A DNA stretch of 64,000 nucleotides from Caldilineae bacterium (GTDB taxonomy: Bacteria; Chloroflexota; Anaerolineae; JAAEKA01), in assembly GCA_020634555.1 (NCBI GenBank), contig JACKBK010000006.1, forward strand, positions 64,373 through 128,372, given 5' to 3'. A program made the position numbers and the translations under genes. This document shows, one piece after another, positions 1 through 64,000 of this stretch. The notes under the pieces were generated by a model. That model searched no databases. It was not told the origin of the DNA and saw nothing but the letters and a program-made list of their open reading frames with translations. The number at the start of each line of letters is the position of its first letter. The first letter of the stretch is position 1.

Positions 1-398
1 TCAATTCCGGCCACCGGGTGCAGGACATCCGCCTCGACCACGCGACGGTGCAGTACTTGTACCACCAGGACGACATGTATACCTTCATGGACCTGGAGAC
101 CTACGAGCAGCCCATGCTCACAGCCGATACGCTGGGCGGCGCGGTGTACTACCTGATGCCGGAGATGACGCTGGAGGTTGTCAGCTACGAAGGCAAGCCC
201 ATCGACATCGAGCTACCCACCACCGTAGACATGGAAGTGACCTACACCGAGCCAGGATTCGCTGGCGACACTGCCACGGGCGCTACCAAGGAGGCGGAGT
301 TCGAGACCGGTCTGAAGGTGCAGGTGCCGCTGTTCATCAATGTCGGTGATACAGTCCGCATCGATACCCGCTCAGACAGCTACGTCACCCGCGTGTGA
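1..398 (+). CDS. efp: Elongation factor P, C-terminal part (5' end cut by window edge)
   Basis: Track ORF 18..398 stays open to the window start in the same frame. The translation ...VQYLYHQDDMYTFMDLETYEQ...TYTEPGFAGDTATGATKEAEFETGLKVQVPLFINVGD... is the typical EF-P OB-domain II/III sequence. Confidence 0.9.
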   Translation, partial: NSGHRVQDIRLDHATVQYLYHQDDMYTFMDLETYEQPMLTADTLGGAVYYLMPEMTLEVVSYEGKPIDIELPTTVDMEVTYTEPGFAGDTATGATKEAEFETGLKVQVPLFINVGDTVRIDTRSDSYVTRV

Positions 399-412
399 TC
401 TCTCGGACCGCT

Positions 413-461
413 GCGTATCAGGTGACAGTCACTTTCCGAAAGTGACTGTCACCTGATACGC
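413..461 (+). terminator. Perfect 23-bp-stem hairpin 15 nt after the efp stop (gcgtatcaggtgacagtcacttt-ccg-aaagtgactgtcacctgatacgc)
   Basis: The two arms are exact reverse complements, read directly. No T-tract follows, so it may be a REP-like or protein-binding palindrome rather than a classical intrinsic terminator. Each arm contains the sub-palindrome GTGACAGTCAC. Confidence 0.45.
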
Positions 462-477
462 CACACCTGGCTATCAT

Positions 478-506
478 TTGGCGTTCATGTGCTAGCTGAT
501 TATAAT
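478..506 (+). promoter_or_regulatory. Sigma-70-like promoter for the tRNA (TTGGCG-17 nt-TATAAT)
   Basis: The -35 ttggcg lies at 478-483 and a perfect TATAAT at 501-506 with a 17-nt spacer. The element ends 29 nt upstream of the tRNA 5' end. Confidence 0.4.
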
Positions 507-534
507 CGGATTGCCGGTCGCTTTCCGGCATTGC

Positions 535-607
535 GCCACCCTAGCTCAGTCGGTAGAGCAGCGCATTCGTAATGCGCCGGTCGTCGGTTCAAATCCGACG
601 GGTGGCT
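535..607 (+). tRNA. tRNA-Thr (anticodon CGU)
   Basis: Manual cloverleaf. Acceptor gccaccc/gggtggc, D-arm gctc-agtcggta-gagc, anticodon arm gcgca-ttCGTaa-tgcgc, variable loop cggtc, T-arm gtcgg-ttcaaat-ccgac, discriminator t. CCA is not encoded. Confidence 0.9.
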
Positions 608-659
608 CCTCCCAGCCTCGCCAGGCGCACCACGCAGGCGGGGCCTCACTGAAGCGTGT

Positions 660-690
660 AGCCCCAACCGCCTGGGTTGGGGCTTTTCTG
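660..690 (+). terminator. Intrinsic terminator after tRNA-Thr
   Basis: The stem gccccaacc / ggttggggc has a 5-nt loop and is followed by tttt. Confidence 0.7.
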
Positions 691-735
691 TTGAGTTAAT
701 CCATCATCGCATGTAGCGCGAGCATAGAGGTACCT

Positions 736-2154
736 GTGACCCGCAGCGACTCGTCGCCGGCAGTTTCATCCCCGGCAGCGCTCCCGACACCCGACAACAC
801 TGCACACCCGATCGACCGGCTCTACCGCGCGCTGGCCAGCGATCGGGTGCTGGCGGTTGTCGCCGTGTTGGTGGGAGCGGCGCTGCTAGCCAGTCTCCTC
901 CTGCCACAACTGCCAGCCGATCGCAGCGAACCAGAGGCAGCCGCCCGTTGGTTGGCCGAGACAGCCGGCCAGTTTGGCTCGTTGGGCGGTCTGATGGCCG
1001 GCGTCGGGGTTTTCAACCTGTGGAACAGTTTTTGGTTCCAGGCGTTGGCCGGGCTGCTGGCCTTTATTCTGCTGCTGCGGCTTGGTCTGGCAATTGGCAA
1101 CGCATTGCGGCGTCTGCGCAATCCCGATCCGCGCGCCGCGGCCAGTCAGGCGCAACGCTGGCCACTCCATGCCGCAGTGCATCTGGAACAGGACGCGGGC
1201 AGCGCCGGCCTGCAACAAGACTTGGTCAATGAAGGCTGGCGCGTAGTTTCCACGACACAGGGCGGCAACGATCTGGTGATTGCCGAGCGTAGCCGCGCCG
1301 GCGTGATCGCTCCGATCCTGGTTACCGGTGGATTGCTGGTAGTCCTGGTCGGTCTTTGGCTGGGGCAACTGGTGGGCTGGCAAGAAAGCGGATTGACCCT
1401 CGCGCCGGGCGAAACGGTCGTGCTGGCCAACCATCCGGACAGCGCCCTCAGCGCAGGCCCGGATGTGGACGGCGCGCTGAGCGAGATTAGCATCGACCGA
1501 GGCGCCAGTGTATCTGAGACAGTCACATTTTCTGCCGGCGGCGCCGCGCGACTTGATGGCATCGCACTCAATCGGCGCTCCCAGGGCCCCGCGCTGGCAG
1601 TCAGCGCTGCCGGACCGGGCGGCGAGACGTTGCAACTCCAGCGAATGGAGGCGCAGCCGGAGTCTGCGCCTTCGTTGACGTTGGTGTTCGACCAGCCGCG
1701 TTCGGAGCAGGTGTTTCTGCTGCCTGATCGCCAGCTCGTCTTCAGCATCGTCAGTTTCCCTGCCCTGCCGGAGCGTGGTTTTTCCGGGCCGACGTTCCTT
1801 GTACAAGCTTTTCGCGCCGGGCAGCGCGAGCCGCTGTTGAACGCGTTTGTTGACGGCGATGCCAGCTTGAGCGTCGGCGAGGACATGTTGCATCTGAGCG
1901 CCGGCCAGTTCATCACCGTAGACGTCAGCTACGACCCAACCCGGCCGCTGATCTGGTTAGGGATGGCTCTGGCGATTTTGGGCGTTGCACTGGCACTCTG
2001 GCGGCCGGCCGGCCAGCTACTCTTGTCGGTACCGCGCGAAAGCGGCCATATTGCCGTGCAGGCAAGCCTCAACCCGGCATGGTCCTGGCGTGAGGCGAAC
2101 CGCTGGCTGGCAGCCTGGACGGCAACCTACGGCCAGGAGGACCAACCGTCATGA
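736..2154 (+). CDS. ResB/Ccs1-like cytochrome c biogenesis membrane protein (family assignment tentative)
   Basis: 472-aa ORF with a GTG start and agagg 7 nt upstream. The N-terminal ...IDRLYRALASDRVLAVVAVLVGAALLASLLLPQ and ...NLWNSFWFQALAGLLAFILLLRL resemble the ResB N-terminal TM motifs. A large soluble middle region and a C-terminal TM segment follow. The 4-nt ATGA overlap with udk suggests translational coupling. Confidence 0.5.
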   Translation: MTRSDSSPAVSSPAALPTPDNTAHPIDRLYRALASDRVLAVVAVLVGAALLASLLLPQLPADRSEPEAAARWLAETAGQFGSLGGLMAGVGVFNLWNSFWFQALAGLLAFILLLRLGLAIGNALRRLRNPDPRAAASQAQRWPLHAAVHLEQDAGSAGLQQDLVNEGWRVVSTTQGGNDLVIAERSRAGVIAPILVTGGLLVVLVGLWLGQLVGWQESGLTLAPGETVVLANHPDSALSAGPDVDGALSEISIDRGASVSETVTFSAGGAARLDGIALNRRSQGPALAVSAAGPGGETLQLQRMEAQPESAPSLTLVFDQPRSEQVFLLPDRQLVFSIVSFPALPERGFSGPTFLVQAFRAGQREPLLNAFVDGDASLSVGEDMLHLSAGQFITVDVSYDPTRPLIWLGMALAILGVALALWRPAGQLLLSVPRESGHIAVQASLNPAWSWREANRWLAAWTATYGQEDQPS

Positions 2155-2783
2155 GCGCAGACACCCGGCCCATCGTGATCGGTGTGGCGGGCGGCACCGG
2201 TTCCGGCAAGACCACGGTCGCGCACGCCATCCTGGAGAAGGTCGGTTGGAACCGCATCGCCTTCATTCAACACGACTCCTACTACTACGACGCCTCGAAC
2301 CTGCCGCTGGCGGAACGGGCCCGCCTCAACTTCGACCACCCCGACTCGCTGGAGACGCCGCTGTTGGTGGAGCATCTGCAAACGCTGCGAGCCGGCCGGC
2401 CGGTCAACATTCCCGTCTACGATTTCCGCGCCTTCACCCGCACCAGCGAGACTCGCCTGGTGCAGCCGGAGCCGGTGATTCTGGTCGAGGGCATCCTGAT
2501 CTTCGCCGAGCGGGTCCTGCGCGAGCTCTTCGACGTCAAGATCTTCGTCGACGCCGATTCTGACATCCGTTTCATCCGCCGGCTGGAGCGGGACATCAAG
2601 GATCGCAGCCGGTCGCTGGAGTCGGTGGTCGAGCAGTACCTGACAACGGTGCGTCCTATGCACCTTGAGTTCGTCGAGCCCAGCAAACGCTACGCCGACG
2701 TGATCATCCCGGAAGGCGGCCACAACAAGGTCGCGTTGGACATGGTTGTGGCGCGCGTGCAGACGCTATTGGGTGCAACCTAA
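2151..2783 (+). CDS. udk: Uridine kinase
   Basis: P-loop IGVAGGTGSGKTTVA, plus ...FDHPDSLE..., ...ILVEGILIF... and ...RRLERDIKDRSRS..., the canonical uridine/cytidine kinase motifs. Length is 210 aa. Confidence 0.9.
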   Translation: MSADTRPIVIGVAGGTGSGKTTVAHAILEKVGWNRIAFIQHDSYYYDASNLPLAERARLNFDHPDSLETPLLVEHLQTLRAGRPVNIPVYDFRAFTRTSETRLVQPEPVILVEGILIFAERVLRELFDVKIFVDADSDIRFIRRLERDIKDRSRSLESVVEQYLTTVRPMHLEFVEPSKRYADVIIPEGGHNKVALDMVVARVQTLLGAT

Positions 2784-2817
2784 AGAAGTTCGACTTTTTC
2801 GGCAAAGTCGAACTTCT
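2784..2817. repeat. Hairpin repeat family copy 1 (agaagttcgac-tttttcggcaaa-gtcgaacttct)
   Basis: 34-nt near-perfect palindrome that starts immediately after the udk TAA. Confidence 0.9.
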
Positions 2818-2842
2818 CAGATGGATGACGCCCTATGTTTTC

Positions 2843-2876
2843 AGAAGTTCAACTTTGCCGAAAAAGTTGAACTTCT
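2843..2876. repeat. Hairpin repeat family copy 2 (agaagttcaac-tttgccgaaaaa-gttgaacttct)
   Basis: Same family with the loop in opposite orientation. The stem carries a compensated G>A / C>T change relative to copy 1. Confidence 0.9.
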
Positions 2877-2908
2877 TGCGGCGCCGGCATGTTGAACTGC
2901 GCTGAGAC

Positions 2909-3709
2909 GTGACGGAGATTGCTTTGCTCAACAGCTACGATACCACCTTCATCGACCACTCTGCCGTGCTTGGCGACGGGTGTACGTTAGGCTTCGGTGC
3001 GGTGATCGAGGCGAATGCACAGATCGGACCGGGGTGCTCGATCGGCCACCACGCAGTGATCCATGCCGGCACACAGTTGGGCGCCGGCTGCCGCGTCGAG
3101 GCCCACGCGGTGCTGGGCAGGCAGCCGCGGCCAGCCGCCACCAGCACCGTGCGACCGCCGGCCCACCTGCCGCCGTTGGTCATCGGCGAAGGGACCAGCA
3201 TCGGTGCGGGTGCAGTAGCTTATGCCGGGACGACCATCGGCAGCCAGTGTCTGCTGGGCGACCACGCCTTTGTGCGCGAGAGCTGCACGATCGGCGACCT
3301 CGTGGTGGTTGGAACGCACGTGACCGTCGAAAACGAGGTCAGCATTGGCAGCCATAGCAAGCTGCAAACAGGCACCTACATCGCCGCCTGGACAACGATT
3401 GAGGAACACTGTTTTATCGCGCCGTGCGTCGTGACCAGCAACGACAACTTCATGGGCCGCACTGAGGCGCGCTTCGCCCAGCGCGGTGGTCCGACCATTC
3501 GCCGCGGCGCGCGTGTTGGCGCTAACGTCACACTTTTACCCAACGTCGAGGTCGGCGCAGAGGCTTTCGTCGCGGCCGGAGCGGTAGTCACGCGCGATGT
3601 TCCACCAGGCAAGCTGGTCATGGGCAGTCCGGCCCGTATCGTGCGCGATGTGCCACCGAGTGAGTTGCTGGAAGAGACAGAAATAACGGACTTGCTGAAT
3701 GCGCCATAA
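2909..3709 (+). CDS. Left-handed beta-helix (hexapeptide-repeat) sugar N-acyltransferase, WbpD-like
   Basis: Imperfect hexapeptide repeats run throughout (GDGCTLGFGAVIEANAQIGPGCSIGHHAVIHAGTQLGAGCRVEAHAVLG...). The C-terminal ...IRRGARVGANVTLLPNVEVGAEAFVAAGAVVTRDVPPGKLVMGSPARIV is typical of this family. GTG start. Confidence 0.75.
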   Translation: MTEIALLNSYDTTFIDHSAVLGDGCTLGFGAVIEANAQIGPGCSIGHHAVIHAGTQLGAGCRVEAHAVLGRQPRPAATSTVRPPAHLPPLVIGEGTSIGAGAVAYAGTTIGSQCLLGDHAFVRESCTIGDLVVVGTHVTVENEVSIGSHSKLQTGTYIAAWTTIEEHCFIAPCVVTSNDNFMGRTEARFAQRGGPTIRRGARVGANVTLLPNVEVGAEAFVAAGAVVTRDVPPGKLVMGSPARIVRDVPPSELLEETEITDLLNAP

Positions 3710-4148
3710 CGTGCAGGTTGATCAAAGCATCAAGATTGAACAGCCAGGCAACACGGTGTTAGCCTTCTCAAACGGAATCAGTTTCGCTGTCGTGGTCTCA
3801 CCGGATATTAAGCACGAGGCGATTCGGATATTGCGTGCTCGTGGAAAGAGCCGGGATGTCGCGCGTGTATTGGTGTTTGCTGCCGGTGTCTATCTCTTAC
3901 TTGCTGACTTTCTGGATAGCCTGGATCTGGTTGTTGTCGATACCGAATATGTCGGATATGACGCTTTGATCAAGGCGTTTCTGCTGCGCCACATTTGGCA
4001 GGAACACCCAATGTTTGATGGCCAGTGCATTATGTTTGCACAAGTAGGCAAAAAGTCACCGGCCCACGCGAAAGCCAATGCGGTGCGTCGACGTCAGGAC
4101 AAGGACTATCGTAAGTTGCAGTTACAAGAGGTAATAAGACTGTTGTGA
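3699..4148 (+). CDS. Hypothetical protein (149 aa), visibly lower GC than its neighbours
   Basis: ATG ORF overlapping the acyltransferase 3' end by 11 nt. I recognise no domain. It has one hydrophobic stretch (VLVFAAGVYLLLADFL) and a basic C-terminus (KKSPAHAKANAVRRRQDKDYRK). Its coding status rests only on ORF length and the lack of a competing ORF. Confidence 0.4.
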   Translation: MRHNVQVDQSIKIEQPGNTVLAFSNGISFAVVVSPDIKHEAIRILRARGKSRDVARVLVFAAGVYLLLADFLDSLDLVVVDTEYVGYDALIKAFLLRHIWQEHPMFDGQCIMFAQVGKKSPAHAKANAVRRRQDKDYRKLQLQEVIRLL

Positions 4149-4353
4149 GGAATCAGAAGATCGGGCGGGTCCCTTTCTGCCCAAATGGGCCGCCGGCCTT
4201 GTTGGCCAGGTGGGAACTGTTGTCAGGGTGTCACCCAAGAGTTAAGCCTCTCCTGCAGGGCGATGTTTCACGCCGGGGCGACCTGACCGCCCGATCTCTC
4301 TGCCCAAAGTATATCACAGTCTGTCAAGGTTTACCAAGAGGAGTTCACCGTTT

Positions 4354-5457
4354 ATGATCCCCATCCTGGATCTAAAAACTCAGTACGACTCGCTGCGCGT
4401 TGAGATCGCGGAGGCCATCAATCGGGTGTTGGAGAGCAGCCAGTTTGTGTTGGGGCCGGATGTGGCCGCGCTGGAGCGGGAGGTGGCTGCGTTCTGCGAC
4501 TGCGACTATGGTGTCGGTGTGGCGTCAGGCACCGATGCCCTGCGACTCTCGCTGGCTGCACTGAACATCGGCCCCGGCGACGAGGTGATCACCACGCCGT
4601 TCACCTTCGTCGCGACTGCCAATACCATCAGCCACAGCGGCGCGACGCCGGTCTTCGTTGACATCGAGCCCGACACGTTCAACATCGACCCGGCCGCGGT
4701 CGCCGCCGCCGTCACGCCGCGCACCAGGGCCATCGTGCCGGTGCATCTCTACGGCCAGCCGGCCGACATGGACGCGATCATGGATATCGCACGCCGTCAC
4801 GACCTGTACGTCATCGAGGACGCCGCCCAGGCCATTGGCGCAAGCTACAAAGGGCGGCGAGCGGGCAGTATCGGCACAGTGGGCTGCCTGAGCTTTTACC
4901 CGACCAAGAACCTGGGGGCGTACGGCGACGCCGGCATGGTCGTCACGGACGACGCGGCGCTGGCCGAACGGCTGGACCTGCTGCGGCGACAGGGCGGCAA
5001 GGATCGCTACTTTCACCAGGAACTGGGCTTCAACTCGCGGTTGGACAGCTTGCAGGCCGCGGTGCTGCGGGTCAAGCTGCGCTACCTGGACGGCTGGCAG
5101 GAGGCGCGCCAGGAGGTGGCAGCCCGCTACGACGCGATGTTGGCCGCGTCCGGCGTACCGGTGACGACGCCGGTCGTACGGCCAGATATGCGCCACGTCT
5201 ACCACCAGTACACGCTGCGCGCCCCGCGGCGGGACGAGCTGCTGGCGCACCTGAACAGCCGCGGCATCGGCGCCGTCGTTTACTACCCGCTGCCGCTGCA
5301 TCTGCAAGGGCTGTATGCCGATCTGGGATTGGGCGAAGGTTCGCTGCCTGTGGCCGAGCAGGCCGGACGCGAGGTGCTATCGCTGCCCATGTACCCTGAG
5401 CTGACCGAGACGCAGCAGGAGCAGGTGGTGGCGGCCATTGCTGAGTTCTACCGCTGA
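4354..5457 (+). CDS. DegT/DnrJ/EryC1/StrS-family PLP-dependent sugar aminotransferase
   Basis: The N-terminal MIPILDLKTQY...VLESSQFVLGPDV..LE.E.A, then ...GVASGTDALRLSL..., ...TPFTFVATANTI... and ...SFYPTKNLGAYGDAG are family hallmarks. SD aagaggag lies upstream. Confidence 0.9.
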   Translation: MIPILDLKTQYDSLRVEIAEAINRVLESSQFVLGPDVAALEREVAAFCDCDYGVGVASGTDALRLSLAALNIGPGDEVITTPFTFVATANTISHSGATPVFVDIEPDTFNIDPAAVAAAVTPRTRAIVPVHLYGQPADMDAIMDIARRHDLYVIEDAAQAIGASYKGRRAGSIGTVGCLSFYPTKNLGAYGDAGMVVTDDAALAERLDLLRRQGGKDRYFHQELGFNSRLDSLQAAVLRVKLRYLDGWQEARQEVAARYDAMLAASGVPVTTPVVRPDMRHVYHQYTLRAPRRDELLAHLNSRGIGAVVYYPLPLHLQGLYADLGLGEGSLPVAEQAGREVLSLPMYPELTETQQEQVVAAIAEFYR

Positions 5458-5509
5458 ATCTGCCGGATGAACGCTGCAACGGTATAATGCAGCCCGGACA
5501 GACCTTCCC

Positions 5510-6688
5510 ATGCAAACCCAGACGCGAGTGCAGACAAGCAGCGCAGTCAGAAGTTCGACTATTCCGAAAAAGTCGGACTTCTCAGAGTCGTCCTTCGCTG
5601 GCCTGACGGTTTGTGTGGTCGGTCCGCACTATCCGCGGCCGGGCGGCGTCTCCACGCAGGTAGAGATGCTGGAAAGCTGTCTGCGCGGCGAGGGCGCGAC
5701 GGTCCGCCCGGTGGACACCAACGTGCAATCGTTGCGACACCTGGGAAGGCCGGGGCGATGGCTGCTGCCCGCCGCGCAGGTGATGATTGTGCCGGTTCGA
5801 CTCTGGCGGGCAGCCGCTGGCGCGGATATAATCCACGCGCACCTGGCGTCGTATTGGGGCTTCTACCTGCCGATGCTGGCCGTGGCGCTGATCGGCAAGC
5901 TGCGCGGCGTGCCGTCCGTGGCGACCTACCACGGCGGCAAGGCTGCGGAATTTGTAACCGACCACAAAACCAGTGTCCGCGCGCTGCTAAACCGGCTGGA
6001 TGCCTTGATCGTCCTGTCGTCCTTTACCGGCCGGGTGTTTGAAGGTCTCGGCTTGAAGCCGGTCGTTGTCCCAAATGTGATCGACCTGCAACAGTTCCAA
6101 CCAGAACCGCCGGGACCGGGGTCCTCGCGGCTGTCCGAGCCAGATCGTCCGGCGTTGCTCTGGGTCAAGAGCTTCGACGACTCCGGCAACCCTGCACTGA
6201 TGGTCGAAGCGTTTGCGAGACTGCGCCGCGACCTTCCCAGAGCAACGCTGACCATGATCGGTGACGGCCCGCGCCTGCCAGACGCACGGGCACAGGCGGA
6301 GGCGCTCGCTACGCCGGTCTATTTTGCCGGCCGTGTCCCTTACGACGCGATGGCGCAGGCGTACGAGAAAGCCGACATCCTTGTGATTTCCAGCGCCGTA
6401 GACAACCAGCCCAACGTGCTGATCGAGGCCTCGGCCAGCGGGCTGCCGGTGGTTGCAACCGCGGTTGGCGGCATTCCCGACATGGTCGAGGACGGCGTGA
6501 ACGCTCTGCTGGTCGCACCAGACGACGCGGACGCGCTGGCAGCAGCCGTGTTGCAGGTCGCGCGCGACCCTAATCTGGCCGGTCGTCTTGGCCACGCCGC
6601 CGTTGAAAACGCCCAGAGGTACACGTGGATGCAGGTGCGCGGCCAACTGGCAGCAGTGTACCGACAGGTGATTCGAGGCGATCAATGA
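5510..6688 (+). CDS. Glycosyltransferase family 4 (GT-B); N-terminal boundary uncertain
   Basis: ...VCVVGPHYPRPGGVSTQVE... and the C-terminal ...ISSAVDNQPNVLIEASASGLPVVATAVGGIPDMVEDGVNALLV (an E-x7-E type motif). The only canonical in-frame start is ATG 5510. This places hairpin repeat copy 3 (5549-5582) inside codons 14-25. Confidence 0.8.
   Translation: MQTQTRVQTSSAVRSSTIPKKSDFSESSFAGLTVCVVGPHYPRPGGVSTQVEMLESCLRGEGATVRPVDTNVQSLRHLGRPGRWLLPAAQVMIVPVRLWRAAAGADIIHAHLASYWGFYLPMLAVALIGKLRGVPSVATYHGGKAAEFVTDHKTSVRALLNRLDALIVLSSFTGRVFEGLGLKPVVVPNVIDLQQFQPEPPGPGSSRLSEPDRPALLWVKSFDDSGNPALMVEAFARLRRDLPRATLTMIGDGPRLPDARAQAEALATPVYFAGRVPYDAMAQAYEKADILVISSAVDNQPNVLIEASASGLPVVATAVGGIPDMVEDGVNALLVAPDDADALAAAVLQVARDPNLAGRLGHAAVENAQRYTWMQVRGQLAAVYRQVIRGDQ
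5549..5582. repeat. Hairpin repeat family copy 3 (agaagttcgact-attccgaaaaa-gtcggacttct)
   Basis: Degenerate member of the same palindrome family, lying within the predicted 5' end of the GT4 ORF. Confidence 0.85.
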
Positions 6689-7632
6689 CCGAGCGCCCCC
6701 GCACGGCGTTGATCACCGGAGCAGCCGGCTTTTGCGGCAGCTATCTGGGCGAGTTGCTGTTGGGACAGGGCGTCCGCGTTGTTGGCGTCGACCGGGTGGC
6801 GTCAAGCGGCGCGCCGTATCGATTCGAGTCACTGGACCTGCGCGACGAGGCGGCTGTGCGTCGAATCGTTGCCGAGACACGGCCGGACTGGCTCGTACAC
6901 CTGGCTGCGCTCACCGACCCGGCCGCGCCCGCCGGCGACCTGTATCAAGTAAACGTATTGGCAACGATCCGTCTGCTGGAGGTTGTCCAGACCGCTGTCC
7001 CTGACTGCACGGTGCTTATCGCCGGCTCCAGCGCTCAGTACGGGCTGACCAGGCCGGATGAGAACCCGATCACTGAGGCGCAGCTTTTTCGACCGGTTAC
7101 GCAGTATGCTGTCAGCAAGGCGACGCAGGATATGGTCGGCGGCATGGCCAGCGCGGCCGGCCTGCCGGTCATCCGCACCCGCACCTTCAACATCGTAGGG
7201 CCGCGGCAAAGTCCGGCCTTTGTCACGGCGGCTTTTGCCCGCCAGATCGCCGAAATCGAGCACGGACTGCGCGAGCCGGTCATCGAGGTCGGCAACCTGG
7301 CAGCGCAGCGCGACTTCGTGGACGTGCGCGATGTGGCGCGGGCCTATTGGTTGGCGCTGGAACGGGGCCGGGCGGGCGCAATTTACAACGTCTGTTCCGG
7401 CCAGGGACGCCGCATTCAGGAGTTGCTGGACGGGCTGCTGGCCTTGTCCACCGTCCGCGACATCGAGGTACGCCGCGATCCGCAACGTTTGCAGCCGGCC
7501 GATGTGCCCGCACAGGTTGGCAGCTACGACCGCTTGCGCGCCGACACCGGCTGGCAACCGCAGATCCCCTGGGAACAGTCATTGCGCGATCTGCTGGACT
7601 ACTGGCGGGCGTCCATGAACACTGAACAGTGA
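6685..7632 (+). CDS. NAD(P)-dependent epimerase/dehydratase (extended SDR; GDP-6-deoxy-hexose reductase-like)
   Basis: The track ORF begins at 6625. I prefer ATG 6685, which makes an ATGA overlap with the upstream stop. This gives MTERPRTALITGAAGFCGSYL (GxxGxxG), then ...YAVSKATQD (YxxxK). Confidence 0.85.
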   Translation: MTERPRTALITGAAGFCGSYLGELLLGQGVRVVGVDRVASSGAPYRFESLDLRDEAAVRRIVAETRPDWLVHLAALTDPAAPAGDLYQVNVLATIRLLEVVQTAVPDCTVLIAGSSAQYGLTRPDENPITEAQLFRPVTQYAVSKATQDMVGGMASAAGLPVIRTRTFNIVGPRQSPAFVTAAFARQIAEIEHGLREPVIEVGNLAAQRDFVDVRDVARAYWLALERGRAGAIYNVCSGQGRRIQELLDGLLALSTVRDIEVRRDPQRLQPADVPAQVGSYDRLRADTGWQPQIPWEQSLRDLLDYWRASMNTEQ

Positions 7633-7696
7633 ACGGCGCGGTGGCCAGAGCAAGGTCGAGCGCCGGCGGCCGCATGCAAAACACAGAATACCTACC

Positions 7697-8716
7697 ATGA
7701 GCATGACTGATAAAAACGACAACGAACTGAACTGGTCGAGCCGGCAAGTGTTGGTCACCGGGGCTGGCGGGTTCATCGGCAGCCACCTGGTGGAGCGGCT
7801 GGCCGGCGAGGGTGCATCGGTGCGGGCTTTTGTGCGGTACACCTCTCGTGCGGATCTGGGCTTGCTTAGCCTGCTGCCAGCCGAGATGCTGGCGCGGGTG
7901 GAGATTGTGGCCGGCGATCTGCGTGATGTCGAGGCGGTACGCGGCGCGGTCAAGGGCGTCGATACGATCTTTCACCTTGGCGCTCTGATCGCTATTCCGT
8001 ACTCCTACGTCCACCCGCGCGAGGTGGTTGACACCAACGTGCTGGGAACGCTGAACGTGCTGATGGCGGCGCGCGACCATGGCGTGCGGCGGATGGTGCA
8101 CACCTCCACCAGCGAGGTCTACGGCACCGCTCAATATGTGCCCATCGACGAGAAGCATCCGCTGCAGGGCCAGTCGCCCTATTCAGCCAGCAAGATCGGA
8201 GCCGACAAGATCGTGGAGAGCTTCGTGCGCTCCTTCGAAACGCCGGTGGCCACGCTGCGGCCCTTCAACACCTACGGCCCGCGCCAGTCTGCCCGGGCCG
8301 TGATCCCGACCATCATCACCCAGGCGCTGGTCAGAGACGAGATCCGCCTCGGCTCGCTGACGCCACAGCGCGATTTCACCTTCGTGGCCGACACGGTGGA
8401 TGGCTTCATGCGCATGGCCAGCGTCGATGCCGCGGTCGGCCAGGAAGTGAACATCGGCGCCGACTCGACCATCTCCATCGGCGACCTGGCGCAGCGCATC
8501 CTGCGATTGGTGGGCAGGGATCTGCCCATCGTTGCCGACGACCAGCGCAAGCGGCCTGCGGGTAGCGAGGTGATGCGGTTGTGGGCTGACAACCGCAAGG
8601 CGGCCGCGTTGATCGGCTGGCGGCCGCGCGTTTCGCTGGATGAAGGGCTGGCGCTAACCATTGACTGGGTGCGCCAGAACCTGGCGCGGTTTCGGCCGGG
8701 AGTCTACGAAGTATGA
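7697..8716 (+). CDS. NAD-dependent NDP-sugar dehydratase/epimerase (extended SDR)
   Basis: VLVTGAGGFIGSHLVERL, ...TSTSEVYG... and ...YSASKIGADK form the catalytic S/Y/K triad context of 4,6-dehydratase/decarboxylase-type SDRs. Confidence 0.85.
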   Translation: MSMTDKNDNELNWSSRQVLVTGAGGFIGSHLVERLAGEGASVRAFVRYTSRADLGLLSLLPAEMLARVEIVAGDLRDVEAVRGAVKGVDTIFHLGALIAIPYSYVHPREVVDTNVLGTLNVLMAARDHGVRRMVHTSTSEVYGTAQYVPIDEKHPLQGQSPYSASKIGADKIVESFVRSFETPVATLRPFNTYGPRQSARAVIPTIITQALVRDEIRLGSLTPQRDFTFVADTVDGFMRMASVDAAVGQEVNIGADSTISIGDLAQRILRLVGRDLPIVADDQRKRPAGSEVMRLWADNRKAAALIGWRPRVSLDEGLALTIDWVRQNLARFRPGVYEV

Positions 8717-9420
8717 AAGCCGTCATTTTGGCCGGTGGGAAAGGGCGACGGCTGCGGCCCTACACCACCGTGCTGCCCAAGCCGCTGATGCCGCTGGGCG
8801 AGATGCCCATCGTCGAGGTCGTGCTGCGCCAACTGGCCGCCAACGGCTTCCGCGAGGTAACACTGGCCGTCGGCTATCTGGCCGAACTGATGATGGCTTA
8901 TTGCGGCGATGGCAGCAAGTTCGGCCTGCGGTTGCGCTACTCGCGCGAGGAAGAGCCACTGGGCACCGCCGGCCCGCTGGCATTGATCGAAGGGCTGACC
9001 GACACCACACTGGTGATGAACGGCGATGTGCTGACCACCCTTGACATGCGGGCAATGGTGGCGCGCCATCGCACCAGCGGCGCGGTAGCCACCATCGCCA
9101 CCCACCGCCGCCAGCATCAGATCAACTACGGCATTATCGAGAGCGACGGCGCCAATCGTGTCACCGCCTATATCGAGAAGCCGACGCACCACTATCAGGT
9201 CAGCATGGGACTCTATCTGCTGGAGCCGGCCGTGCTGGCGCGCATCGCACCCGGCGAATACCTGGACCTCCCCGACCTCGTGCGCCAACTGATGGCCGAT
9301 GGCCAACCGGTGATGGCCTATCCATTCGATGGCTACTGGCGAGACATCGGCCGCCACGACGACTACGAGCAGGCCGTTGAGGAGTTCGAGACCATGCAGG
9401 CGCAGTTGCTGCCTGGCTGA
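8713..9420 (+). CDS. Sugar-1-phosphate nucleotidyltransferase (NTP_transferase family)
   Basis: MKAVILAGGKGRRLRPYTTVLPKPLMPLGEMPI is the canonical G-x-G-x-R-L pyrophosphorylase signature. ATGA overlap with the upstream gene. Confidence 0.85.
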   Translation: MKAVILAGGKGRRLRPYTTVLPKPLMPLGEMPIVEVVLRQLAANGFREVTLAVGYLAELMMAYCGDGSKFGLRLRYSREEEPLGTAGPLALIEGLTDTTLVMNGDVLTTLDMRAMVARHRTSGAVATIATHRRQHQINYGIIESDGANRVTAYIEKPTHHYQVSMGLYLLEPAVLARIAPGEYLDLPDLVRQLMADGQPVMAYPFDGYWRDIGRHDDYEQAVEEFETMQAQLLPG

Positions 9421-9450
9421 AGGCACTATGTCCAGTGAGTTGACTGCAAT

Positions 9451-10935
9451 ATGAGCAACAACCTGGCGCGGCGCAGCATAGCGTCTGTCGGCTGGAACGC
9501 GGGCGCCAGCGTGATCACAATCACAGTCTTGTTTGTGCGGTCGGTGTTGCTGGCGCGCCTGCTGCCGGTGGATGTGTTCGGTGTCTATGCCGGTGTGGGC
9601 GCGCTGATCGCGTTGACCGTCGTGCTACCAAACTTCGGAATGGGCGCCGCATTCCTGCACCGCGCGCCGGAGACGGAGGACGAGGAACGCGCAGCCGCCG
9701 TACACTTCACGCTGAAGCTGATTTTCACACTGCTCTGGGCCGCGGCGATGATTGCGTGGGGGCTGATTTTTACGCAGGGACAAACGCGCACAACACTGAT
9801 AGTGGTGACGATTGCCACAGCCGGCATCCAGCTTGCCCAGACCCCGGATCTGATCCTGACGCGGCGCGTGGTGCATCGGCGACTGGCACTGCTGCAAAGC
9901 GCTACAGCGATTTCGACGACACTGGTAGCTGTCTTTCTTGCCTGGCGCGGCGTGACGTTGTGGGCGCTGCTGGCGACAGATATTGTCACCCTGGTGGTGA
10001 CGCTGGTGATGCTTTACGTATGGCGGCCGGTGTGGCGGCCGCGGCTGGCTTGGGTGCCGGATGTCGTGCGCTATTATCTGCGCTTCGGCAGCAAGGTAGT
10101 GACCTCGGTTGGGTTGCTGCAAGCGCTGAACAACGTGGACGATCTGTGGACTCGCTACTATCTTGGCACCACCGCGATGGGCTACTACTCACGCGCCTAC
10201 ACCTTCGCCACGTATCCGCGGCGTGTGCTTGCCGGTCCGGTCAACGATGTCGCCGGCGGCACCTACGCTGAGCTCAAGCGCGATCGGCGGCGATTGTCGC
10301 AGGCGTTCTTTCGGTCGAATGCACTGCTGGTGCGGACCGGCTTTTTCATGGGCGGCGTGCTGGCTTTGATCGCGCCCGAACTGGTGATGATCCTGCTGGG
10401 AGAGAAATGGCTGCCAATGCTCCAGGCATTCCGGCTCATGTTGGTCTTCACCCTGCTCGACCCGATCAAGCTGACAGTCGGCAACCTGTTTGTGGCGGTG
10501 GGCCAGCCTGAGCTTCTGATTCGGACCCGGCTTGTGCAACTGGCAGTGCTTGTAATCGGTTTGTATACTCTCGGTTTTCGGCTGGGCATTACCGGTGTTG
10601 CGCTGGTCGTTGATGTGATGCTGATCGTCGGCATGGTGGTTTTGTTTCACCAAGCGCGTGTTCATGTCGATTATTCCTTGCGACAACTTTTCGCTGTTCC
10701 GACCCTGGCGTTGATTCTGGGACTGGCTGCCGGCGCCGGCGCCATGTTACTGGCTGGCGATCAGGCCACCGCCAACCTGTTGATGGCCGTGTTGAAGGGC
10801 GGCGCCTTTTCGGTGGTCTTCGTCGCCGTTCTCTGGATATTCGAACATCGCCAGCTTACGTCCATGGCCATTCAAATAGGCATACGTCTGCCGTGGCTGT
10901 CGTTGGGTCGCTCACGCCCTGACGACGCCGAGTGA
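9451..10935 (+). CDS. Polysaccharide flippase (Wzx-like, MOP superfamily)
   Basis: 494 aa with about 12-14 hydrophobic helices. It is located inside the glycan locus and has the typical Wzx N-terminus (...SVGWNAGASVITITVLFVRSVLLARLL). Confidence 0.75.
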   Translation: MSNNLARRSIASVGWNAGASVITITVLFVRSVLLARLLPVDVFGVYAGVGALIALTVVLPNFGMGAAFLHRAPETEDEERAAAVHFTLKLIFTLLWAAAMIAWGLIFTQGQTRTTLIVVTIATAGIQLAQTPDLILTRRVVHRRLALLQSATAISTTLVAVFLAWRGVTLWALLATDIVTLVVTLVMLYVWRPVWRPRLAWVPDVVRYYLRFGSKVVTSVGLLQALNNVDDLWTRYYLGTTAMGYYSRAYTFATYPRRVLAGPVNDVAGGTYAELKRDRRRLSQAFFRSNALLVRTGFFMGGVLALIAPELVMILLGEKWLPMLQAFRLMLVFTLLDPIKLTVGNLFVAVGQPELLIRTRLVQLAVLVIGLYTLGFRLGITGVALVVDVMLIVGMVVLFHQARVHVDYSLRQLFAVPTLALILGLAAGAGAMLLAGDQATANLLMAVLKGGAFSVVFVAVLWIFEHRQLTSMAIQIGIRLPWLSLGRSRPDDAE

Positions 10936-10945
10936 CCGCGCAAGA

Positions 10946-11815
10946 TTGTCGCAGTTGCCCGCCAAATTCAGAGACATCATGATAATCACCGATCGCTTTG
11001 TAGCCATCAACCTTCCAAAGACCGGCAGCAGCTTTGTCCGCCGTGTGCTGAAGCAGCTACACAGCTACGAGGCGGTGCATAACCGGTTGTTGCGATGGGC
11101 TGGCCTCGCCGATCGCTCGGGCATGGTTGAACTGATCCTTCCGGTCATCGACCGCCAGTATCCGCCCAACCGAACCGGGCAACACGGGACTGTGCGCCAA
11201 ATCCCCGGATCGCATCGGGATGGGCCGATTATGAGCGTGGTGCGCAACCCGCTGGAACGCTATGTCTCTACCTACCGGTTTGGATGGTGGAAGAAAAACC
11301 CACACGCACCTGTCGAGGAACTGCTTCAGGTGTATCCATCCTATCCTGATCTTGCCTTCGGCGAGTATATAGAGATGATGAACACGTTCGGCAAGCGAAA
11401 CCGGTTGGGCGATATGCAACCACGCACTGATGTTGGATTTCAGACGATCCAGTTCTTGCAGTTTTTCTGTGAAGACCCAAAGCGTTTGCTCTCCAATTTG
11501 AACGATGACGCGGTTGAGCAACAACACTATCGGGAGGCGCTGGCCGAAGTGACCTTCCTGCACCAGGAGAGGTTGAACGAAGAACTGCACGACTTTCTCG
11601 TCAAGAGTGGTTATCCGGAGGAAGACGTAGCGTTTGTCCTGCAAGCCAGGCCGGTAAACGTTACCCCTGGCAAAGCAGGCAAGGTGGACCTTGCAGCACA
11701 CTATTCCGGAGCTTTGGCAAGACAGGTGATTCAGCAAGAGCGGGTGCTTTTCGATCTCTTCCCTGAATACCGCGCCCCGGCCCAGAACCTGCTGGAGTTG
11801 CGCGGTGGAATCTGA
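10946..11815 (+). CDS. Sulfotransferase-like protein (family-2 type); alternative start ATG 10979
   Basis: A 5'-PSB-like INLPKTGSSFVRRVL and a 3'-PB-like VVRNPLERYVSTY. The gene looks clearly AT-richer than its flanking genes. Confidence 0.6.
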   Translation: MSQLPAKFRDIMIITDRFVAINLPKTGSSFVRRVLKQLHSYEAVHNRLLRWAGLADRSGMVELILPVIDRQYPPNRTGQHGTVRQIPGSHRDGPIMSVVRNPLERYVSTYRFGWWKKNPHAPVEELLQVYPSYPDLAFGEYIEMMNTFGKRNRLGDMQPRTDVGFQTIQFLQFFCEDPKRLLSNLNDDAVEQQHYREALAEVTFLHQERLNEELHDFLVKSGYPEEDVAFVLQARPVNVTPGKAGKVDLAAHYSGALARQVIQQERVLFDLFPEYRAPAQNLLELRGGI

Positions 11816-12743
11816 ACTGCTGGGCTACCAGCACCGCGCCTACGCCGAGGCGCTTAGCGGCCTCGGCACACCGCTCTTCCTGCCGCGCAGCCGGGGCTGG
11901 CTGCTGCAACGCACCATTCCCGGCACTGGTATGCGCGACGCTATGGGCGTCTACCCGCTGTTCTCGTGTGCCAACTGGGACGCGCTGGGCGATGATCTGG
12001 ATGCGCTGGCTGGCCGGCTGGTCAGCACAGTGCTGGTGGCCGATCCCTTCGGCGAATACAGCAACGACCAGTTGCAGCGGTGGTTCCCCGACGTGATGCG
12101 ACCGTTCAAGGAGCATTTCGTCGTCGATCTGAGTCGCGACCCGGCTACCTTCGTCGCAAAAAACCATCGCCGTAACGCGCGCAAGGCGCTGCAAGTCGTG
12201 ACAGTGTCGCGCTGTCTGCCTGTTGAGCAGTGGGCTGGCCAGTGGACTGCGCTCTACCGGTTGCTGGTACAGAAACACAAGATACGCGGCCCCGCAGCTT
12301 TTTCAGACCGGTCGTTGACGGCGCAACTGCGCGTGCCCGGGCTGGTCGCCTGGCGGGCCGAGGCAAGCGGCGAGACGGTGGGCATGGTTCTCTGGTACGT
12401 GCAGGGCGATGTCGGCTATTATCACCTGGCGGCCTACAGCGATGCCGGCTACCGGCTGCGGGCTTCCTTTGCCCTCTTCTGGCGCTCGCTGGCGTATTTC
12501 GCGGCCGGCGGTCTGCGTTGGCTGAACCTGGGCGCGGGCGCGGGTCTGGAAGCGGCCGAGGATGGACTGACCCGCTTCAAGCGCGGTTGGTCCACAGGCA
12601 CGCGTACGGCGATGTTGTGTGGTCGGGTTTTTGACCGCACCAAGTATGATGCGCTGACCAACGTCCGCCAGATCGGAGCAACCTCCTATTTCCCGGCCTA
12701 CCGGCTGAACGAATTTACCCAAACGGAGCCAGAAACCGCTTGA
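11805..12743 (+). CDS. FemAB/GNAT-like acyl- or aminoacyl-transferase (BioF2-like acetyltransferase domain)
   Basis: ...GYYHLAAYSDAGYRLRASFALFWRSLAYFAAGGLRWLNLGAGAG...GLTRFKRGWSTG resembles the FemAB-type GNAT C-terminal module (the ..FK.G.. motif). GTG start overlaps the upstream gene. Confidence 0.5.
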   Translation: MESELLGYQHRAYAEALSGLGTPLFLPRSRGWLLQRTIPGTGMRDAMGVYPLFSCANWDALGDDLDALAGRLVSTVLVADPFGEYSNDQLQRWFPDVMRPFKEHFVVDLSRDPATFVAKNHRRNARKALQVVTVSRCLPVEQWAGQWTALYRLLVQKHKIRGPAAFSDRSLTAQLRVPGLVAWRAEASGETVGMVLWYVQGDVGYYHLAAYSDAGYRLRASFALFWRSLAYFAAGGLRWLNLGAGAGLEAAEDGLTRFKRGWSTGTRTAMLCGRVFDRTKYDALTNVRQIGATSYFPAYRLNEFTQTEPETA

Positions 12744-12796
12744 GAAGTCCTCCCAGACTGAAGTCTCCTGGCCACTTTTCAAACAGTTTGTCAGCA

Positions 12797-13807
12797 ATGC
12801 AACCAGTACGACAACCACAACACCAACGCAACCCACAGTTAGAAACGCTGCTGCAAGAGATCAGCGGGCTGCTTGGCCCCGCAGAACAGCAGGTAGCAGC
12901 GCAGTACAGAATGCCAACCCACCCGGTGGTACTCGTCATGGGACTGCCTCGCTGCGGTTCGACCCTGACCATGCAGTGGCTGGCGGCCTCCGGACGTTTC
13001 GCCTATCCCAGTAACCTGCTGTCGCGCTTCTACGCCGCGCCCTATGTGGGCGTCAGAATCCAGCAACTGCTGACTGACCCGGCATTCAGTTTTGGCAACG
13101 AGCTGCACGACCTGGCAGCCAGCATTGATTTTGCGTCAACCCTGGGAAAGACCCGCGGCGCGCTGGCGCCCAACGAGTTCTGGTACTTCTGGCGCCGCTT
13201 CATCCCAAACATCGAGCCGCGCCGGTTGACAGACGAGGAACTGGCAGAGGTTCGCTCGTCTGAGTTCGCCGCAGAACTGGCCGCGCTGGAAGCGGCCTTT
13301 GGCAAACCGCTGGCCATGAAAGGGCTGATCCTCGCGCTGAACATTTCCTTTCTCGACCAACTGCTGGACAAGGTGCTCTTCTTGCACCTGCGGCGCCATC
13401 CCTTCTATAATATTCAGTCGTTGCTGGAGTCCCGGGAGCGCTACTACGGCGACCGGGCCGGCTGGTATTCGATCAAGCCGCCAGAGTATGACTGGCTGGT
13501 GGGCGAGGACCCCATCACCCAGGTAGTAGGTCAGGTGGTCTTCACCCACCAGGCCATGGCCGCTGACCTGGCGCAGATCGACGCCGCGCGGCAGCTTGCC
13601 GTCAGCTACGAAGCATTCTGCGCCGATCCTGCCGGCGTGTGGGATCAACTCACCGGTCGCCTGCGAGCGCAGGGTTTGGACGCTGATTGGCCGTATGACG
13701 GGCCGGATCGGTTTCCAGACACCAACCAGGTGCGCCTGCCGGCCGGCGATGTACAGGCGATCCTCGACGCGTACCGGCGCTTCACCGGCGAGCAACTTGC
13801 ACTATGA
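12797..13807 (+). CDS. Sulfotransferase-like protein
   Basis: The track ORF starts at 12740 (TTG). I prefer ATG 12797. It has a 5'-PSB P-loop VVLVMGLPRCGSTLTMQWL and a 3'-PB-like VLFLHLRRHPFYNIQSL. Confidence 0.65.
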   Translation: MQPVRQPQHQRNPQLETLLQEISGLLGPAEQQVAAQYRMPTHPVVLVMGLPRCGSTLTMQWLAASGRFAYPSNLLSRFYAAPYVGVRIQQLLTDPAFSFGNELHDLAASIDFASTLGKTRGALAPNEFWYFWRRFIPNIEPRRLTDEELAEVRSSEFAAELAALEAAFGKPLAMKGLILALNISFLDQLLDKVLFLHLRRHPFYNIQSLLESRERYYGDRAGWYSIKPPEYDWLVGEDPITQVVGQVVFTHQAMAADLAQIDAARQLAVSYEAFCADPAGVWDQLTGRLRAQGLDADWPYDGPDRFPDTNQVRLPAGDVQAILDAYRRFTGEQLAL

Positions 13808-15018
13808 CCAAGCAGTTTGTGACCGACCTGGCCGTTTTCGGCGGCCCACCCGCCTTCACCGAGGTGCTGCACGTCGGCCGGCCCAACATCGGCGATCGCG
13901 ACCGCCTGCTGGCGCGCATCGACGAAATGCTGGACCGCCGCTGGCTGACCAACCATGGCCCCTTTGTCGCGGAGCTTGAGGCAAAGCTGGCTGCATTTCT
14001 GGGCGTCAAACACGTCATCGCCATGTGCAACGGCACCGTCGCGCTGGAGATCGCCGCTCGCGCGCTGGGACTGAACGGCGAGGTTATCGTGCCCGCGTTT
14101 ACCTTTGTTGCGACGGCCCACGCCTTGCAGTGGCAGGAGATCACACCCGTGTTCTGCGACGTGGACCCGCAAACCCACCTGCTGGACCCGGCGCGGGTCG
14201 AGGCGATGATCACGCCGCGCACCAGCGGCATCGTGGGCGTCCACCTTTGGGGGCAGCCTTGCAACGTAGATGCGCTGGCCGAGATTGCACAACGACGTGG
14301 TCTACGGCTGCTCTACGACGCCGCCCATGCGTTTGCCTGTTCACGCGATCAGCGAATGATCGGCAACTTCGGTGACGCCGAGGTGTTCAGTTTCCACGCC
14401 ACCAAGTTCTTCAACACCTTCGAGGGCGGCGCGGTGGCCACCAACGACGACGACCTGGCGCAGCGCATCCGGCTCATGCAGAACTTCGGCTTCACCGGCC
14501 TGGACACTGTGGTGTACATCGGTGTCAACGGCAAGATGAGCGAAGTGTCGGCGGCCATGGGGCTGACGGGGCTGGAGGGACTGGACACTTTCGTGGCCGC
14601 CAACCGGCGCAACTACGACTGCTACGCGGCTGCACTGGCCGGTGTTCCCGGGCTGCGGATGCTGCGCTACGACAGGCAGGAGCACCAGAACTACCAGTAC
14701 ATCGTGCTCGAAGTGGACGAAGCGGCCGGCATCAGCCGCGATGTTCTGGTACGCGTGTTACACGCCGAAAACGTGCGCGCCCGGCGTTATTTCTATCCCG
14801 GCGTCCACCGGATGGAGCCGTATCGTTCCTATTTTCCGCACGCCGGCCTGTTATTGCCGGTCACGGAAAGGCTGGCCGGGCAGGTATTGGTGCTCCCCAC
14901 CGGAACCGCTGTGTCACCGGACGACATTGCCCAGATCGCCCAGCTCATCGCGTTTGCCGTAGCCAACGGCCCGGCCATCAGTCGGGAGTTGAACCGGTTG
15001 GAAAAGAGCGCCGCATGA
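13804..15018 (+). CDS. DegT/DnrJ/EryC1/StrS-family sugar aminotransferase (second copy)
   Basis: ...IAMCNGTVALEIAARAL..., ...VPAFTFVATAHAL... and ...FSFHATKFFNTFEGGAV. ATGA overlap with the upstream gene. Confidence 0.9.
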   Translation: MTKQFVTDLAVFGGPPAFTEVLHVGRPNIGDRDRLLARIDEMLDRRWLTNHGPFVAELEAKLAAFLGVKHVIAMCNGTVALEIAARALGLNGEVIVPAFTFVATAHALQWQEITPVFCDVDPQTHLLDPARVEAMITPRTSGIVGVHLWGQPCNVDALAEIAQRRGLRLLYDAAHAFACSRDQRMIGNFGDAEVFSFHATKFFNTFEGGAVATNDDDLAQRIRLMQNFGFTGLDTVVYIGVNGKMSEVSAAMGLTGLEGLDTFVAANRRNYDCYAAALAGVPGLRMLRYDRQEHQNYQYIVLEVDEAAGISRDVLVRVLHAENVRARRYFYPGVHRMEPYRSYFPHAGLLLPVTERLAGQVLVLPTGTAVSPDDIAQIAQLIAFAVANGPAISRELNRLEKSAA

Positions 15019-15926
15019 GCGTCAAGGTCAGCGTCCTGACGACGACCTACAACCACGAGCGGTTCATCGCCCAGAACATCATCGGCGTGCTGGCGCAGCA
15101 GACCAATTTCGCGGTAGAGCACATCATCGGCGAGGACTGCTCCACCGACGGCACGCGGGCTGTAGTGGAGCATTTCCAGCAGCAACGGCCCGACATCGTC
15201 AAGCCGATCCTGCGCCCGCGCAACGTCGGCCGGCGCGCCAACTTCATCGAATGCTTCCACACCTGCCAGGGTGACTACATCGCCATCGTGGAAGGAGACG
15301 ACTACTGGACGGCGTCGGACAAACTGCAAGCACAGGCCGATTTCCTGGACGCCAACCCGGATCACGCAATTTGCTTCCATGCACTTGAGCACCGCTACGA
15401 GGATAAATCACAGCTGCCACGGATCAATCGGCGGGAACAGGCGCGCTATTCGCTGCGCGATCTGCTGGACAGCAACTTTATCCCGACCTGCACGGTGATG
15501 TTCCGCAACCACCTGTTCGATGAGTTTCCCGCCTGGTTCAACGATGTGCCGGCCGGCGACTGGCCGCTGCACATGCTCAATGCACAGCATGGCGACATCG
15601 GCTACATCGACGACGTGATGGCGGTCCACCGGACGCACAGCGGCGGTGTCTGGTCGCCCAAGCCAGCCTCCGAACGCCGGCAAAGCATGGTGTCGATCCT
15701 GGAAACATTCCGCGACAATCTCGATCCGCGCTATCGCCCGATTTTGGAACAGAACATCGCGCGCTGGCAGTTCAAGGTGCTCAACGCGCTGCTGGTCGAA
15801 GGACGGTACACAGCCGCGGGACGTTACGGGCTGGATCTGCTACTTCGCCCTGACGTGCCGCGGGTCGAGGTGTTGCGCGCCGCTGGCTGGTCAAGCCAGG
15901 CGCGCAGACTTCGGACTGCGTCATAG
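15015..15926 (+). CDS. Glycosyltransferase family 2
   Basis: VSVLTTTYNHERFIAQNIIGVLAQ...IIGEDCSTDGT...YIAIVEGDDYW (GT-A fold, with an EGDD acidic D-x-D-type motif). Confidence 0.85.
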   Translation: MSVKVSVLTTTYNHERFIAQNIIGVLAQQTNFAVEHIIGEDCSTDGTRAVVEHFQQQRPDIVKPILRPRNVGRRANFIECFHTCQGDYIAIVEGDDYWTASDKLQAQADFLDANPDHAICFHALEHRYEDKSQLPRINRREQARYSLRDLLDSNFIPTCTVMFRNHLFDEFPAWFNDVPAGDWPLHMLNAQHGDIGYIDDVMAVHRTHSGGVWSPKPASERRQSMVSILETFRDNLDPRYRPILEQNIARWQFKVLNALLVEGRYTAAGRYGLDLLLRPDVPRVEVLRAAGWSSQARRLRTAS

Positions 15927-15935
15927 GAGCGTCCC

Positions 15936-17087
15936 ATGCGACTGTGCGTTATCTCCAATCCCAACAGCATCCACACCCACCGCTGGGTGGATTACTTTGT
16001 TGGCCGCGGCCACGAAGTTACCCTGATCGGTGACCTGCCGCTGCGCCGCGCCGCGCCGGTGGGTGTTGACTACGTTGACCTGCCTGGCAGGCAACGCGGC
16101 GGCAAGATGCGTTACGCCGGCTGGGCGCGTTCTGTGCGCCGCATCGTGCGCGAGCTGCGTCCTGATGTGCTGCACGCCCACTACATTGCCAGCACCGGTT
16201 GGTTGGGCGCAGCGGCCGGTTACCATCCGTTTCTGGTGACCGCCTGGGGGTCCGACCTGTTGGTTAACGCGCAGCGCTCTGTCGTGCAGCGCCAGTTGGC
16301 GCGCTGGGTGCTACGCAGCGCCGACTACGTTACCTGCGTCTCAGAAAACCTGGCGACGGTAGCCCAGCAACTGGGCGCCGATCCGGGACGACTGGAGGTG
16401 GCGCCGTGGGGCGTCGATACCGAGGTGTTCCGTGCCGCTGACGACCGCGATGTGCTGCGCGGCAAACTGGGAATAGAGCAAGCTTTGACAGTGATGAGCA
16501 TCCGCTCGATCAAGCCGGTCTACAACCCACTGGTTATCGCCGACGCGTTTGGGTTGGTGGCGCAGCAGGAGCCAGCCGCCCGCTTCATCGTCCGCACCCA
16601 CAACTCCAATCCTGATTTGCTGGCAGCGTTTCGACGGCGAATCGACAGCGCCGGGGCGGCCAGATCGGTAAGCTACACTGGCGATCTGGCCGATGACCGT
16701 GCGATCGCCGAAGGCTATGCAGCATCTGACATCGCTGTCTCCGTGCCCTCATCGGATGGGACGCCTTCCTCTGTACTGGAGGCTATGGCCTGCGGCGCGG
16801 TGCCCGTGTTAAGCGACTTGCCTTCCCTGCACGAGTGGGTCAGCGACGGGCAGGATGGACTGTTCGTTCCCGTCGGTGACGCCGGTGCGCTGGCCGCTGC
16901 GATTCTGCGGCTGGTGTGGGACAAGGAGCTGCGTAGCCGGCTGCAAGCAAACAGCGCAGCCACGATTCGCTCCCGTGGCGATCGCACCCACCTGATGCGG
17001 CGGGCCGAGGAGATCTACGAGACACTGGCAGCCGGCAAGAATCCGTGGCCTGCCGGTCCAGAAGTTCAACTTTTCGGAAAAAGTTGA
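15936..17087 (+). CDS. Glycosyltransferase family 4
   Basis: [21 protein letters not shown]... and the C-terminal ...[44 protein letters not shown]. The last 9 codons (EVQLFGKS) and the stop lie inside hairpin repeat copy 4. Confidence 0.8.
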
Positions 17088-17093
17088 ACTTCT
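17060..17093. repeat. Hairpin repeat family copy 4 (agaagttcaac-ttttcggaaaaa-gttgaacttct)
   Basis: A palindrome that overlaps the 3' end and TGA (17085-17087) of the GT4 gene. Confidence 0.9.
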
Positions 17094-17118
17094 GGGCGGC
17101 GCCGCAAGAGAACCCGCT

Positions 17119-17646
17119 ATGACACGCTCACCCACCTACTGGTTTCATCGAATCCTCTACAACGCCAGCAACCTGCCGCGGTTCGACGCCGTCAAGCGCT
17201 GGCGCGGCAGGCACTACAGCGCGCTTATGCGCAGCGCGGGCAAGAATCTGAACGTCGACGCGGGCGTCAAGATATTCAATCCCGCCAACGTCTCGGTAGG
17301 CGACAACTGCTTCATCGGTGCAGGCACACGGCTGTACGCCTGGAACGAACGCATCACCATTGGCAACGATGTGATGATCGCCGCCGACGTGCTGATGATC
17401 ACCCGCAACCACGGCCACCAGCGAACCGACATCCCCATGACCCGCCAGGGATACACCAACGCGCCCATCATTATCGAGGACGACGTGTGGATCGGCTTCC
17501 GCGCCGTGGTGCTGGCCGGCGTGACCATCGGCCGCGGCAGCATCGTTGGCTCAGGCGCGGTGGTGACCAAGGATGTCGCGCCCTACAGTGTCATCGGCGG
17601 CGTGCCGGCGCGCGTCATCAGGAGCAGGGTGGACACTGATCGGTAA
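17119..17646 (+). CDS. Hexapeptide-repeat O-acetyltransferase (maltose/galactoside/WcaF-like)
   Basis: ...[39 protein letters not shown]... and ...[49 protein letters not shown]. Confidence 0.8.
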
Positions 17647-17702
17647 CCAGCCTTGTCCGGTTTCTGATCACGTTTCTCGCTTCACGTTTCACGGTCGAGT
17701 CA

Positions 17703-18911
17703 ATGTCACTCAAGATCTGCATTCTCTCCAGCGTCCACATCGCACTGGATAACCGCGTCTTCTACCGCGAGGCGTGCAGTCTTCAGCGCGCCGGCTATGA
17801 AGTGACGCTGGTCGCCGTCCACGACCGCGAGGAGGTCAAGGAAGGGGTACGCATCGTGCCGCTGCCGCGGGTGCCGCGCTGGCAGCGGCCGTTGCTGTGG
17901 CGCGAGGTACTGCGTCTGGCGCGAGTCGTTGATGCTGATCTCTATCTGTTCCACGACCCGGAACTGCTGCTGCCGACACCGCTGCTCCGTCTACAAACTG
18001 GCGCGCCAACGGTCTACGATGTACACGAAGCGAACGCTGACTTCATCGCGGTCAAGGATTACATGCCGGCTGGGCTGCGTTACCCGGCAGCGTGGATTTT
18101 TGGCTGGCTGGAGCCGCTGCTGGCGCGTTTGCAGAGCGGGCTGATCTTTGCGGACGACCAGATAGCGGAGGATTTTGCCGGCATCGACGTACCGAAAACC
18201 ACGCTATTTAACTTTCCGTCGATAGAGTTTGTGGAGCGAGGGAGTTCTCTCACCCTTGCCCCCTCCCAGAGGGAGAGTGAGACGGAAACGGAAGCGGAGG
18301 CAGGACGAGGGCCGACGGTGCTGTATTTGGGTGGGATGGAACGCAACCGAGGCTCAGGGTTGATGATCGAGGCGTTTGCGCGCGTCCAGCGGGAGATGCC
18401 GGCGGCGCGGCTGTTGGTAGTCGGACATTTCATGCCGCCGGAACTGGAGCAGGAGGTGGCGGAGCACGCAGCGCGGCTGGGGATCGATGACGCGGTGACG
18501 CTGACCGGCCGGGTGCCGTTCGAGAGCATCGGGCGCTATTTGCAACAGGCGACAGTGGGCTGGGTGACGTGGCAGGCCGTTCCCAAGAACCAGAAAAACA
18601 TCCCCACCAAGCTGTTCGAGTACATGGCATTCGGGCTGCCGGTGGTCAGCAGCGATCTGCCATCGACGCGGCCCTTCGTGTACGACGGCGTCAACGGCTA
18701 CCGGGTGCGCGCCGATGATCCGGACGCGCACGCGGCGGCAATCCTGAGCCTGTTGCGCGACCGGGAATACGCCGCGCGGCTAGGCCGCGCCGGGCAGGTA
18801 TTGGTTCAGGAACGATGGAATTGGCAAGAGATGGAGAAGCGGCTGCTGCGGCTGGTTGAGAAGTTGGTTGCCGTGCGCGAAGGAAGTTCGGAAGTCGCCG
18901 ACTGGGATTGA
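17703..18911 (+). CDS. Glycosyltransferase family 4
   Basis: MSLKICILSSVHIALDNRVFYREACSL... and ...TWQAVPKNQKNIPTKLFEYMAFGLPVVSSDLPSTRPFVYDGVNGYRV. An acidic low-complexity insert (SQRESETETEAEAG) sits between the two Rossmann halves. Confidence 0.8.
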   Translation: MSLKICILSSVHIALDNRVFYREACSLQRAGYEVTLVAVHDREEVKEGVRIVPLPRVPRWQRPLLWREVLRLARVVDADLYLFHDPELLLPTPLLRLQTGAPTVYDVHEANADFIAVKDYMPAGLRYPAAWIFGWLEPLLARLQSGLIFADDQIAEDFAGIDVPKTTLFNFPSIEFVERGSSLTLAPSQRESETETEAEAGRGPTVLYLGGMERNRGSGLMIEAFARVQREMPAARLLVVGHFMPPELEQEVAEHAARLGIDDAVTLTGRVPFESIGRYLQQATVGWVTWQAVPKNQKNIPTKLFEYMAFGLPVVSSDLPSTRPFVYDGVNGYRVRADDPDAHAAAILSLLRDREYAARLGRAGQVLVQERWNWQEMEKRLLRLVEKLVAVREGSSEVADWD

Positions 18912-18975
18912 GAGTGAGGTCCGTGCGCTGGGACATGCTCTGTTCTATGCCCGGCAACCGCCGAAGTCTGGCGTC

Positions 18976-19980
18976 CTAAGTCCCATACCCCAACCGCGCC
19001 ATGGTCGGTTCGATGAGCGGCTGGATGCGTTCGATCTCGACTCCGTGTTTGCGGCGCCACTTCTGGGCATCAGGCGCGGAGACGATATTGATCTCTGGCA
19101 GTTTGTCAGCGTACCGGCCAAAGTTAGCTGTGAAGTCAACAGCCAGGAACGTTGCAACGTCCTGCAGTGCGCTGCGAGGGTCGGCGATCAGATCCTCGTA
19201 GCGCAGCGTCAGGTAGGGCACGCGACCGGCGGTCTGTTCCCGATGCTCCAGTACAGCCTCGTTGCATCGAATCCACTGCCAGGCGCAGATTTCCTCCAGT
19301 GGGCTTTTGGTCAGGTCCCGCCAGCCAGGAATCAGTGAGAAGGCCCAGCGCGGCCGGCTGTAACCGGGGATGGACAGCGTCGCCGGCACGTCGTAGCCGG
19401 GGAAGGTGTGCGGCTCCAGCCAGCCTTCCATCAGTGAGCTGACGTTGCTGCGCCCATCGCGGGTCAGATAGATGATGCGGGCGTCCGGAAAAAGAGCCAG
19501 GAAGAAAGGCAGGCGCAAGCAGTTCTCCGGTGTCTTCTCGACCAGGCAGATGTCTCCACTGGGCGGCGCGACCCGGTTGCGCAGCGCCACAGCCCGGCGA
19601 ATCGTGTCCAGTCCTGCCTGTGGCAGCGCGCTGCTGACGCTCGATCCGGCCGCGGTGCTCCGGCCGCGGCGGCGGATGCTGCGATAGAACGAGTTGTCCC
19701 GCAGGCCGCTGCGGAACCGATTCACCCGGCGCCAAAACGTGCCCGGCGCGGCCTGCCGTTGGAACTCGTGCAGCATGAAGGCACGGGACTCTGCTGTCAA
19801 GTCGTCAGCGTCCAGCGCGCCCGAGTCCCAGCCTTTGACGGCTGGCGCGTGGTAGCGTTCGATGATGGCCTTGCTCTCGTAGCCGATGGACCAGAGAGCG
19901 GGCGCCTCGGAGAGGATGTTGAACAGGAGTGTAGTGCCCGAGCGCGGGCAGCCGATGACGATGACGGGTGAACGGATCAT
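18976..19980 (-). CDS. Sulfotransferase (P-loop type)
   Basis: A 5'-PSB motif VIVIGCPRSGTTLLFNIL and a 3'-PB motif IIYLTRDGRSNVSSLMEGW. It is the only minus-strand gene within the glycan locus. Confidence 0.75.
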   Translation of the reverse strand: MIRSPVIVIGCPRSGTTLLFNILSEAPALWSIGYESKAIIERYHAPAVKGWDSGALDADDLTAESRAFMLHEFQRQAAPGTFWRRVNRFRSGLRDNSFYRSIRRRGRSTAAGSSVSSALPQAGLDTIRRAVALRNRVAPPSGDICLVEKTPENCLRLPFFLALFPDARIIYLTRDGRSNVSSLMEGWLEPHTFPGYDVPATLSIPGYSRPRWAFSLIPGWRDLTKSPLEEICAWQWIRCNEAVLEHREQTAGRVPYLTLRYEDLIADPRSALQDVATFLAVDFTANFGRYADKLPEINIVSAPDAQKWRRKHGVEIERIQPLIEPTMARLGYGT

Positions 19981-20022
19981 GTGTGGATACTACCAGACGC
20001 TGCGCGCAAGCGTCAAGAACGG

Positions 20023-20338
20023 CGGCGCGACGTTCAACTTTTTCGGCAAAGTTGAACGTCTGGATGTGCGATACCCTAAAAGATCGACTTTGCGGAAAAA
20101 GTCGAACTTTCCACGGACCTGCCATGAAACTTCTTTGTTTGACACCGCGCTTGCCCTTCCCGCCTGACCGGAGGGACCAGCGGCGCGACGTTCAACTTTT
20201 TCGGCAAAGTTGAACGTCTGGATGTGCGATACCCTAAAAGTTCGACTTTGCGGAAAAAGTCGATCTTTCCACGGACCTGCCATGAAACTTCTTTGTTTGA
20301 CACCGCGCTTGCCCTTCCCGCCTGACCGGGGCGACCGG
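20023..20338 (+). repeat. 158-bp tandem duplication (2 units) carrying two hairpin-family repeats plus the start codon and first 16 codons of the downstream GT4 gene
   Basis: 20023-20171 and 20181-20329 differ at only 2 of 149 positions. ATGAAACTTCTTTGTTTGACACCGCGC... occurs at both 20124 and 20282. Hairpins lie at 20029-20060, 20078-20110, 20187-20218 and 20236-20268. Confidence 0.9.
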
Positions 20339-21514
20339 CTGCGCGCGTTCAATATCATCCGGCGGCTAGGCAGCGAGCATGAGTTGCACCTGCTGTCTTT
20401 CATCGCGTCGGACGAGGAGCGACGGCACGCGGACGCGCTGGCGCCGTATTGCCGGTCGGTGCAAATGGTGCCGCTCGGTCCGCGGCGTTCTGCTGCCACG
20501 GTCGCGCTGAACGCGTGGCGACGGCTGCCTTTGCAGGCGTTGTACTACCGCTCGGCAGCTATGCAGCGTCTGGTGGATAATACACTGCACCACCAGCGAT
20601 TCGACGCGGCCTACATCCATCTGTTTCGCATGGCGCCATACCTCAGCCAGCAGAATGGCCTGTACCGGATCGTCGATCTGACGGACGTGATCTCCAGCGA
20701 GTTGGCGCGGTCGATGGCTTTCCGAGGCGCGGCATCCAGGCTGGTCTACCAAGTCGAGCGGCCGCGCATCGCTCGCTATGAACGTGAGGTGGCACAACGC
20801 TACGAAGAGGTCTGGCTGGTTAGCGAGCACGACCGGCAGCTACTGGCAGCCCAGTGCCCCGGAGCCAACATCCGTGTCGTGTCCAACGGCGTCGATTTCG
20901 AGGCCTTTTATCCCACCGGCCAGTTGGCTGAGCCGAACAGCCTGCTTTTCACCGGCCACATGCGCGTCTTTCACAACATCGACGCGGCGACTTTTCTGGC
21001 GCAGGAGATCCTGCCACTGGTACGCCAGGAGTTGCCTGATTGTACCCTAACGTTAGCCGGTGCTGATCCTGGTCCTGAGGTGCGTGCGCTGGCGAGTGAG
21101 CCGGGGGTCACGGTGGCCGGCTTCGTGCCTGACCTGAACGCGGCGTTGAACCATGCGGCTGTCTTCGTGGCGCCGCTGCGCTTTGCCGCTGGCGTGCAGA
21201 ACAAGGTACTGGAGGCCATGGCCGCGGGCCGGCCGGTGGTGACCACCAGCATTGTCAACCAGGGGCTGGCCGCGCAGCCGGGCCGCGATTTGCTCATCGC
21301 CGACGACGCGGCGACAATGGCAAGCCAGATAATCGGCCTGTTGCAGAATGCCGAGGAGCGCGAGCGCACCGGCGCAGCGGGGCGAGAGTTCGCCATCCGG
21401 CGCTTTTCCTGGGACGTCGTGGGCGAACGCCTGCGAGAGATCGCACAGACAGTGCATCCTGGACTCCCGCCTGCGCGGAGTGACGAAGAACTAGAACGGA
21501 GACTATCCCGTTGA
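20282..21514 (+). CDS. Glycosyltransferase family 4
   Basis: The track ORF (20210, TTG) reads through the repeat. I prefer ATG 20282, giving MKLLCLTPRLPFPPDRGDRLRAFNIIRRL. The C-terminal ...APLRFAAGVQNKVLEAMAAGRPVVTTSIVNQGL... is typical GT-B. Confidence 0.8.
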   Translation: MKLLCLTPRLPFPPDRGDRLRAFNIIRRLGSEHELHLLSFIASDEERRHADALAPYCRSVQMVPLGPRRSAATVALNAWRRLPLQALYYRSAAMQRLVDNTLHHQRFDAAYIHLFRMAPYLSQQNGLYRIVDLTDVISSELARSMAFRGAASRLVYQVERPRIARYEREVAQRYEEVWLVSEHDRQLLAAQCPGANIRVVSNGVDFEAFYPTGQLAEPNSLLFTGHMRVFHNIDAATFLAQEILPLVRQELPDCTLTLAGADPGPEVRALASEPGVTVAGFVPDLNAALNHAAVFVAPLRFAAGVQNKVLEAMAAGRPVVTTSIVNQGLAAQPGRDLLIADDAATMASQIIGLLQNAEERERTGAAGREFAIRRFSWDVVGERLREIAQTVHPGLPPARSDEELERRLSR

Positions 21515-22530
21515 CCATTCGTTTCGGACTGATTGGCTGTGGCAGAGTGGCGCCCCGACACGCGCAGTCGATCCAACAGATCCATGAAGCATCACTGGTG
21601 GCGGTAGCCGACATCAAGCCCAGCCGGGCTGACCACTTCAGCCGCGAATACAGCGCAGCCGCGCACTACGACCACCGTGACCTGCTGGAGCGCCAGGACA
21701 TCGACGCGGTGAGCGTCTGTGTCCCCAGCGGCCTGCACGCACAGGTTGTCCTCGACGCCCTGGAGGCAGGCAAACACGTGCTGGTCGAAAAGCCCATTGC
21801 ACTCATCTTGGCGGACGCTGACCGCATGATCGCCGCCGCTCAGGAACGCGGACTGACGTTGGGCGTGGTGCTGCAGAATCGCTACAACTCACCCATGCAG
21901 ATGCTGCGACTCGCCATCGACGAGGGACTGCTGGGGAGGCTGTATCTCGGCAACGCATGCGTGCGCTGGTATCGTCCCCAGTCATACTACGAGGATGACT
22001 GGCACGGCACCTGGGCCATGGACGGCGGGGCGCTGATGAACCAAAGCATCCACCATATCGACGCCCTGCAGTGGTTCATGGGACCGGTGCAGACAGTCTC
22101 GGCCTACTCGGCCACACTGGCGCATCAGATGGAGGCGGAGGATGTGGGCGTCGCGGTGCTGCGTTTTGCCAGCGGCGCGCTGGCGACGGTCGAAGGTTCG
22201 ACGTTGACGTGGCCGCAAAACCTGGAAGGATCGGTGTCGATCTTCGGCGAGCACGGATCGGTGAAGGTCGGCGGCACGGCGCTGAACCGCGTCACGCTCT
22301 GGAAGGTACGCGGACAACTGGAGCAGGAGTCGGAGATACTGACCAGCCAGCGGGTCGATCCACCATCGGTTTACGGCTACAGCCATCGCGAGGTGATTCG
22401 TGACTTCGCCGCGGCACTGTTGGAAGGTCGTTCTCCGGGGACTCCTGGCCCCGAGGCGCGCAAGTCGCTGGCTTTGGTGCTGGCTATCTACCAGTCGGCG
22501 AGCGAGGGACGAGAGGTGAAGTTGGGCTGA
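21511..22530 (+). CDS. Gfo/Idh/MocA-family NAD-dependent sugar oxidoreductase (WbpB-like)
   Basis: MTIRFGLIGCGRVAPRHAQ..., ...HVLVEKPIAL... and ...GGALMNQSIHHIDAL... The TTG start overlaps the upstream stop (TTGA). Confidence 0.85.
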   Translation: MTIRFGLIGCGRVAPRHAQSIQQIHEASLVAVADIKPSRADHFSREYSAAAHYDHRDLLERQDIDAVSVCVPSGLHAQVVLDALEAGKHVLVEKPIALILADADRMIAAAQERGLTLGVVLQNRYNSPMQMLRLAIDEGLLGRLYLGNACVRWYRPQSYYEDDWHGTWAMDGGALMNQSIHHIDALQWFMGPVQTVSAYSATLAHQMEAEDVGVAVLRFASGALATVEGSTLTWPQNLEGSVSIFGEHGSVKVGGTALNRVTLWKVRGQLEQESEILTSQRVDPPSVYGYSHREVIRDFAAALLEGRSPGTPGPEARKSLALVLAIYQSASEGREVKLG

Positions 22531-22569
22531 CGGCTCACGGCTTGGCATTCGCCAACCGCCTTCCCGCTG

Positions 22570-22578
22570 TGCTATAAT
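22570..22578 (+). promoter_or_regulatory. Extended -10 promoter element TGCTATAAT
   Basis: TGC + TATAAT (22573-22578) sits in the 144-nt gap upstream of the ligase/TPR gene. I see no good -35. Confidence 0.4.
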
Positions 22579-22674
22579 CCTGCGACTCCCCGGGAGCCCG
22601 CTAATGGTTTACGAACACCACCCCACCGCTCAACAGATCGACGCCGACCTGTCGGATAATCTTGCTAACAATTC

Positions 22675-25600
22675 ATGACAACAAAACTAACTCGCTTCTG
22701 CGAGGCAATCATCGAAGCCGGATGGCTGGCGGCGCTGATCTACGTGCCGCTTTTCTTCAACGTTCATTCCAGCCGGGTGTTCGAGCCGGATAAGATCAGC
22801 GTGTTGCGGTCCATCGCTCTGGTGATGGCTGTTGCCTGGCTGATCAAGGTGCTCAACGACGGTCTTGGCCGCGGTGGCGACGACGAAGGCGAGCGAGTCT
22901 CTCTGTGGCAGAGAATCGTCAGGACGCCGCTGGTGCTGCCGACGCTATTGCTGGTGCTGGCTTACCTGATCAGCACGGTCTTCTCTATCAACCCGCGCAT
23001 CAGCTTCTTTGGCTCCTACCAGCGACTGCAGGGCACGTATTCGACGCTGTCGTACATCGTGATCTTCTTTCTGGTGCTGGGACACCTGCGCCGGCCGGCG
23101 CAATGGCGGCGCATGGCCTATGTCATCATCCTGGTCAGCGTGCCGATTGCGATCTACGGCTTGTTGCAGCGCGCCGACCTGGATCCGCTGCCATGGGGCG
23201 GCGACGTACAGCGACGTATCGCCGGCAACATGGGGAATGCGATCTTTGTGGCCGCGTACCTGATCATGGCTTTTTACCTGACGCTGGAGCGGCTGTTGGA
23301 GCATCTGGGCAGGCTCGTAGGTGGGGATGACAACCGGCAATCGATCATGGATGCTGTCTTGGCCGGCTTCTACCTGTTCATCATTGCAGTACAGAGCCTG
23401 GCGATTCTCTTTACCCAAAGCCGCGGCCCGCTGCTGGGCTGGCTGGCCGGGATTTTTGTGTTTATCCTACTCTTCCTGCTCGGACTGCGCGGACGAGCCG
23501 GTGAAGAGGAAAACAAGGGCGGATTTGTACGGCTTTTGGAGCGCTGGCTCTGGCTGCCATGGATCGGTTTCGCGTTGGCCGGCCTTGTGTTCCTGGTGGT
23601 GTTCAACATTCCGGGATCGCCGCTGGCTCCCCTGCGGACCAACCCCATCATTGGCCGCCTGGGCACCGCGTTGGATCTGGAGAGCCAGACCGCGCGCGTG
23701 CGCACGCTGATCTGGGAAGGCGCTTCGGAACTAATTGGCCCACACGACCCGCTGCAATATCCGGTCACGGGTGGCGAAGGGGACGTCACAGCGATGACAC
23801 CGGACCGGCTAAACGCGATCCGCCCGCTGATCGGCTACGGCCCCGAGTCGATGTGGATGGCGTTCAACCCCTTCTACCCGCCCGATCTGGCACACTACGA
23901 GTCGCGCAACGCGTCTCCTGACCGCTCACACAACGAGACCTTCGACTCGCTGGTGATCACCGGCATCCTTGGATTCATCGCCTATATGGCGCTCTTCCTT
24001 AGCATCTTCTTCTTTAGCCTGTCGTGGTTGGGCCTGATGCGCAGCCGCGGGCAGAAGATCCTCTTCTCTGTTCTGGCGATAGGCGGCGCGTTGTTAGGGT
24101 CGCTGCTGGCCTATGCCGCGATGGGCAACTGGGTGCTGTTCGGCATCGCTCTGCCAGCCGGGATGAGTCTGGGAATTCTGGCCTACATCTTGGTAGCAGC
24201 CATCTGGAACGAGGTCGGCCAGCATCCCATGCGTCTCGGCCAACGCGAGCTGATCGTCATGACCGTCCTGTCGACGATCATCGCCCACTTCATCGAGATC
24301 CACTTCGGCATCGCCATCGCGTCGACGCGCACCTACTTCTGGATCTGGAGCGCGGTGCTGGTGGTAGTGGGGATGGGCTGGCTCAAGTTGGGCGAACCCG
24401 CCGAGCAGCCAGCGCCACAGCCGGAACCTGTGGCTGCAACGGGCCGCCGCAAAAAGGGTCGGGGGCGCCGTCGTGTGCCGGCACCGTCCGGCACGACATC
24501 CACACCTGGCCAGTGGGACGAGGTGATCATCTACGCCGTGACGCTGGGCATTATGCTCTTCATCATTGCGTTCAACTACATCATCAACCCCAACGTCCTG
24601 GACCTGCGCAGCACCAACCCGATTGTCGTCTTCATTCAGTCGTTCACCACTCGGGTAGACACCAAGCTGGGCGAGCGGTTTGTCAGCCTCGGCCTGTTCT
24701 GGATGGTGACGTTCGTGGTGCTGGTGGGCACGGTAGTCGCGCTGCTGGATATCGCCCGCAGCCGGGCTACCGCAGTGACAGGGCGATGGCTGGGCAAGGC
24801 TGCGCTGATCTCGCTGGCGATCTCGCTGGGCATGTTCCTTGGTCTTGGCTTGCTGCACGCGGCGACAATTGCCCGCGACGCGGCCCGCCAGCAGCCCGGC
24901 CGCTCGATCACATTGGAGCAACTGGCCAGCATGTCGGCCAGCCATGTCACCGAGCTGTACATCATCAGCTTGCTGCTCATATTTCTGCTGGCGTTCACAG
25001 TCTGGCGCACACAGCGCGGAACGAATAGCTGGCTGGGCGCAGGCGGCTGGCTGGCGCCCGCGGGCGGTGCAGTGCTGGCAGTGGTCGGCCTGCTGATCAT
25101 CTTCAACCTCAACGCCAGCCTGGTACGAGCCGACATTGTCTATAAACAAGGGCAGGCCTACGACAACGCAGGACGTTATACCGAAGCGATCCAGCTCTAC
25201 CAGATGGCGCTCGACGAGGAGCCAAAAGAAGACTACTACTGGTTGTTCCTTGGGCGCGCTCAACTGGAGCAGGCGCGTGCCGCCTCAGGTGCCCAGCAAG
25301 CTAGTTTCCTGGCCAACGCGGAAGAGTCGCTGCTGCGCGCGCAGGAGTTGAACCCGCTGAACACCGACCACTCGGCTAATCTGGGCCGGCTTTACCTGGC
25401 CAAATCGCAGATGACCACCGGGGAGGGGCGAGCCGAAGCCGTTCAGAAGGCACTGGACTACTACTCCGTCGCCACACGGCTGAGCCCCAACGCAGCCCAT
25501 CTGCACAACGAGTACGGCACTGCGTATCAGGTGGCCGGTCAAATCGACAAGGCGTTGGAGCAGTTCGACATCTCGTTGGCGCTGGACCAGGAATACCCGG

Positions 25601-25962
25601 ACACCTATCGACGGCTGGGTGATTTCTACCAGCGCACTAACCAGAACGACAAGGCTATCGAAGCCTACGAGGCTGGTGTGAAGATCGCGCCGCGCGATGT
25701 GACTTTCCACAGCAATCTTGGTTTCTTGTACGCCGAAGCCGGCGACAGAGAAAAGGCGATCCAGGAAAATCTGACGGTGGTGGACAGGCGTCCCAACGAC
25801 CTGGCGTCGCTCCGCAACCTGGCCATCCTCTACAGCGAGGTCGATGACTTCGACAACGCGCTGGTGTTCGCTCAACGAGCGCTGGAACTGGTCACAAAGG
25901 ACGAGGACCGGGCAGCCTTGCAGACATTGATCGACCAGCTTCAGGCGCAGCGCGGCGGCTAG
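22675..25962 (+). CDS. O-antigen polymerase/ligase-like (Wzy_C-type) polytopic membrane protein fused to C-terminal TPR repeats
   Basis: 1095 aa with more than 12 TM helices. ...LFTQSRGPLLGWLAGIFVF... resembles the O-antigen ligase domain core. A basic loop (RRKKGRGRRR) is present. The C-terminal ~280 aa carry repeated TPR-like units (...YDNAGRYTEAIQLYQMALDEEP..., ...AYQVAGQIDKALEQFDISLALD..., ...DKAIEAYEAGVKIAP...). Confidence 0.7.
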   Translation: MTTKLTRFCEAIIEAGWLAALIYVPLFFNVHSSRVFEPDKISVLRSIALVMAVAWLIKVLNDGLGRGGDDEGERVSLWQRIVRTPLVLPTLLLVLAYLISTVFSINPRISFFGSYQRLQGTYSTLSYIVIFFLVLGHLRRPAQWRRMAYVIILVSVPIAIYGLLQRADLDPLPWGGDVQRRIAGNMGNAIFVAAYLIMAFYLTLERLLEHLGRLVGGDDNRQSIMDAVLAGFYLFIIAVQSLAILFTQSRGPLLGWLAGIFVFILLFLLGLRGRAGEEENKGGFVRLLERWLWLPWIGFALAGLVFLVVFNIPGSPLAPLRTNPIIGRLGTALDLESQTARVRTLIWEGASELIGPHDPLQYPVTGGEGDVTAMTPDRLNAIRPLIGYGPESMWMAFNPFYPPDLAHYESRNASPDRSHNETFDSLVITGILGFIAYMALFLSIFFFSLSWLGLMRSRGQKILFSVLAIGGALLGSLLAYAAMGNWVLFGIALPAGMSLGILAYILVAAIWNEVGQHPMRLGQRELIVMTVLSTIIAHFIEIHFGIAIASTRTYFWIWSAVLVVVGMGWLKLGEPAEQPAPQPEPVAATGRRKKGRGRRRVPAPSGTTSTPGQWDEVIIYAVTLGIMLFIIAFNYIINPNVLDLRSTNPIVVFIQSFTTRVDTKLGERFVSLGLFWMVTFVVLVGTVVALLDIARSRATAVTGRWLGKAALISLAISLGMFLGLGLLHAATIARDAARQQPGRSITLEQLASMSASHVTELYIISLLLIFLLAFTVWRTQRGTNSWLGAGGWLAPAGGAVLAVVGLLIIFNLNASLVRADIVYKQGQAYDNAGRYTEAIQLYQMALDEEPKEDYYWLFLGRAQLEQARAASGAQQASFLANAEESLLRAQELNPLNTDHSANLGRLYLAKSQMTTGEGRAEAVQKALDYYSVATRLSPNAAHLHNEYGTAYQVAGQIDKALEQFDISLALDQEYPDTYRRLGDFYQRTNQNDKAIEAYEAGVKIAPRDVTFHSNLGFLYAEAGDREKAIQENLTVVDRRPNDLASLRNLAILYSEVDDFDNALVFAQRALELVTKDEDRAALQTLIDQLQAQRGG

Positions 25963-25983
25963 GCGGAACCAGAGCAACGCTTC

Positions 25984-26997
25984 ATGCTTCACGCAGCAGG
26001 TATCTACATTCTGGTTGCCATCACAGCGTTGGTTGCTGTGGTGCTGGCGACGCCGGTGGTTCGACGCGTTGCCTGGCGCTTTGGGTTCATCGACCAGCCC
26101 AGCTTCCGCAAGGTACACAGCACGCCAATGCCGCGGCTGGGTGGGCTGGCGATCTACGCCGGGTTTATTGTGGCGCTGCTGGTGTTGGGCGCACGGTTTC
26201 GCTTCAACGAGGCGGTCGGCATCCTGGTCGGCGCGACGCTGGTGTCGGTAGTCGGCGGGATCGACGACCGCAACCCCGTTGCCCCATTGCCCAAGCTGTT
26301 GGCACAAGCAGTGGCGGCCGGTATACTGATCATCAGCGGCGTTCAGGTGGAGGTGTTCGACCAGCAGTGGCTGAATGTGGTTGTCACTGTGATCTGGGTT
26401 GTCGGCATCACCAACGCGCTCAACTTCCTGGACAACATGGATGGCCTGTCGGCCGGCGTGGCCGCGGTGGCGGCCGCGTTTTTCCTGCTGTTGGCCGCGC
26501 TCAACGACCAGTATCTGGTGGGCGCGCTGTCGGCGGCGCTGTTGGGGGCATGCATCGGCTTCCTGGTGTACAATTTCAACCCGGCCAGCATCTTCATGGG
26601 TGACAGCGGCTCGCTGTTCATTGGTTTTGTGCTGGCGGCGCTGGGCATCAAGCTGCGCTTCCCGGCTAACACGGATATCGTGACCTGGATGGGGCCGGTG
26701 CTGGTGCTGGGGCTGCCGATTCTCGACACGACGTTGGTAACTATCTCGCGGCTGCGGCGGGGCAAAAACCCGCTGACCACGGCCGGCAAGGATCATATTT
26801 CCCACCGACTCGCACGCCTGACCGGCTCGAAGCGCGAGGCCGTCTTGTTGTGTTATCTGATTGGCTGCGGCTTTGGCATGACGGCAATCTTTGTCACCAC
26901 GGCGTCGATCGTCGAAGGCTATCTTGTCGGGGTTGTCATGGCTGTGAGCGGCCTGGCAATGATCTGGTGGTTGGAAGCACGGGTAGGATACGAGTAG
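25984..26997 (+). CDS. Polyprenyl-phosphate N-acetylhexosamine-1-phosphate transferase (MraY/WecA family, initiating transferase)
   Basis: ...[17 protein letters not shown]..., ...GGIDDRNPV..., ...[17 protein letters not shown]... and ...[18 protein letters not shown] are the conserved glycosyltransferase family 4 (MraY-like) motifs. Confidence 0.9.
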
Positions 26998-27214
26998 GCG
27001 TGTCGCCGTCACTCCCGCGAAGGCGGGAGTCCAGAACGTTGTCGAGGCGAGTGATCGATTGCGCGTGTGGACGCATGGATGCCCGCCTTCGCGGGCATGA
27101 CGAAGTAGGCGTGTCGCCGTCACTCCCGCGAAGGCGGGAGTCCAGAACGTTGTCCAGACGAGTGATCGATTGCGCGTGTGGACGTATGGATGCCCGCCTT
27201 CGCGGGCATGACGA
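26994..27214. repeat. Two tandem 111-bp units of a MITE-like element built from CCCGC-GAAG-GCGGG hairpins
   Basis: Units start at 26994 and 27105. Each has gtcactcccgcgaaggcgggagtccag at the left end and tggatgcccgccttcgcgggcatgac at the right end, so the ends are imperfect inverted repeats of each other. The repeat starts inside the stop codon of the upstream gene. Confidence 0.85.
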
Positions 27215-27245
27215 GAAGACGAAGTGTGACGACTGACGAGGTTCA

Positions 27246-28589
27246 ATGTCACTAAGTACAAAAATCAGCGACAAGACCGCCACCATCGGCATCGTCGGGT
27301 TGGGGTATGTCGGGCTGCCGCACGCGGTGGCATTTGCAACAGCCGGCTTTCCGGTGATCGGCATCGACGTCAACGGCGAGCGGGTCGCGGCTATCAACCG
27401 CGGCGTGAGCCAGATTCCCGACGTGCCATCGGAACAACTGGCGCCGCTGGTGGCTACCCACCGGCTGTCCGCATCCACCGATCCAGGCCATCTGGTCGAG
27501 GCCGATGTAACGCTGATCTGTGTGCCGACGCCGTTCGACGACATGAAGACGCCCGATCTGCGCTATATTGTGGCCGCCGCGCGGGGCATCGCCGCCAACC
27601 TGCGGCCCGACACCATGGTGATCCTGCAGAGCACCACCTATCCCGGCACAACTGAGGAGGTGGTGCAACCGATTCTGGAGAACAGCGGCCTAAAAGCCGG
27701 CCGCGACTTTCATCTGGTGTTCTCGCCGGAACGCATCGATCCGGGCAACCGCCAGTACAGTGCCCACAACATCCCCAAGGTCGTAGGCGGACTGACTCCG
27801 CAGTGTACTGAGTTAGCCTGCGTGCTGTTCGGCCACCTGACGCCGGACGTACACCCGGTCTCAACGCCGCGGGCGGCGGAGATGACCAAGCTGCTGGAGA
27901 ACATCTTCCGCAGCGTCAACATCGCGATGGTCAACGAGTTGGCGGTGCTGATGGAGCGGATGCAGATCGATATCTGGGAAGTCATTGATGCGGCGCGCAC
28001 CAAGCCTTTCGGCTTCATGGCGTTCACACCAGGTCCGGGCGTCGGTGGCCACTGTATCCCGGTCGATCCGTATTACCTGTCGTGGAAGGCGCGCGAGTTC
28101 GACTTCTACACCAAGTTCATCGAGCTGGCGGCTGAGGTCAACGCTGACATGCCCGACCATGTGGTGCGCAAGGTGATCGCCGGCCTGAATCTGGACGGCA
28201 AGCCGGTGCGCGGCTCCACGGTGCTGATCCTGGGCGTCGCCTTCAAGCGCGACATCGACGACGCCCGCAACTCGCCGGCGCAGCGTGTCATCGAGCTGTT
28301 ATTGGACGCAGGCGCGCATATCGAGTATCATGACCCATTTGTAGCGACCTTTCGCACCGGCGGCAACGCGCTTCATCGCAGACCAACGACTTTGCGCAGC
28401 ATCTCACTTGATGAGGGGCTGAACGCGGCCGATGCAGTGGTCATCCTGACCGGCCATACGACGGTTGATTATGCCCAGGTAGTAAGCCGGGTACGAGTGG
28501 TGGTGGATGCGGTCAACGTGACCGGAGAGGTGGCCGAAGCCGCCGGCCGTGTGATCCGCCTGGGCGCACCGATGCCGGTTAGTCTGTGA
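27246..28589 (+). CDS. UDP-N-acetyl-hexosamine 6-dehydrogenase (nucleotide-sugar dehydrogenase family; WbpA/WecC/Cap5O-like)
   Basis: ...IGIVGLGYVGLPHAVAFA..., ...GGHCIPVDPYYL... (catalytic Cys) and ...GVAFKRDIDDARNSPA... Confidence 0.9.
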   Translation: MSLSTKISDKTATIGIVGLGYVGLPHAVAFATAGFPVIGIDVNGERVAAINRGVSQIPDVPSEQLAPLVATHRLSASTDPGHLVEADVTLICVPTPFDDMKTPDLRYIVAAARGIAANLRPDTMVILQSTTYPGTTEEVVQPILENSGLKAGRDFHLVFSPERIDPGNRQYSAHNIPKVVGGLTPQCTELACVLFGHLTPDVHPVSTPRAAEMTKLLENIFRSVNIAMVNELAVLMERMQIDIWEVIDAARTKPFGFMAFTPGPGVGGHCIPVDPYYLSWKAREFDFYTKFIELAAEVNADMPDHVVRKVIAGLNLDGKPVRGSTVLILGVAFKRDIDDARNSPAQRVIELLLDAGAHIEYHDPFVATFRTGGNALHRRPTTLRSISLDEGLNAADAVVILTGHTTVDYAQVVSRVRVVVDAVNVTGEVAEAAGRVIRLGAPMPVSL

Positions 28590-28767
28590 CGTTCGACTTG
28601 TTCGGCAAAGTCGAATATCTGAAAACTGTCGCGTTGAGACGTTCGACTTTTTCGGCAAAGTCGAACGTCTGGAGACTGTCGTGTTGAGACATTCGACTTT
28701 TTCTGAAAAGTCGAACGTCCGAGAATAGTGTGAAAGAAACTCGGTTTTGCCGAAAAAGTCGGGTTTC
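28588..28767. repeat. Tandem array of four hairpin-family repeats (period 50, 50, 48 bp)
   Basis: Hairpins lie at 28588-28619, 28638-28669, 28688-28719 and 28736-28767. The inter-hairpin linkers are homologous (tgaaaactgtcgcgttga / tggagactgtcgtgttga). The first hairpin overlaps the TGA of the dehydrogenase. Confidence 0.9.
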
Positions 28768-28792
28768 GAGAGACGACTGGAGAAAAAGTCAC

Positions 28793-30181
28793 ATGGAAAC
28801 CAAGAAAACTCTACGATTCGCGTTCATCATTGGCCTGGTCACCCTGTCGCTGATGTTGGTTGCTGCCTGTTCAGCACCGCCGCCATCCGGCACAACCACG
28901 GCTACCGAGGTACCGCCAACGGCCGCGCCCGTCGACACGCCGGCTGACACTGCCGCACCGGCCACCGATACATCCGCCTTGACCACAACGGCTGACCTGC
29001 CTGATTTCGGCGTCATGCCGGTGATGCCTGCTGATGGCGAGCGACCGTTGGCAGAAGTAGACCTGACCAGCCGCGCCTACATCTTCCAGGAACCGCCGGA
29101 CATGGCCATCGATCCCGACAAGGTCTACCTGGCAACCTTCGAGACGACCAAGGGCGACTTCACGGCTGAGCTTTATTCGCAGGAAGCGCCAAACGCTGTC
29201 AACAATTTTGTGGTCCTTTCGGAAATGGGCTACTACGACGGCATGCCGGCCTTCCCAGCCGGCCCGCCGATGGCAGTGCTGACAGGTGACGCGGCAGGCG
29301 ACGGCAATGGCAGTCCCGGCTATGATTTCGCGGCCGAGATCGGCATTCCCAATCCTGCCGGCACCATCGGCTATCTGCGGTTGCCCGACCAGGTCAACCC
29401 GGAGCGGCTCAGCAACGGCAGCCAGATCTACATTACCCTGGAAGCAGTGCCGGAGATCGACGGCGTCTACTCGGCGTTTGGGCTGATCCTGGACGGGCTG
29501 GATGTGGCTGAAGCTATCACACAGACTGATGTCATCAACCAGGTGGTGATCAGCGAGGCAGAGGAGCGGAAAGCGCCCACCCCGCCGCCGCCGACACCAA
29601 CACCAACTCCCTTTGCACCGACCTCCGACGCCTCGGGCGACCGCCCGTTGGCAGCTCTGGATCCGGCCGAGCGCAACGATATGTTCAACTCAGCGCCGGA
29701 AATGACGCTTGAGGACGGCGTAGACTATACAGCGCGCATCGTCACCGACAAGGGCGACATCGTGGTGGATCTGTACGAAGACCAGACGCCTATCACCGTC
29801 AACAACTTCGTGACGCTGGCCAACCTCGGCTACTACGACAACACCATGTTCCACCGCGTCATTGAGGGCTTCATGGCGCAGGCCGGCGACCCGACCGGCA
29901 CCGGTACGGGCGGCCCCGGCTACACCTTCCAGGACGAGATCGTGCCCGACCTTGTCTTCGACAGTGCAGGCATCCTGGCCATGGCCAACGCCGGCCCATC
30001 CACCAACGGCAGCCAGTTCTTCATCACCTACGACGCCACCGACTGGCTCAACGGCCAGCACACGATCTTTGGCAAGGTGCTCGAAGGTGAGGACGTGCTG
30101 GCAGAGATCAACCTGCGCGACCCGGCGACGGCCACCGAGCCTGGCACGATGATCGAGCAGATCCTGATCGAAACCAAGTAA
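28793..30181 (+). CDS. Secreted lipoprotein with two cyclophilin-type peptidyl-prolyl isomerase domains (N-terminal one degenerate)
   Basis: The track ORF (28730) begins inside the repeat array. ATG 28793 gives [26 protein letters not shown] (lipobox). Domain 2 is canonical (...[31 protein letters not shown]...[15 protein letters not shown]...). Domain 1 lacks the FHRV/GFM.QGG core. Confidence 0.85.
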
Positions 30182-30210
30182 GCTGTCACAAGACAGAATC
30201 CTGTTTTGTA

Positions 30211-30248
30211 GAGCGTCCCCGGAAACAATGGCGTTTCCGGGGACGCTC
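30211..30248 (+). terminator. GC-rich 16-bp-stem hairpin after the cyclophilin gene
   Basis: gagcgtccccggaaac-aatggc-gtttccggggacgctc is a perfect stem. There is no clear T-tract. Confidence 0.5.
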
Positions 30249-30335
30249 GTTCCTCCAAACTAAGCTCTGCCCGTGCCGGAAACAATACTACCCCGGCAAG
30301 GCCAGGCTGTGCCACATTCTTCTTACAACTGCATT

Positions 30336-31229
30336 ATGAGCAAAGCCCTCGTCATATTCAATCCTCATGCCGGCCGCGGGCGCGGCGCCAAGCGCGCTGA
30401 GTCTGTCGTCGCGGCGCTGCACGCCGTGGACTTCGAGTTCGACTCGGTGGTATCGGAAACCCGCGGCCATGCGATCGAGCTGGCACAGCGCGCGGCGGAA
30501 TCGGGGCGTGAGCTGATCGTGGCGGCCGGCGGTGATGGCACGCTCAACGAGGTGGTCAACGGCGTCATGCAGGCCAGGCAGCATGGCGTGCCGGCCCGGT
30601 TGGGCGTCATGCCCATCGGTTCAGGCAACGACTTTGCCGGCTCGTTGGGCATCACCACCGACCTGCGGCAAGCGGCGGAGATCCTCAAGCGCGACCACGT
30701 GCGCCGGGTAGATGCCGGCATGGTTAACGGTCGTTACTTTGCCAACAATGTGGGCATGGGCCTGGAAGCGCAGGTCGACATCGAGGCACACAAGATGACC
30801 TGGGTGAGCGGTCAGGCGCTGTACCTGATTGCGATCTTCCGCGCGATCCGCAGTTTTCCCCATCCGGTGGTCCAGATCGAGCGCGATGGCCAGCAGATCA
30901 ACGACAAAAGTATCCTGATGATCACGGCCGGCAACAACCGGCGCATCGGCGGCGGCTTCCTGGTGTTTCCCGATGCCGTGCCAGACGATGGCTTGCTGGA
31001 CTTATGTGTCGTCGATGCCATCCCGCGGCGCGAGATACTGCGCTTGCTCCCGAAACTACCCAAAGGAAAGCATGTTGGCGAGCCGGCCGTGGAGATGTCC
31101 CGCTTCACGCATCTGGTGGTCGAATCCGAGAGCCCGCTCCCCGTTCACGCCGACGGCGAAATCCTATGGACCGACGCCCGGCGGGTGGAGATCGAGGTGC
31201 TGCCCGACCGGCTGGATGTAGTCGCTTAG
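30336..31229 (+). CDS. Diacylglycerol-kinase-family lipid kinase (YegS/BmrU-like)
   Basis: ATG 30336 is preferred over the track start 30273. This gives MSKALVIFNPHAGRGRG..., then ...VAAGGDGTLNEVVNG... and ...LGVMPIGSGNDFA... Confidence 0.85.
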   Translation: MSKALVIFNPHAGRGRGAKRAESVVAALHAVDFEFDSVVSETRGHAIELAQRAAESGRELIVAAGGDGTLNEVVNGVMQARQHGVPARLGVMPIGSGNDFAGSLGITTDLRQAAEILKRDHVRRVDAGMVNGRYFANNVGMGLEAQVDIEAHKMTWVSGQALYLIAIFRAIRSFPHPVVQIERDGQQINDKSILMITAGNNRRIGGGFLVFPDAVPDDGLLDLCVVDAIPRREILRLLPKLPKGKHVGEPAVEMSRFTHLVVESESPLPVHADGEILWTDARRVEIEVLPDRLDVVA

Positions 31230-31831
31230 CTTCGTCTGAGCAGGTACCACGCCACCGGCCGCTCGCCCTGCAAACTGGGGCGGCGCCACAGCATCTCGAA
31301 ATGGGGAGCGAAGCGCTGGGCGATCTCGTCCGCGTCAAAGCCGGCCGGGCCGGAATCCAGTTCCGTGTCCTGGTCGAAACCGTACATCAGGTAAAGTCCA
31401 CCGCTTTCCAGCCGCCGGGCCAGCGAGGCAGCGTAGCGCGCCCGGTTGTCAGGGGAGAGGCTGTGCAGGCAGCCGATGTCCAGCGCGAAGGTAGCCTGCA
31501 CCGGCAGAAACCCCAGGTCGGCCACGTTGCCCGCACAGAAGAAAGCCGGCAGGCCGGCTGTGCGTGCTTTCGTGCGCGCCCGTTGCAGGGCTGTCACCGC
31601 CAGATCAACTCCGTAGACGCTGAATCCCAGCCGCGCCAGAAACGCCGAGTTGGTCCCCGTGCCGCAGCCCAGGTCCAGCGCAACGCAGGGCGGCCGCAAC
31701 GCGCCGCTGTCCACAAGCTCGTGGACCTCAGGCGGCACGATGCCCGTGTCCCAGGGCGTTTCAGCCATCTGGTAGCGTTGGTTCCACCAAGCGGGAGAGC
31801 CGCGGTCGTTGTTGGTAGCAAGATCGGTCAT
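31226..31831 (-). CDS. Class I SAM-dependent methyltransferase (TPMT-like)
   Basis: ATG 31831 gives MTDLATNNDRGSPAWWNQRYQMAETPWDTG...VALDLGCGTGTNSAFLARLGFSVYGVDL (motif I). The track ORF extends to 31981 through the divergent promoter region. Its end overlaps the lipid-kinase stop by 4 nt. Confidence 0.75.
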   Translation of the reverse strand: MTDLATNNDRGSPAWWNQRYQMAETPWDTGIVPPEVHELVDSGALRPPCVALDLGCGTGTNSAFLARLGFSVYGVDLAVTALQRARTKARTAGLPAFFCAGNVADLGFLPVQATFALDIGCLHSLSPDNRARYAASLARRLESGGLYLMYGFDQDTELDSGPAGFDADEIAQRFAPHFEMLWRRPSLQGERPVAWYLLRRS

Positions 31832-31844
31832 TTCGTGGATTTCG

Positions 31845-31873
31845 TTGCGGTAACTTCCCAATTGTGGTATATT
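31845..31873 (+). promoter_or_regulatory. Candidate promoter TTGCGG-17-(TGg)TATATT, ending 6 nt before the AbiEi-like ATG (a leaderless transcript is predicted)
   Basis: Direct reading gives -35 at 31845-31850, an extended -10 TGGTATATT at 31865-31873 and the ATG at 31880. Confidence 0.3.
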
Positions 31874-31879
31874 GTTGCC

Positions 31880-32521
31880 ATGAAATTCAGCGAACTTGTT
31901 GAGATTGTCGGCGACGAACCGCTTTTCGAGACTGGCCTGTTGGTAGCAGGCGATGTAGACTTCGCCGCGCTGCGCAAGCAACTGTCGCGGTGGACTGCGG
32001 CCAGCAAGCTGTTTCAGTTACGACGGGGATTGTACGCCCTTGCACCGCCGTTTCAAAAAATCAAGCCGCATCCGTTCGTGGTCGCCAATCACCTGGTCCA
32101 GGGATCGTATGTCAGTTGCCAGTCGGCGCTGGCTTACTACGGCATGATTCCCGAGCACGCGCCGGTCGTGGTTAGTGTCACGAATGCCCGCCCCGGACGC
32201 TGGGATACACCGCTGGGCAGCTTCCTCTTCCGCCACATCAAGAAGGATCTGCTAAACGGCTACCGGCTGGTGCAACTTGGCGGGCGACAGCGAGCGTTTG
32301 TCGCTTCTCCCGAAAAGGCCCTGTTGGATCTACTCTACCTCCAACCGGGTGCCGATGATTCGGGCTACCTGCGTGAACTACGGCTGCAAAACCTCCATAC
32401 TTTGGACACGGATAAACTACGCCGGATGGCTTCTGCAACTGAGCGTCCGAAGTTGATGCGCGCGGCCAAGACCATCGCCGGCTTGGCCTCTTCTGAAAAC
32501 CTGGAGTATGAACCCTTGTGA
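31880..32521 (+). CDS. AbiEi-like antitoxin/transcriptional-regulator family protein (no cognate AbiEii toxin gene adjacent)
   Basis: ...LSRWTAASKLFQLRRGLYAL...VANHLVQGSYVSCQSALAYYGMIPE...FVASPEKALLDLLYL matches the conserved blocks of AbiEi-type proteins. The track ORF 31004..32521 is an artefactual 5' extension antisense to the methyltransferase. Confidence 0.65.
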   Translation: MKFSELVEIVGDEPLFETGLLVAGDVDFAALRKQLSRWTAASKLFQLRRGLYALAPPFQKIKPHPFVVANHLVQGSYVSCQSALAYYGMIPEHAPVVVSVTNARPGRWDTPLGSFLFRHIKKDLLNGYRLVQLGGRQRAFVASPEKALLDLLYLQPGADDSGYLRELRLQNLHTLDTDKLRRMASATERPKLMRAAKTIAGLASSENLEYEPL

Positions 32522-32532
32522 AGGATTATCTT

Positions 32533-33498
32533 TTACAGCCCGCGTTCGCCGCGGATGTAGGGGACGCCCAGCGCGGCCGGCGCGCCGATGCGTTGGCGCA
32601 TGGCGGCCCGGGAGCCGATGAGCAGGGCTACGATGGTCAGCAGATAGGGTGTCATCTTCAGGAAGAAGCCCAGGTTGGAGTTAGCAAACAGGGGATTGGG
32701 GAAGCCAAGGATTACCGCCGGGCCTTGCAGGTCCAGAATGGCCCGTTGCAGCGCGCCGAACAGATAGGCGCCCACGACCGCCCGCACAGGGTTCCATTGA
32801 GCGAAGATCACCAGACCGATGGCGATCCAGCCCAGGCCGGACGTCGTCTGAGCGCTGTACCAGCCTGGAGAGACCGACAAACTGATAGTGACGCCGGCCA
32901 GTCCTGCCAGACAGCCGCCCACGATGGTGTAGAGATAGCGCAGGCCGTAGACGCTCACACCCATGGTATCGGCTGCCTCCGGCTTTTCACCCACCGCTCG
33001 CAGATGCATACCAGGGCGCGTATACTTGATATAGTACCAGACAAGCGGGATCAGCAAGTATCCCACGTAGACCAGAATACTTTGCTCCTGGAAGAAGATT
33101 GGGCCGATGAAGGGGATCGCGGAGAGTACGGGAATATTTACCACCGGAATCAACGGCGGCGATTGGCCGGTCAACCCCTCACCCAGTACCAGCGCCAAAC
33201 CGGTGCCGAGAAAGGTGAGCGATAGCCCGCTGACCACCTGGTCTGCCTGGAAGTTGATCGTGACCACGGCGTGCAAGATAGAGAGAATGCCGCCGGCAAT
33301 CATGGCGGCCAGCACGCCCAGCCACGGGTTGCCGGTAGCCAGGGACACGCTGAAACCAGTCATCGCGCCGATCAGCATCATGCCCTCAACACCCAGATTG
33401 AGGATGCCTGATCGCTCAGCCAGCAGCTCGCCGATGGTGGCGAACAGCAGGATCGTGCCGGTAGCAATGCCCGCGTGAAGGATGATTTCGAGATTCAT
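32533..33498 (-). CDS. ABC transporter permease (BMP/nucleoside-type, YufQ/NupQ-like)
   Basis: 321 aa with about 8-10 TM helices. ...ERSGILNLGVEGMMLIGAM... is typical of branched-chain/sugar-type permeases in BMP-family nucleoside uptake systems. It overlaps the upstream permease by 4 nt. Confidence 0.85.
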   Translation of the reverse strand: MNLEIILHAGIATGTILLFATIGELLAERSGILNLGVEGMMLIGAMTGFSVSLATGNPWLGVLAAMIAGGILSILHAVVTINFQADQVVSGLSLTFLGTGLALVLGEGLTGQSPPLIPVVNIPVLSAIPFIGPIFFQEQSILVYVGYLLIPLVWYYIKYTRPGMHLRAVGEKPEAADTMGVSVYGLRYLYTIVGGCLAGLAGVTISLSVSPGWYSAQTTSGLGWIAIGLVIFAQWNPVRAVVGAYLFGALQRAILDLQGPAVILGFPNPLFANSNLGFFLKMTPYLLTIVALLIGSRAAMRQRIGAPAALGVPYIRGERGL

Positions 33499-34613
33499 GC
33501 GTCGCTCCCTGCTGTGACGGGCGTCGTCGTGCGCTGCAGGCGAATGCTGTAGCGTAGCAGGACGTCGCTGCTGATGACCATGAAGAGAATGATACCTTGC
33601 AACATGGCGGCCAAACCGGATGGCTGGATCTCCCTTCCGGCCACGATTAACGCGCCAAACAGGATCGAAACCAGAATCACGGCAAAGGGATTGAGTTTGG
33701 CCACCCAGGCAATAATGATCCCCGTAAATCCATATTGGGGCGAGATTCGCTCCTGCAGGCGATGCACCACGCCGCTGATCTCGGACATGCCGGCCAGTCC
33801 CGCCAATGCACCGGAGAGCATCATGACCAGGATGATGTTGCGGGCGATGTTAAGACCGGCGTAGCGCGCTGCGTTCGGGTTATCACCGATAAGCTTGATC
33901 TCATAGCCCCAGCGGCTGCGGTCGAAGATCCACCACACAAGGACGGCAGCCAGCAAGGCAACCACAAACCCCAGATGAAGGGTGATGCCGGAAAGGGTGG
34001 GATATTCGCGGGCATAGTCGGCAAGCCGGGGCAGCCAGTAGCCTCGTTCGAAGAGGCGGGTCATCTGGAAGCCGCCCTCGCTCCAGCGGTCAAAGATCCA
34101 GAAGTTGTTCCAAAGGATGGCTACGTAGTTCAGCATCAGCGTGGTAATGATCTCGCTGACGGCGAATTTGGCCTTCAGGAAGCCGGGAACAAAGCCCCAG
34201 ATCGCGCCGCCGATCATGCCCATGACAGCCATGGCCAGCAGAATGAGCGGTTTCGGTGCGTCGGGAGGCAGGATGGGAACCAACACAACCAGGCTGGCAA
34301 AAAAGGCGCCCATGTAGAACTGGCCTTCCGCCCCGATGTTCCACAGTTTCATCCTGAAAGCTACCGAACAGGCCAAACCCACCAGGATCAACGGGGTCGC
34401 CTTGACCAGCGTGTCGGAAATAGTAGCCACACTGCCAAAGGTGGCGCTCCAGAAGAACTTGCCCACCTGAACGGGATCGCCGCCGATCAGCTTCAGGATG
34501 ATGCCGCTGATGATGAAGGCCAGGATCACGGCTGCCAGGGAGGTGGCGGCCGGTAGCCATTTGGGGTAGTCCTCGGTCCGTTTTTCCACAACCAGATCGA
34601 CCGGTAGCCTCAT
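33495..34613 (-). CDS. ABC transporter permease (YufP/NupP-like)
   Basis: 372-aa polytopic protein. ...FRMKLWNIGAEGQFYMGAF... It overlaps the ATPase gene by 4 nt. Confidence 0.85.
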   Translation of the reverse strand: MRLPVDLVVEKRTEDYPKWLPAATSLAAVILAFIISGIILKLIGGDPVQVGKFFWSATFGSVATISDTLVKATPLILVGLACSVAFRMKLWNIGAEGQFYMGAFFASLVVLVPILPPDAPKPLILLAMAVMGMIGGAIWGFVPGFLKAKFAVSEIITTLMLNYVAILWNNFWIFDRWSEGGFQMTRLFERGYWLPRLADYAREYPTLSGITLHLGFVVALLAAVLVWWIFDRSRWGYEIKLIGDNPNAARYAGLNIARNIILVMMLSGALAGLAGMSEISGVVHRLQERISPQYGFTGIIIAWVAKLNPFAVILVSILFGALIVAGREIQPSGLAAMLQGIILFMVISSDVLLRYSIRLQRTTTPVTAGSDA

Positions 34614-36157
34614 GGTGCTGCCTCCTGTTCCTGTTCGATCTCTTCCAGCCGAGTGCCCATCATCATCTGGCCAACGGTGTCGATATCTGCGTCTTCCGCC
34701 GGGAGAATGCCCATAATCTGCCCGTGAAAGATCACCGCAATGCGATCGCTCAAACTGAAAAGCTCCTCCAGCTCTTCCGAGATCAGCAGCACTGCGGTGC
34801 CAGTCGATCGTTGCTCCAACAGAAGACGCTGGATCGCCTCGATGGCGCCCACATCAAGCCCGCGGGTGGGCTGCACTGCCACCATCAATTTCGGGTCGGT
34901 GGAGATCTCTCTCGCCAGAATCACCTTCTGCAGATTGCCGCCGGACAACTTGCGCGCCAGTGTACGGACTCCCGGAGCCAGGATACCGTAGGACTCCTTG
35001 AGCTTGCGGGCGTAGATGCGGGCATTGCTACGGTTGATAGTGACACCGTTGCCGATGGGTGCCTCGCGGTAGTTCTTCATGATGCTGTTTTCGGTGATGG
35101 ACAGGTTGGGCGCCGTTCCCACGTGGGTGCGGTCCTCCGGCACATGGGCCACGCCGTTCTTAATCGCCAGAATAGGCGGCGCGTTGGCCAGATCTCTGCC
35201 ATCGATGGTGATCTGGCCGCGACACGCCCGCAGACCGGTGATGCATTCCGCCAGCTCGCTTTGGCCATTGCCCGCCACCCCGGCGAAGCCCAGAATTTCG
35301 CCTGCATGAACATCGAACGAAACGCCGCGCAACGCAGGAACCCCCTTGTTGTTCGACGCTTGAAGATCGCGCACGGAAAGAACTACCTCGCCCGGCTTCT
35401 GGGCAGTTCGCTCCACATCGAATACCACGTCCCGCCCTACCATCAACTGGGCCAGCTTGCGTTTGTCGAGGCCGGCAATGTCGATCCCTTCGGCGGTGAC
35501 GACACCTTTGCGCAACACGGTGATGCGGTCGGCCACCTGTTCAACTTCGTGGAGCTTGTGGCTGATGAAGATGATGGACTTGCCCTGGTCTACCAGAGAC
35601 CGCATGGTTGCCATCAACTCATCGATCTCTTGCGGGGCCAGCACAGCCGTCGGCTCGTCCAGAATCAGTATCTCTGCGCCTCGGTAGAGGGTCTTGAGAA
35701 TCTCAACGCGTTGCTGCTCGCCCACAGAAAGCTGCCAGATCTTCGATTTCACATCCACATAAAGACCATACTGCTTCTGTAAAGCCAGAATTTCTTCGTC
35801 GTATTTGGCAAGGTTGATGTGGAAACGAGGCGTGGATAGGCCCAGCAAGATGTTCTCGGTAGCCGTTTGGGTGGGCACGAGCATAAAATGCTGATGCACC
35901 ATACCGATCCCGCAGGCAATGGCATCCCGCGGGGAATGAAAATCTGCCACTTCTCCGTTGATCTTGATGATACCGGAGGTGGGACGATAAAGGCCGGCGA
36001 GCGCGTTCATCAACGTGCTCTTGCCTGCGCCGTTTTCCCCCAGCAGGGCATGGATTTCGCCCTTCTTGAGCACCAGATTGACGTGATCGTTTGCCAGGAC
36101 GCCGGGAAAGCGGATGACGATGTCCTTCATCTCGACAGCGTTGGGGTGTGTTTCCAT
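34610..36157 (-). CDS. ABC transporter ATP-binding protein with duplicated ATPase domains
   Basis: Walker A GENGAGKST, signature LSVGEQQRVEI and Walker B ILILDEPT, then a second cassette (GVAGNGQSEL, LSGGNLQKV, LLISEEL). 515 aa. Confidence 0.9.
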   Translation of the reverse strand: METHPNAVEMKDIVIRFPGVLANDHVNLVLKKGEIHALLGENGAGKSTLMNALAGLYRPTSGIIKINGEVADFHSPRDAIACGIGMVHQHFMLVPTQTATENILLGLSTPRFHINLAKYDEEILALQKQYGLYVDVKSKIWQLSVGEQQRVEILKTLYRGAEILILDEPTAVLAPQEIDELMATMRSLVDQGKSIIFISHKLHEVEQVADRITVLRKGVVTAEGIDIAGLDKRKLAQLMVGRDVVFDVERTAQKPGEVVLSVRDLQASNNKGVPALRGVSFDVHAGEILGFAGVAGNGQSELAECITGLRACRGQITIDGRDLANAPPILAIKNGVAHVPEDRTHVGTAPNLSITENSIMKNYREAPIGNGVTINRSNARIYARKLKESYGILAPGVRTLARKLSGGNLQKVILAREISTDPKLMVAVQPTRGLDVGAIEAIQRLLLEQRSTGTAVLLISEELEELFSLSDRIAVIFHGQIMGILPAEDADIDTVGQMMMGTRLEEIEQEQEAAP

Positions 36158-36300
36158 GAAGGTTTCCTTATGCAGTTTACCGGAGTGGAGTCGTTGTTGA
36201 GCCGAATCGACGAAAGGCCGGGAGGTTTAGCACAGCATCCCGGCGGGCGTGTCAAGCCAATTACCGACTCAAATTCATAAACCGGTGATGGGGGGACGTT

Positions 36301-36335
36301 GAAAAAAGCAAGGCGGCCTCTCGGCCGCCTTGCTT
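36301..36335 (-). terminator. Intrinsic terminator between the binding-protein gene and the ATPase gene
   Basis: On the minus strand: gcaaggcggcc-gaga-ggccgccttgc followed by tttttt. It lies 10 nt after the TAG of the BMP gene. Confidence 0.75.
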
Positions 36336-36344
36336 GACTGAAGA

Positions 36345-37631
36345 CTAATCCAGGGAGGGCAGCTCCGCTGAGATGTTTTCGTTCCACCAGTACATGCAGG
36401 TCTCGCACTCACTGCCGAACTCTTTGAAGCCGTCCAGGTCTTCCTGCTTCAGGCTTACGCCTTCTGGCACAACCAGGTTCCCCTGGTTGTCGGTGATGGG
36501 ACCGGAGAAGACATCGAAACGATCAAGCTCGCCCGACAGGAACTTCATGTAGGTCTCCTTGATCATGGCCAGATCTTCTTCGGGGATCGATGCCACGCCC
36601 GGCATCAGCTCCTCGTCCTCGCCAAAGCCGAAGAGCCCCATGCCGCCGGTGTCGCTGTCGAAGTATTCCCAGCCGCCCACGTACTCACCGTTGCGCGACT
36701 GGTCGACAATGTTGGCGTAGACCGGGCCCCAGTTCCAGTACATCGACGTGAGGCACTGCGGGTTGGTGCAGTTATACTGGTAGTCGTAGGTGATGCCCCA
36801 CTTGCCATCCGGTGCGGCCTCGGCGGGTGCAGGTGTGTCGGCGCCGGTCATCACTACCTGGGCGCCGCTGTCAAAGAGCGACGATGCGGCTTCCTTTTCC
36901 AAAACCGGATCGTGCCAGGTGAAAATCCAGCGCACATCGATGGTGCACTCAGGGCAGGTTTCCTCGACACCCAGGCCGAAGGCGTTGCCCAGCCGCAGCT
37001 CTTCGGGAATCGGGAAGGTAGCGATATAGCCCAGCTTGGGGTTGCCATCGGCCTTGGCCCTGGCGCCAGCCACCATGCCGGCCACGTACTTCATGTTCTC
37101 CATGGATCCCATCAGGTTGCCGAAGTTCTCGCCGTTGGCCTTGAAGCCAGAAATGTGGATGATGTCCACATCGGGGAACTCGCTGGCCACAATCTCGGAG
37201 GCGTCCATGAAGCCAAAGGAGGTGGTGAAGATGACGTCGAAACCTTTGCGGGCCAGGGAGCGAATCACCTGCTCGGCATCCGCGCCTTCCGCCACGTTTT
37301 CGACGTATGCTGTATGCACGTCAGCGACGTTGTTCTCGACAAATTCCCGGGCCTGGTCGTGAGCCTGGGTCCAGCCGCCATCGTCATGGGGGCCGACGTA
37401 GACAAAGGCAACGTTGTACTTGCCCTCTTCAGTGGTCGGAATTTGGTAGGTGCCTGCATCTGTGCTCGTGTCAGCCGGCGCTTGGGCGGGCGCCTCCTCG
37501 GCCGGCGTATCCTGTGCTGAAGCCGATTGATCGGCAGCCGGCGCAGGGGTTGCGGCTGGCGCACAGGCTGCGACCAGCATGACCAGAACCAGCAACAGTG
37601 CCAGCAGGCTCCAAAGACGTTTGTTCGACAT
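36345..37631 (-). CDS. BMP-family (PnrA/Med-like) ABC substrate-binding lipoprotein, probable purine nucleoside binding
   Basis: ATG 37631 (SD ggagaa upstream) gives MSNKRLWSLLALLLVLVMLVAAC (lipobox), followed by an A/P/T/D-rich linker. ...VAFVYVGPHDDGGWTQAHD... and ...IFTTSFGFMD... are BMP-family blocks. The track start 37829 is an upstream extension. Confidence 0.85.
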   Translation of the reverse strand: MSNKRLWSLLALLLVLVMLVAACAPAATPAPAADQSASAQDTPAEEAPAQAPADTSTDAGTYQIPTTEEGKYNVAFVYVGPHDDGGWTQAHDQAREFVENNVADVHTAYVENVAEGADAEQVIRSLARKGFDVIFTTSFGFMDASEIVASEFPDVDIIHISGFKANGENFGNLMGSMENMKYVAGMVAGARAKADGNPKLGYIATFPIPEELRLGNAFGLGVEETCPECTIDVRWIFTWHDPVLEKEAASSLFDSGAQVVMTGADTPAPAEAAPDGKWGITYDYQYNCTNPQCLTSMYWNWGPVYANIVDQSRNGEYVGGWEYFDSDTGGMGLFGFGEDEELMPGVASIPEEDLAMIKETYMKFLSGELDRFDVFSGPITDNQGNLVVPEGVSLKQEDLDGFKEFGSECETCMYWWNENISAELPSLD

Positions 37632-37775
37632 AGCTTTCTCCTCGTGCTGAGTGGTTGGGCCAAGGGGCCAGTGAATGAAGGTCAGTGGGATGAGCCGGCA
37701 GAGTTGGGCGGTCTCTGCCAGGGTGGGAGGTTGGCAAGCCTGGCTGCGTGAGAATTGACAATCGACTGCGCGGAA

Positions 37776-37804
37776 AAGATACCGCAGAAAGCTGTTGTTG
37801 TCAA
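37776..37804 (-). promoter_or_regulatory. Candidate promoter of the BMP-ABC operon (TTGACA-17-TATCTT on the minus strand) embedded in an 8-bp inverted repeat pair
   Basis: Minus-strand TTGACA = 37804..37799 and TATCTT = 37781..37776. ATTGACAA (37754-37761) and TTGTCAAT (37798-37805) form an inverted repeat around an inner ctgcgcgg/ccgcag stem. Confidence 0.4.
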
Positions 37805-38029
37805 TCTCGTCACCTGCCGCCTGGCTCACACCACCGGCTCATCCACACAGCGATGCATCGAGTCTACCATGCTGTCGCAAATCCTGGTATGACATTGGTC
37901 ATGTTTGAGCGGTGGGAGACCAGCAAATATGGACTTGCCACGGTTTGATGGTAAAATTCGGCCAGCCCGGTGCAGGAAATCTACACCTGAAGTTGGACCA
38001 CAAGGTACTGCACTCAATGAGGAGGCGCT

Positions 38030-39742
38030 ATGGAATCAGCACAATTGCTTCGTGTTGCCCGCGGGGAAGAACCAGCCGATCTGGTTCTGCGTGGCGGCGC
38101 AGTGATCAATGTTTTCTCCGGGGAGATCGAACAGACCGATATCGCATTAGCCGGCGGCAAGATCGCCGGTCTCGGCCCTGGGTATGCAGCCGTGCAGGAG
38201 GTGGATCTGGCTGGCGCGCTGGTGGCGCCTGGCTTCATCGACGCCCACGTCCACATCGAAAGCTCCATGTGTACCACGCCCCAGTTCGCCCGCGCCGTGT
38301 TGCCGCGCGGCACCACGACCGTCATCACCGATCCCCATGAGATCGCCAACGTCCACGGGCTGGAGGGCATTCGCTACATGCTGCACGCCGCTCGTCACAC
38401 ACCGTTGAGCGTCTGGGTCAACGTGCCCTCGTGCGTGCCGGCCACCGCGATGGAAACATCGGGTGCCGTGCTGCCGGCGGAAGATTTGCTGACGCTGCTG
38501 GACGATCCGGGCGTGCTGGGTCTGGCCGAGATGATGAACTACCCCGGCGTTGTTTTCGGCGATCCCGATGTGCTGGCCAAGATCGCCGGCTTCCGCGGGC
38601 ATCCATTGGACGGCCACGCACCGGCGTTGAGCGGCCAGCAACTTAACGCCTACATCGCGGCCGGCATCGGCTCGGACCACGAGTGCACCACGGTCGAGGA
38701 AGCAGCGGAAAAGCTGGCGCGCGGGCTGTACATCCTCATTCGCGAGGCCACCAACGCCCACAACCTGGAGACGCTGCTGCCGTTGGTCACGCCGCGCAAC
38801 AGCCGGCGCATCTGCTTCTGCACCGATGACCGCCAACCGGCCGACCTGCTGGACCAGGGCGGGATCGACTACATGGTGCAGACTGCGATCCGCCGCGGCG
38901 TCGATCCGGTGACCGCGATCCAGATGGCGACGCTGAACACCACCGAGTGGTTCGGCCTGCACGACCGCGGCGCGGTGGCGCCGGGCCGCCGCGCCGATCT
39001 GGTTGTCTTTGACAGCTTCGATGATTTGCAGGTGCGCCGGGTCTATATCGCAGGGCGGCTGGCAGCGCGCGACGGCGCGCTGCAGATGGCGACTCCGGCC
39101 GCGCCACCTTTCTCCTTGCCGCAGAGCATGAACATCGCCTGGGACCAGATCGACCTGGCTATCCCGGCCGCGGGCACGAAGGTCCGCGTCATCGGCGCGA
39201 TCGAGAATCAACTGGTCACCGAGCACCTGATTCTGGAACCGCGACTGGCGGAGGGCATGGCCGTGGCCGACGTGGCGCGGGACGTGCTGAAGATAGCCGT
39301 CATCGAGCGCCATCATGGTACCGGCAACGTCGGCAAGGGGTTCATCAAGAACATCGGTTTGAAGCGGGGCGCGCTGGCCTCGTCGGTAGCTCACGACCAC
39401 CACAACATCGTCGTAGTCGGCGCGGACGACACCAGCATGATGACCGCCGCGCGCGCCGTTGCTGCGATGGGCGGCGGGCTGGCGGCTGCGGAGGGGGAGC
39501 AGGTGCTGGGGCGCTTGCCGCTGCCGGTGGCCGGGCTGATGTGCGAGGAACCCATCGAGCAAGTCCGCGCTCAGTTCGACAACCTGCTTGACGCGGCGCA
39601 TGCGCTGGGATCGCCCCTGCACGACCCCTTCATGGCCATGAGCTTCAGCGCGCTGGAGGTCATCCCACACCTCAAGCTGACCGATGTCGGCCTGGTAGAC
39701 GTGGACCGCTTCGAGGTCGTGCCGCTGTTTGTCGCCCCGTAG
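38030..39742 (+). CDS. ade: Adenine deaminase
   Basis: ...ADLVLRGGAVINVFSGEIEQTDIALAGGKIAGLG...APGFIDAHVHIESSM...TTVITDPHEIANV...LDGHAP...GIGSDHECT... is the canonical adenine deaminase (amidohydrolase) signature. 570 aa, SD gaggag. Confidence 0.9.
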   Translation: MESAQLLRVARGEEPADLVLRGGAVINVFSGEIEQTDIALAGGKIAGLGPGYAAVQEVDLAGALVAPGFIDAHVHIESSMCTTPQFARAVLPRGTTTVITDPHEIANVHGLEGIRYMLHAARHTPLSVWVNVPSCVPATAMETSGAVLPAEDLLTLLDDPGVLGLAEMMNYPGVVFGDPDVLAKIAGFRGHPLDGHAPALSGQQLNAYIAAGIGSDHECTTVEEAAEKLARGLYILIREATNAHNLETLLPLVTPRNSRRICFCTDDRQPADLLDQGGIDYMVQTAIRRGVDPVTAIQMATLNTTEWFGLHDRGAVAPGRRADLVVFDSFDDLQVRRVYIAGRLAARDGALQMATPAAPPFSLPQSMNIAWDQIDLAIPAAGTKVRVIGAIENQLVTEHLILEPRLAEGMAVADVARDVLKIAVIERHHGTGNVGKGFIKNIGLKRGALASSVAHDHHNIVVVGADDTSMMTAARAVAAMGGGLAAAEGEQVLGRLPLPVAGLMCEEPIEQVRAQFDNLLDAAHALGSPLHDPFMAMSFSALEVIPHLKLTDVGLVDVDRFEVVPLFVAP

Positions 39743-39810
39743 AATAGCCCCTTGTGGGCGTTCGGGAGTCCTCGGAACGGGCACAAGGCCCTATCCTACA
39801 CGTACCCGCC
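39739..39810. repeat. 72-bp repeat, copy 1 (gtagaatagccccttgtgggcgttc...gaacgggcacaaggccctatcctacacgtacccgcc)
   Basis: Nearly identical to the copy at 39861-39932. It contains a 25-nt imperfect inverted repeat and starts within the ade stop codon. Confidence 0.85.
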
Positions 39811-39860
39811 GGACCGCCTTCGCAGTGTAGCACCTTGTCGATGCTCGCGTTCATCCTGTC

Positions 39861-39932
39861 GTAGGATAGCCCCTTGTGGGCGTTCGGGAATCGCCGGAAC
39901 GGGCACAAGGCCCTATCCTACACGTACCCGCC
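39861..39932. repeat. 72-bp repeat, copy 2
   Basis: A direct repeat of 39739-39810, 122 bp downstream, with a few substitutions concentrated in the loop (gggagtcctcgg vs gggaatcgccgg). Confidence 0.85.
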
Positions 39933-39941
39933 GATGAGTAG

Positions 39942-39979
39942 TTTGAGGAGTTCGCATGCTCACATGCGAACTCCTCAAA
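39942..39979. terminator. Perfect 17-bp-stem hairpin between the convergent ade and META-lipoprotein genes
   Basis: tttgaggagttcgcatg-ctca-catgcgaactcctcaaa. It lies 30 nt 3' of the minus-strand gene stop. There is no T-tract on either side. Confidence 0.5.
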
Positions 39980-40008
39980 TCAAGGTTGGCGAGACGCTGA
40001 CGCTGCGG

Positions 40009-42348
40009 TTAGCCGCCGTTGTAGCGCAGGATCTCCTGGCCGCCGGCGTCGAAGATGACAAGCTGGCCGCCGGGCAGGTCGAAGCTGGCGGCGCCCTGCA
40101 GGCTGGCCAGATATATCTGTTCCTGGTCCATCACATCCTGCTCGCACGCCATCTGAGTGGAGATCAGCGGTCCGACCGTCAGCGTCGTGCCGTCCACGGT
40201 GTAGGCGCCGCTGTAGGTGTTGCAGCCGCTGTTGCCGCTGACCGTGCCTGCATTGTCGAAGGCCAGGGTAATGGTTGTGTTAGGCAACGGCACTCGACCC
40301 GGCTCGAAGGAACTCAGCGCCCAGCTTGTGTTGGCCAGCGGGTTGCCCGGAATCACCGTCACCGTCACCTGTTGCGTCTGCGTCGTGCCGTCGATGAGCG
40401 CCACGCGTATCTCATAGGTCGTCGTCGTGTCGAGGCAATGGACCTGGACGCCATTGCCGGTGACCGGGTAGTCTTCGTAGGCTGCGCCCTGCGGGTAGAC
40501 CCAGACAGCCTGCACGTTCTCTACGTTCCACGCCAGCGTTGTACACTGACCGGCGTCGATGGTAGTCGGATTGGCGCTGAACTGAATGATCGGCTCCGGC
40601 GGCGCCGTTGGCTCCGGTGTCGCTGTGGGAGGAAGCGGGGTGTTGGTCGGTGGAACCGGGATCACCGTGGCTGCTGGCGGCTGGGTTGCGGTCGGTTCAG
40701 GAGGCGGCGGCACGGTGACGTAGGCACGCTGGTCAACCATGATCAGCCAGCCGCCGCCGGCCGGCAGGACCAGTTCCATGGTGTTGCCGCCGGCGCGAAC
40801 TCTGTAGGTTTGGGCTGCCAGCAGCGCGTTGATGAAACCCTGATCGTAGGAGTCGGGACCGCACTCGGCCAGCGTCACCGGGCCGGGTTGCGCCAGCATT
40901 CCTCCTGCCATGCCTCCCTGGCTCAGCTCGTAGGTCATTCCACCGTTGTTGCAGTCAGCCGTAAACCGGATCATTCCGTCGGAGTTGTAGATCACTTGGT
41001 AGGCCTCTGGGTTGGGGATCGCGACGATCGAGTCGCTGCCGGGCTGCTCAGGACCATTGGTCCACAGCCAGACCACGTCCTGCAGCCCTGAGGCCGGCAC
41101 GCCCTTGATCTCCAGCGAGGCCACCAGCGCATCCAGCGTTTCCAGGTCAGGTTCCCAGTCAGCGGGCGGCAGCGCGTTCAGGGCATCGGCAGTCGTGGAG
41201 ATCACGCCCATGGGATCAGCATTGAACGCGTCCCAGTCCTCTTGTGGAATCTGGCTGACGTCGGCGGGCGCCGCATCCGTAGTAACCGGATACCAGAAGG
41301 AAACCAGGTACTGGCCGTCGTTGGTGAATCCCTGGTAGACGTAGCGCAGCCCCTGGTTGGTCACCGGATTGGCGTCCTGCGCCCAGCGGCCGACAAAGCG
41401 GTAGCCGGTCTGGGTGGCGCTGAGAAGGTTCAACTCGCTGGCCGGCACGGCGCGGCTGATCTGCACCGCCAGATCGTTGTACCCTGCAATCTCCGATGAG
41501 GGTAGCGCGGGCATTCCGCTGGTCGGCGCCGGGCTGGGCATGGTGAAGGCGTACTGCTCGATCCGGTCGAGGGTGCGGCTGACCGACGGATCGCCTGCCG
41601 CGTCCCACTGCGCCCGGTAGGCGTTGACCGGGATGATGTACATGATCGGATCGCTGGGCTGGCGGTCAGCAGGGTCGGTGACGCCGAAGAGGATCTCGAT
41701 GTGTTCCGGCAATCCCGTCGGGCCGGGCGGCATACTGGCGTCGTAAGGCGTCTCAGGCACCAGCACCGGCTGCCAGGAATAGGGCAATCCCTGGGTGTCG
41801 AGGCTGATATCGTTGGGACCGATGCCGAGCGCGCTAAAGGGAGTGAACTGCATCTGCCCGGCGGCGTCACCCAACACCAACTGCAGATCGCCCGTTTCAG
41901 TAACCAACGCGCCGCTGACCCGCCCCAGCAGGCTGAGATAGAGCTGGTCCATGGACCCCTCGCCGCAGAACGCCATGGTCGCGGCGCCGAGTTGGATGGT
42001 CAACGACTCGCCGTCTAGCGTGTAGCTGCCGGCGACCTGGTTGCAGTCGGCCTGGATGGCCACCGTGTTGTCGTCGGCAAAGGTCAGTGTGTAGTTCTGC
42101 GGGTCGGGGACCACTGACTGGTTGGCTGGCGCGGTTTCGGTCAGCGCCGTCCATTGCCAGGGAGTGGCGGTCAGTTCCTCCTGGGTCGCCGGCGCGTGGG
42201 TGGTATCGGTCGCGGGCGGACGCGCGGGCTGCTCGCCCGCGGGGATCTGATCAGGCGTTGGGGCTTCAGGGATGCCAGCAGGCTGGCAGGCGGCAAAGAG
42301 CAGCAGGCTGACCAGCAGCAGCAAAGCAAGCGGGGTGGACCGTCTCAT
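40009..42348 (-). CDS. Secreted lipoprotein with three META (HslJ-like) domains and an Ig-like module
   Basis: MRRSTPLALLLLVSLLLFAAC (lipobox). META-like blocks: ...WQWTALTE...YTLTFADDNTVAIQADCNQVAGSYTLDGESLTIQ...MAFC, then ...IRFTADCNNGGMTYEL...LAEC, then ...WALSSFE...ITLAFDNAGTVSGNSGCNTYSGAYTVDGTTLTVGPLISTQMAC. Confidence 0.75.
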   Translation of the reverse strand: MRRSTPLALLLLVSLLLFAACQPAGIPEAPTPDQIPAGEQPARPPATDTTHAPATQEELTATPWQWTALTETAPANQSVVPDPQNYTLTFADDNTVAIQADCNQVAGSYTLDGESLTIQLGAATMAFCGEGSMDQLYLSLLGRVSGALVTETGDLQLVLGDAAGQMQFTPFSALGIGPNDISLDTQGLPYSWQPVLVPETPYDASMPPGPTGLPEHIEILFGVTDPADRQPSDPIMYIIPVNAYRAQWDAAGDPSVSRTLDRIEQYAFTMPSPAPTSGMPALPSSEIAGYNDLAVQISRAVPASELNLLSATQTGYRFVGRWAQDANPVTNQGLRYVYQGFTNDGQYLVSFWYPVTTDAAPADVSQIPQEDWDAFNADPMGVISTTADALNALPPADWEPDLETLDALVASLEIKGVPASGLQDVVWLWTNGPEQPGSDSIVAIPNPEAYQVIYNSDGMIRFTADCNNGGMTYELSQGGMAGGMLAQPGPVTLAECGPDSYDQGFINALLAAQTYRVRAGGNTMELVLPAGGGWLIMVDQRAYVTVPPPPEPTATQPPAATVIPVPPTNTPLPPTATPEPTAPPEPIIQFSANPTTIDAGQCTTLAWNVENVQAVWVYPQGAAYEDYPVTGNGVQVHCLDTTTTYEIRVALIDGTTQTQQVTVTVIPGNPLANTSWALSSFEPGRVPLPNTTITLAFDNAGTVSGNSGCNTYSGAYTVDGTTLTVGPLISTQMACEQDVMDQEQIYLASLQGAASFDLPGGQLVIFDAGGQEILRYNGG

Positions 42349-42440
42349 CTTAGTTTTCTCACTTTCGTTGGGGTTGAGTGGTTTTGCAGCGTACGCTGAA
42401 CGCCGGTTACATGCACCGGGGAAGCGAAATGTTTACTCGT

Positions 42441-43814
42441 CTACATTGACACCAATGGCAGATACGCCCGCCGGCGCACCTGGGGCTTCTCCATGCACGC
42501 CCACGTTGCCCCGCCGTCGTCGGAGCGGTACATGTAGTCGTCGTAGGTCCCCGCGACGTAGGCGTGCATGAACAACGAGTACGGTTTGGCGGGAACAGGT
42601 GTGCCCGGTGCATCGACGCGCGGCAGGAAGACCTGGTGTAGGGTGGCGTTGCTCGTTGCCGACCGCTCACTGTTCATCGGCTGGTTCAAGATCACGGGCG
42701 CAGCGGGGTTGGCAGTCATCGGATTCATCAGCGATGAACTGGCTCGTCTGGCCACTTCCAGGCTGAACACCGTCCCCGATACCGTCAATCGCCGCCAGCT
42801 TAGTCCATCGTCGTAGCTGGCGTACAGCCCATCTCTGGTGGCAAGATAGATCGTGGGGTCTTCGGGGTAGTCGGGCGCAAAGCGTGGAATGAGTCCTCCC
42901 ACTTGTGTCAGCGAATGGTCACATGCTGCAGTCGAGCCCCAAGGGAAGATCGCCCGCCACGTCAGTCCGCCATCCCTGCTCTGAAACAGCGAGTTGTCAT
43001 AGAAACTTATCAGGAGTGTGTGGTCACGGGCATAGCCGGGTGACACCTGGAGATGCGAATTCAGCATCGAGGTGTAGCACAGTCCCTGGCCAGCCGTCTG
43101 CCACGTTTCGCCGCCGTCATGGGAGAGGATGAAGTCGTTGCCCAAAGTCTGGCTGTTGCCCAACAGCGTCGCCCAGATAGTCTGGTCGTTGTCGTAGTCG
43201 GACGACACCGCCACACTCCAGGCGTTGGTTTCCTCCCAGATCATCTGCCAACTCTGGCCGCCGTCCTCTGAACGGGCGATACCAAAGGGTAGTGGACTCC
43301 AGTCGAAATACCACCAGCGCGGTTGAAACAGAACATTTGCTTGGCCAGCGGCGCGTAGACTAAACCAAGAACAGTCAAGATCAACTGCACTGCAAGCCGC
43401 AGTGCGTTCCTCCCAAACGTCGCCTGTTTGCTCGCTCCGAAATAGGTGGTACTGGCGATAGTAGAGGTCCTGCACCCCGAGATAGAGGGTGATCCCACCA
43501 TCGGCGTTGTGCGGCGTCATCTGAAACTGCTCAATGCTTGAAAGGAACAGGTCTGGCGCAAATGTGAAAATTAATTGCCACGTTTGGCCATTATCCTGAC
43601 TGCGCCACAGCAAGCTCTCAGACACGTTGATCCAAAACATCGTCTCATCCTGGTCGTATCGAGGCGACGGAAACACGTAGTCGCGAGTCAACTCTTGTTG
43701 GCATGCGGGTAAGATCGTCTGAGCACGCGTCCGTTGGCTGCCCCATGGCCCCAGGAGCGACAACAACAGAAACGCCGAAGCCACGGCTGTCGTGAAGAGG
43801 GTTGCTCGTCTCAT
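42441..43814 (-). CDS. Secreted BNR/Asp-box repeat beta-propeller protein (Ycf48/sialidase-like fold) with a C-terminal YLPLV tail
   Basis: ATG 43814 gives MRRATLFTTAVASAFLLLSLLGPW (signal peptide). Asp-box repeats are present: SQDNGQTWQ, SEDGGQSWQ, SHDGGETWQ, SRDGGLTWR, SYDDGLSWR, SDDGGATW. The track start 44021 is an extension. Confidence 0.75.
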   Translation of the reverse strand: MRRATLFTTAVASAFLLLSLLGPWGSQRTRAQTILPACQQELTRDYVFPSPRYDQDETMFWINVSESLLWRSQDNGQTWQLIFTFAPDLFLSSIEQFQMTPHNADGGITLYLGVQDLYYRQYHLFRSEQTGDVWEERTAACSAVDLDCSWFSLRAAGQANVLFQPRWWYFDWSPLPFGIARSEDGGQSWQMIWEETNAWSVAVSSDYDNDQTIWATLLGNSQTLGNDFILSHDGGETWQTAGQGLCYTSMLNSHLQVSPGYARDHTLLISFYDNSLFQSRDGGLTWRAIFPWGSTAACDHSLTQVGGLIPRFAPDYPEDPTIYLATRDGLYASYDDGLSWRRLTVSGTVFSLEVARRASSSLMNPMTANPAAPVILNQPMNSERSATSNATLHQVFLPRVDAPGTPVPAKPYSLFMHAYVAGTYDDYMYRSDDGGATWACMEKPQVRRRAYLPLVSM

Positions 43815-44405
43815 GATGCATGCCCCTATTGGTCCGGCGTGGCTGTCACGGGAACACCCCCTGCCCAAGTCGTTCCAGCCGGTATCGTGAGCGAGTATTC
43901 GCCAGACTGCATGACGTAAAACAGGAGCAGGATGGCTGCCCCCCGACGGTTGTTGCGATGGTCGTCCATGAGCTTCCTCCACATGATAGCCAGCAGTAAC
44001 GCCAGCCGATTTCATCATCAACGAACTGACCTGATGATAGCACCTGTTTGGCGGGGCGTCAACAGGGCATTTGGAGCATTGACGAACCGATCATGACTGT
44101 GTTCCGGGAACTTGATGTGTTGTTCATAGCGCTGGCGTCCGCGAAGCTGACCTGGATCATACCACGAAACAGCCGAGTCGTGGTACATTGCTGGTACGGG
44201 AAATAGACGCGGTGCGATTCTCGCCTTGAGCGGGAAGATGAAAGCATTGTCATGAAATTCACGCACTCGTGTAATCAAGGATTAATGTTCATCGCGTACA
44301 TTGAGACTGTAAGAAACTACCGAGTTGTAGGACATGATGGCATGGGAAGATCGCAGGACGGGAAGAGACGACCTACCGACTTACCACCTCTGGTGAGGGA
44401 AACTC

Positions 44406-46143
44406 ATGAAACACAATCACAACCGCAAACCCACAACCACGACATCGGCCGCCTGGCACATCTTTGCGATGCTTCTGCTGGCTGCCTTGCTGGTGGGACC
44501 GTCGCCGTCGCCGGTGCGCGCCGGTGAGAGCCAAACCGACAAATCTCCCCAGTTCGACTGCACCACGGTCACCGAGATACCGGTGGCCAGTGTGAAGCGC
44601 TGGTGGCGCTGTACGACAGCACCAACGGCGACAATTGGTACTGGAAGGACGGCTGGCTGCAAACCGACACGCCTTGCAGTTGGTTGGCATCACCTGTGAT
44701 GCAGGCCATGTCACCAAGCTTGAACTGGTCATAGTAACACTTTTGCGCGGTGCGCTTCCGCCCGAATTAGGGCAACCTGGCTGAACTAGCGAGGCTGGAC
44801 TTGCGAGCTGAGAATTACCTGACCGGTCCGCTTCCTGGCACGTTGACAAACCTCGAGCCATGTCTCGGTTTTCAGTCTGTTTCTCAACGAGCTTACCGGT
44901 CCGCTTCCTCCTGAACTGGGCAACATGACTTCGTTTAGTGGCTTGGATCCTGAATGACAATCAGATTGACGGTCCCATCCCCCTCCATTGGGGCGACCTG
45001 ACTGCAATCTGGGGATATTTCTCAGAACAAAACCAGTTGAGCGGCCCCATCCCGCCGGAACTGGGCGATCTTTCCAATCTGGAAAACCTGTCCGTTGGAG
45101 GAGAACCACCTCAGCGGCTCGATCCCTCCGAAACTCGGCCAACTCAGCAACCTGTGCGACCTCGAACCTGAGCGAGAACGAGTTGACCGGGACCATGCCG
45201 CCCGATCTGGGCAACCTGACCGGCCTCGGTTGGTGCCGCTCCTCGGTCCCACCAACGGCGACCTGGCCCGGTTGCGGGACAGAAGCAACACACCTGCGCG
45301 GCTGTATCCTGGCGCCGCTATAGTTCGCCGATGGCCGGCCGCCGCAACCTGAAACCGGCTACCTCAACCTCAACAGCAACCACCTCAGCGGCTCCATTCC
45401 GGTGGAGTTGAGCCAACTGACGGACGCCTCGGGCTTGAATCTGGGCTGCAACATGCTGTCGGCGACCCGTTCCCTACCCCGTGGCGCAGCGTAATCCGCT
45501 GGGGTAATCTTGCCTTCAACGCGTTGACTCGCTACGAACCGGTGCTCCGTCCCTTTGGTATTGGCGCCAGACCAGACCGTGGCCCCGGCGAACCTGGCGG
45601 CGACCGGCAGCAGCAACGGCGATCCTATCATCATCACCTGGACGCCTATTCTCATCTTGGGACGAGGGCTACTACGAGATCAGCTACGCTTCGGCGCCCG
45701 GCGGACCCTTCACCGTGTACGGCCAGACGGCCGACAAGATCGCCAGCAGCTACACCGTCCAGCTGCCGGCCCAGGAGACGCCCTATTACTTCCGGCTGCG
45801 CACCGTCACCTTGCCCCATACCTACATCAACTACGGTGTCGATTGTGACTATCAATCAAACACGGTGATCAGCGAGTACACGGAGGTAGTGGCGTCGGGC
45901 GGCTGGGATCCGCCGCCCACCGAGACGCCGACCCCCACCCCGACAGGAACATCGACGGCGACGCCGACGGCTACAGCGACGACCACTGCAACCGCCACTG
46001 CCACACCTACGCACACCGCCACGGCTACTGCGACACCGACCGCGACTGCGACCGAAACCGCCACGCCAACCGCGACACCCACTGCGACGGCCACCGCCAC
46101 AGCGACCCCGTCCCGACTGTGGCTGCCGCTGATCCTGCACTGA
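44406..46143 (+). pseudogene. Degraded gene for a secreted leucine-rich-repeat + FN3-like protein (many frameshifts)
   Basis: A signal peptide (MKHNHNRK...FAMLLLAALLVGP) is followed by recognisable pieces scattered over all three forward frames. These include QCEALVALYDSTNGDNWYWKDGWLQTDTPCSW / GITCDAGHVTKLEL / NQLSGPIPPELGDLSNLENL / NHLSGSIPPKLGQLSNL / NELTGTMPPDLGNLTGL / NHLSGSIPVELSQL. An FN3-like block and a (T/A/P)n linker ending RLWLPLILH* follow. Confidence 0.75.
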
Positions 46144-46440
46144 CGAGGGCATCTGCCCCTTGACATTGAAGACCGGGATTGGAGGTTTTCGCGTCTGATG
46201 ATCGCCGTCGCCGCGCGTCTCCTTTCGCCGGCTGCTTTCTGCTTGGACGCGTGATCAGCTCACTCCAATGGAGAGTCTGTTAGCGCCCGTCTCCTGCCAA
46301 ACGGTGGTGAAGGATTGTTCGCCGGACCAGGGCAGGATGTCGGCCTCCAGATCGACGAAAACCCTCATGACGGGCCACAAACACGGGATGCCCCGTCCCT
46401 ACGCGCCAACGCATTCTGAGCGCCCCCGAATGCTCAGACA

Positions 46441-47346
46441 CTAGGACGATTCCTCTCCCAGCGCCAGCAGCAGCGCATGGTCGCTCACTGACTGGTAGGC
46501 CGCCGCCAGCGGGTCGGTGATCTCGCCGGGCTTGCGCTCGAAGGGCGGTTTGCCCAGCCGCTTCAGCAGTCCCGCCTCGACAGCTGGACGGACGACCGGT
46601 GCGCTGAACCCGTCCAGCCCGTCGCCCATATCCCAGAACCGATCCAGGACAGCCTCCAGCGGTTCGATGCTCTCCGGCAAGGACTCCGGCGCTGGAGCGA
46701 CCTCATACGCCGGCGAATCCTCGGCCAGCGCCAGGTCAGCCACGCCGCGCCGCCGATGCAGCTCGGCCAGCAACTGATCCTTGTCCTTGCCGCGCAGGTG
46801 AAAGATCAGGAAGGGGTCCTGGTCAAAGCGCTCACCCAGCAAGAAGTAGACCGCGGCGACGTGCTTGCACGGGTTGGCGTAGTCGGGGCAGGAACAGTCC
46901 GTGTGCAGGTCGTCGCTGCGCGTGGGAAAGAGGCTGACGTGCGCGGCCCAGAACGCAGTTTCCACATCGGGCGGCATCTCGCCGGCCAGCAGCTTGGCAG
47001 CAAAGATCGCCTGCCCGGCCAGCGCTTCAATCACTTCGGACCACTCGGCGTCTGTCAGAGTCTTGACCGCGATCTTCACCTTGTAGGGCCGGGCGCGCGA
47101 TCCCTGGACGCGCGATGTGACCACGCCGGGGCCGATGTCCAGGTCCAGCACCTGGCCTTTGCGGGCGTAGCTGCGGCCGCGGCTCAACCGGCCCGAGTCC
47201 AGCAGCGGCTCCAGCGCGGCGATCCACTTGTCGGCCCACCAGCTCTCGCCGATCTTGCCGCGTTTGCTGCGGGCCTTGATGCCGTCGGCCGCGCGCGGCT
47301 TGCTGGGCTGGGGATACCAATCGTCGTAGTCGTAGCGTCGTGGCAT
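46441..47346 (-). CDS. SWIM zinc-finger protein
   Basis: A C-x-C-x(n)-C-x-H SWIM signature ...DCSCPDYANPCKHVAAVYFLL... in a 301-aa protein. It lies immediately downstream of, and co-oriented with, the SNF2 gene. Confidence 0.85.
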   Translation of the reverse strand: MPRRYDYDDWYPQPSKPRAADGIKARSKRGKIGESWWADKWIAALEPLLDSGRLSRGRSYARKGQVLDLDIGPGVVTSRVQGSRARPYKVKIAVKTLTDAEWSEVIEALAGQAIFAAKLLAGEMPPDVETAFWAAHVSLFPTRSDDLHTDCSCPDYANPCKHVAAVYFLLGERFDQDPFLIFHLRGKDKDQLLAELHRRRGVADLALAEDSPAYEVAPAPESLPESIEPLEAVLDRFWDMGDGLDGFSAPVVRPAVEAGLLKRLGKPPFERKPGEITDPLAAAYQSVSDHALLLALGEESS

Positions 47347-47393
47347 AGGTGTCTCTCAATGAAGTTTACAGAGGATCGCCGCGGAAACTTGTA

Positions 47394-47567
47394 GCTTAGC
47401 GCCGGTCGAGTAGCGGATTGAGGCAACCCAAATCTCATGAAACGGTGAGACATCAGCGTACCGAGACCAAGCGGATTGCGCGCGCGACTCGCTTGGTCTC
47501 GGTACGCTGACTGTACTCATCTTCATTCAAACAGTCTCCACAACCCGCTACTCGACCGGCGCTAAGC
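47394..47567. repeat. 174-bp nested double-hairpin element filling the SNF2-SWIM intergenic gap
   Basis: The outer stem is a perfect 23 bp (47394-47416 with 47545-47567). The inner stem is a perfect 21 bp (47453-47473 with 47490-47510) around a GC-alternating loop gattgcgcgcgcgact. The element starts 1 nt after the SNF2 stop codon. Confidence 0.85.
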
Positions 47568-47568
47568 C

Positions 47569-50500
47569 TTAACCTGCTGCGTCCTGGCGCAGCGTCAAAA
47601 GTTGGCGCAGGTCGTCGGTAGACAGCTCGGTCAGCCACCCCTCGCCAGCGCCGACCACGGCGTCGGCCAGCGCCTGCTTGCGCTCGATCAGGTCGTCGAT
47701 GGCCTCCTCCAGCGTGCCGGCGCACACCAGCTTATGAACGTGAACGTTGCGCGTCTGGCCGATGCGAAAGGCGCGGTCGGTGGCCTGGTTCTCCACAGCC
47801 GGGTTCCACCAACGGTCGAAGTGGAAGACGTGGTTGGCCGCGGTCAGGTTCAGACCGGTGCCGCCTGCTTTCAGCGACAGGATGAACAGCGCAGGGCTGC
47901 GGCGGCTCTGGAAGCGGGCAACCATCTCGTCGCGCTTCGACAGCGGCGTGCCGCCATGCAGGAAAAGCACCTCCTGGCCAAAAGCCTCCTGTAACTGGCG
48001 CTTGAGCAGCCCACCCATCTCGGCGAACTGGGTGAAAATCAGCGCCTGGTCGCCCTCGGCCAGCGCCTCCTCCAGCATTTCGTTGAGGCGCGCCAGCTTG
48101 CCGGAGCGGTGTTCCGGCCCGTCAGGACCGGAGAGCAGGGCCGGACTGCCGTCGGCCAGGAACTGCGCCGGGTGGTTGCAGACCTGTTTGAGCTTGAGCA
48201 GCGTGGCAAGCACCAGACCGCGCCGCCCGATGCCTTCACTCACCTCCAACTGCTGAAGCGAGTCCTTCACCACAGCCTGGTAGAGTGTGGCCTGCTCGGC
48301 GGTCAGCGTGCAGTAGGTGGTCATCTCCAGCTTGTCGGGCAGGTCCTGGATGATGGTGGGGTCGGTCTTGAGGCGGCGCAGAATGAACGGCTGCGTCAGC
48401 GAGCGCAACCGACGGGCCGCTTCCTCGTCGCCGGCCTTCTCGATAGGGCGGGCGAAATGCCGCTGGAAGTCGCGCTGCGATCCCAGATAGCCGGGGTTGA
48501 GGAAGTGCATGATCGACCACAGCTCGTTCAGGCGGTTCTCCACCGGGGTCCCGGTCAGGGCAATCCGGTGCTCGGCCGGCAGCTTGCGGATGGTCTGCGT
48601 CTGTTTGGCGCCTGGGTTCTTGATGTTCTGCGCCTCGTCCAGGATCACATCGCCCCAGTCGATGGTCAGCATCATGTCGGCATCGCGCCGGGCCAGCGCG
48701 TAGGTGCTGATGACCACATCGTGCCCGCGTGCGGCCTCCGCGAACTCTTCGCCGCGCCGCCGGTCGCCGCCGTGATGCACCATGACGCGCAGCGAGGGTG
48801 CAAAGCGTTGGATCTCGCGCTGCCAGTTGCCCACCACAGACGTCGGGCAGATAACCAGCGCCGGGCTGGCTCGGGTCCCCGCCGATGCGCCGGGCGAGCG
48901 CGTTGCCAGCAGATAGGCGATGGTCTCGGCGGTCTTGCCCAGCCCCATGTCGTCGGCCAGACAGGCGCCGAATCCCCAGCGGCGGAGAAAGGCGAGCCAG
49001 GAAAAGCCGCGCTGCTGGTAGGGGCGCAACTGGCCGCTGAATGCAGCCGGCTGTGGCAGCACCGCCATCTGGCCACCCGCCGTTTGCAGTTCTTCCACCA
49101 GGCGCGACAGCCATCCATCCGCGCTCACGCCGACCACATCGATGCCGGCGATCTGTTCCTGCGAGCCAAGCAGCACGCGCAGGGCCTCTTGCAGTGACAG
49201 CTCGCCCGCAGTTTTCTGCCGCGTTTCCCAGAACTTGATCGCCGTCTCCACCTGCTCCGGGTCGAGGACAGCCCACTGGCCGCGAATCCGTACCAACGGC
49301 TGCTTCAGGCTGGCAAGCCGTTCCAGCTCCTTGAGGGTCAGCGGTTCATCCCCCAACGCCAGGCTCCAGTCCACCGACACGATGCGCTCGAAACTCATGC
49401 CGCCAACCCCGCCCGATGGCGCTTTTTGCTGCGCTGGGCGCAGATTGAGCCGGGCGCCTAGCCGGTTGGAGGCACCGCGGCGGCCCCACCACTGTGGCGC
49501 CAGCACGCCAAAACCGCTCTCCTCCAGCAGCAAGGCCGTCTCGCGCAGGAAAGTGTATGCCTCCTCGGTGGTCAACGCGGCTGCCTCTGGCCGGGCCGCG
49601 TGCAGGCTCTCTTCGATGGGAGCGAAGAGACGCGACGCCTTGCCCAGCCCGGCCAGCATCTGTTCCTGTGGCTGGTCGAAGCGCCGATCCAGATAGCGCA
49701 GCTTCTGGCCGCGCGCCCGCCAGACCTGCTCCGCAGGCACCAGCAGGCTCAGATCGTCGGCGGCCTGCAAGAGGTAGCGCAGTTGCCAGGCGCGCTCATT
49801 CCGCTCAACCGGGGGTTCTTCAGGCGGTTCCAACCGAAAACAGAGGCGAAAGGCCTCGTCGCCGTCGGTCCGTAGCTGTGCCAGCCAGTCATTGACCTGT
49901 CCGGCAAGACGCGCGAGGTCGCCGGCCGAACCGTCCACCGCCGGATCGGCGCGCAGCAGCGCATTTCGCCAGCGCAACTCGGAACGCACAGGAACGCGAG
50001 CGGCAGTCGCGGCGGACTGCGCAGCCCAACCGCGCACACAGGCATCGGTGACGGTGTGCAGGAAGTTGGTCAGCAGACCGGCAGGCCCGGGTGGGTTGGC
50101 CGGGTCGTCAGGCAGACGCAGCGCACGGCAAACCGGCGGCATGGCGGCTGCCAGTTGCTCCAGCCGTGTCCGGTCGGCCGGGTCGTCCAGAGAGGGTTGC
50201 CACGCAGCACGATAGGTTGCCTGGGACTTCTGACTACCCGCGGCTGGAGCAACTGGTTCCGGCAAGGCCGGCACCAAGCGTTGCCGCGCCAGCAAGCTGA
50301 GCTGGAAGCGCGCCGCCATCCGCCAGAACTTCACGTCCGCGCCCAACGTGACCTGCGGTGGCAGCCGGTCACGCTCCGGCAGGCGAGCCAACCAGGGCAA
50401 CGCATCTTCAGGAGAGAGCAAGCAGCCGGCTACCTGCCAGGTGGCCAGACTGGTCTCGCCGTCTGGCGTATCCTCGGCGTCAACCAGCAGGTCGGGCGAT

Positions 50501-50799
50501 GACAGAGGTTGTATGCCGCGGCTGGGGAGATCTACATGAAGGAGCGCGGCTGATCGCGATGCACTGTCGCCGGGCAAGCTGCGCATCGCCGTCTCCAGTG
50601 TTCCGGCATCAGCGGCGAAAGGATGCGGGCTGACCCTGGGGCGTCTGCCGCGACGTTTTGCCGCCGGTGGGCCGGGCGAAGCCTCGCACCAGATCGCGAG
50701 CGCGCCGTCCGACGCTGGATTGGAAGATGAGGGAAGCCAGGCGCAGTGGAGAACAACCATGGGGGTGTGATTAACGATGTCTTGTGAGATGAGAGCCAA
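47569..50799 (-). CDS. SNF2/Rad54-family helicase-like ATPase with a long N-terminal SNF2-associated region
   Basis: ...[10 protein letters not shown]... (motif I), ...[11 protein letters not shown]... (DEAQ, motif II), ...[11 protein letters not shown]... and the helicase-C region ...[19 protein letters not shown]...[42 protein letters not shown]. The track start is TTG 50799. An alternative is ATG 50760 ([10 protein letters not shown]). Confidence 0.9.
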
Positions 50800-50918
50800 T
50801 GGCCGCCAGGGCCAGAGGTCTGTCCGCCCTCTGGCCGGTCATCACGGTCAATCATAGCCCGTCCGATGTATCCTGTCAATGTCGTGTGGTTGCGCTTCAA
50901 AGTCACTTTGTACAATGA

Positions 50919-50947
50919 TTGCATCCCATTTGAAAACTGGATATAAT
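50919..50947 (+). promoter_or_regulatory. Candidate promoter TTGCAT-17-TATAAT for the STAND ATPase gene
   Basis: Read directly in the AT-richer 228-bp divergent intergenic region. It is flanked by two copies of caaagtcac (about 50898 and 50951). Confidence 0.35.
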
Positions 50948-51027
50948 CAACAAAGTCACCCCGTCTTTGTGCTGGTACGTTGACGGTGTTCTGACATGTC
51001 AACCACGGTTTACCAAAGGTAATCGCC

Positions 51028-53118
51028 ATGTCTCCTCGCCTATCTGATCGAATTAGCGCCGCGCGCCGGCACCGTTTTATAGGTCGTGTGGCTGAGCAAG
51101 CCCTTTTTGAGTCTGCCATCAGCGCCGACGATCTTCCCTTCAATGTCTTGCACGTCTACGGCCCCGGTGGTGTCGGCAAAACGAGCCTGCTGCGCCAGTT
51201 TGCCGAGATCAGCCAAAGCCACGGCGCGGCCGCCTACAGCATCGACGCACGCAACACTGAGCCTGCACCAGACTCGTTTCTCGCCGCGCTGAGCATGGCG
51301 ATGGGATCGAATCCGGCCGAGTCGCCGGCCGACGTGCTGGCACAGCGCAAGGCGCGAGCGGTGATTCTTGTTGATACCTTCGAGAAGTTGTCGCCGCTGG
51401 AGGACTGGCTGCGCGACGGGTTCCTGCCGCGGTTGCCGGAGTCAGTCCTGGTCGTTCTGGCCGGCCGCAACCCGTTGAGCTCAACCTGGCGCGCCGATCC
51501 GGGATGGCAACCTTTTCTGCGCAGTGTGGCGTTGCGCAACCTCAGCCCCGAGGAAGGGCGCAGCTATTTGAAGCAGCGCAACCTGCCCGCCGACGAACTT
51601 CAGTCTGTTCTCGACTTCACCCACAGCTATCCCCTCGCGTTGTCGCTGGTGGCCGATATGTACGACCAGCGGCCCGATTTCCGCTTTATGCCGGCCGCTG
51701 CGCCCGATGTTATCAAGATGCTGTTGGAGCAGTTTCTGCAGCGCGTACCCGGCCCGGCGCACCGTGCGGCGCTGGAAGCCTGCGCGTTGGTGCGTGTGAT
51801 GACCGAGTCGTTGTTGGCCGAGATGCTCAACATGCCAGAGCCCAACGACCTGTTCGATTGGCTGCGAAGTCTGTCGTTTATCGAGACCCGACCGGGCGGC
51901 CTGTTTCCCCACGACCTGGCACGCGATGCACTGGTGGTCGATCTGCGCTGGCGCAACCCGGAGTGGTACGGCGAGATGCACCGGCGGGCGCGGGCGCACT
52001 ATACACAACGCCTGCAAAGCACCAATGGGCCGGAACAACAACTTGCCCTCTTCGATCTGGTTTTTCTGCACCGTGATAACCCAATGGTGCGCCCTTTCTT
52101 CGAATGGCAAACCAGCGGCAGAATGCTGCCCGACATGCTGCGCGATGCGGACGGTAGCGTCTTGCTGGACATGGTCTCCCGTCTCGAGGGACCGCAGTCG
52201 GCGCACCTGGCCGCCCAGCTGTTTGAGCAACAGCCGGAGAACGTGATAGTCTTCCGCGACGGCGAAGGTCAGGCCACCGGCTTCCTGACCCTGATCAACT
52301 TGAACCGGCTGAATGCCGCTGATCGGGAGCAGGACCAGGCGTTTGTCAGCGCCTGGCGCTATCTTCGACAGCGGCGCGCGCCGCTACGCGCTGGCGAGTC
52401 GGCCACCTATTTCCGCTTCTGGATGGCCGACGACACCTATCAGGGTGTGTCGCCAACGCAGAGTCTGATCTTCATCAACATGGTGCGTCACTATCTGACC
52501 ACGCCAGGCCTGGCCTTCACCTTCATTCCCTGCGCCGATCCTGATTTTTGGACCGAGGTGTTCGCCTATGCCGATCTGGCGCGGCTGCCCGATGCTGATT
52601 TCGAGATCGACGGACGCCGCTTTGGCGTCTACGGACACGATTGGCGCGCCACGCCGCCGGCCGCCTGGCTGGAGCTGTTGGCTGAGCGCGAGACTGCCCT
52701 GGCGCCGGAGACGATCCAGCCGCCACCGCCGGAGGAGCGGCTTGTCGTCCTCAGCGCAGAAGAGTTTGGCGACGCGGTGATCAACGGGCTGCGCGAGATG
52801 TCCAGGCCCGGCGGCCTGCGGGACAATCCACTGCTGCGCTCACGATTGGTAGTGCAACGCGCCGGATCCGATTCTGGTGAAAGCCAACGCAACACCGCGC
52901 TGGATGAGTTGCTGCGCGAGGCGGTTGCCAGCCTGCAGATGTCACCCAAAGATCTGAAGTATTACCGCGCTGTGTATCACACCTACGTACAGCCGGCTGC
53001 TACACAAGAGTTGGCTGCCGAGCTGCTGGATCTGCCTTTTAGCACCTATCGCCGGCACCTGAAGACAGGCATCACTCTGGTGACAGAGATGCTGTGGCAG
53101 GCAGAACTCGATACGTAG
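51028..53118 (+). CDS. STAND/NB-ARC-like P-loop ATPase with a C-terminal sigma70-r4/LuxR-type HTH (signal-transducing transcriptional regulator)
   Basis: ...FIGRVAEQALFE...NVLHVYGPGGVGKTSLLRQF (Walker A), ...AVILVDTFEKL (Walker B), ...THSYPLALSLVA (GxPLAL-like NB-ARC motif), an uncharacterised ~350-aa middle region, and a C-terminal ...QELAAELLDLPFSTYRRHLKTGITLV (HTH). Confidence 0.65.
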   Translation: MSPRLSDRISAARRHRFIGRVAEQALFESAISADDLPFNVLHVYGPGGVGKTSLLRQFAEISQSHGAAAYSIDARNTEPAPDSFLAALSMAMGSNPAESPADVLAQRKARAVILVDTFEKLSPLEDWLRDGFLPRLPESVLVVLAGRNPLSSTWRADPGWQPFLRSVALRNLSPEEGRSYLKQRNLPADELQSVLDFTHSYPLALSLVADMYDQRPDFRFMPAAAPDVIKMLLEQFLQRVPGPAHRAALEACALVRVMTESLLAEMLNMPEPNDLFDWLRSLSFIETRPGGLFPHDLARDALVVDLRWRNPEWYGEMHRRARAHYTQRLQSTNGPEQQLALFDLVFLHRDNPMVRPFFEWQTSGRMLPDMLRDADGSVLLDMVSRLEGPQSAHLAAQLFEQQPENVIVFRDGEGQATGFLTLINLNRLNAADREQDQAFVSAWRYLRQRRAPLRAGESATYFRFWMADDTYQGVSPTQSLIFINMVRHYLTTPGLAFTFIPCADPDFWTEVFAYADLARLPDADFEIDGRRFGVYGHDWRATPPAAWLELLAERETALAPETIQPPPPEERLVVLSAEEFGDAVINGLREMSRPGGLRDNPLLRSRLVVQRAGSDSGESQRNTALDELLREAVASLQMSPKDLKYYRAVYHTYVQPAATQELAAELLDLPFSTYRRHLKTGITLVTEMLWQAELDT

Positions 53119-53139
53119 GAAAATCGTAACTGTTCACCC

Positions 53140-53206
53140 GTCATTGCCGTGAAGGCGGGAGTCTAGTGACTGTGAAGACGTGGATTCCCGCCTCCGCGGG
53201 AATGAC
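53140..53206. repeat. Short (67-bp) member of the CCCGC-GAAG-GCGGG MITE-like family
   Basis: gtcattgccgtgaaggcgggagtctag...tggattcccgcctccgcgggaatgac. The ends are related to the 26994 and 57093 elements. Confidence 0.8.
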
Positions 53207-53293
53207 GCAACAGTGAAGGGTTCATAATAACGGAAAATTGATCAACAATTGAGCACCTTTTGGTCTGGAGATCAGCCAGCCAACGGAGATAGA

Positions 53294-53328
53294 CTGCGGT
53301 TGTCGTTGTGACAACCGCAGTTTTATTT
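53294..53328 (+). terminator. Canonical intrinsic terminator in an intergenic region (orphan)
   Basis: ctgcggttgtc-gttgt-gacaaccgcag followed by ttttattt. It lies 176 nt after the STAND gene stop and beyond the MITE-like element. Confidence 0.65.
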
Positions 53329-53411
53329 AAGAGCGGCCATCGGCAACAGCGCCTGCTCCACTAATTTTGGATCAACCCACAGATCAAACGCAGACAAAGG
53401 AGAGTCGAAGA

Positions 53412-54812
53412 ATGTTAACTTCCAAGTCCGACACCCACGTTGTGGTCATGGGCGCAAGCATGGGCGGCCTGCTGGCTGCCAGAGTGCTCAGCAATCATTT
53501 CGGCCAGGTCACGCTGGTCGAGCGCGATCCGGTACATGACCAGCCGGAATCGCGCAAGGGCCAGCCGCAGACCCGCCATCTCCATGGCCTGCTGGCCAGC
53601 GGCCTGGATATTCTAACCCGTTACTACCCCGATCTGCCGGAGGCATTGACAGCCAGAGGTGCGCTGGTTACCGATATGACGGAACATATGCAGTGGTATG
53701 CCTTTGGCGGCTACCGCAAGCGGTTTTCCATGGGCGTGCGCGCCGCGCTGATGAGCCGTCCGCTCCTGGAGTACCTGATCCGCCAGCGCACCCTGGCCTT
53801 GCCCAACATCACGCTGTTAGACAACACAGCGGTCAAAGGACTGGCTATCACGACCGACCGCCAACGGGTGACCGGCGTCCAGGTCGAGCGCCGCAACGAC
53901 GATGCAGACGTACACACCCTGGCCGCTGATCTGGTGGTGGACGCCACCGGCCGCGGCTCGCGCACCCCCCAATGGCTGGCCGAGATGGGCTATGTCGCGC
54001 CGGACGAGAGCGAGGTCAAGGTTAACGTCGGCTACGCCTCGCGCGTCTATCGCCGTAACCCCGCGGACCCGCTCGCCAACGACTGGATTCTGGTGACTCC
54101 CGATGCGCCCAGAGAAACGCGCTTCGGCGGCATGTTCCCCATCGAGGGCAATCGCTGGATCGTGTCACTGGGTGGTTGGATGGGCGACCACGCCCCCATC
54201 GACGAGCCAGGTTTTCTGGAATATGCCCGGTCGCTGCCGGCGCCTGATATCTACGAGACGATCCGGGACGCCGAGCCGCTGTCGGACATCATCCCGCACA
54301 AGTTTGTCTCCAGCCTGCGCCGCCACTATGAAAAGCTGGCGCGGTTTCCGGAAGGTCTGCTGGTGATGGGCGATGCGATCAGCAGTTTTAACCCAACCTA
54401 CGGCCAGGGCATGACCTCGGCGGCCATGCAGGCCATCGAACTGGACCAACTGCTGGCGGAGAGCGACATCAGCCAGCCCGGCCTGGCAGCAGCGTTCTTC
54501 AAACGGGCCGCCAGGGTGGTGGACATTCCCTGGCAGTTGGCCGTTGGTGAGGACTTCCGTTTTCCAGGAACGACCGGCCCCAAGCCTGCCGGCATCGATC
54601 TGATCAACCGCTACGTCGCGGCCGTCCACCGGGCAACTCAGGACGACATCGTGGTCGGCGCGGCCTTCATCAACGTGATGAACCTGACGGCCGCGCCCAC
54701 CAGCCTGATGACTCCCGGCATGATGCTGCGGGTCTGGCGAGCTAACCGGCGCCTGAATCAGCAGCCCAGCAAGCAGAACCGGCTCACGAGTTCATCGACC
54801 GTTCCCGCCTGA
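53412..54812 (+). CDS. FAD-dependent monooxygenase/oxidoreductase
   Basis: ATG 53412 with SD aaggagag is preferred (track: TTG 53367). The dinucleotide-binding motif is HVVVMGASMGGLLAARVL...VTLVERD. ...VDATGRGSR... and ...GDAISSFNPTYGQGMTSA are typical flavoprotein monooxygenase blocks. Confidence 0.75.
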   Translation: MLTSKSDTHVVVMGASMGGLLAARVLSNHFGQVTLVERDPVHDQPESRKGQPQTRHLHGLLASGLDILTRYYPDLPEALTARGALVTDMTEHMQWYAFGGYRKRFSMGVRAALMSRPLLEYLIRQRTLALPNITLLDNTAVKGLAITTDRQRVTGVQVERRNDDADVHTLAADLVVDATGRGSRTPQWLAEMGYVAPDESEVKVNVGYASRVYRRNPADPLANDWILVTPDAPRETRFGGMFPIEGNRWIVSLGGWMGDHAPIDEPGFLEYARSLPAPDIYETIRDAEPLSDIIPHKFVSSLRRHYEKLARFPEGLLVMGDAISSFNPTYGQGMTSAAMQAIELDQLLAESDISQPGLAAAFFKRAARVVDIPWQLAVGEDFRFPGTTGPKPAGIDLINRYVAAVHRATQDDIVVGAAFINVMNLTAAPTSLMTPGMMLRVWRANRRLNQQPSKQNRLTSSSTVPA

Positions 54813-54879
54813 AACACGCGCTGTGCTGTCTTCGTGAGATCGCGGACCATCCGAACACGGAACGGCGTTGAAACGCTTA

Positions 54880-57027
54880 CTACGAACAAGTCTGTATCGC
54901 AGTTGCCAGCGCGACCACGTGCGGCGCCGGCGTTTGAGGGCCGATGCCGCACGCGGAGCCTGCGACGAAGCCGCCGCCCGCTCCCATCTCAACGCACAGA
55001 CTGCGAGCGTGTGCCTGAATAGCCTCTACCGGTCCCGCCATCAGCAGATCGTTGGGAAAGCCGCCGGCCAACGCCATCTTACCGGCCCACGCCCGACGCA
55101 TCTCGGCCAGATCGTTGTGAGCCGGATCGACCGGATGCACGAAGTCGAAACCAACCTCATGCAACAGCGGCATGACGGCCCCGACTTGGCCTGGCGTGTG
55201 AATACCGACCGGCTTGCCGTGTTCCATAGCCGGCGCGATCAGCCGGCGCGCCCGTTCGCCATACACCGTTTCCAGCAGATCGAGAGCCAGTCGCGGCCCT
55301 TGCGGCCCGCTGAGCACGTCGCTGATCAACACAGCAGCCAGCTCGTCACCGAAGCGGTCGCACAGAGCGCGCAGCAGGCGAAGCTGGTGTTTCAGCAGAT
55401 CGTCCATGCGGCGCTCCGCCAGCGGACGATCTGCCTGCATAAGTTGCGCCAGGTCGAAGGCATCTTCATTGCCGGCCCCCATCACCCCTGTAATGTGGAC
55501 GATAACACCGACATCTGTCTCCCGGACAGCGCGCAGATAACGCTCCAGATAGTTTAGCTGATCCAGCAGGGGCGCGGCAGGCCGGCCGAGCTCGCCCGCG
55601 CCGCCGTTTTGGTTGCCGCCTGGCCAGGAGAGGTCGCACACCACGGCGTCCATGCCCAGCCGTCCGGCCAGTTCGACGTGGTCCTCGGGCGTAGCCGGAC
55701 GTCCGCTGAGCGGATCGTGTTGCGCCGGCCTGCCCAGCATATGCGAATAGAGGGCTGGACTGTTGATCCACATCTCCAGATAGGGCGTCCGGTCGGCCGG
55801 CTCGTGCCGGAGGGTCGCCAGCAGGCGGTCCACATCCGCTTGCGGCGTTTCCACCGCGGCCACGCGGGAAGCGACCAAGACACCCATTGCACCAAGACTT
55901 GCCCGGCTGGCCTCCACCACCTCCGGCGGCACGCGCGGCGCGATGCTCACCGACTCTGGCGCACCGAAGGCAACGGGCAGGCTGAGCGAGTTGCCACCCG
56001 GGTCAGAAAGCCGTGCGCCGCAGGAATAGCGCACCACCAGCCGCGTTGGCAGCACCACCTGGCGGGCCGGCAAATCCTCATCGGCGGCCAGGCGGCTGAG
56101 CAACAGTTGCGCCGCGTTGACCCCTAAATCGTAGACCGGTTGGCTGGCGACGGTCAGAAACGGGAACAGATGCGATGCGTGCGGCAGGTCGTCGAAACTG
56201 ACCAGTGCGATGTCGTGGGGGATGCGCAGTCCATGGCGGCCCACGGCATCGATGATGCCCATGGCGATGGTGTTGTTGGCGGCGAAGATGGCCGTTGGAG
56301 GGTGGGACATGCGCAGCAGGGTGTCGGCCTCGCGCTCGCCAGCGCCGGCGCGGAACTCGCCAAAGCGGATCAGCGCCGGATCGGCCGCGATGCCGGCGTC
56401 ACTCAGCGCCAGATGATAGCCCACCACCCGGTCGATGGCGGTGGACGTGTTGGCTGGGCCGGTAACGACCGCGATGCGCCGGTGTCCCAGCGCAATCAGA
56501 TGCCTGACCAGCGCGCGCGCGCCGGCCACCGAGTCGCCGCGCACCGTGTCCACCTCCCAACCGGCGATGTCGCGGTCCACAACGACAACCGGAATGTTCC
56601 GCCGGCGCAGCTTCTCCAGGTTGTCCGCATCGGTGTCATAAGGTGCGATGATGACGCCATCGACCTGCTGGCTGATCACCACGTCGAGATAGCTCTGTTG
56701 CTTGGCGGGGTTCTCGTCGGTGTTGCAGAGAAAGACTGAATACCCTTTTCCCTGCGCGGCATCCTCAACGCCGCGCGCGATGGTGGTCCAGAAGGTGTTG
56801 TTGACATCGGGAACGATGAGGGCGACGGTGAAGGTCTGGCGGGAACGCAGGCTGCGGGCCGCGATGCTTGGCACATAGCCCAGCTCTTCAATGGCGCGCT
56901 GCACTCGCGCCTGGGTGGTCGAGCTGACCCGGTTGGAGTTGTTGAGCACCCGCGACACCGTAACCGCCGACACGCCGGCCAGCTTGGCTACGTCATGGAT
57001 AGTTGCCAAAACACAATCTCCCTTCAT
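54880..57027 (-). CDS. Fusion protein: LacI-family transcriptional regulator (HTH + periplasmic-binding-fold sensor) fused to a C-terminal uroporphyrinogen-decarboxylase (URO-D)-like domain
   Basis: The N-terminus ATIHDVAKLAGVSAVTVSRVLNNSNRVSSTTQARVQRAIEELGYVPSIAARSLRS plus a ~270-aa PBP-fold domain ends near ...LVVRYSCGA. A ~40-aa linker follows. Then ...VDRLLATLRHEPADRTPYLEMW...GMDAVV...GKPVGIHTPGQV...GFDFVHPVDP...GGFVAGSACGI resembles URO-D/MtaA-family TIM barrels. It is a single uninterrupted 715-codon ORF. Confidence 0.75.
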   Translation of the reverse strand: MKGDCVLATIHDVAKLAGVSAVTVSRVLNNSNRVSSTTQARVQRAIEELGYVPSIAARSLRSRQTFTVALIVPDVNNTFWTTIARGVEDAAQGKGYSVFLCNTDENPAKQQSYLDVVISQQVDGVIIAPYDTDADNLEKLRRRNIPVVVVDRDIAGWEVDTVRGDSVAGARALVRHLIALGHRRIAVVTGPANTSTAIDRVVGYHLALSDAGIAADPALIRFGEFRAGAGEREADTLLRMSHPPTAIFAANNTIAMGIIDAVGRHGLRIPHDIALVSFDDLPHASHLFPFLTVASQPVYDLGVNAAQLLLSRLAADEDLPARQVVLPTRLVVRYSCGARLSDPGGNSLSLPVAFGAPESVSIAPRVPPEVVEASRASLGAMGVLVASRVAAVETPQADVDRLLATLRHEPADRTPYLEMWINSPALYSHMLGRPAQHDPLSGRPATPEDHVELAGRLGMDAVVCDLSWPGGNQNGGAGELGRPAAPLLDQLNYLERYLRAVRETDVGVIVHITGVMGAGNEDAFDLAQLMQADRPLAERRMDDLLKHQLRLLRALCDRFGDELAAVLISDVLSGPQGPRLALDLLETVYGERARRLIAPAMEHGKPVGIHTPGQVGAVMPLLHEVGFDFVHPVDPAHNDLAEMRRAWAGKMALAGGFPNDLLMAGPVEAIQAHARSLCVEMGAGGGFVAGSACGIGPQTPAPHVVALATAIQTCS

Positions 57028-57092
57028 CCGCCGCGTGTCGGACGACAGTCACTTGTGGGGACTCCTGATAACCACTCAACCTTCATTGTTGC

Positions 57093-57158
57093 GTCACTCC
57101 CGCGCAGGCGGGAGTCCAGCGCCCGTGAAGATGTGGATTCCCGCCTTCGCGGGAATGA
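57093..57158. repeat. Short (66-bp) member of the CCCGC-GAAG-GCGGG MITE-like family
   Basis: gtcactcccgcgcaggcgggagtccag...tggattcccgccttcgcgggaatgaa, in the same orientation as the 53140 copy. Confidence 0.8.
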
Positions 57159-57227
57159 AGGGTGAGCAGTTATTACTCCTGAAGCCCAGCAAAGGAGCCG
57201 AAGGTGACTGTCACCTCAACAAGCGCG

Positions 57228-58247
57228 CTACGCTGCTACGTCCACCATCACCTTCGTAAAACTCACCGGGTCGGCGTCCCAGGCGCGCAGCGCTTCGCCG
57301 GCTTCCGCGAACGGGAAGGTGCGGCTGATCAGCTCAGGAAAAGGCCGCTCGCGCGCCTCCAGCATCTTGATGACGGCGGGAAAGACGCGCAGGGCGTTGC
57401 GCGCGCCGCAGATGTCCAGCTCTTTGCGCACGAAAAGCGCGGTGTCGTAGCAGACGTCCTGCTTGGCGTAGCCAACATAGACCACTCGCCCGGCAAAGGC
57501 GACCGCATCCACGGCCAGCCGAAAGGTCTGCGGCAGCCCGACCGCCTCGACCGCCACGCTAACGCCGTCGCCGCCGGTGAGATCACGTACCGCGTGCAGC
57601 ACATCCGCCTGGGCTGAGTTGATGGTGTGGCGGGCGCCAAATCGCCGCGCGCCGGCCAGCTTGCCGTCATCGATGTCGCTGGCAATAACCGTGGCGCCTT
57701 TACGAGCCGCAGCCGCGATCACGCCGATGCCGACCACGCCGCAACCCATGACCAGAACCGTGTCGGTCTCGCTGATACGGCCGCGGTTGGCAGCATGGTA
57801 GCCAACGCTGAGCGGTTCCGTCAGCGCCAGTTCCGGCAGCGTCAGGCGGGTACTGGTGAATACCTTGCTGTAGTGGATCGCCACCAACCGCGTCAACGCG
57901 CCATCGCGCTGCAGGCCCATGGTCTCGTTGAACTGGCAGCAGTTGGGCCGGCCGGCCCGGCAGGCCGGGCAGATGCCACATTCGGAGTAGGGCGACAAGA
58001 CGACCTGCGCGCCCTGGGCGATGCGGTCGGGCACAGCCGCGCCCTTGTCCACCACAATCCCGCTGGCCTCGTGGCCGAGAACGCGCGGATAGCGCATCAA
58101 TGGAAACGTGCCGCGGTAAGCGTTGAGGTCGCTGCCACACATTCCCACGGTGCGCATCTCGACCAGAACCTCCTCCGCGCCAAGGTGGGGTTCAGGTATT
58201 TCGACGAGTTCAATCTGGCGCGGCGCAACGAGTCGAACTGCTTGCAT
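57228..58247 (-). CDS. Zinc-dependent medium-chain alcohol/polyol dehydrogenase
   Basis: ATG 58247 gives MQAVRLVAPRQIELVEIPEP...VGMCGSDLNAYRG...LGHEASGIVV (Zn ligands) and ...VLVMGCGVVGIGVIAAA (Rossmann). The track ORF to 58625 is an extension. Confidence 0.85.
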   Translation of the reverse strand: MQAVRLVAPRQIELVEIPEPHLGAEEVLVEMRTVGMCGSDLNAYRGTFPLMRYPRVLGHEASGIVVDKGAAVPDRIAQGAQVVLSPYSECGICPACRAGRPNCCQFNETMGLQRDGALTRLVAIHYSKVFTSTRLTLPELALTEPLSVGYHAANRGRISETDTVLVMGCGVVGIGVIAAAARKGATVIASDIDDGKLAGARRFGARHTINSAQADVLHAVRDLTGGDGVSVAVEAVGLPQTFRLAVDAVAFAGRVVYVGYAKQDVCYDTALFVRKELDICGARNALRVFPAVIKMLEARERPFPELISRTFPFAEAGEALRAWDADPVSFTKVMVDVAA

Positions 58248-58297
58248 GGGTGGCTCCACAGTAATCGGCCAGGCGACAGAACTTCCGCCACCAATTT

Positions 58298-58350
58298 CAC
58301 GAATTTCACCAATTCTGGTTCCGAAATTCGTACCATCCGTGTAATTCGTG
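58298..58350. promoter_or_regulatory. Cluster of three ACGAATT half-sites (CACGAATT, AATTCGTA, AATTCGTG) upstream of the Zn-ADH gene
   Basis: Sites lie at 58298-58305, 58325-58332 and 58343-58350 in an AT-rich 125-bp gap between the AKR stop and the ADH start. The first site is inverted relative to the other two. Confidence 0.25.
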
Positions 58351-58372
58351 GCAGATGCTCGGCTCTGGCAGT

Positions 58373-59329
58373 TCAGGATTGCTTCGGCACCGCGCCGGGA
58401 TCGTCGTTTTCCGGCCGGCCTTCGCGCCAGACCACGTCGGCCACGGGGTCGATCATCGCCTGTATCTCGGCCAGTAGCCGCGGATCGGGCGCGACGCCAA
58501 CCGCCTTGACATTGCTGTCCACGTGGCTGACCTTGCTCATGCCCACCAGAGTCGTGGCGACATCGTCGTAGGCCAGCGCGTATTGCATGGCCAGGTCGGC
58601 GATGTCCACGCCCTGGGATCGGCACCAGTCGGCCACCTCGCGGCTTTTTTCGATCACTGCCTGGGGCGCGGGGTGCCAGTCAGGCGCGCCCTTTTCGGTC
58701 AGAGCACGCATATGCAGCGGCGATGCGTTGATCAGGCCTACGCCGCGCTCCTTGGCAACAGGCGTCAGCATGGCATCCATGGTGGTGTCGAACAGGTTGT
58801 AGCGGCAGTAAGAGAGTATGGTGTCAACCCTGGTTTGCGAGATGACATCCGCAAGCTGCAACAGGGGATAGCCGGTGATGCCCACGAAGCGCACCTTGCC
58901 CGCCTCCACCAACGAGTACAGGGCCGGCAACGTCTCATGAACGATCTGTGCGCGGTCGCCGTACTCGATGTCGTGGATCTGGATCACGTCGATGACGTCG
59001 GTACGCAGCCGCCGCAGGCTTTCGTCCACGGAACTGACCACACAACGAGCCGAGAAGTCGAAGTGGTCGATGTCGTAGCGCCCGACCTTGGTGGCCAGGA
59101 TCACCTGGTGGCGCTTGTCTTCCAGAAACTCACCCAGTCGGGTTTCCGCCAGTGTGCGCCCGTAGTAGGGCGCCACGTCAAAGTAGTTGATGCCGCAGGC
59201 GATGGCGTGATGAACCGCGCGCCGCCCCTCTTCCGGGTCGATGCGGCCAAACTCGGCTCCCAGAGGAGACGCGCCATAGCCGACGACAGAGACTTGCAGG
59301 CCGGTTCTCCCCAGGGTTCGGTAGATCAT
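58373..59329 (-). CDS. Aldo/keto reductase (L-fucose / L-galactose / D-threo-aldose 1-dehydrogenase-like)
   Basis: ATG 59329 (SD caggag) gives MIYRTLGRTGLQVSVVGYGASPLG...INYFDVAPYYG...ILATKVGR...DVIQIHD. This is the AKR catalytic D/Y/K/H context. The track start 59458 is an extension across the promoter region. Confidence 0.85.
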   Translation of the reverse strand: MIYRTLGRTGLQVSVVGYGASPLGAEFGRIDPEEGRRAVHHAIACGINYFDVAPYYGRTLAETRLGEFLEDKRHQVILATKVGRYDIDHFDFSARCVVSSVDESLRRLRTDVIDVIQIHDIEYGDRAQIVHETLPALYSLVEAGKVRFVGITGYPLLQLADVISQTRVDTILSYCRYNLFDTTMDAMLTPVAKERGVGLINASPLHMRALTEKGAPDWHPAPQAVIEKSREVADWCRSQGVDIADLAMQYALAYDDVATTLVGMSKVSHVDSNVKAVGVAPDPRLLAEIQAMIDPVADVVWREGRPENDDPGAVPKQS

Positions 59330-59353
59330 ACGAGGCTCCTGTTCAGGAAGGTG

Positions 59354-59375
59354 AAACCGATTAATCGAAATCGAT
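59354..59375. promoter_or_regulatory. Candidate operator: overlapping palindromes CGATTAATCG and ATCGAAATCGAT
   Basis: The 10-bp perfect palindrome at 59358-59367 has a CG-type centre like LacI-family operators. It lies just downstream of the predicted minus-strand transcription start. Confidence 0.3.
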
Positions 59376-59384
59376 ACCATGATA

Positions 59385-59412
59385 ATGATAAACATCTTGG
59401 CCCATTTGTCAA
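59385..59412 (-). promoter_or_regulatory. Candidate promoter for the AKR/ADH operon (TTGACA-16-TATCAT, minus strand)
   Basis: Minus-strand TTGACA = 59412..59407 and TATCAT = 59390..59385. Confidence 0.4.
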
Positions 59413-59433
59413 GCTGGTTGGAAATGCTATAAT
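59406..59433 (+). promoter_or_regulatory. Candidate promoter TTGTCA-16-TGCTATAAT, ending 9 nt before the kinase ATG (leaderless or near-leaderless mRNA)
   Basis: The -35 at 59406-59411 overlaps the divergent promoter's -35 back to back. The extended -10 TGCTATAAT is at 59425-59433 and the ATG at 59443. There is no SD. Confidence 0.45.
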
Positions 59434-59442
59434 GACCATACC

Positions 59443-60930
59443 ATGAAACACACCGCAAACTTCCTTGCTATCGATCTGGGCGCATCCAACGGACGTGTCG
59501 TGCTGGGCCGCTGGGACGGCCAGCGCTTCGATCTGCACGAGCTGCACCGCTTCGCCAACGGTCCGGTCAACGTGCTGGGCAGCCTGTACTGGGACCCGCT
59601 GCGGCTCTGGAGCGAGATCAAGGCCGGTATGGCGCGCTATGGACAGCAGTTCAGCCAGCCGCTGGCCGGCATTGGCCTGGACACCTGGGGCGTGGACTTT
59701 GCGTTGTTGGACCGGGCCGGCCGCTTGCTGGGCAATCCGTTCCAGTACCGCGACGCCCGCACCGACGGCATGATGGAGCTGGCGTTCGAGCGAGCCGGCC
59801 GATCGGCCATCTTTCGCCACACCGGTATCCAATTCATGCAGATCAACACCCTCTATCAGCTTCTGAGCATGGTGGAAGCACGCGATCCCCAACTGGACGC
59901 GGCCGAGACGTTGTTGCTGATGCCCGACCTGTTCAACTATTGGCTGACCGGCCGCACCGTGGCTGAGTACACCATCGCCAGCACCAGCCAGATGCTGGAC
60001 GCGCGCCGGCGCACCTGGGCAACCGGCCTGTTGGACCAACTGGGCATACCGACAGCCATCCTGCCGCCGGTGGTCGACGCAGGCACGGTGCTGGGCGATC
60101 TCAGAAGCGACATCGCTGGCGAGGTCGGCGCGCCGGGAACACCCCAGGTCATCGCCGTTGGCAGCCACGATACCGCCAGCGCAGTGGCGGCTATTCCCGA
60201 TCTGGGGCCGGAGAGCGCCTACATCAGCAGCGGCACCTGGAGCCTGATCGGCGTCGAGACGCCACAGCCGGTGCTGAGCGATCAAGCGCTGGCGCTGAAC
60301 TTTACCAACGAAGGGGGCGTCGCCGGCGATATCCGGCTGTTGAAGAACAGTACCGGTCTCTGGCTGCTGCAGGAAAGCCGCCGCCAGTGGCAGCGGGACG
60401 GTCACGATTACTCCTGGGACGAGCTGTTGGATCTGGCAGGCAAAGCACCTGCCTTCCGCAGCCTGGTCGACCCCGATGACCGCGCGTTCCTCAACCCGCC
60501 CGACATGCCCGCTGCGATCCGGGCGTATTGCCGGCGCACCGGCCAGCCTGAGCCGGAAAGCGTCGGTGCCGTGGTACGTTGCTGCCTGGAGAGCATGGCG
60601 CTGGCGTCGCGGGCTGTCATCGACTCGCTGGAGACGTTGCTGGAACGACGGCTGGAGGTGGTGCGGATCGTCGGCGGCGGCAGCCAGAACGCGATGCTTT
60701 CCCAGTTCACTGCGGATGCCTGCCAGCGGCCGGTGGTCTGCGGCCCGGTGGAAGCCACGGCGCTGGGCAACGTCATGGTGCAGGCCATTGCCACCGGCCA
60801 GATCAACGACATCGCGGCCGGCCGCCGCGCGATCGCCAGCTCGATCCCATTGCTTCGCTACGACCCGGAGGCCAGCGCTGCAGCGGCGTGGGAGGACGCA
60901 TCCGGCAGGTTCGCGGCACTGCACGGGTAA
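59443..60930 (+). CDS. Rhamnulokinase-like FGGY-family sugar kinase
   Basis: ...FLAIDLGASNGRVVLGRWDGQRFDLHELHRFANGPV...GIGLDTWGVDFALLD...GSHDTASAV...GGGSQNAMLSQFTADA... closely follows the RhaB pattern. Confidence 0.85.
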   Translation: MKHTANFLAIDLGASNGRVVLGRWDGQRFDLHELHRFANGPVNVLGSLYWDPLRLWSEIKAGMARYGQQFSQPLAGIGLDTWGVDFALLDRAGRLLGNPFQYRDARTDGMMELAFERAGRSAIFRHTGIQFMQINTLYQLLSMVEARDPQLDAAETLLLMPDLFNYWLTGRTVAEYTIASTSQMLDARRRTWATGLLDQLGIPTAILPPVVDAGTVLGDLRSDIAGEVGAPGTPQVIAVGSHDTASAVAAIPDLGPESAYISSGTWSLIGVETPQPVLSDQALALNFTNEGGVAGDIRLLKNSTGLWLLQESRRQWQRDGHDYSWDELLDLAGKAPAFRSLVDPDDRAFLNPPDMPAAIRAYCRRTGQPEPESVGAVVRCCLESMALASRAVIDSLETLLERRLEVVRIVGGGSQNAMLSQFTADACQRPVVCGPVEATALGNVMVQAIATGQINDIAAGRRAIASSIPLLRYDPEASAAAAWEDASGRFAALHG

Positions 60931-61019
60931 ACACAATGTGGAATTGACAGGAACTCTGACCAATCGTACAATGATCGTGTCTTTGACAACGAGGTCGAGA
61001 CAAGCTACGTCGACCTGTC

Positions 61020-62447
61020 ATGGTCGGCATTTTGTTTTCCGAAAGGACGTCTGTTGTGGACGCCATTGCTTCAAACGAGACACGAAGCGCAGTCCAGCTC
61101 GAAAAGGACTATGTGTTGCACACCTGGCAGAATCGCCAGGGAGACTGGGACGGTCCGACAGTGGTTGGCGGCGAAGGCGCCTGGTTTTGGGACGAGGAAG
61201 GTAAGCGCTACCTGGACCTTAGCAGCCAGGCTCAGTGCAACCACCTGGGCCACCAACACCCCGACATGGTGGCAGCTATTCAGAAGCAAGCCGCTGAGCT
61301 CTGTTTTATCCACATCGCCTGGGGAGCGAAGCCGCGTGCAGAACTGGCCAAGCGGCTGATCGAGACAAGCGGCATGGAAGGTGGCAAGGTATACTATGCC
61401 CAGTCGGGGGCCGGCGCCACCGAGCACGCGATGAAGGTAGCCCGCTGGATCACAGGGCGCCAGAAGATCATCAGCCGCTATCGTTCCTATCACGGCGCAA
61501 CCAGCAACGCGATCGCGCTCAGCGGGGACTCGCGCAACTGGTCCACACCCGGCGTGCCCAACATCATGCACGCGCTGCCTCCCTATTGTTACCGCTGTCC
61601 CTTCCAGTTGACCTATCCCGGCTGCAACCTGCGCTGCGCCAGCCACATCGCCGACATCATCGAGTGGGAAGGACCGAACAACGTGGCCGCGCTGGTGGTG
61701 GAGCCTATCGTGGGAACAAACGGTGTTTTTGCCGGGCCCGGCGACTACTGGCGCGAGCTGCGCGACATCTGCAACCACTACGGCGTCCTCCTCATCGCAG
61801 ACGAGGTGATGACCGGCTTCGGCCGCACCGGGGCCTGGTTTGGCTGGCAGCACTGGCCCGATGCCGCTCCCGACATCATGCTGTTGGGCAAGGGACTGAC
61901 GGCTGCCTATCAGCCTCTCGGCGCGGTGGTGCTCAACCAGCACTGCGCCAGCTTCTTTGGCGATCATCCACTTCCCACGGGACTGACCTATTCAGGACAT
62001 CCCCTGTGTTGTGCGGCCGGCGTGGCCGCTATCGACCTCTACGAACGAGACGGGTTGATCGAGCGCAGCCGCAAGCTGGGCGCCTGGATGCACGGCCAAC
62101 TGCGGGAGATCAGCACGCACCATCCCAGCGTGGGCGACCTGCGCGGCATTGGGCTTTTTGCGGGCATGGAACTGATCGTCAACGAGGAAACGCGGCAGCC
62201 GCTTTCGCCGTGGCCACACATGCACCCCGCCTTGAAGCGTCTGAAGTCAGAAGCCAGGGATCGCGGGATAACGTTGACCACCCGAGGCAACCTGCTGATC
62301 ATCTCCCCGCCGTTGATCATCGAAAAGAGCGATCTGGCCTGGGGTATTGCGCAGGTCGACGAGTTGCTCGACATCATCGACGAAGAATACGGCACTCAGT
62401 CCAACGGGTGGAGACCTGAGCGTACCCACCACATTGGATTCCGTTAG
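61020..62447 (+). CDS. Class-III (omega) PLP-dependent aminotransferase
   Basis: ...GEGAWFWDEEGKRYLDLSSQAQCNHLGHQHPDMV..., ...SGAGATEHAMKVAR..., ...LLIADEVMTGFGRTGAWFG... and ...LGKGLTAAYQPLGAV (Schiff-base Lys). Confidence 0.85.
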   Translation: MVGILFSERTSVVDAIASNETRSAVQLEKDYVLHTWQNRQGDWDGPTVVGGEGAWFWDEEGKRYLDLSSQAQCNHLGHQHPDMVAAIQKQAAELCFIHIAWGAKPRAELAKRLIETSGMEGGKVYYAQSGAGATEHAMKVARWITGRQKIISRYRSYHGATSNAIALSGDSRNWSTPGVPNIMHALPPYCYRCPFQLTYPGCNLRCASHIADIIEWEGPNNVAALVVEPIVGTNGVFAGPGDYWRELRDICNHYGVLLIADEVMTGFGRTGAWFGWQHWPDAAPDIMLLGKGLTAAYQPLGAVVLNQHCASFFGDHPLPTGLTYSGHPLCCAAGVAAIDLYERDGLIERSRKLGAWMHGQLREISTHHPSVGDLRGIGLFAGMELIVNEETRQPLSPWPHMHPALKRLKSEARDRGITLTTRGNLLIISPPLIIEKSDLAWGIAQVDELLDIIDEEYGTQSNGWRPERTHHIGFR

Positions 62448-62476
62448 TCATTTCACACTCAAAGAGGAGACGAAAC

Positions 62477-64000
62477 ATGACCAAACCAAAGTTTAAGATC
62501 ACCTACGCGACCCTTTCCGCGGACAACCCGGAACTCAACGAGATGTTTGACCAGGCTGTGACGCGCGTGAAGAGCCGCTTCGGCGCGAACTATCCTCTTT
62601 TTATCAACGGTGAGGAACGTTGGGCCGAGGAAACCTTCGAGGATCGCAGCCCCATCAACAGCGACTGGCTGCTGGGGACATTCCAGAAGGGCACCAGGGA
62701 AGACGCGGCCGAGGCATTGGCTGTCGCGCGCGCGGCCTTCGATGGCTGGCGCAAAACCCCGTGGCAGGAGCGCGTGGCGATCATGCGCCAGGCCGCCGAC
62801 CTGATCAGCGAACGCAGCTTCGACATCGGCGCGGCGGTAACGCTGGAGATCGGCAAGAACCGGTTGGAAGCGCTGGGCGACGTGGAAGAGACCGCCGACC
62901 TGATCCGCTGGTACTGCGACGAGATGGAGCGCAACAACGGCTTTATCAAGCCACTGAACGAAGAGTCGCCCAAGCACCACAACACCAGCGTGCTCAAGCC
63001 CTACGGCGTCTGGGTGGTGATCTCTCCCTTCAACTTCCCCTTTGCGCTGGCAGGTGGGCCGGCCGGCGGCGCGCTGGTGGCCGGCAACACGGTGGTTTTC
63101 AAGCCGGCCACCGACACGCCGCTCAGCGGCTGGTTGCTGACCGAGTGCATCCGCGACGCTGGGGTGCCGGCGGGCGTTTTCAACTACGTCTCCGGGCCGG
63201 GACGCACCGTGGGCGAGGAGCTGATCACCAACAACGAGGTGGATGGCATCACCTTCACCGGCTCCTTCGACGTCGGTATGCACATCTACCGCACCTTCGC
63301 AGCCGGCGCATATCCCCGACCCTGCATCGCTGAGATGGGCGGCAAGAACGCCACCATCGTGAGCCGCAAGGCCGACCTGGACAAGGCCGCGTTGGGCGTC
63401 ATGCGCTCCGCTTTCGGCCTCACCGGCCAGAAGTGCTCGGCGTGCAGCCGCGTCTACGTAGAAGAGCCGGTCCACGAGGCCTTCGTGCAGAAGCTGGTTG
63501 CACTGACCAGCAAGATGAACGTGGGCGATCCCTCGCGCCGCGAGGTGTATATGGGACCGGCAGCCAACAAGGGCGCCTACCGCGACTACCAGACCTTTGT
63601 CGAGGCGCTGCACCGCGACGGCGAGGTGCTGACCGGCGGCAAACTTCTGACCGAGGACGGCTTCGACAAGGGCTTCTTCGTGGCGCCGACCGTGGTGGAC
63701 AACCTGCCGTTGGACCACGAGCTGTGGAAGGTCGAGATGTTCCTGCCCATCGTCAAGGTGGCGGGCGTTGAGTCGCTGGACCAAGCCATGGCGCTGGCCA
63801 ACGACAGCGTCTACGGGCTGACCGGCGGCTTCTTCAGCGAGGATCCCGACGAGGGACGGTGGTACCTGGACAACATCGAGGCCGGCGTGGTCTACGTCAA
63901 CCGGCCGGCGGGCGCGACCACCGGCGCGTGGCCGGGGTTCCAGCCCTTCGGCGGCTGGAAGGGCAGCGGCAGCACCGGCAAGGCCGGCGGCGGCTTCTAC
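62477..64000 (+). CDS. Aldehyde dehydrogenase, 1-pyrroline-5-carboxylate (glutamate-semialdehyde) dehydrogenase-like; 3' end runs off the window
   Basis: Not in the supplied track because there is no stop before the window end. ATG 62477 has SD gaggag 8 nt upstream. My own translation is MTKPKFKITYATLSADNPELNEMFDQA...VISPFNFPFALAGGPAGGALVAGNTVVFKPA...ITFTGSFDVG...AEMGGKNATIV...GQKCSACSRVYV..., which contains the catalytic Glu/Cys ALDH motifs. It is open for 508 codons. Confidence 0.85.
   Translation, partial: MTKPKFKITYATLSADNPELNEMFDQAVTRVKSRFGANYPLFINGEERWAEETFEDRSPINSDWLLGTFQKGTREDAAEALAVARAAFDGWRKTPWQERVAIMRQAADLISERSFDIGAAVTLEIGKNRLEALGDVEETADLIRWYCDEMERNNGFIKPLNEESPKHHNTSVLKPYGVWVVISPFNFPFALAGGPAGGALVAGNTVVFKPATDTPLSGWLLTECIRDAGVPAGVFNYVSGPGRTVGEELITNNEVDGITFTGSFDVGMHIYRTFAAGAYPRPCIAEMGGKNATIVSRKADLDKAALGVMRSAFGLTGQKCSACSRVYVEEPVHEAFVQKLVALTSKMNVGDPSRREVYMGPAANKGAYRDYQTFVEALHRDGEVLTGGKLLTEDGFDKGFFVAPTVVDNLPLDHELWKVEMFLPIVKVAGVESLDQAMALANDSVYGLTGGFFSEDPDEGRWYLDNIEAGVVYVNRPAGATTGAWPGFQPFGGWKGSGSTGKAGGGFY

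Follow-up and report, generated by a model that had tools for sequence, protein, structure and literature searches.

A LacI-type repressor fused to a URO-D/MtaA-like barrel in uncultured Chloroflexota, with a candidate second sensing module

The 64,000-nucleotide stretch of Caldilineae DNA analysed here (hereafter, the window) encodes a LacI-type regulator and an enzyme-like barrel in one open frame on the reverse strand (54880..57027), which runs for 715 codons from an ATG at 57027 to a stop at 54880-54882. The true start is probably a TTG at 57009, six codons inside the ATG version, which would yield a protein of 709 residues; homologues and the database entry P0001 begin at the equivalent position, and this TTG is preceded at a distance of 7 nt by a GGGAG motif resembling a Shine-Dalgarno sequence. 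The regulator gene ends an operon on the same strand that begins with an aldo/keto reductase (58373..59329; Pfam Aldo_ket_red, E 1.2e-52), a gene also called in the second strain L088, and that includes a Zn-dependent alcohol dehydrogenase (57228..58247; Pfam ADH_N and ADH_zinc_N). In every window-clade locus the latter directly precedes the regulator, and W, L001 and L008 are among the members of its neighbour cluster 12. BLAST shows a repeat copy-number difference between the window and L088 in the gap separating the dehydrogenase from the regulator, a gap in which Tandem Repeats Finder found nothing. Divergent from this operon, on the forward strand, are a rhamnulokinase-like FGGY kinase (59443..60930; TIGR02627, 488 bits against a cut-off of 528; Pfam FGGY_N and FGGY_C), a class-III aminotransferase (61020..62447; Pfam Aminotran_3, E 3e-86) that is conserved in window-clade loci, and an aldehyde dehydrogenase that runs off the window end (62477..64000), recognised with phmmer through its L001 counterpart, which matches Pfam Aldedh. 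The initial annotation regarded the neighbourhood as a deoxyhexose-type catabolic cluster. One gene, the rhamnulokinase-like kinase, agrees with this description, whereas the window has no isomerase, aldolase or mutarotase, and the connection to fucose or rhamnose is clear only in the loci of relatives.

The N-terminal part of the protein has all the elements of a LacI-type regulator. Its helix-turn-helix (residues 9-54; 56866..57003, reverse strand; Pfam PF00356, E 1.8e-19, 69.7 bits against a cut-off of 27) is highly conserved in alignments of the fused proteins and is followed by an effector and dimerisation core of the periplasmic-binding-protein type (residues 67-336; 56020..56829, reverse strand). 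This core is matched by the Pfam families Peripla_BP_1 (67-322, 135 bits), Peripla_BP_3 (174-336, 113 bits) and Peripla_BP_4, its beta and alpha elements alternate in the AF2 model with a pLDDT of about 75-90, and it ends at LVVRYSCG, residue 337, close to the LVVRYSCGA proposed initially. R200, N251 and D279 are invariant in 20 aligned fused proteins, and we take them, matched by motif, to be the equivalents of the LacI inducer-pocket residues R197, N246 and D274; judged by these three positions, the pocket for a classical sugar inducer looks intact. Among NCBIfam models, those of CytR, RbsR, PurR and CcpA align best (E ~1e-65 to 1e-74), while the window protein falls below every equivalog cut-off and is therefore not an orthologue of any named LacI-family regulator. 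Beyond the core lies a variable and disordered linker (residues ~337-397; 55837..56019, reverse strand) with a short predicted helix at 368-378; its length is about 60 residues rather than the roughly 40 first estimated. In the full-length AlphaFold model the pLDDT falls below 50 at 335-365 and 377-397, the whole-chain pTM is 0.48, and no fixed contact is given between the barrel and the LacI core. Column identity within the linker is 0.46 and its dN/dS is 0.33-0.62.

The remainder of the protein (residues ~398-715; 54883..55836, reverse strand) is assigned by Pfam, AF2 and Foldseek to the URO-D/MtaA-like (beta/alpha)8 barrels, of which it is a divergent, window-clade version. The Pfam URO-D family (PF01208) matches residues 515-712 with 50.5 bits against a cut-off of 23.9, and an AlphaFold model of residues 385-715 has a pLDDT of 85.8 and a pTM of 0.86. 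Foldseek aligns the predicted structure with MtaA (4ay7/4ay8; E 5e-12, TM 0.72) and with about 20 UroD structures (E ~1e-10, TM 0.67-0.73, 17-22% identity), in keeping with the proposed likeness to URO-D barrels, and the family profile matches UroD 3cyv at E 5e-8. At the level of named families, the HemE equivalog TIGR01464 gave no match for the window protein at E <= 0.01, and its scores with the MtaA models, 23.6 bits for TIGR01463 (cut-off 235.4) and 27.3 for PRK06252 (cut-off 244), do not reach family level. Stand-alone homologues of the barrel share 36-41% identity over their full length, and a cluster look-up of the basal ones returned no useful names. On the evidence of these profiles and models, the barrel is a complete member of an uncharacterised MtaA-like subfamily of the URO-D superfamily. 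The fusion of regulator and barrel proposed in the initial annotation is likewise genuine, both parts being complete according to Pfam, the structure model and the homologues. Five conserved polar residues (C464, D570, H610, H631 and S691) are located at beta-strand ends, as is typical of a barrel active site. When the MtaA zinc motif H-x-C...C is traced by alignment to 4ay7, H610 proves 99% conserved in the subfamily, position 612 is Asp, Ala or Pro (Pro in the window protein), and position 693 is Gly, Thr or Asn in most members and Cys in the window protein only; with its Cys ligands unconserved, an MtaA-type zinc enzyme was rejected for the subfamily.

Regulation by the LacI part can be approached through its predicted operator. 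A 20-bp palindrome, AACGATATCATGATATCGTT, was found de novo across loci, usually about 57 bp upstream of the regulator gene, and a motif was built from more than 40 loci. Of 80 loci, 41 have a site of at least 14 bits in the 200 bp that precede the LacI start (median -57 bp); the 1.1 Mb that these loci comprise contain only 65 such sites in all. In the window the only strong site is the predicted operator ATCGATACCATGATAATGAT at 59370..59389 (strand unassigned), which matches the family palindrome, scores 26.5 bits with the weight matrix against a null maximum of 11.4, and is identical in L088. It is also the sole match in 64 kb at three or fewer mismatches (0.13 expected); with three mismatches to the 16-bp core, a stringency at which 12% of shuffled windows have a match, its significance derives from the weight-matrix score and the location rather than from the mismatch count. 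The site lies within the divergent region common to the aldo/keto reductase and kinase operons. Here, a sigma-70-like promoter for the reductase, dehydrogenase and presumably the regulator (59385..59412, reverse strand; TTGACA, 16-nt spacer, TATCAT; 11 of 12 consensus matches) has a -10 box that overlaps the predicted operator, and a second promoter for the kinase, aminotransferase and aldehyde dehydrogenase (59406..59433, forward strand; TTGTCA, 16-nt spacer, TG-TATAAT; 11 of 12 matches) has a -10 box that ends 10 nt before the kinase ATG. With a predicted family operator in this shared promoter region, control of the adjacent cluster, as first suggested, is very probable. The two operators nominated at the outset fared less well: 59354-59375 touches only the left edge of the predicted site and, with 8.6 bits, stays under the null maximum of 11.4, and 58298-58350 has no support beyond a weak 17-mer palindrome. 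Two further candidates were set aside, namely a cre/PurR-like operator, for which the pattern TGNNANCGNTNNCA has 0 matches in the window, and a perfect 15-bp palindrome, AGGTGACTGTCACCT, at 57202-57216, which does not fit the family motif and has a similar half-site pair in one other locus only.

When examining the distribution of the fusion, it is evident that the architecture is not rare and is found in hundreds of uncultured Chloroflexota. There are at least 117 full-length homologues with the same LacI-linker-barrel arrangement, and all of the named ones belong to Chloroflexota. A search at E <= 1e-5 returned 579 matches, nearly all of the top 120 being fused, and among the best 80 species-representative genomes the fusion is present in about 40. 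The initial annotation took an architecture both common and already characterised as grounds for refutation, and the first half of this applies; as to the second half, our literature search found no description of a LacI-barrel fusion or of a comparable case in the LacI family, and the mlp gene-cluster paper (PMC10418091) and rhamnose regulon paper (PMC3870299) have no bearing on it. Regulator and barrel were most likely joined from neighbouring genes. Stand-alone copies of the barrel directly follow the fused gene in two loci (L019 and L022), and the gene orders LacI-CP-FucI, CP-c0-FucI and LacI-c0-CP are found in relatives. Stand-alone members of the barrel subfamily are also known from fucose/rhamnose-type operons, where they neighbour corrinoid proteins or are fused to them. 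These sequence comparisons show the barrel to be derived from a subfamily of corrinoid-methyltransferase-like proteins encoded beside the regulator in relatives. In the LacI tree, fused and unfused regulators interleave, with a shared operator and operon type, which argues that the barrel is an accessory module. Its contribution may even be small, since it has been lost repeatedly while operator and operon were retained.

The window copy is, by sequence comparison, a divergent paralogue that kept the fusion after its move to a different gene cluster. Among the positions conserved in the main clade, 11 of 71 are changed in its barrel and 3 of 134 in the LacI part. The changes in the window barrel include GN→GG, PPEN→PAPH, NDD→SDV (in which the second D is lost) and Asp/Glu in place of a conserved Gly, together with a deletion of about 25 residues. 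Despite these lost pocket residues, the barrel dN/dS of 0.15-0.22 indicates that the domain is under purifying selection, and a decaying pseudo-domain is ruled out on the same ground. Neither a corrinoid protein nor another URO-D gene was found within the 64-kb window. Given the lost pocket residues and the lack of partner genes nearby, the window barrel is most likely non-catalytic.

Based upon these features, we tentatively favour, with a little less than even confidence, a sugar-responsive repressor in which an enzyme-derived and probably non-catalytic barrel serves as a second sensing module, a role that we infer. A dimer of the LacI module would bind the 20-bp palindrome at 59370-59389 and, through the overlap of this site with the -10 box and the likely start of transcription, block expression of the reductase, the dehydrogenase and the regulator gene itself. 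The promoter of the kinase, aminotransferase and aldehyde dehydrogenase, which stands back to back with this one, may be affected too by the bound repressor. A small sugar would probably release the repressor, as the inducer pocket looks intact, and the barrel might add a second input to repression, in the form of a pathway substrate or of a protein partner, for instance a corrinoid protein. Of the two roles that had been offered for the barrel, second sensor or trigger enzyme, both are matters of inference, and an active enzyme is disfavoured for the window copy by its lost pocket residues.

As a trigger enzyme, the barrel would catalyse a step of the regulated pathway, probably as a corrinoid-dependent methyltransferase, and repression would respond to its catalytic state or to its occupancy by substrate. 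We consider this unlikely, although much about the main clade would accommodate it. Fused barrels of that clade keep essentially every residue that is conserved in the stand-alone proteins, as might be expected of an active enzyme and equally of a sensor, and the conserved polar residues at the strand ends are typical of an active site. Most loci have no barrel of this type besides the fused copy, corrinoid-protein genes directly adjoin the fused genes in two loci (L014 and L015), and two relatives (P0173 and P0281) are fusions of the barrel with a B12-binding domain. Against this, residues conserved in the family and superfamily are replaced in the window copy, which has also suffered its deletion and is without a corrinoid protein or URO-D paralogue in the window; the zinc motif of MtaA is not conserved in the subfamily, and unfused orthologues run the same operons without this barrel.

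The barrel could instead serve for oligomerisation, dimerising so as to join two LacI dimers into a tetramer with stronger binding or DNA looping. Topologically it stands where E. coli LacI has its C-terminal tetramerisation helix, UroD enzymes are homodimers, the long flexible tether would permit bridging, and purifying selection acts on the barrel even where its pocket has diverged. However, most loci have a single strong operator, as the count of 65 sites in 80 loci and the one site in the window attest, so that looping partners are not in evidence; moreover, the polar residues lining the pocket are strongly conserved in the main clade, as expected for ligand binding rather than a purely structural role. 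We regard this explanation as distinctly improbable. Still less credence is due to a neutral fusion, in which loss of a stop codon merged lacI with a barrel gene downstream of it, the parts acting independently or the barrel being idle. The adjacency of barrel and regulator genes in relatives, the long, variable and disordered tether, the several barrel losses and the absence of predicted interdomain packing would all be compatible with such an origin, but the fusion is retained across lineages whose LacI parts are ~67% and whose barrels are ~43% identical, the barrel dN/dS is low even in a locus without any pathway partners, and the window-clade paralogue kept its fusion in a different gene cluster. 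Finally, the merging of two separate genes by an assembly or sequencing error is refuted, despite shorter or split window-clade relatives elsewhere (P0007, 599 aa; P0008, 547 aa; P0083, 484 aa; P0121; P0122), because the independent strain L088 (ENA contig) has the same ORF intact at 99.3% nucleotide identity with 9 of 10 substitutions synonymous, full-length fused homologues come from NCBI, ENA, JGI and Logan assemblies and from some 40 species-representative genomes, and the frame is unbroken through a conserved linker motif in which L350 and P351 are invariant among the fused proteins, all of which also answers the concern that a frameshift or stop might separate two genes.

A repressor with a second sensing module might belong to a larger picture. 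Six corrinoid-protein genes were found in 1.2 Mb of loci and all six adjoin a barrel gene or its LacI partner, a link confined to 6 loci, the window not among them. The gene between URO-D paralogues had also been considered as a corrinoid protein and was discarded, as in most loci it is L-rhamnose mutarotase. It is conceivable, but rather improbable, that Anaerolineae possess an undescribed corrinoid-dependent methyl-transfer system, made up of several MtaA-like barrels and a corrinoid protein within fucose/rhamnose-type operons and coupled to LacI-barrel repression. If so, the methyl-transfer operons would include RhaM, FucI, an FGGY kinase and sugar ABC transporters, and one possible function would be the removal of methyl ethers from O-methylated deoxyhexoses; neither URO-D proteins with RhaM nor the demethylation of methylated sugars by corrinoid systems turned up in our literature search. 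The tethered barrel would then respond either to the methylated substrate or to the corrinoid protein's methylation/B12 state, and the window paralogue would be a derived version, its barrel re-used as a pure sensor for a different pathway. Anaerolineae are abundant in sludge, sediments and mats, and to our knowledge their carbohydrate metabolism is poorly known; the fused family offers a "Rosetta stone" that ties uncharacterised MtaA-like barrels and a corrinoid protein to their fucose/rhamnose-type operons. With an operator and a promoter predicted, the regulatory part lends itself to direct testing.

The key features of the fused protein can be set against several known systems. Like the LacI/GalR repressors (LacI, PurR, CcpA, RbsR and CytR), of which its N-terminal 337 residues form a full member with helix-turn-helix, hinge and type-I periplasmic-binding-protein core, it has conserved residues at the putative inducer pocket and a predicted 20-bp palindromic operator near a promoter. 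It differs from them in carrying an extra barrel of ~320 residues on a tether of ~60 residues, and its operator half-site is AACGATATCA with a CA|TG centre, no cre-like TGNNANCGNTNNCA site being present in the window. With HemE/UroD the barrel shares its fold and an above-threshold Pfam URO-D match, and differs in its 17-22% identity and in a setting of sugar catabolism, not haem synthesis. Its best family matches, though weak, are MtaA/CmuA rather than HemE, and it has the fold of MtaA/MtbA/CmuA in common (TM 0.72 to 4ay7); a candidate corrinoid partner is encoded beside or fused to relatives of the barrel, and none is found in the 64 kb of the window.

For the sensing role, one analogy is that of CcpA, whose DNA binding is modulated by the protein co-repressor HPr-Ser-P as well as by small molecules, and the action of the tethered barrel could resemble this second, protein-borne input. 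The partner of CcpA is a separate phosphoprotein, whereas the candidate partner in the window protein is covalently attached, with no docking interface predicted. Domains derived from enzymes are also known from MocR/GabR (aminotransferase fold), from CarH (B12-binding domain) and from the trigger enzymes PutA, BirA and NadR. In these, as in the fused protein, DNA binding is combined with a domain drawn from a family of metabolic enzymes, a family that is also encoded nearby by free-standing genes. Unlike the LacI-barrel fusion, however, they have the enzyme-like domain as their only sensor; as a complete LacI sensor core is already present here, the barrel constitutes a third module. Few regulators are understood as well as the LacI-family repressors, which normally consist of two modules, and a large and conserved clade with a third module of enzymatic origin would represent a new way of feeding information into the LacI scaffold and a possible new part for engineered sensors.

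The regulator encoded on the minus strand at 54880-57027 is a genuine, widespread, and uncharacterized three-part protein comprising a LacI-family HTH, a periplasmic-binding-protein-type (PBP) core, and a C-terminal barrel. As proposed in the initial annotation, it is read from a single unbroken ORF, which spans 715 codons from the first ATG. The true start is probably the TTG at 57009 (709 aa), since a database protein (P0001) and the orthologues at two related loci (L001 and L008) begin there and it has a GGGAG motif 7 nt 5' of it. Pfam locates a LacI HTH at residues 9-54 (E = 1.8e-19), Peripla_BP_1 at 67-322 (135 bits), Peripla_BP_3 at 174-336 (113 bits), and URO-D (PF01208) at 515-712 (50.5 bits; cut-off 23.9). 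Residues 5-338 align end to end with CytR, RbsR, PurR, and CcpA in NCBIfam, where no equivalog cut-off is reached. The fusion is not an artefact: it is intact in a second strain (ENA contig L088, 99.3% nucleotide identity to the window) with the same gene order and 10 substitutions, 9 of which are synonymous. A full-length search returned 579 matches at E ≤ 1e-5, and the best 120 of these are nearly all 700-770 aa with LacI, PBP, and URO-D domains, named only as "LacI family transcriptional regulator" or "substrate-binding domain-containing protein". Of the top 80 loci in species-representative genomes, ~40 encode the full fusion, all in Chloroflexota MAGs (Anaerolineales, Caldilineales, and Thermoflexales). 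By these numbers, the architecture is not rare; our literature search for a LacI-URO-D architecture found no paper describing it. Five window-type fusions with 68-74% identity (P0007, P0008, P0083, P0121, and P0122) are shorter or split (207-599 aa) and reside on contigs spanning 23-493 kb; they could be either long-read-assembly frameshifts or real gene decay or fission.

Structure prediction bears out the proposed URO-D/MtaA-like barrel, which is complete. Single-sequence searches of solved structures matched it weakly to UroD 4exq (E = 7e-4) and MtaA 4ay7 (E = 2e-3), and the family profile reached 5e-8 to UroD and 4.5e-5 to MtaA. The AlphaFold model of residues 385-715 (pLDDT 85.8, pTM 0.86) matched MtaA (E = 5e-12, TM 0.72) and ~20 UroD structures (E ~1e-10, TM 0.67-0.73) in Foldseek, with the remaining TIM barrels matching only at E > 1e-6. 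In the whole-chain model, the domains fold well, but pTM is only 0.48 and pLDDT falls below 50 at residues 335-365 and 377-397. The protein is thus modeled as two independent modules separated by a tether of ~60 residues, rather than the ~40 first estimated, with one short helix inside it. Across 117 fused proteins, mean column identity is 0.73 for the HTH, 0.81 for the PBP core, 0.46 for the linker, and 0.735 for the barrel. R200, N251, and D279, which we take from motif mapping to be the equivalents of the LacI inducer-pocket residues, are invariant, which suggests that the LacI module is by itself a complete, sugar-responsive repressor. In simple neighbor-joining trees without support values, fused and unfused regulators interleave in one LacI-domain clade having operator and operon type in common, whereas fused barrels form one clade with some stand-alone copies nested within and more basal stand-alone proteins outside. 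From these sequence relationships, the barrel appears to be an accessory module, and the trees would fit one ancient fusion after which the barrel was repeatedly lost or split off.

An unbiased inverted-repeat search of the intergenic regions of fused loci yielded CGATA-N6-TATCG (full consensus AACGATATCATGATATCGTT). Such sites (≤3 mismatches) were found in 42 sources, mostly 40-90 bp 5' of the regulator gene, and are present upstream of unfused LacI orthologues as well. Scanning 1.1 Mb of loci with a weight matrix gave only 65 sites of ≥14 bits; 41 of the 80 loci have one no more than 200 bp 5' of the LacI start, at a median of -57 bp. The sole strong predicted operator in the window is 59370-59389 (ATCGATACCATGATAATGAT; 26.5 bits, null maximum 11.4). 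It is the one match at ≤3 mismatches in 64 kb (0.13 expected) and is unchanged in the second strain. Neither operator suggested in the initial annotation fared as well: 59354-59375 ranks second in the window by matrix at a non-significant 8.6 bits, and 58298-58350 is without support in palindrome and weight-matrix searches. The predicted operator sits in a 113-bp divergent gap between the aldo/keto reductase (AKR) gene (start 59329) and a rhamnulokinase-like gene (start 59443). This gap contains two back-to-back sigma-70-like promoters, each an 11/12 match: one for AKR, Zn alcohol dehydrogenase (ADH), and regulator at 59412-59385 (minus strand, TTGACA-16-TATCAT) and one for the kinase at 59406-59433 (plus strand). 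The -10 box of the former overlaps the predicted operator, so that a repressor bound there would occlude this promoter. In the latter, the -10 box ends just 10 nt 5' of the kinase ATG, so the kinase mRNA may be leaderless or nearly so (59428-59443). A perfect 15-bp palindrome (AGGTGACTGTCACCT) at 57202-57216, 12 bp 3' of the ADH stop codon, was rejected as a LacI-family operator, as it does not match the operator motif; a GGTGAC-N-GTCACC pair is also present in locus L018.

The mechanically called ADH (57228-58625, 465 aa) and AKR (58373-59458, 361 aa) ORFs are over-extended, as domain matches and the L088 gene calls indicate that ADH actually starts at 58247 (339 aa) and AKR at 59329 (318 aa). 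The ADH-regulator gap measures 218 bp in the window and 387 bp in L088, and the copy number of an ~80-bp unit (window 57076-57158; L088 4440-4700) differs between them. Two hairpins rich in GC, at 57096-57115 and 57137-57156 in the stretch separating the ADH stop from the regulator start, form part of this unit, which appears to be a REP/MITE-like element; Tandem Repeats Finder gave no result for the gap. In the window, one gene, the rhamnulokinase-like kinase, points to the deoxyhexose-type catabolism initially proposed. Upstream of the cluster, 47569-53118 includes a 1076-aa minus-strand ORF with SNF2-type helicase motifs, read by eye, and a plus-strand 696-aa STAND/AAA_16 NTPase with a C-terminal HTH-like region, both unrelated to the fusion.

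In two MAGs, a window-type copy (76-78% identical) coexists with one from the main clade of fused proteins (50-52% identical); the window copy is a divergent paralogue. The window-clade loci (the window, L088, L001, and L008) have ADH_Zn directly 5' of the regulator and share a kinase, class-III aminotransferase, and aldehyde dehydrogenase; L001 and L008 additionally have a PBP1-type ABC transporter with a predicted operator 5' of it. URO-D paralogues, RhaM, FucI, and corrinoid protein are absent from these four loci and from the whole 64-kb window. At L001 6069-8024, in a 78%-identical locus, gene calling recovers only a 152-aa fragment of the FGGY kinase, adjoining a fragment resembling a PLP-dependent decarboxylase, which suggests that the divergent operon is decaying in that genome. 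Of the positions ≥95% conserved in the main clade, 11/71 are changed in the window-clade barrel and 3/134 in its LacI part. Among the barrel changes are substitutions at residues that the family or superfamily conserves (GN→GG, PPEN→PAPH, NDD→SDV, and a conserved Gly→Asp/Glu), a ~25-residue deletion, and loss of the C-terminal tail. Nevertheless, barrels are 69-82% identical inside the clade, where dN/dS is 0.09-0.15 for the LacI part, 0.33-0.62 for the linker, and 0.15-0.22 for the barrel, which marks the window copy as divergent yet selected. We infer an accessory sensing role for the barrel, which derives from an enzyme and is probably non-catalytic in the window copy. It could instead be an active trigger enzyme, a scenario more plausible in the main clade than in the window copy. 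A tetramerization module is also conceivable, but the single operator usual at each locus argues against it, as long-term purifying selection does against the further possibility of a neutral passenger.

The barrel has its origin in an enzyme family. Searches with it alone recovered stand-alone URO-D-family proteins (355-362 aa) that match ~96% of its length at 36-41% identity. A profile search of 1.84 billion cluster representatives gave 224 relatives at E ≤ 1e-30, mostly stand-alone proteins (320-375 aa), with LacI fusions making up roughly 12-18 clusters. The main-clade fusion is typically the first gene of an operon, followed by URO-D paralogue c1 (seen in 14 loci, at a median of 73 bp 3' of the fusion), L-rhamnose mutarotase, paralogue c2, a creatininase-family protein, and a CUT1 sugar ABC transporter; FucI, FGGY kinase, and DUF4432 are frequent additions. 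This Anaerolineae operon is conserved in L010, L012, L016-L020, L025, L026, L035, L038, and L043 and encodes two to four different MtaA-like URO-D paralogues with HxC and S-x-H motifs and a weakly IolN-like creatininase-family protein; we found no description of it in the literature, and its chemistry is possibly methyl-ether cleavage on sugars. ORFs in the loci were called mechanically, and neighbor labels reflect E-values from single-sequence phmmer searches. At L002 5035-9855, in an Anaerolineales genome (CP070811.1), a pterin-binding (MeTr-like) methyltransferase gene lies directly 5' of a main-clade fusion, which fits a methyl-transfer route to folate. Also 5' are a 441-aa unknown gene, a 577-aa ADH_N protein, and an SDR, while FGGY, FucI, ADH, G3P dehydrogenase, DUF4432, a stand-alone URO-D, and a radical SAM protein are found 3'.

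A link to corrinoid proteins (CP) comes from the relatives alone, rather than from the window. A methyltransferase-type CP is encoded in six loci, in 6/6 adjoining a barrel gene or its LacI partner, and two relatives (P0173, 616 aa; P0281, 593 aa) have C-terminal B12-binding_2 and B12-binding domains after the barrel. The gene orders [LacI][CP][FucI], [CP][barrel][FucI], [LacI-barrel][CP], and [LacI-barrel][barrel] in relatives are compatible with the fusion having joined neighboring genes. In the barrel subfamily, the MtaA zinc motif is not conserved, and all barrel paralogues score weakly, as MtaA/CmuA-like over HemE-like. Given the adjoining CP genes and the barrel-B12-binding fusions, the subfamily is most likely a corrinoid-protein partner.
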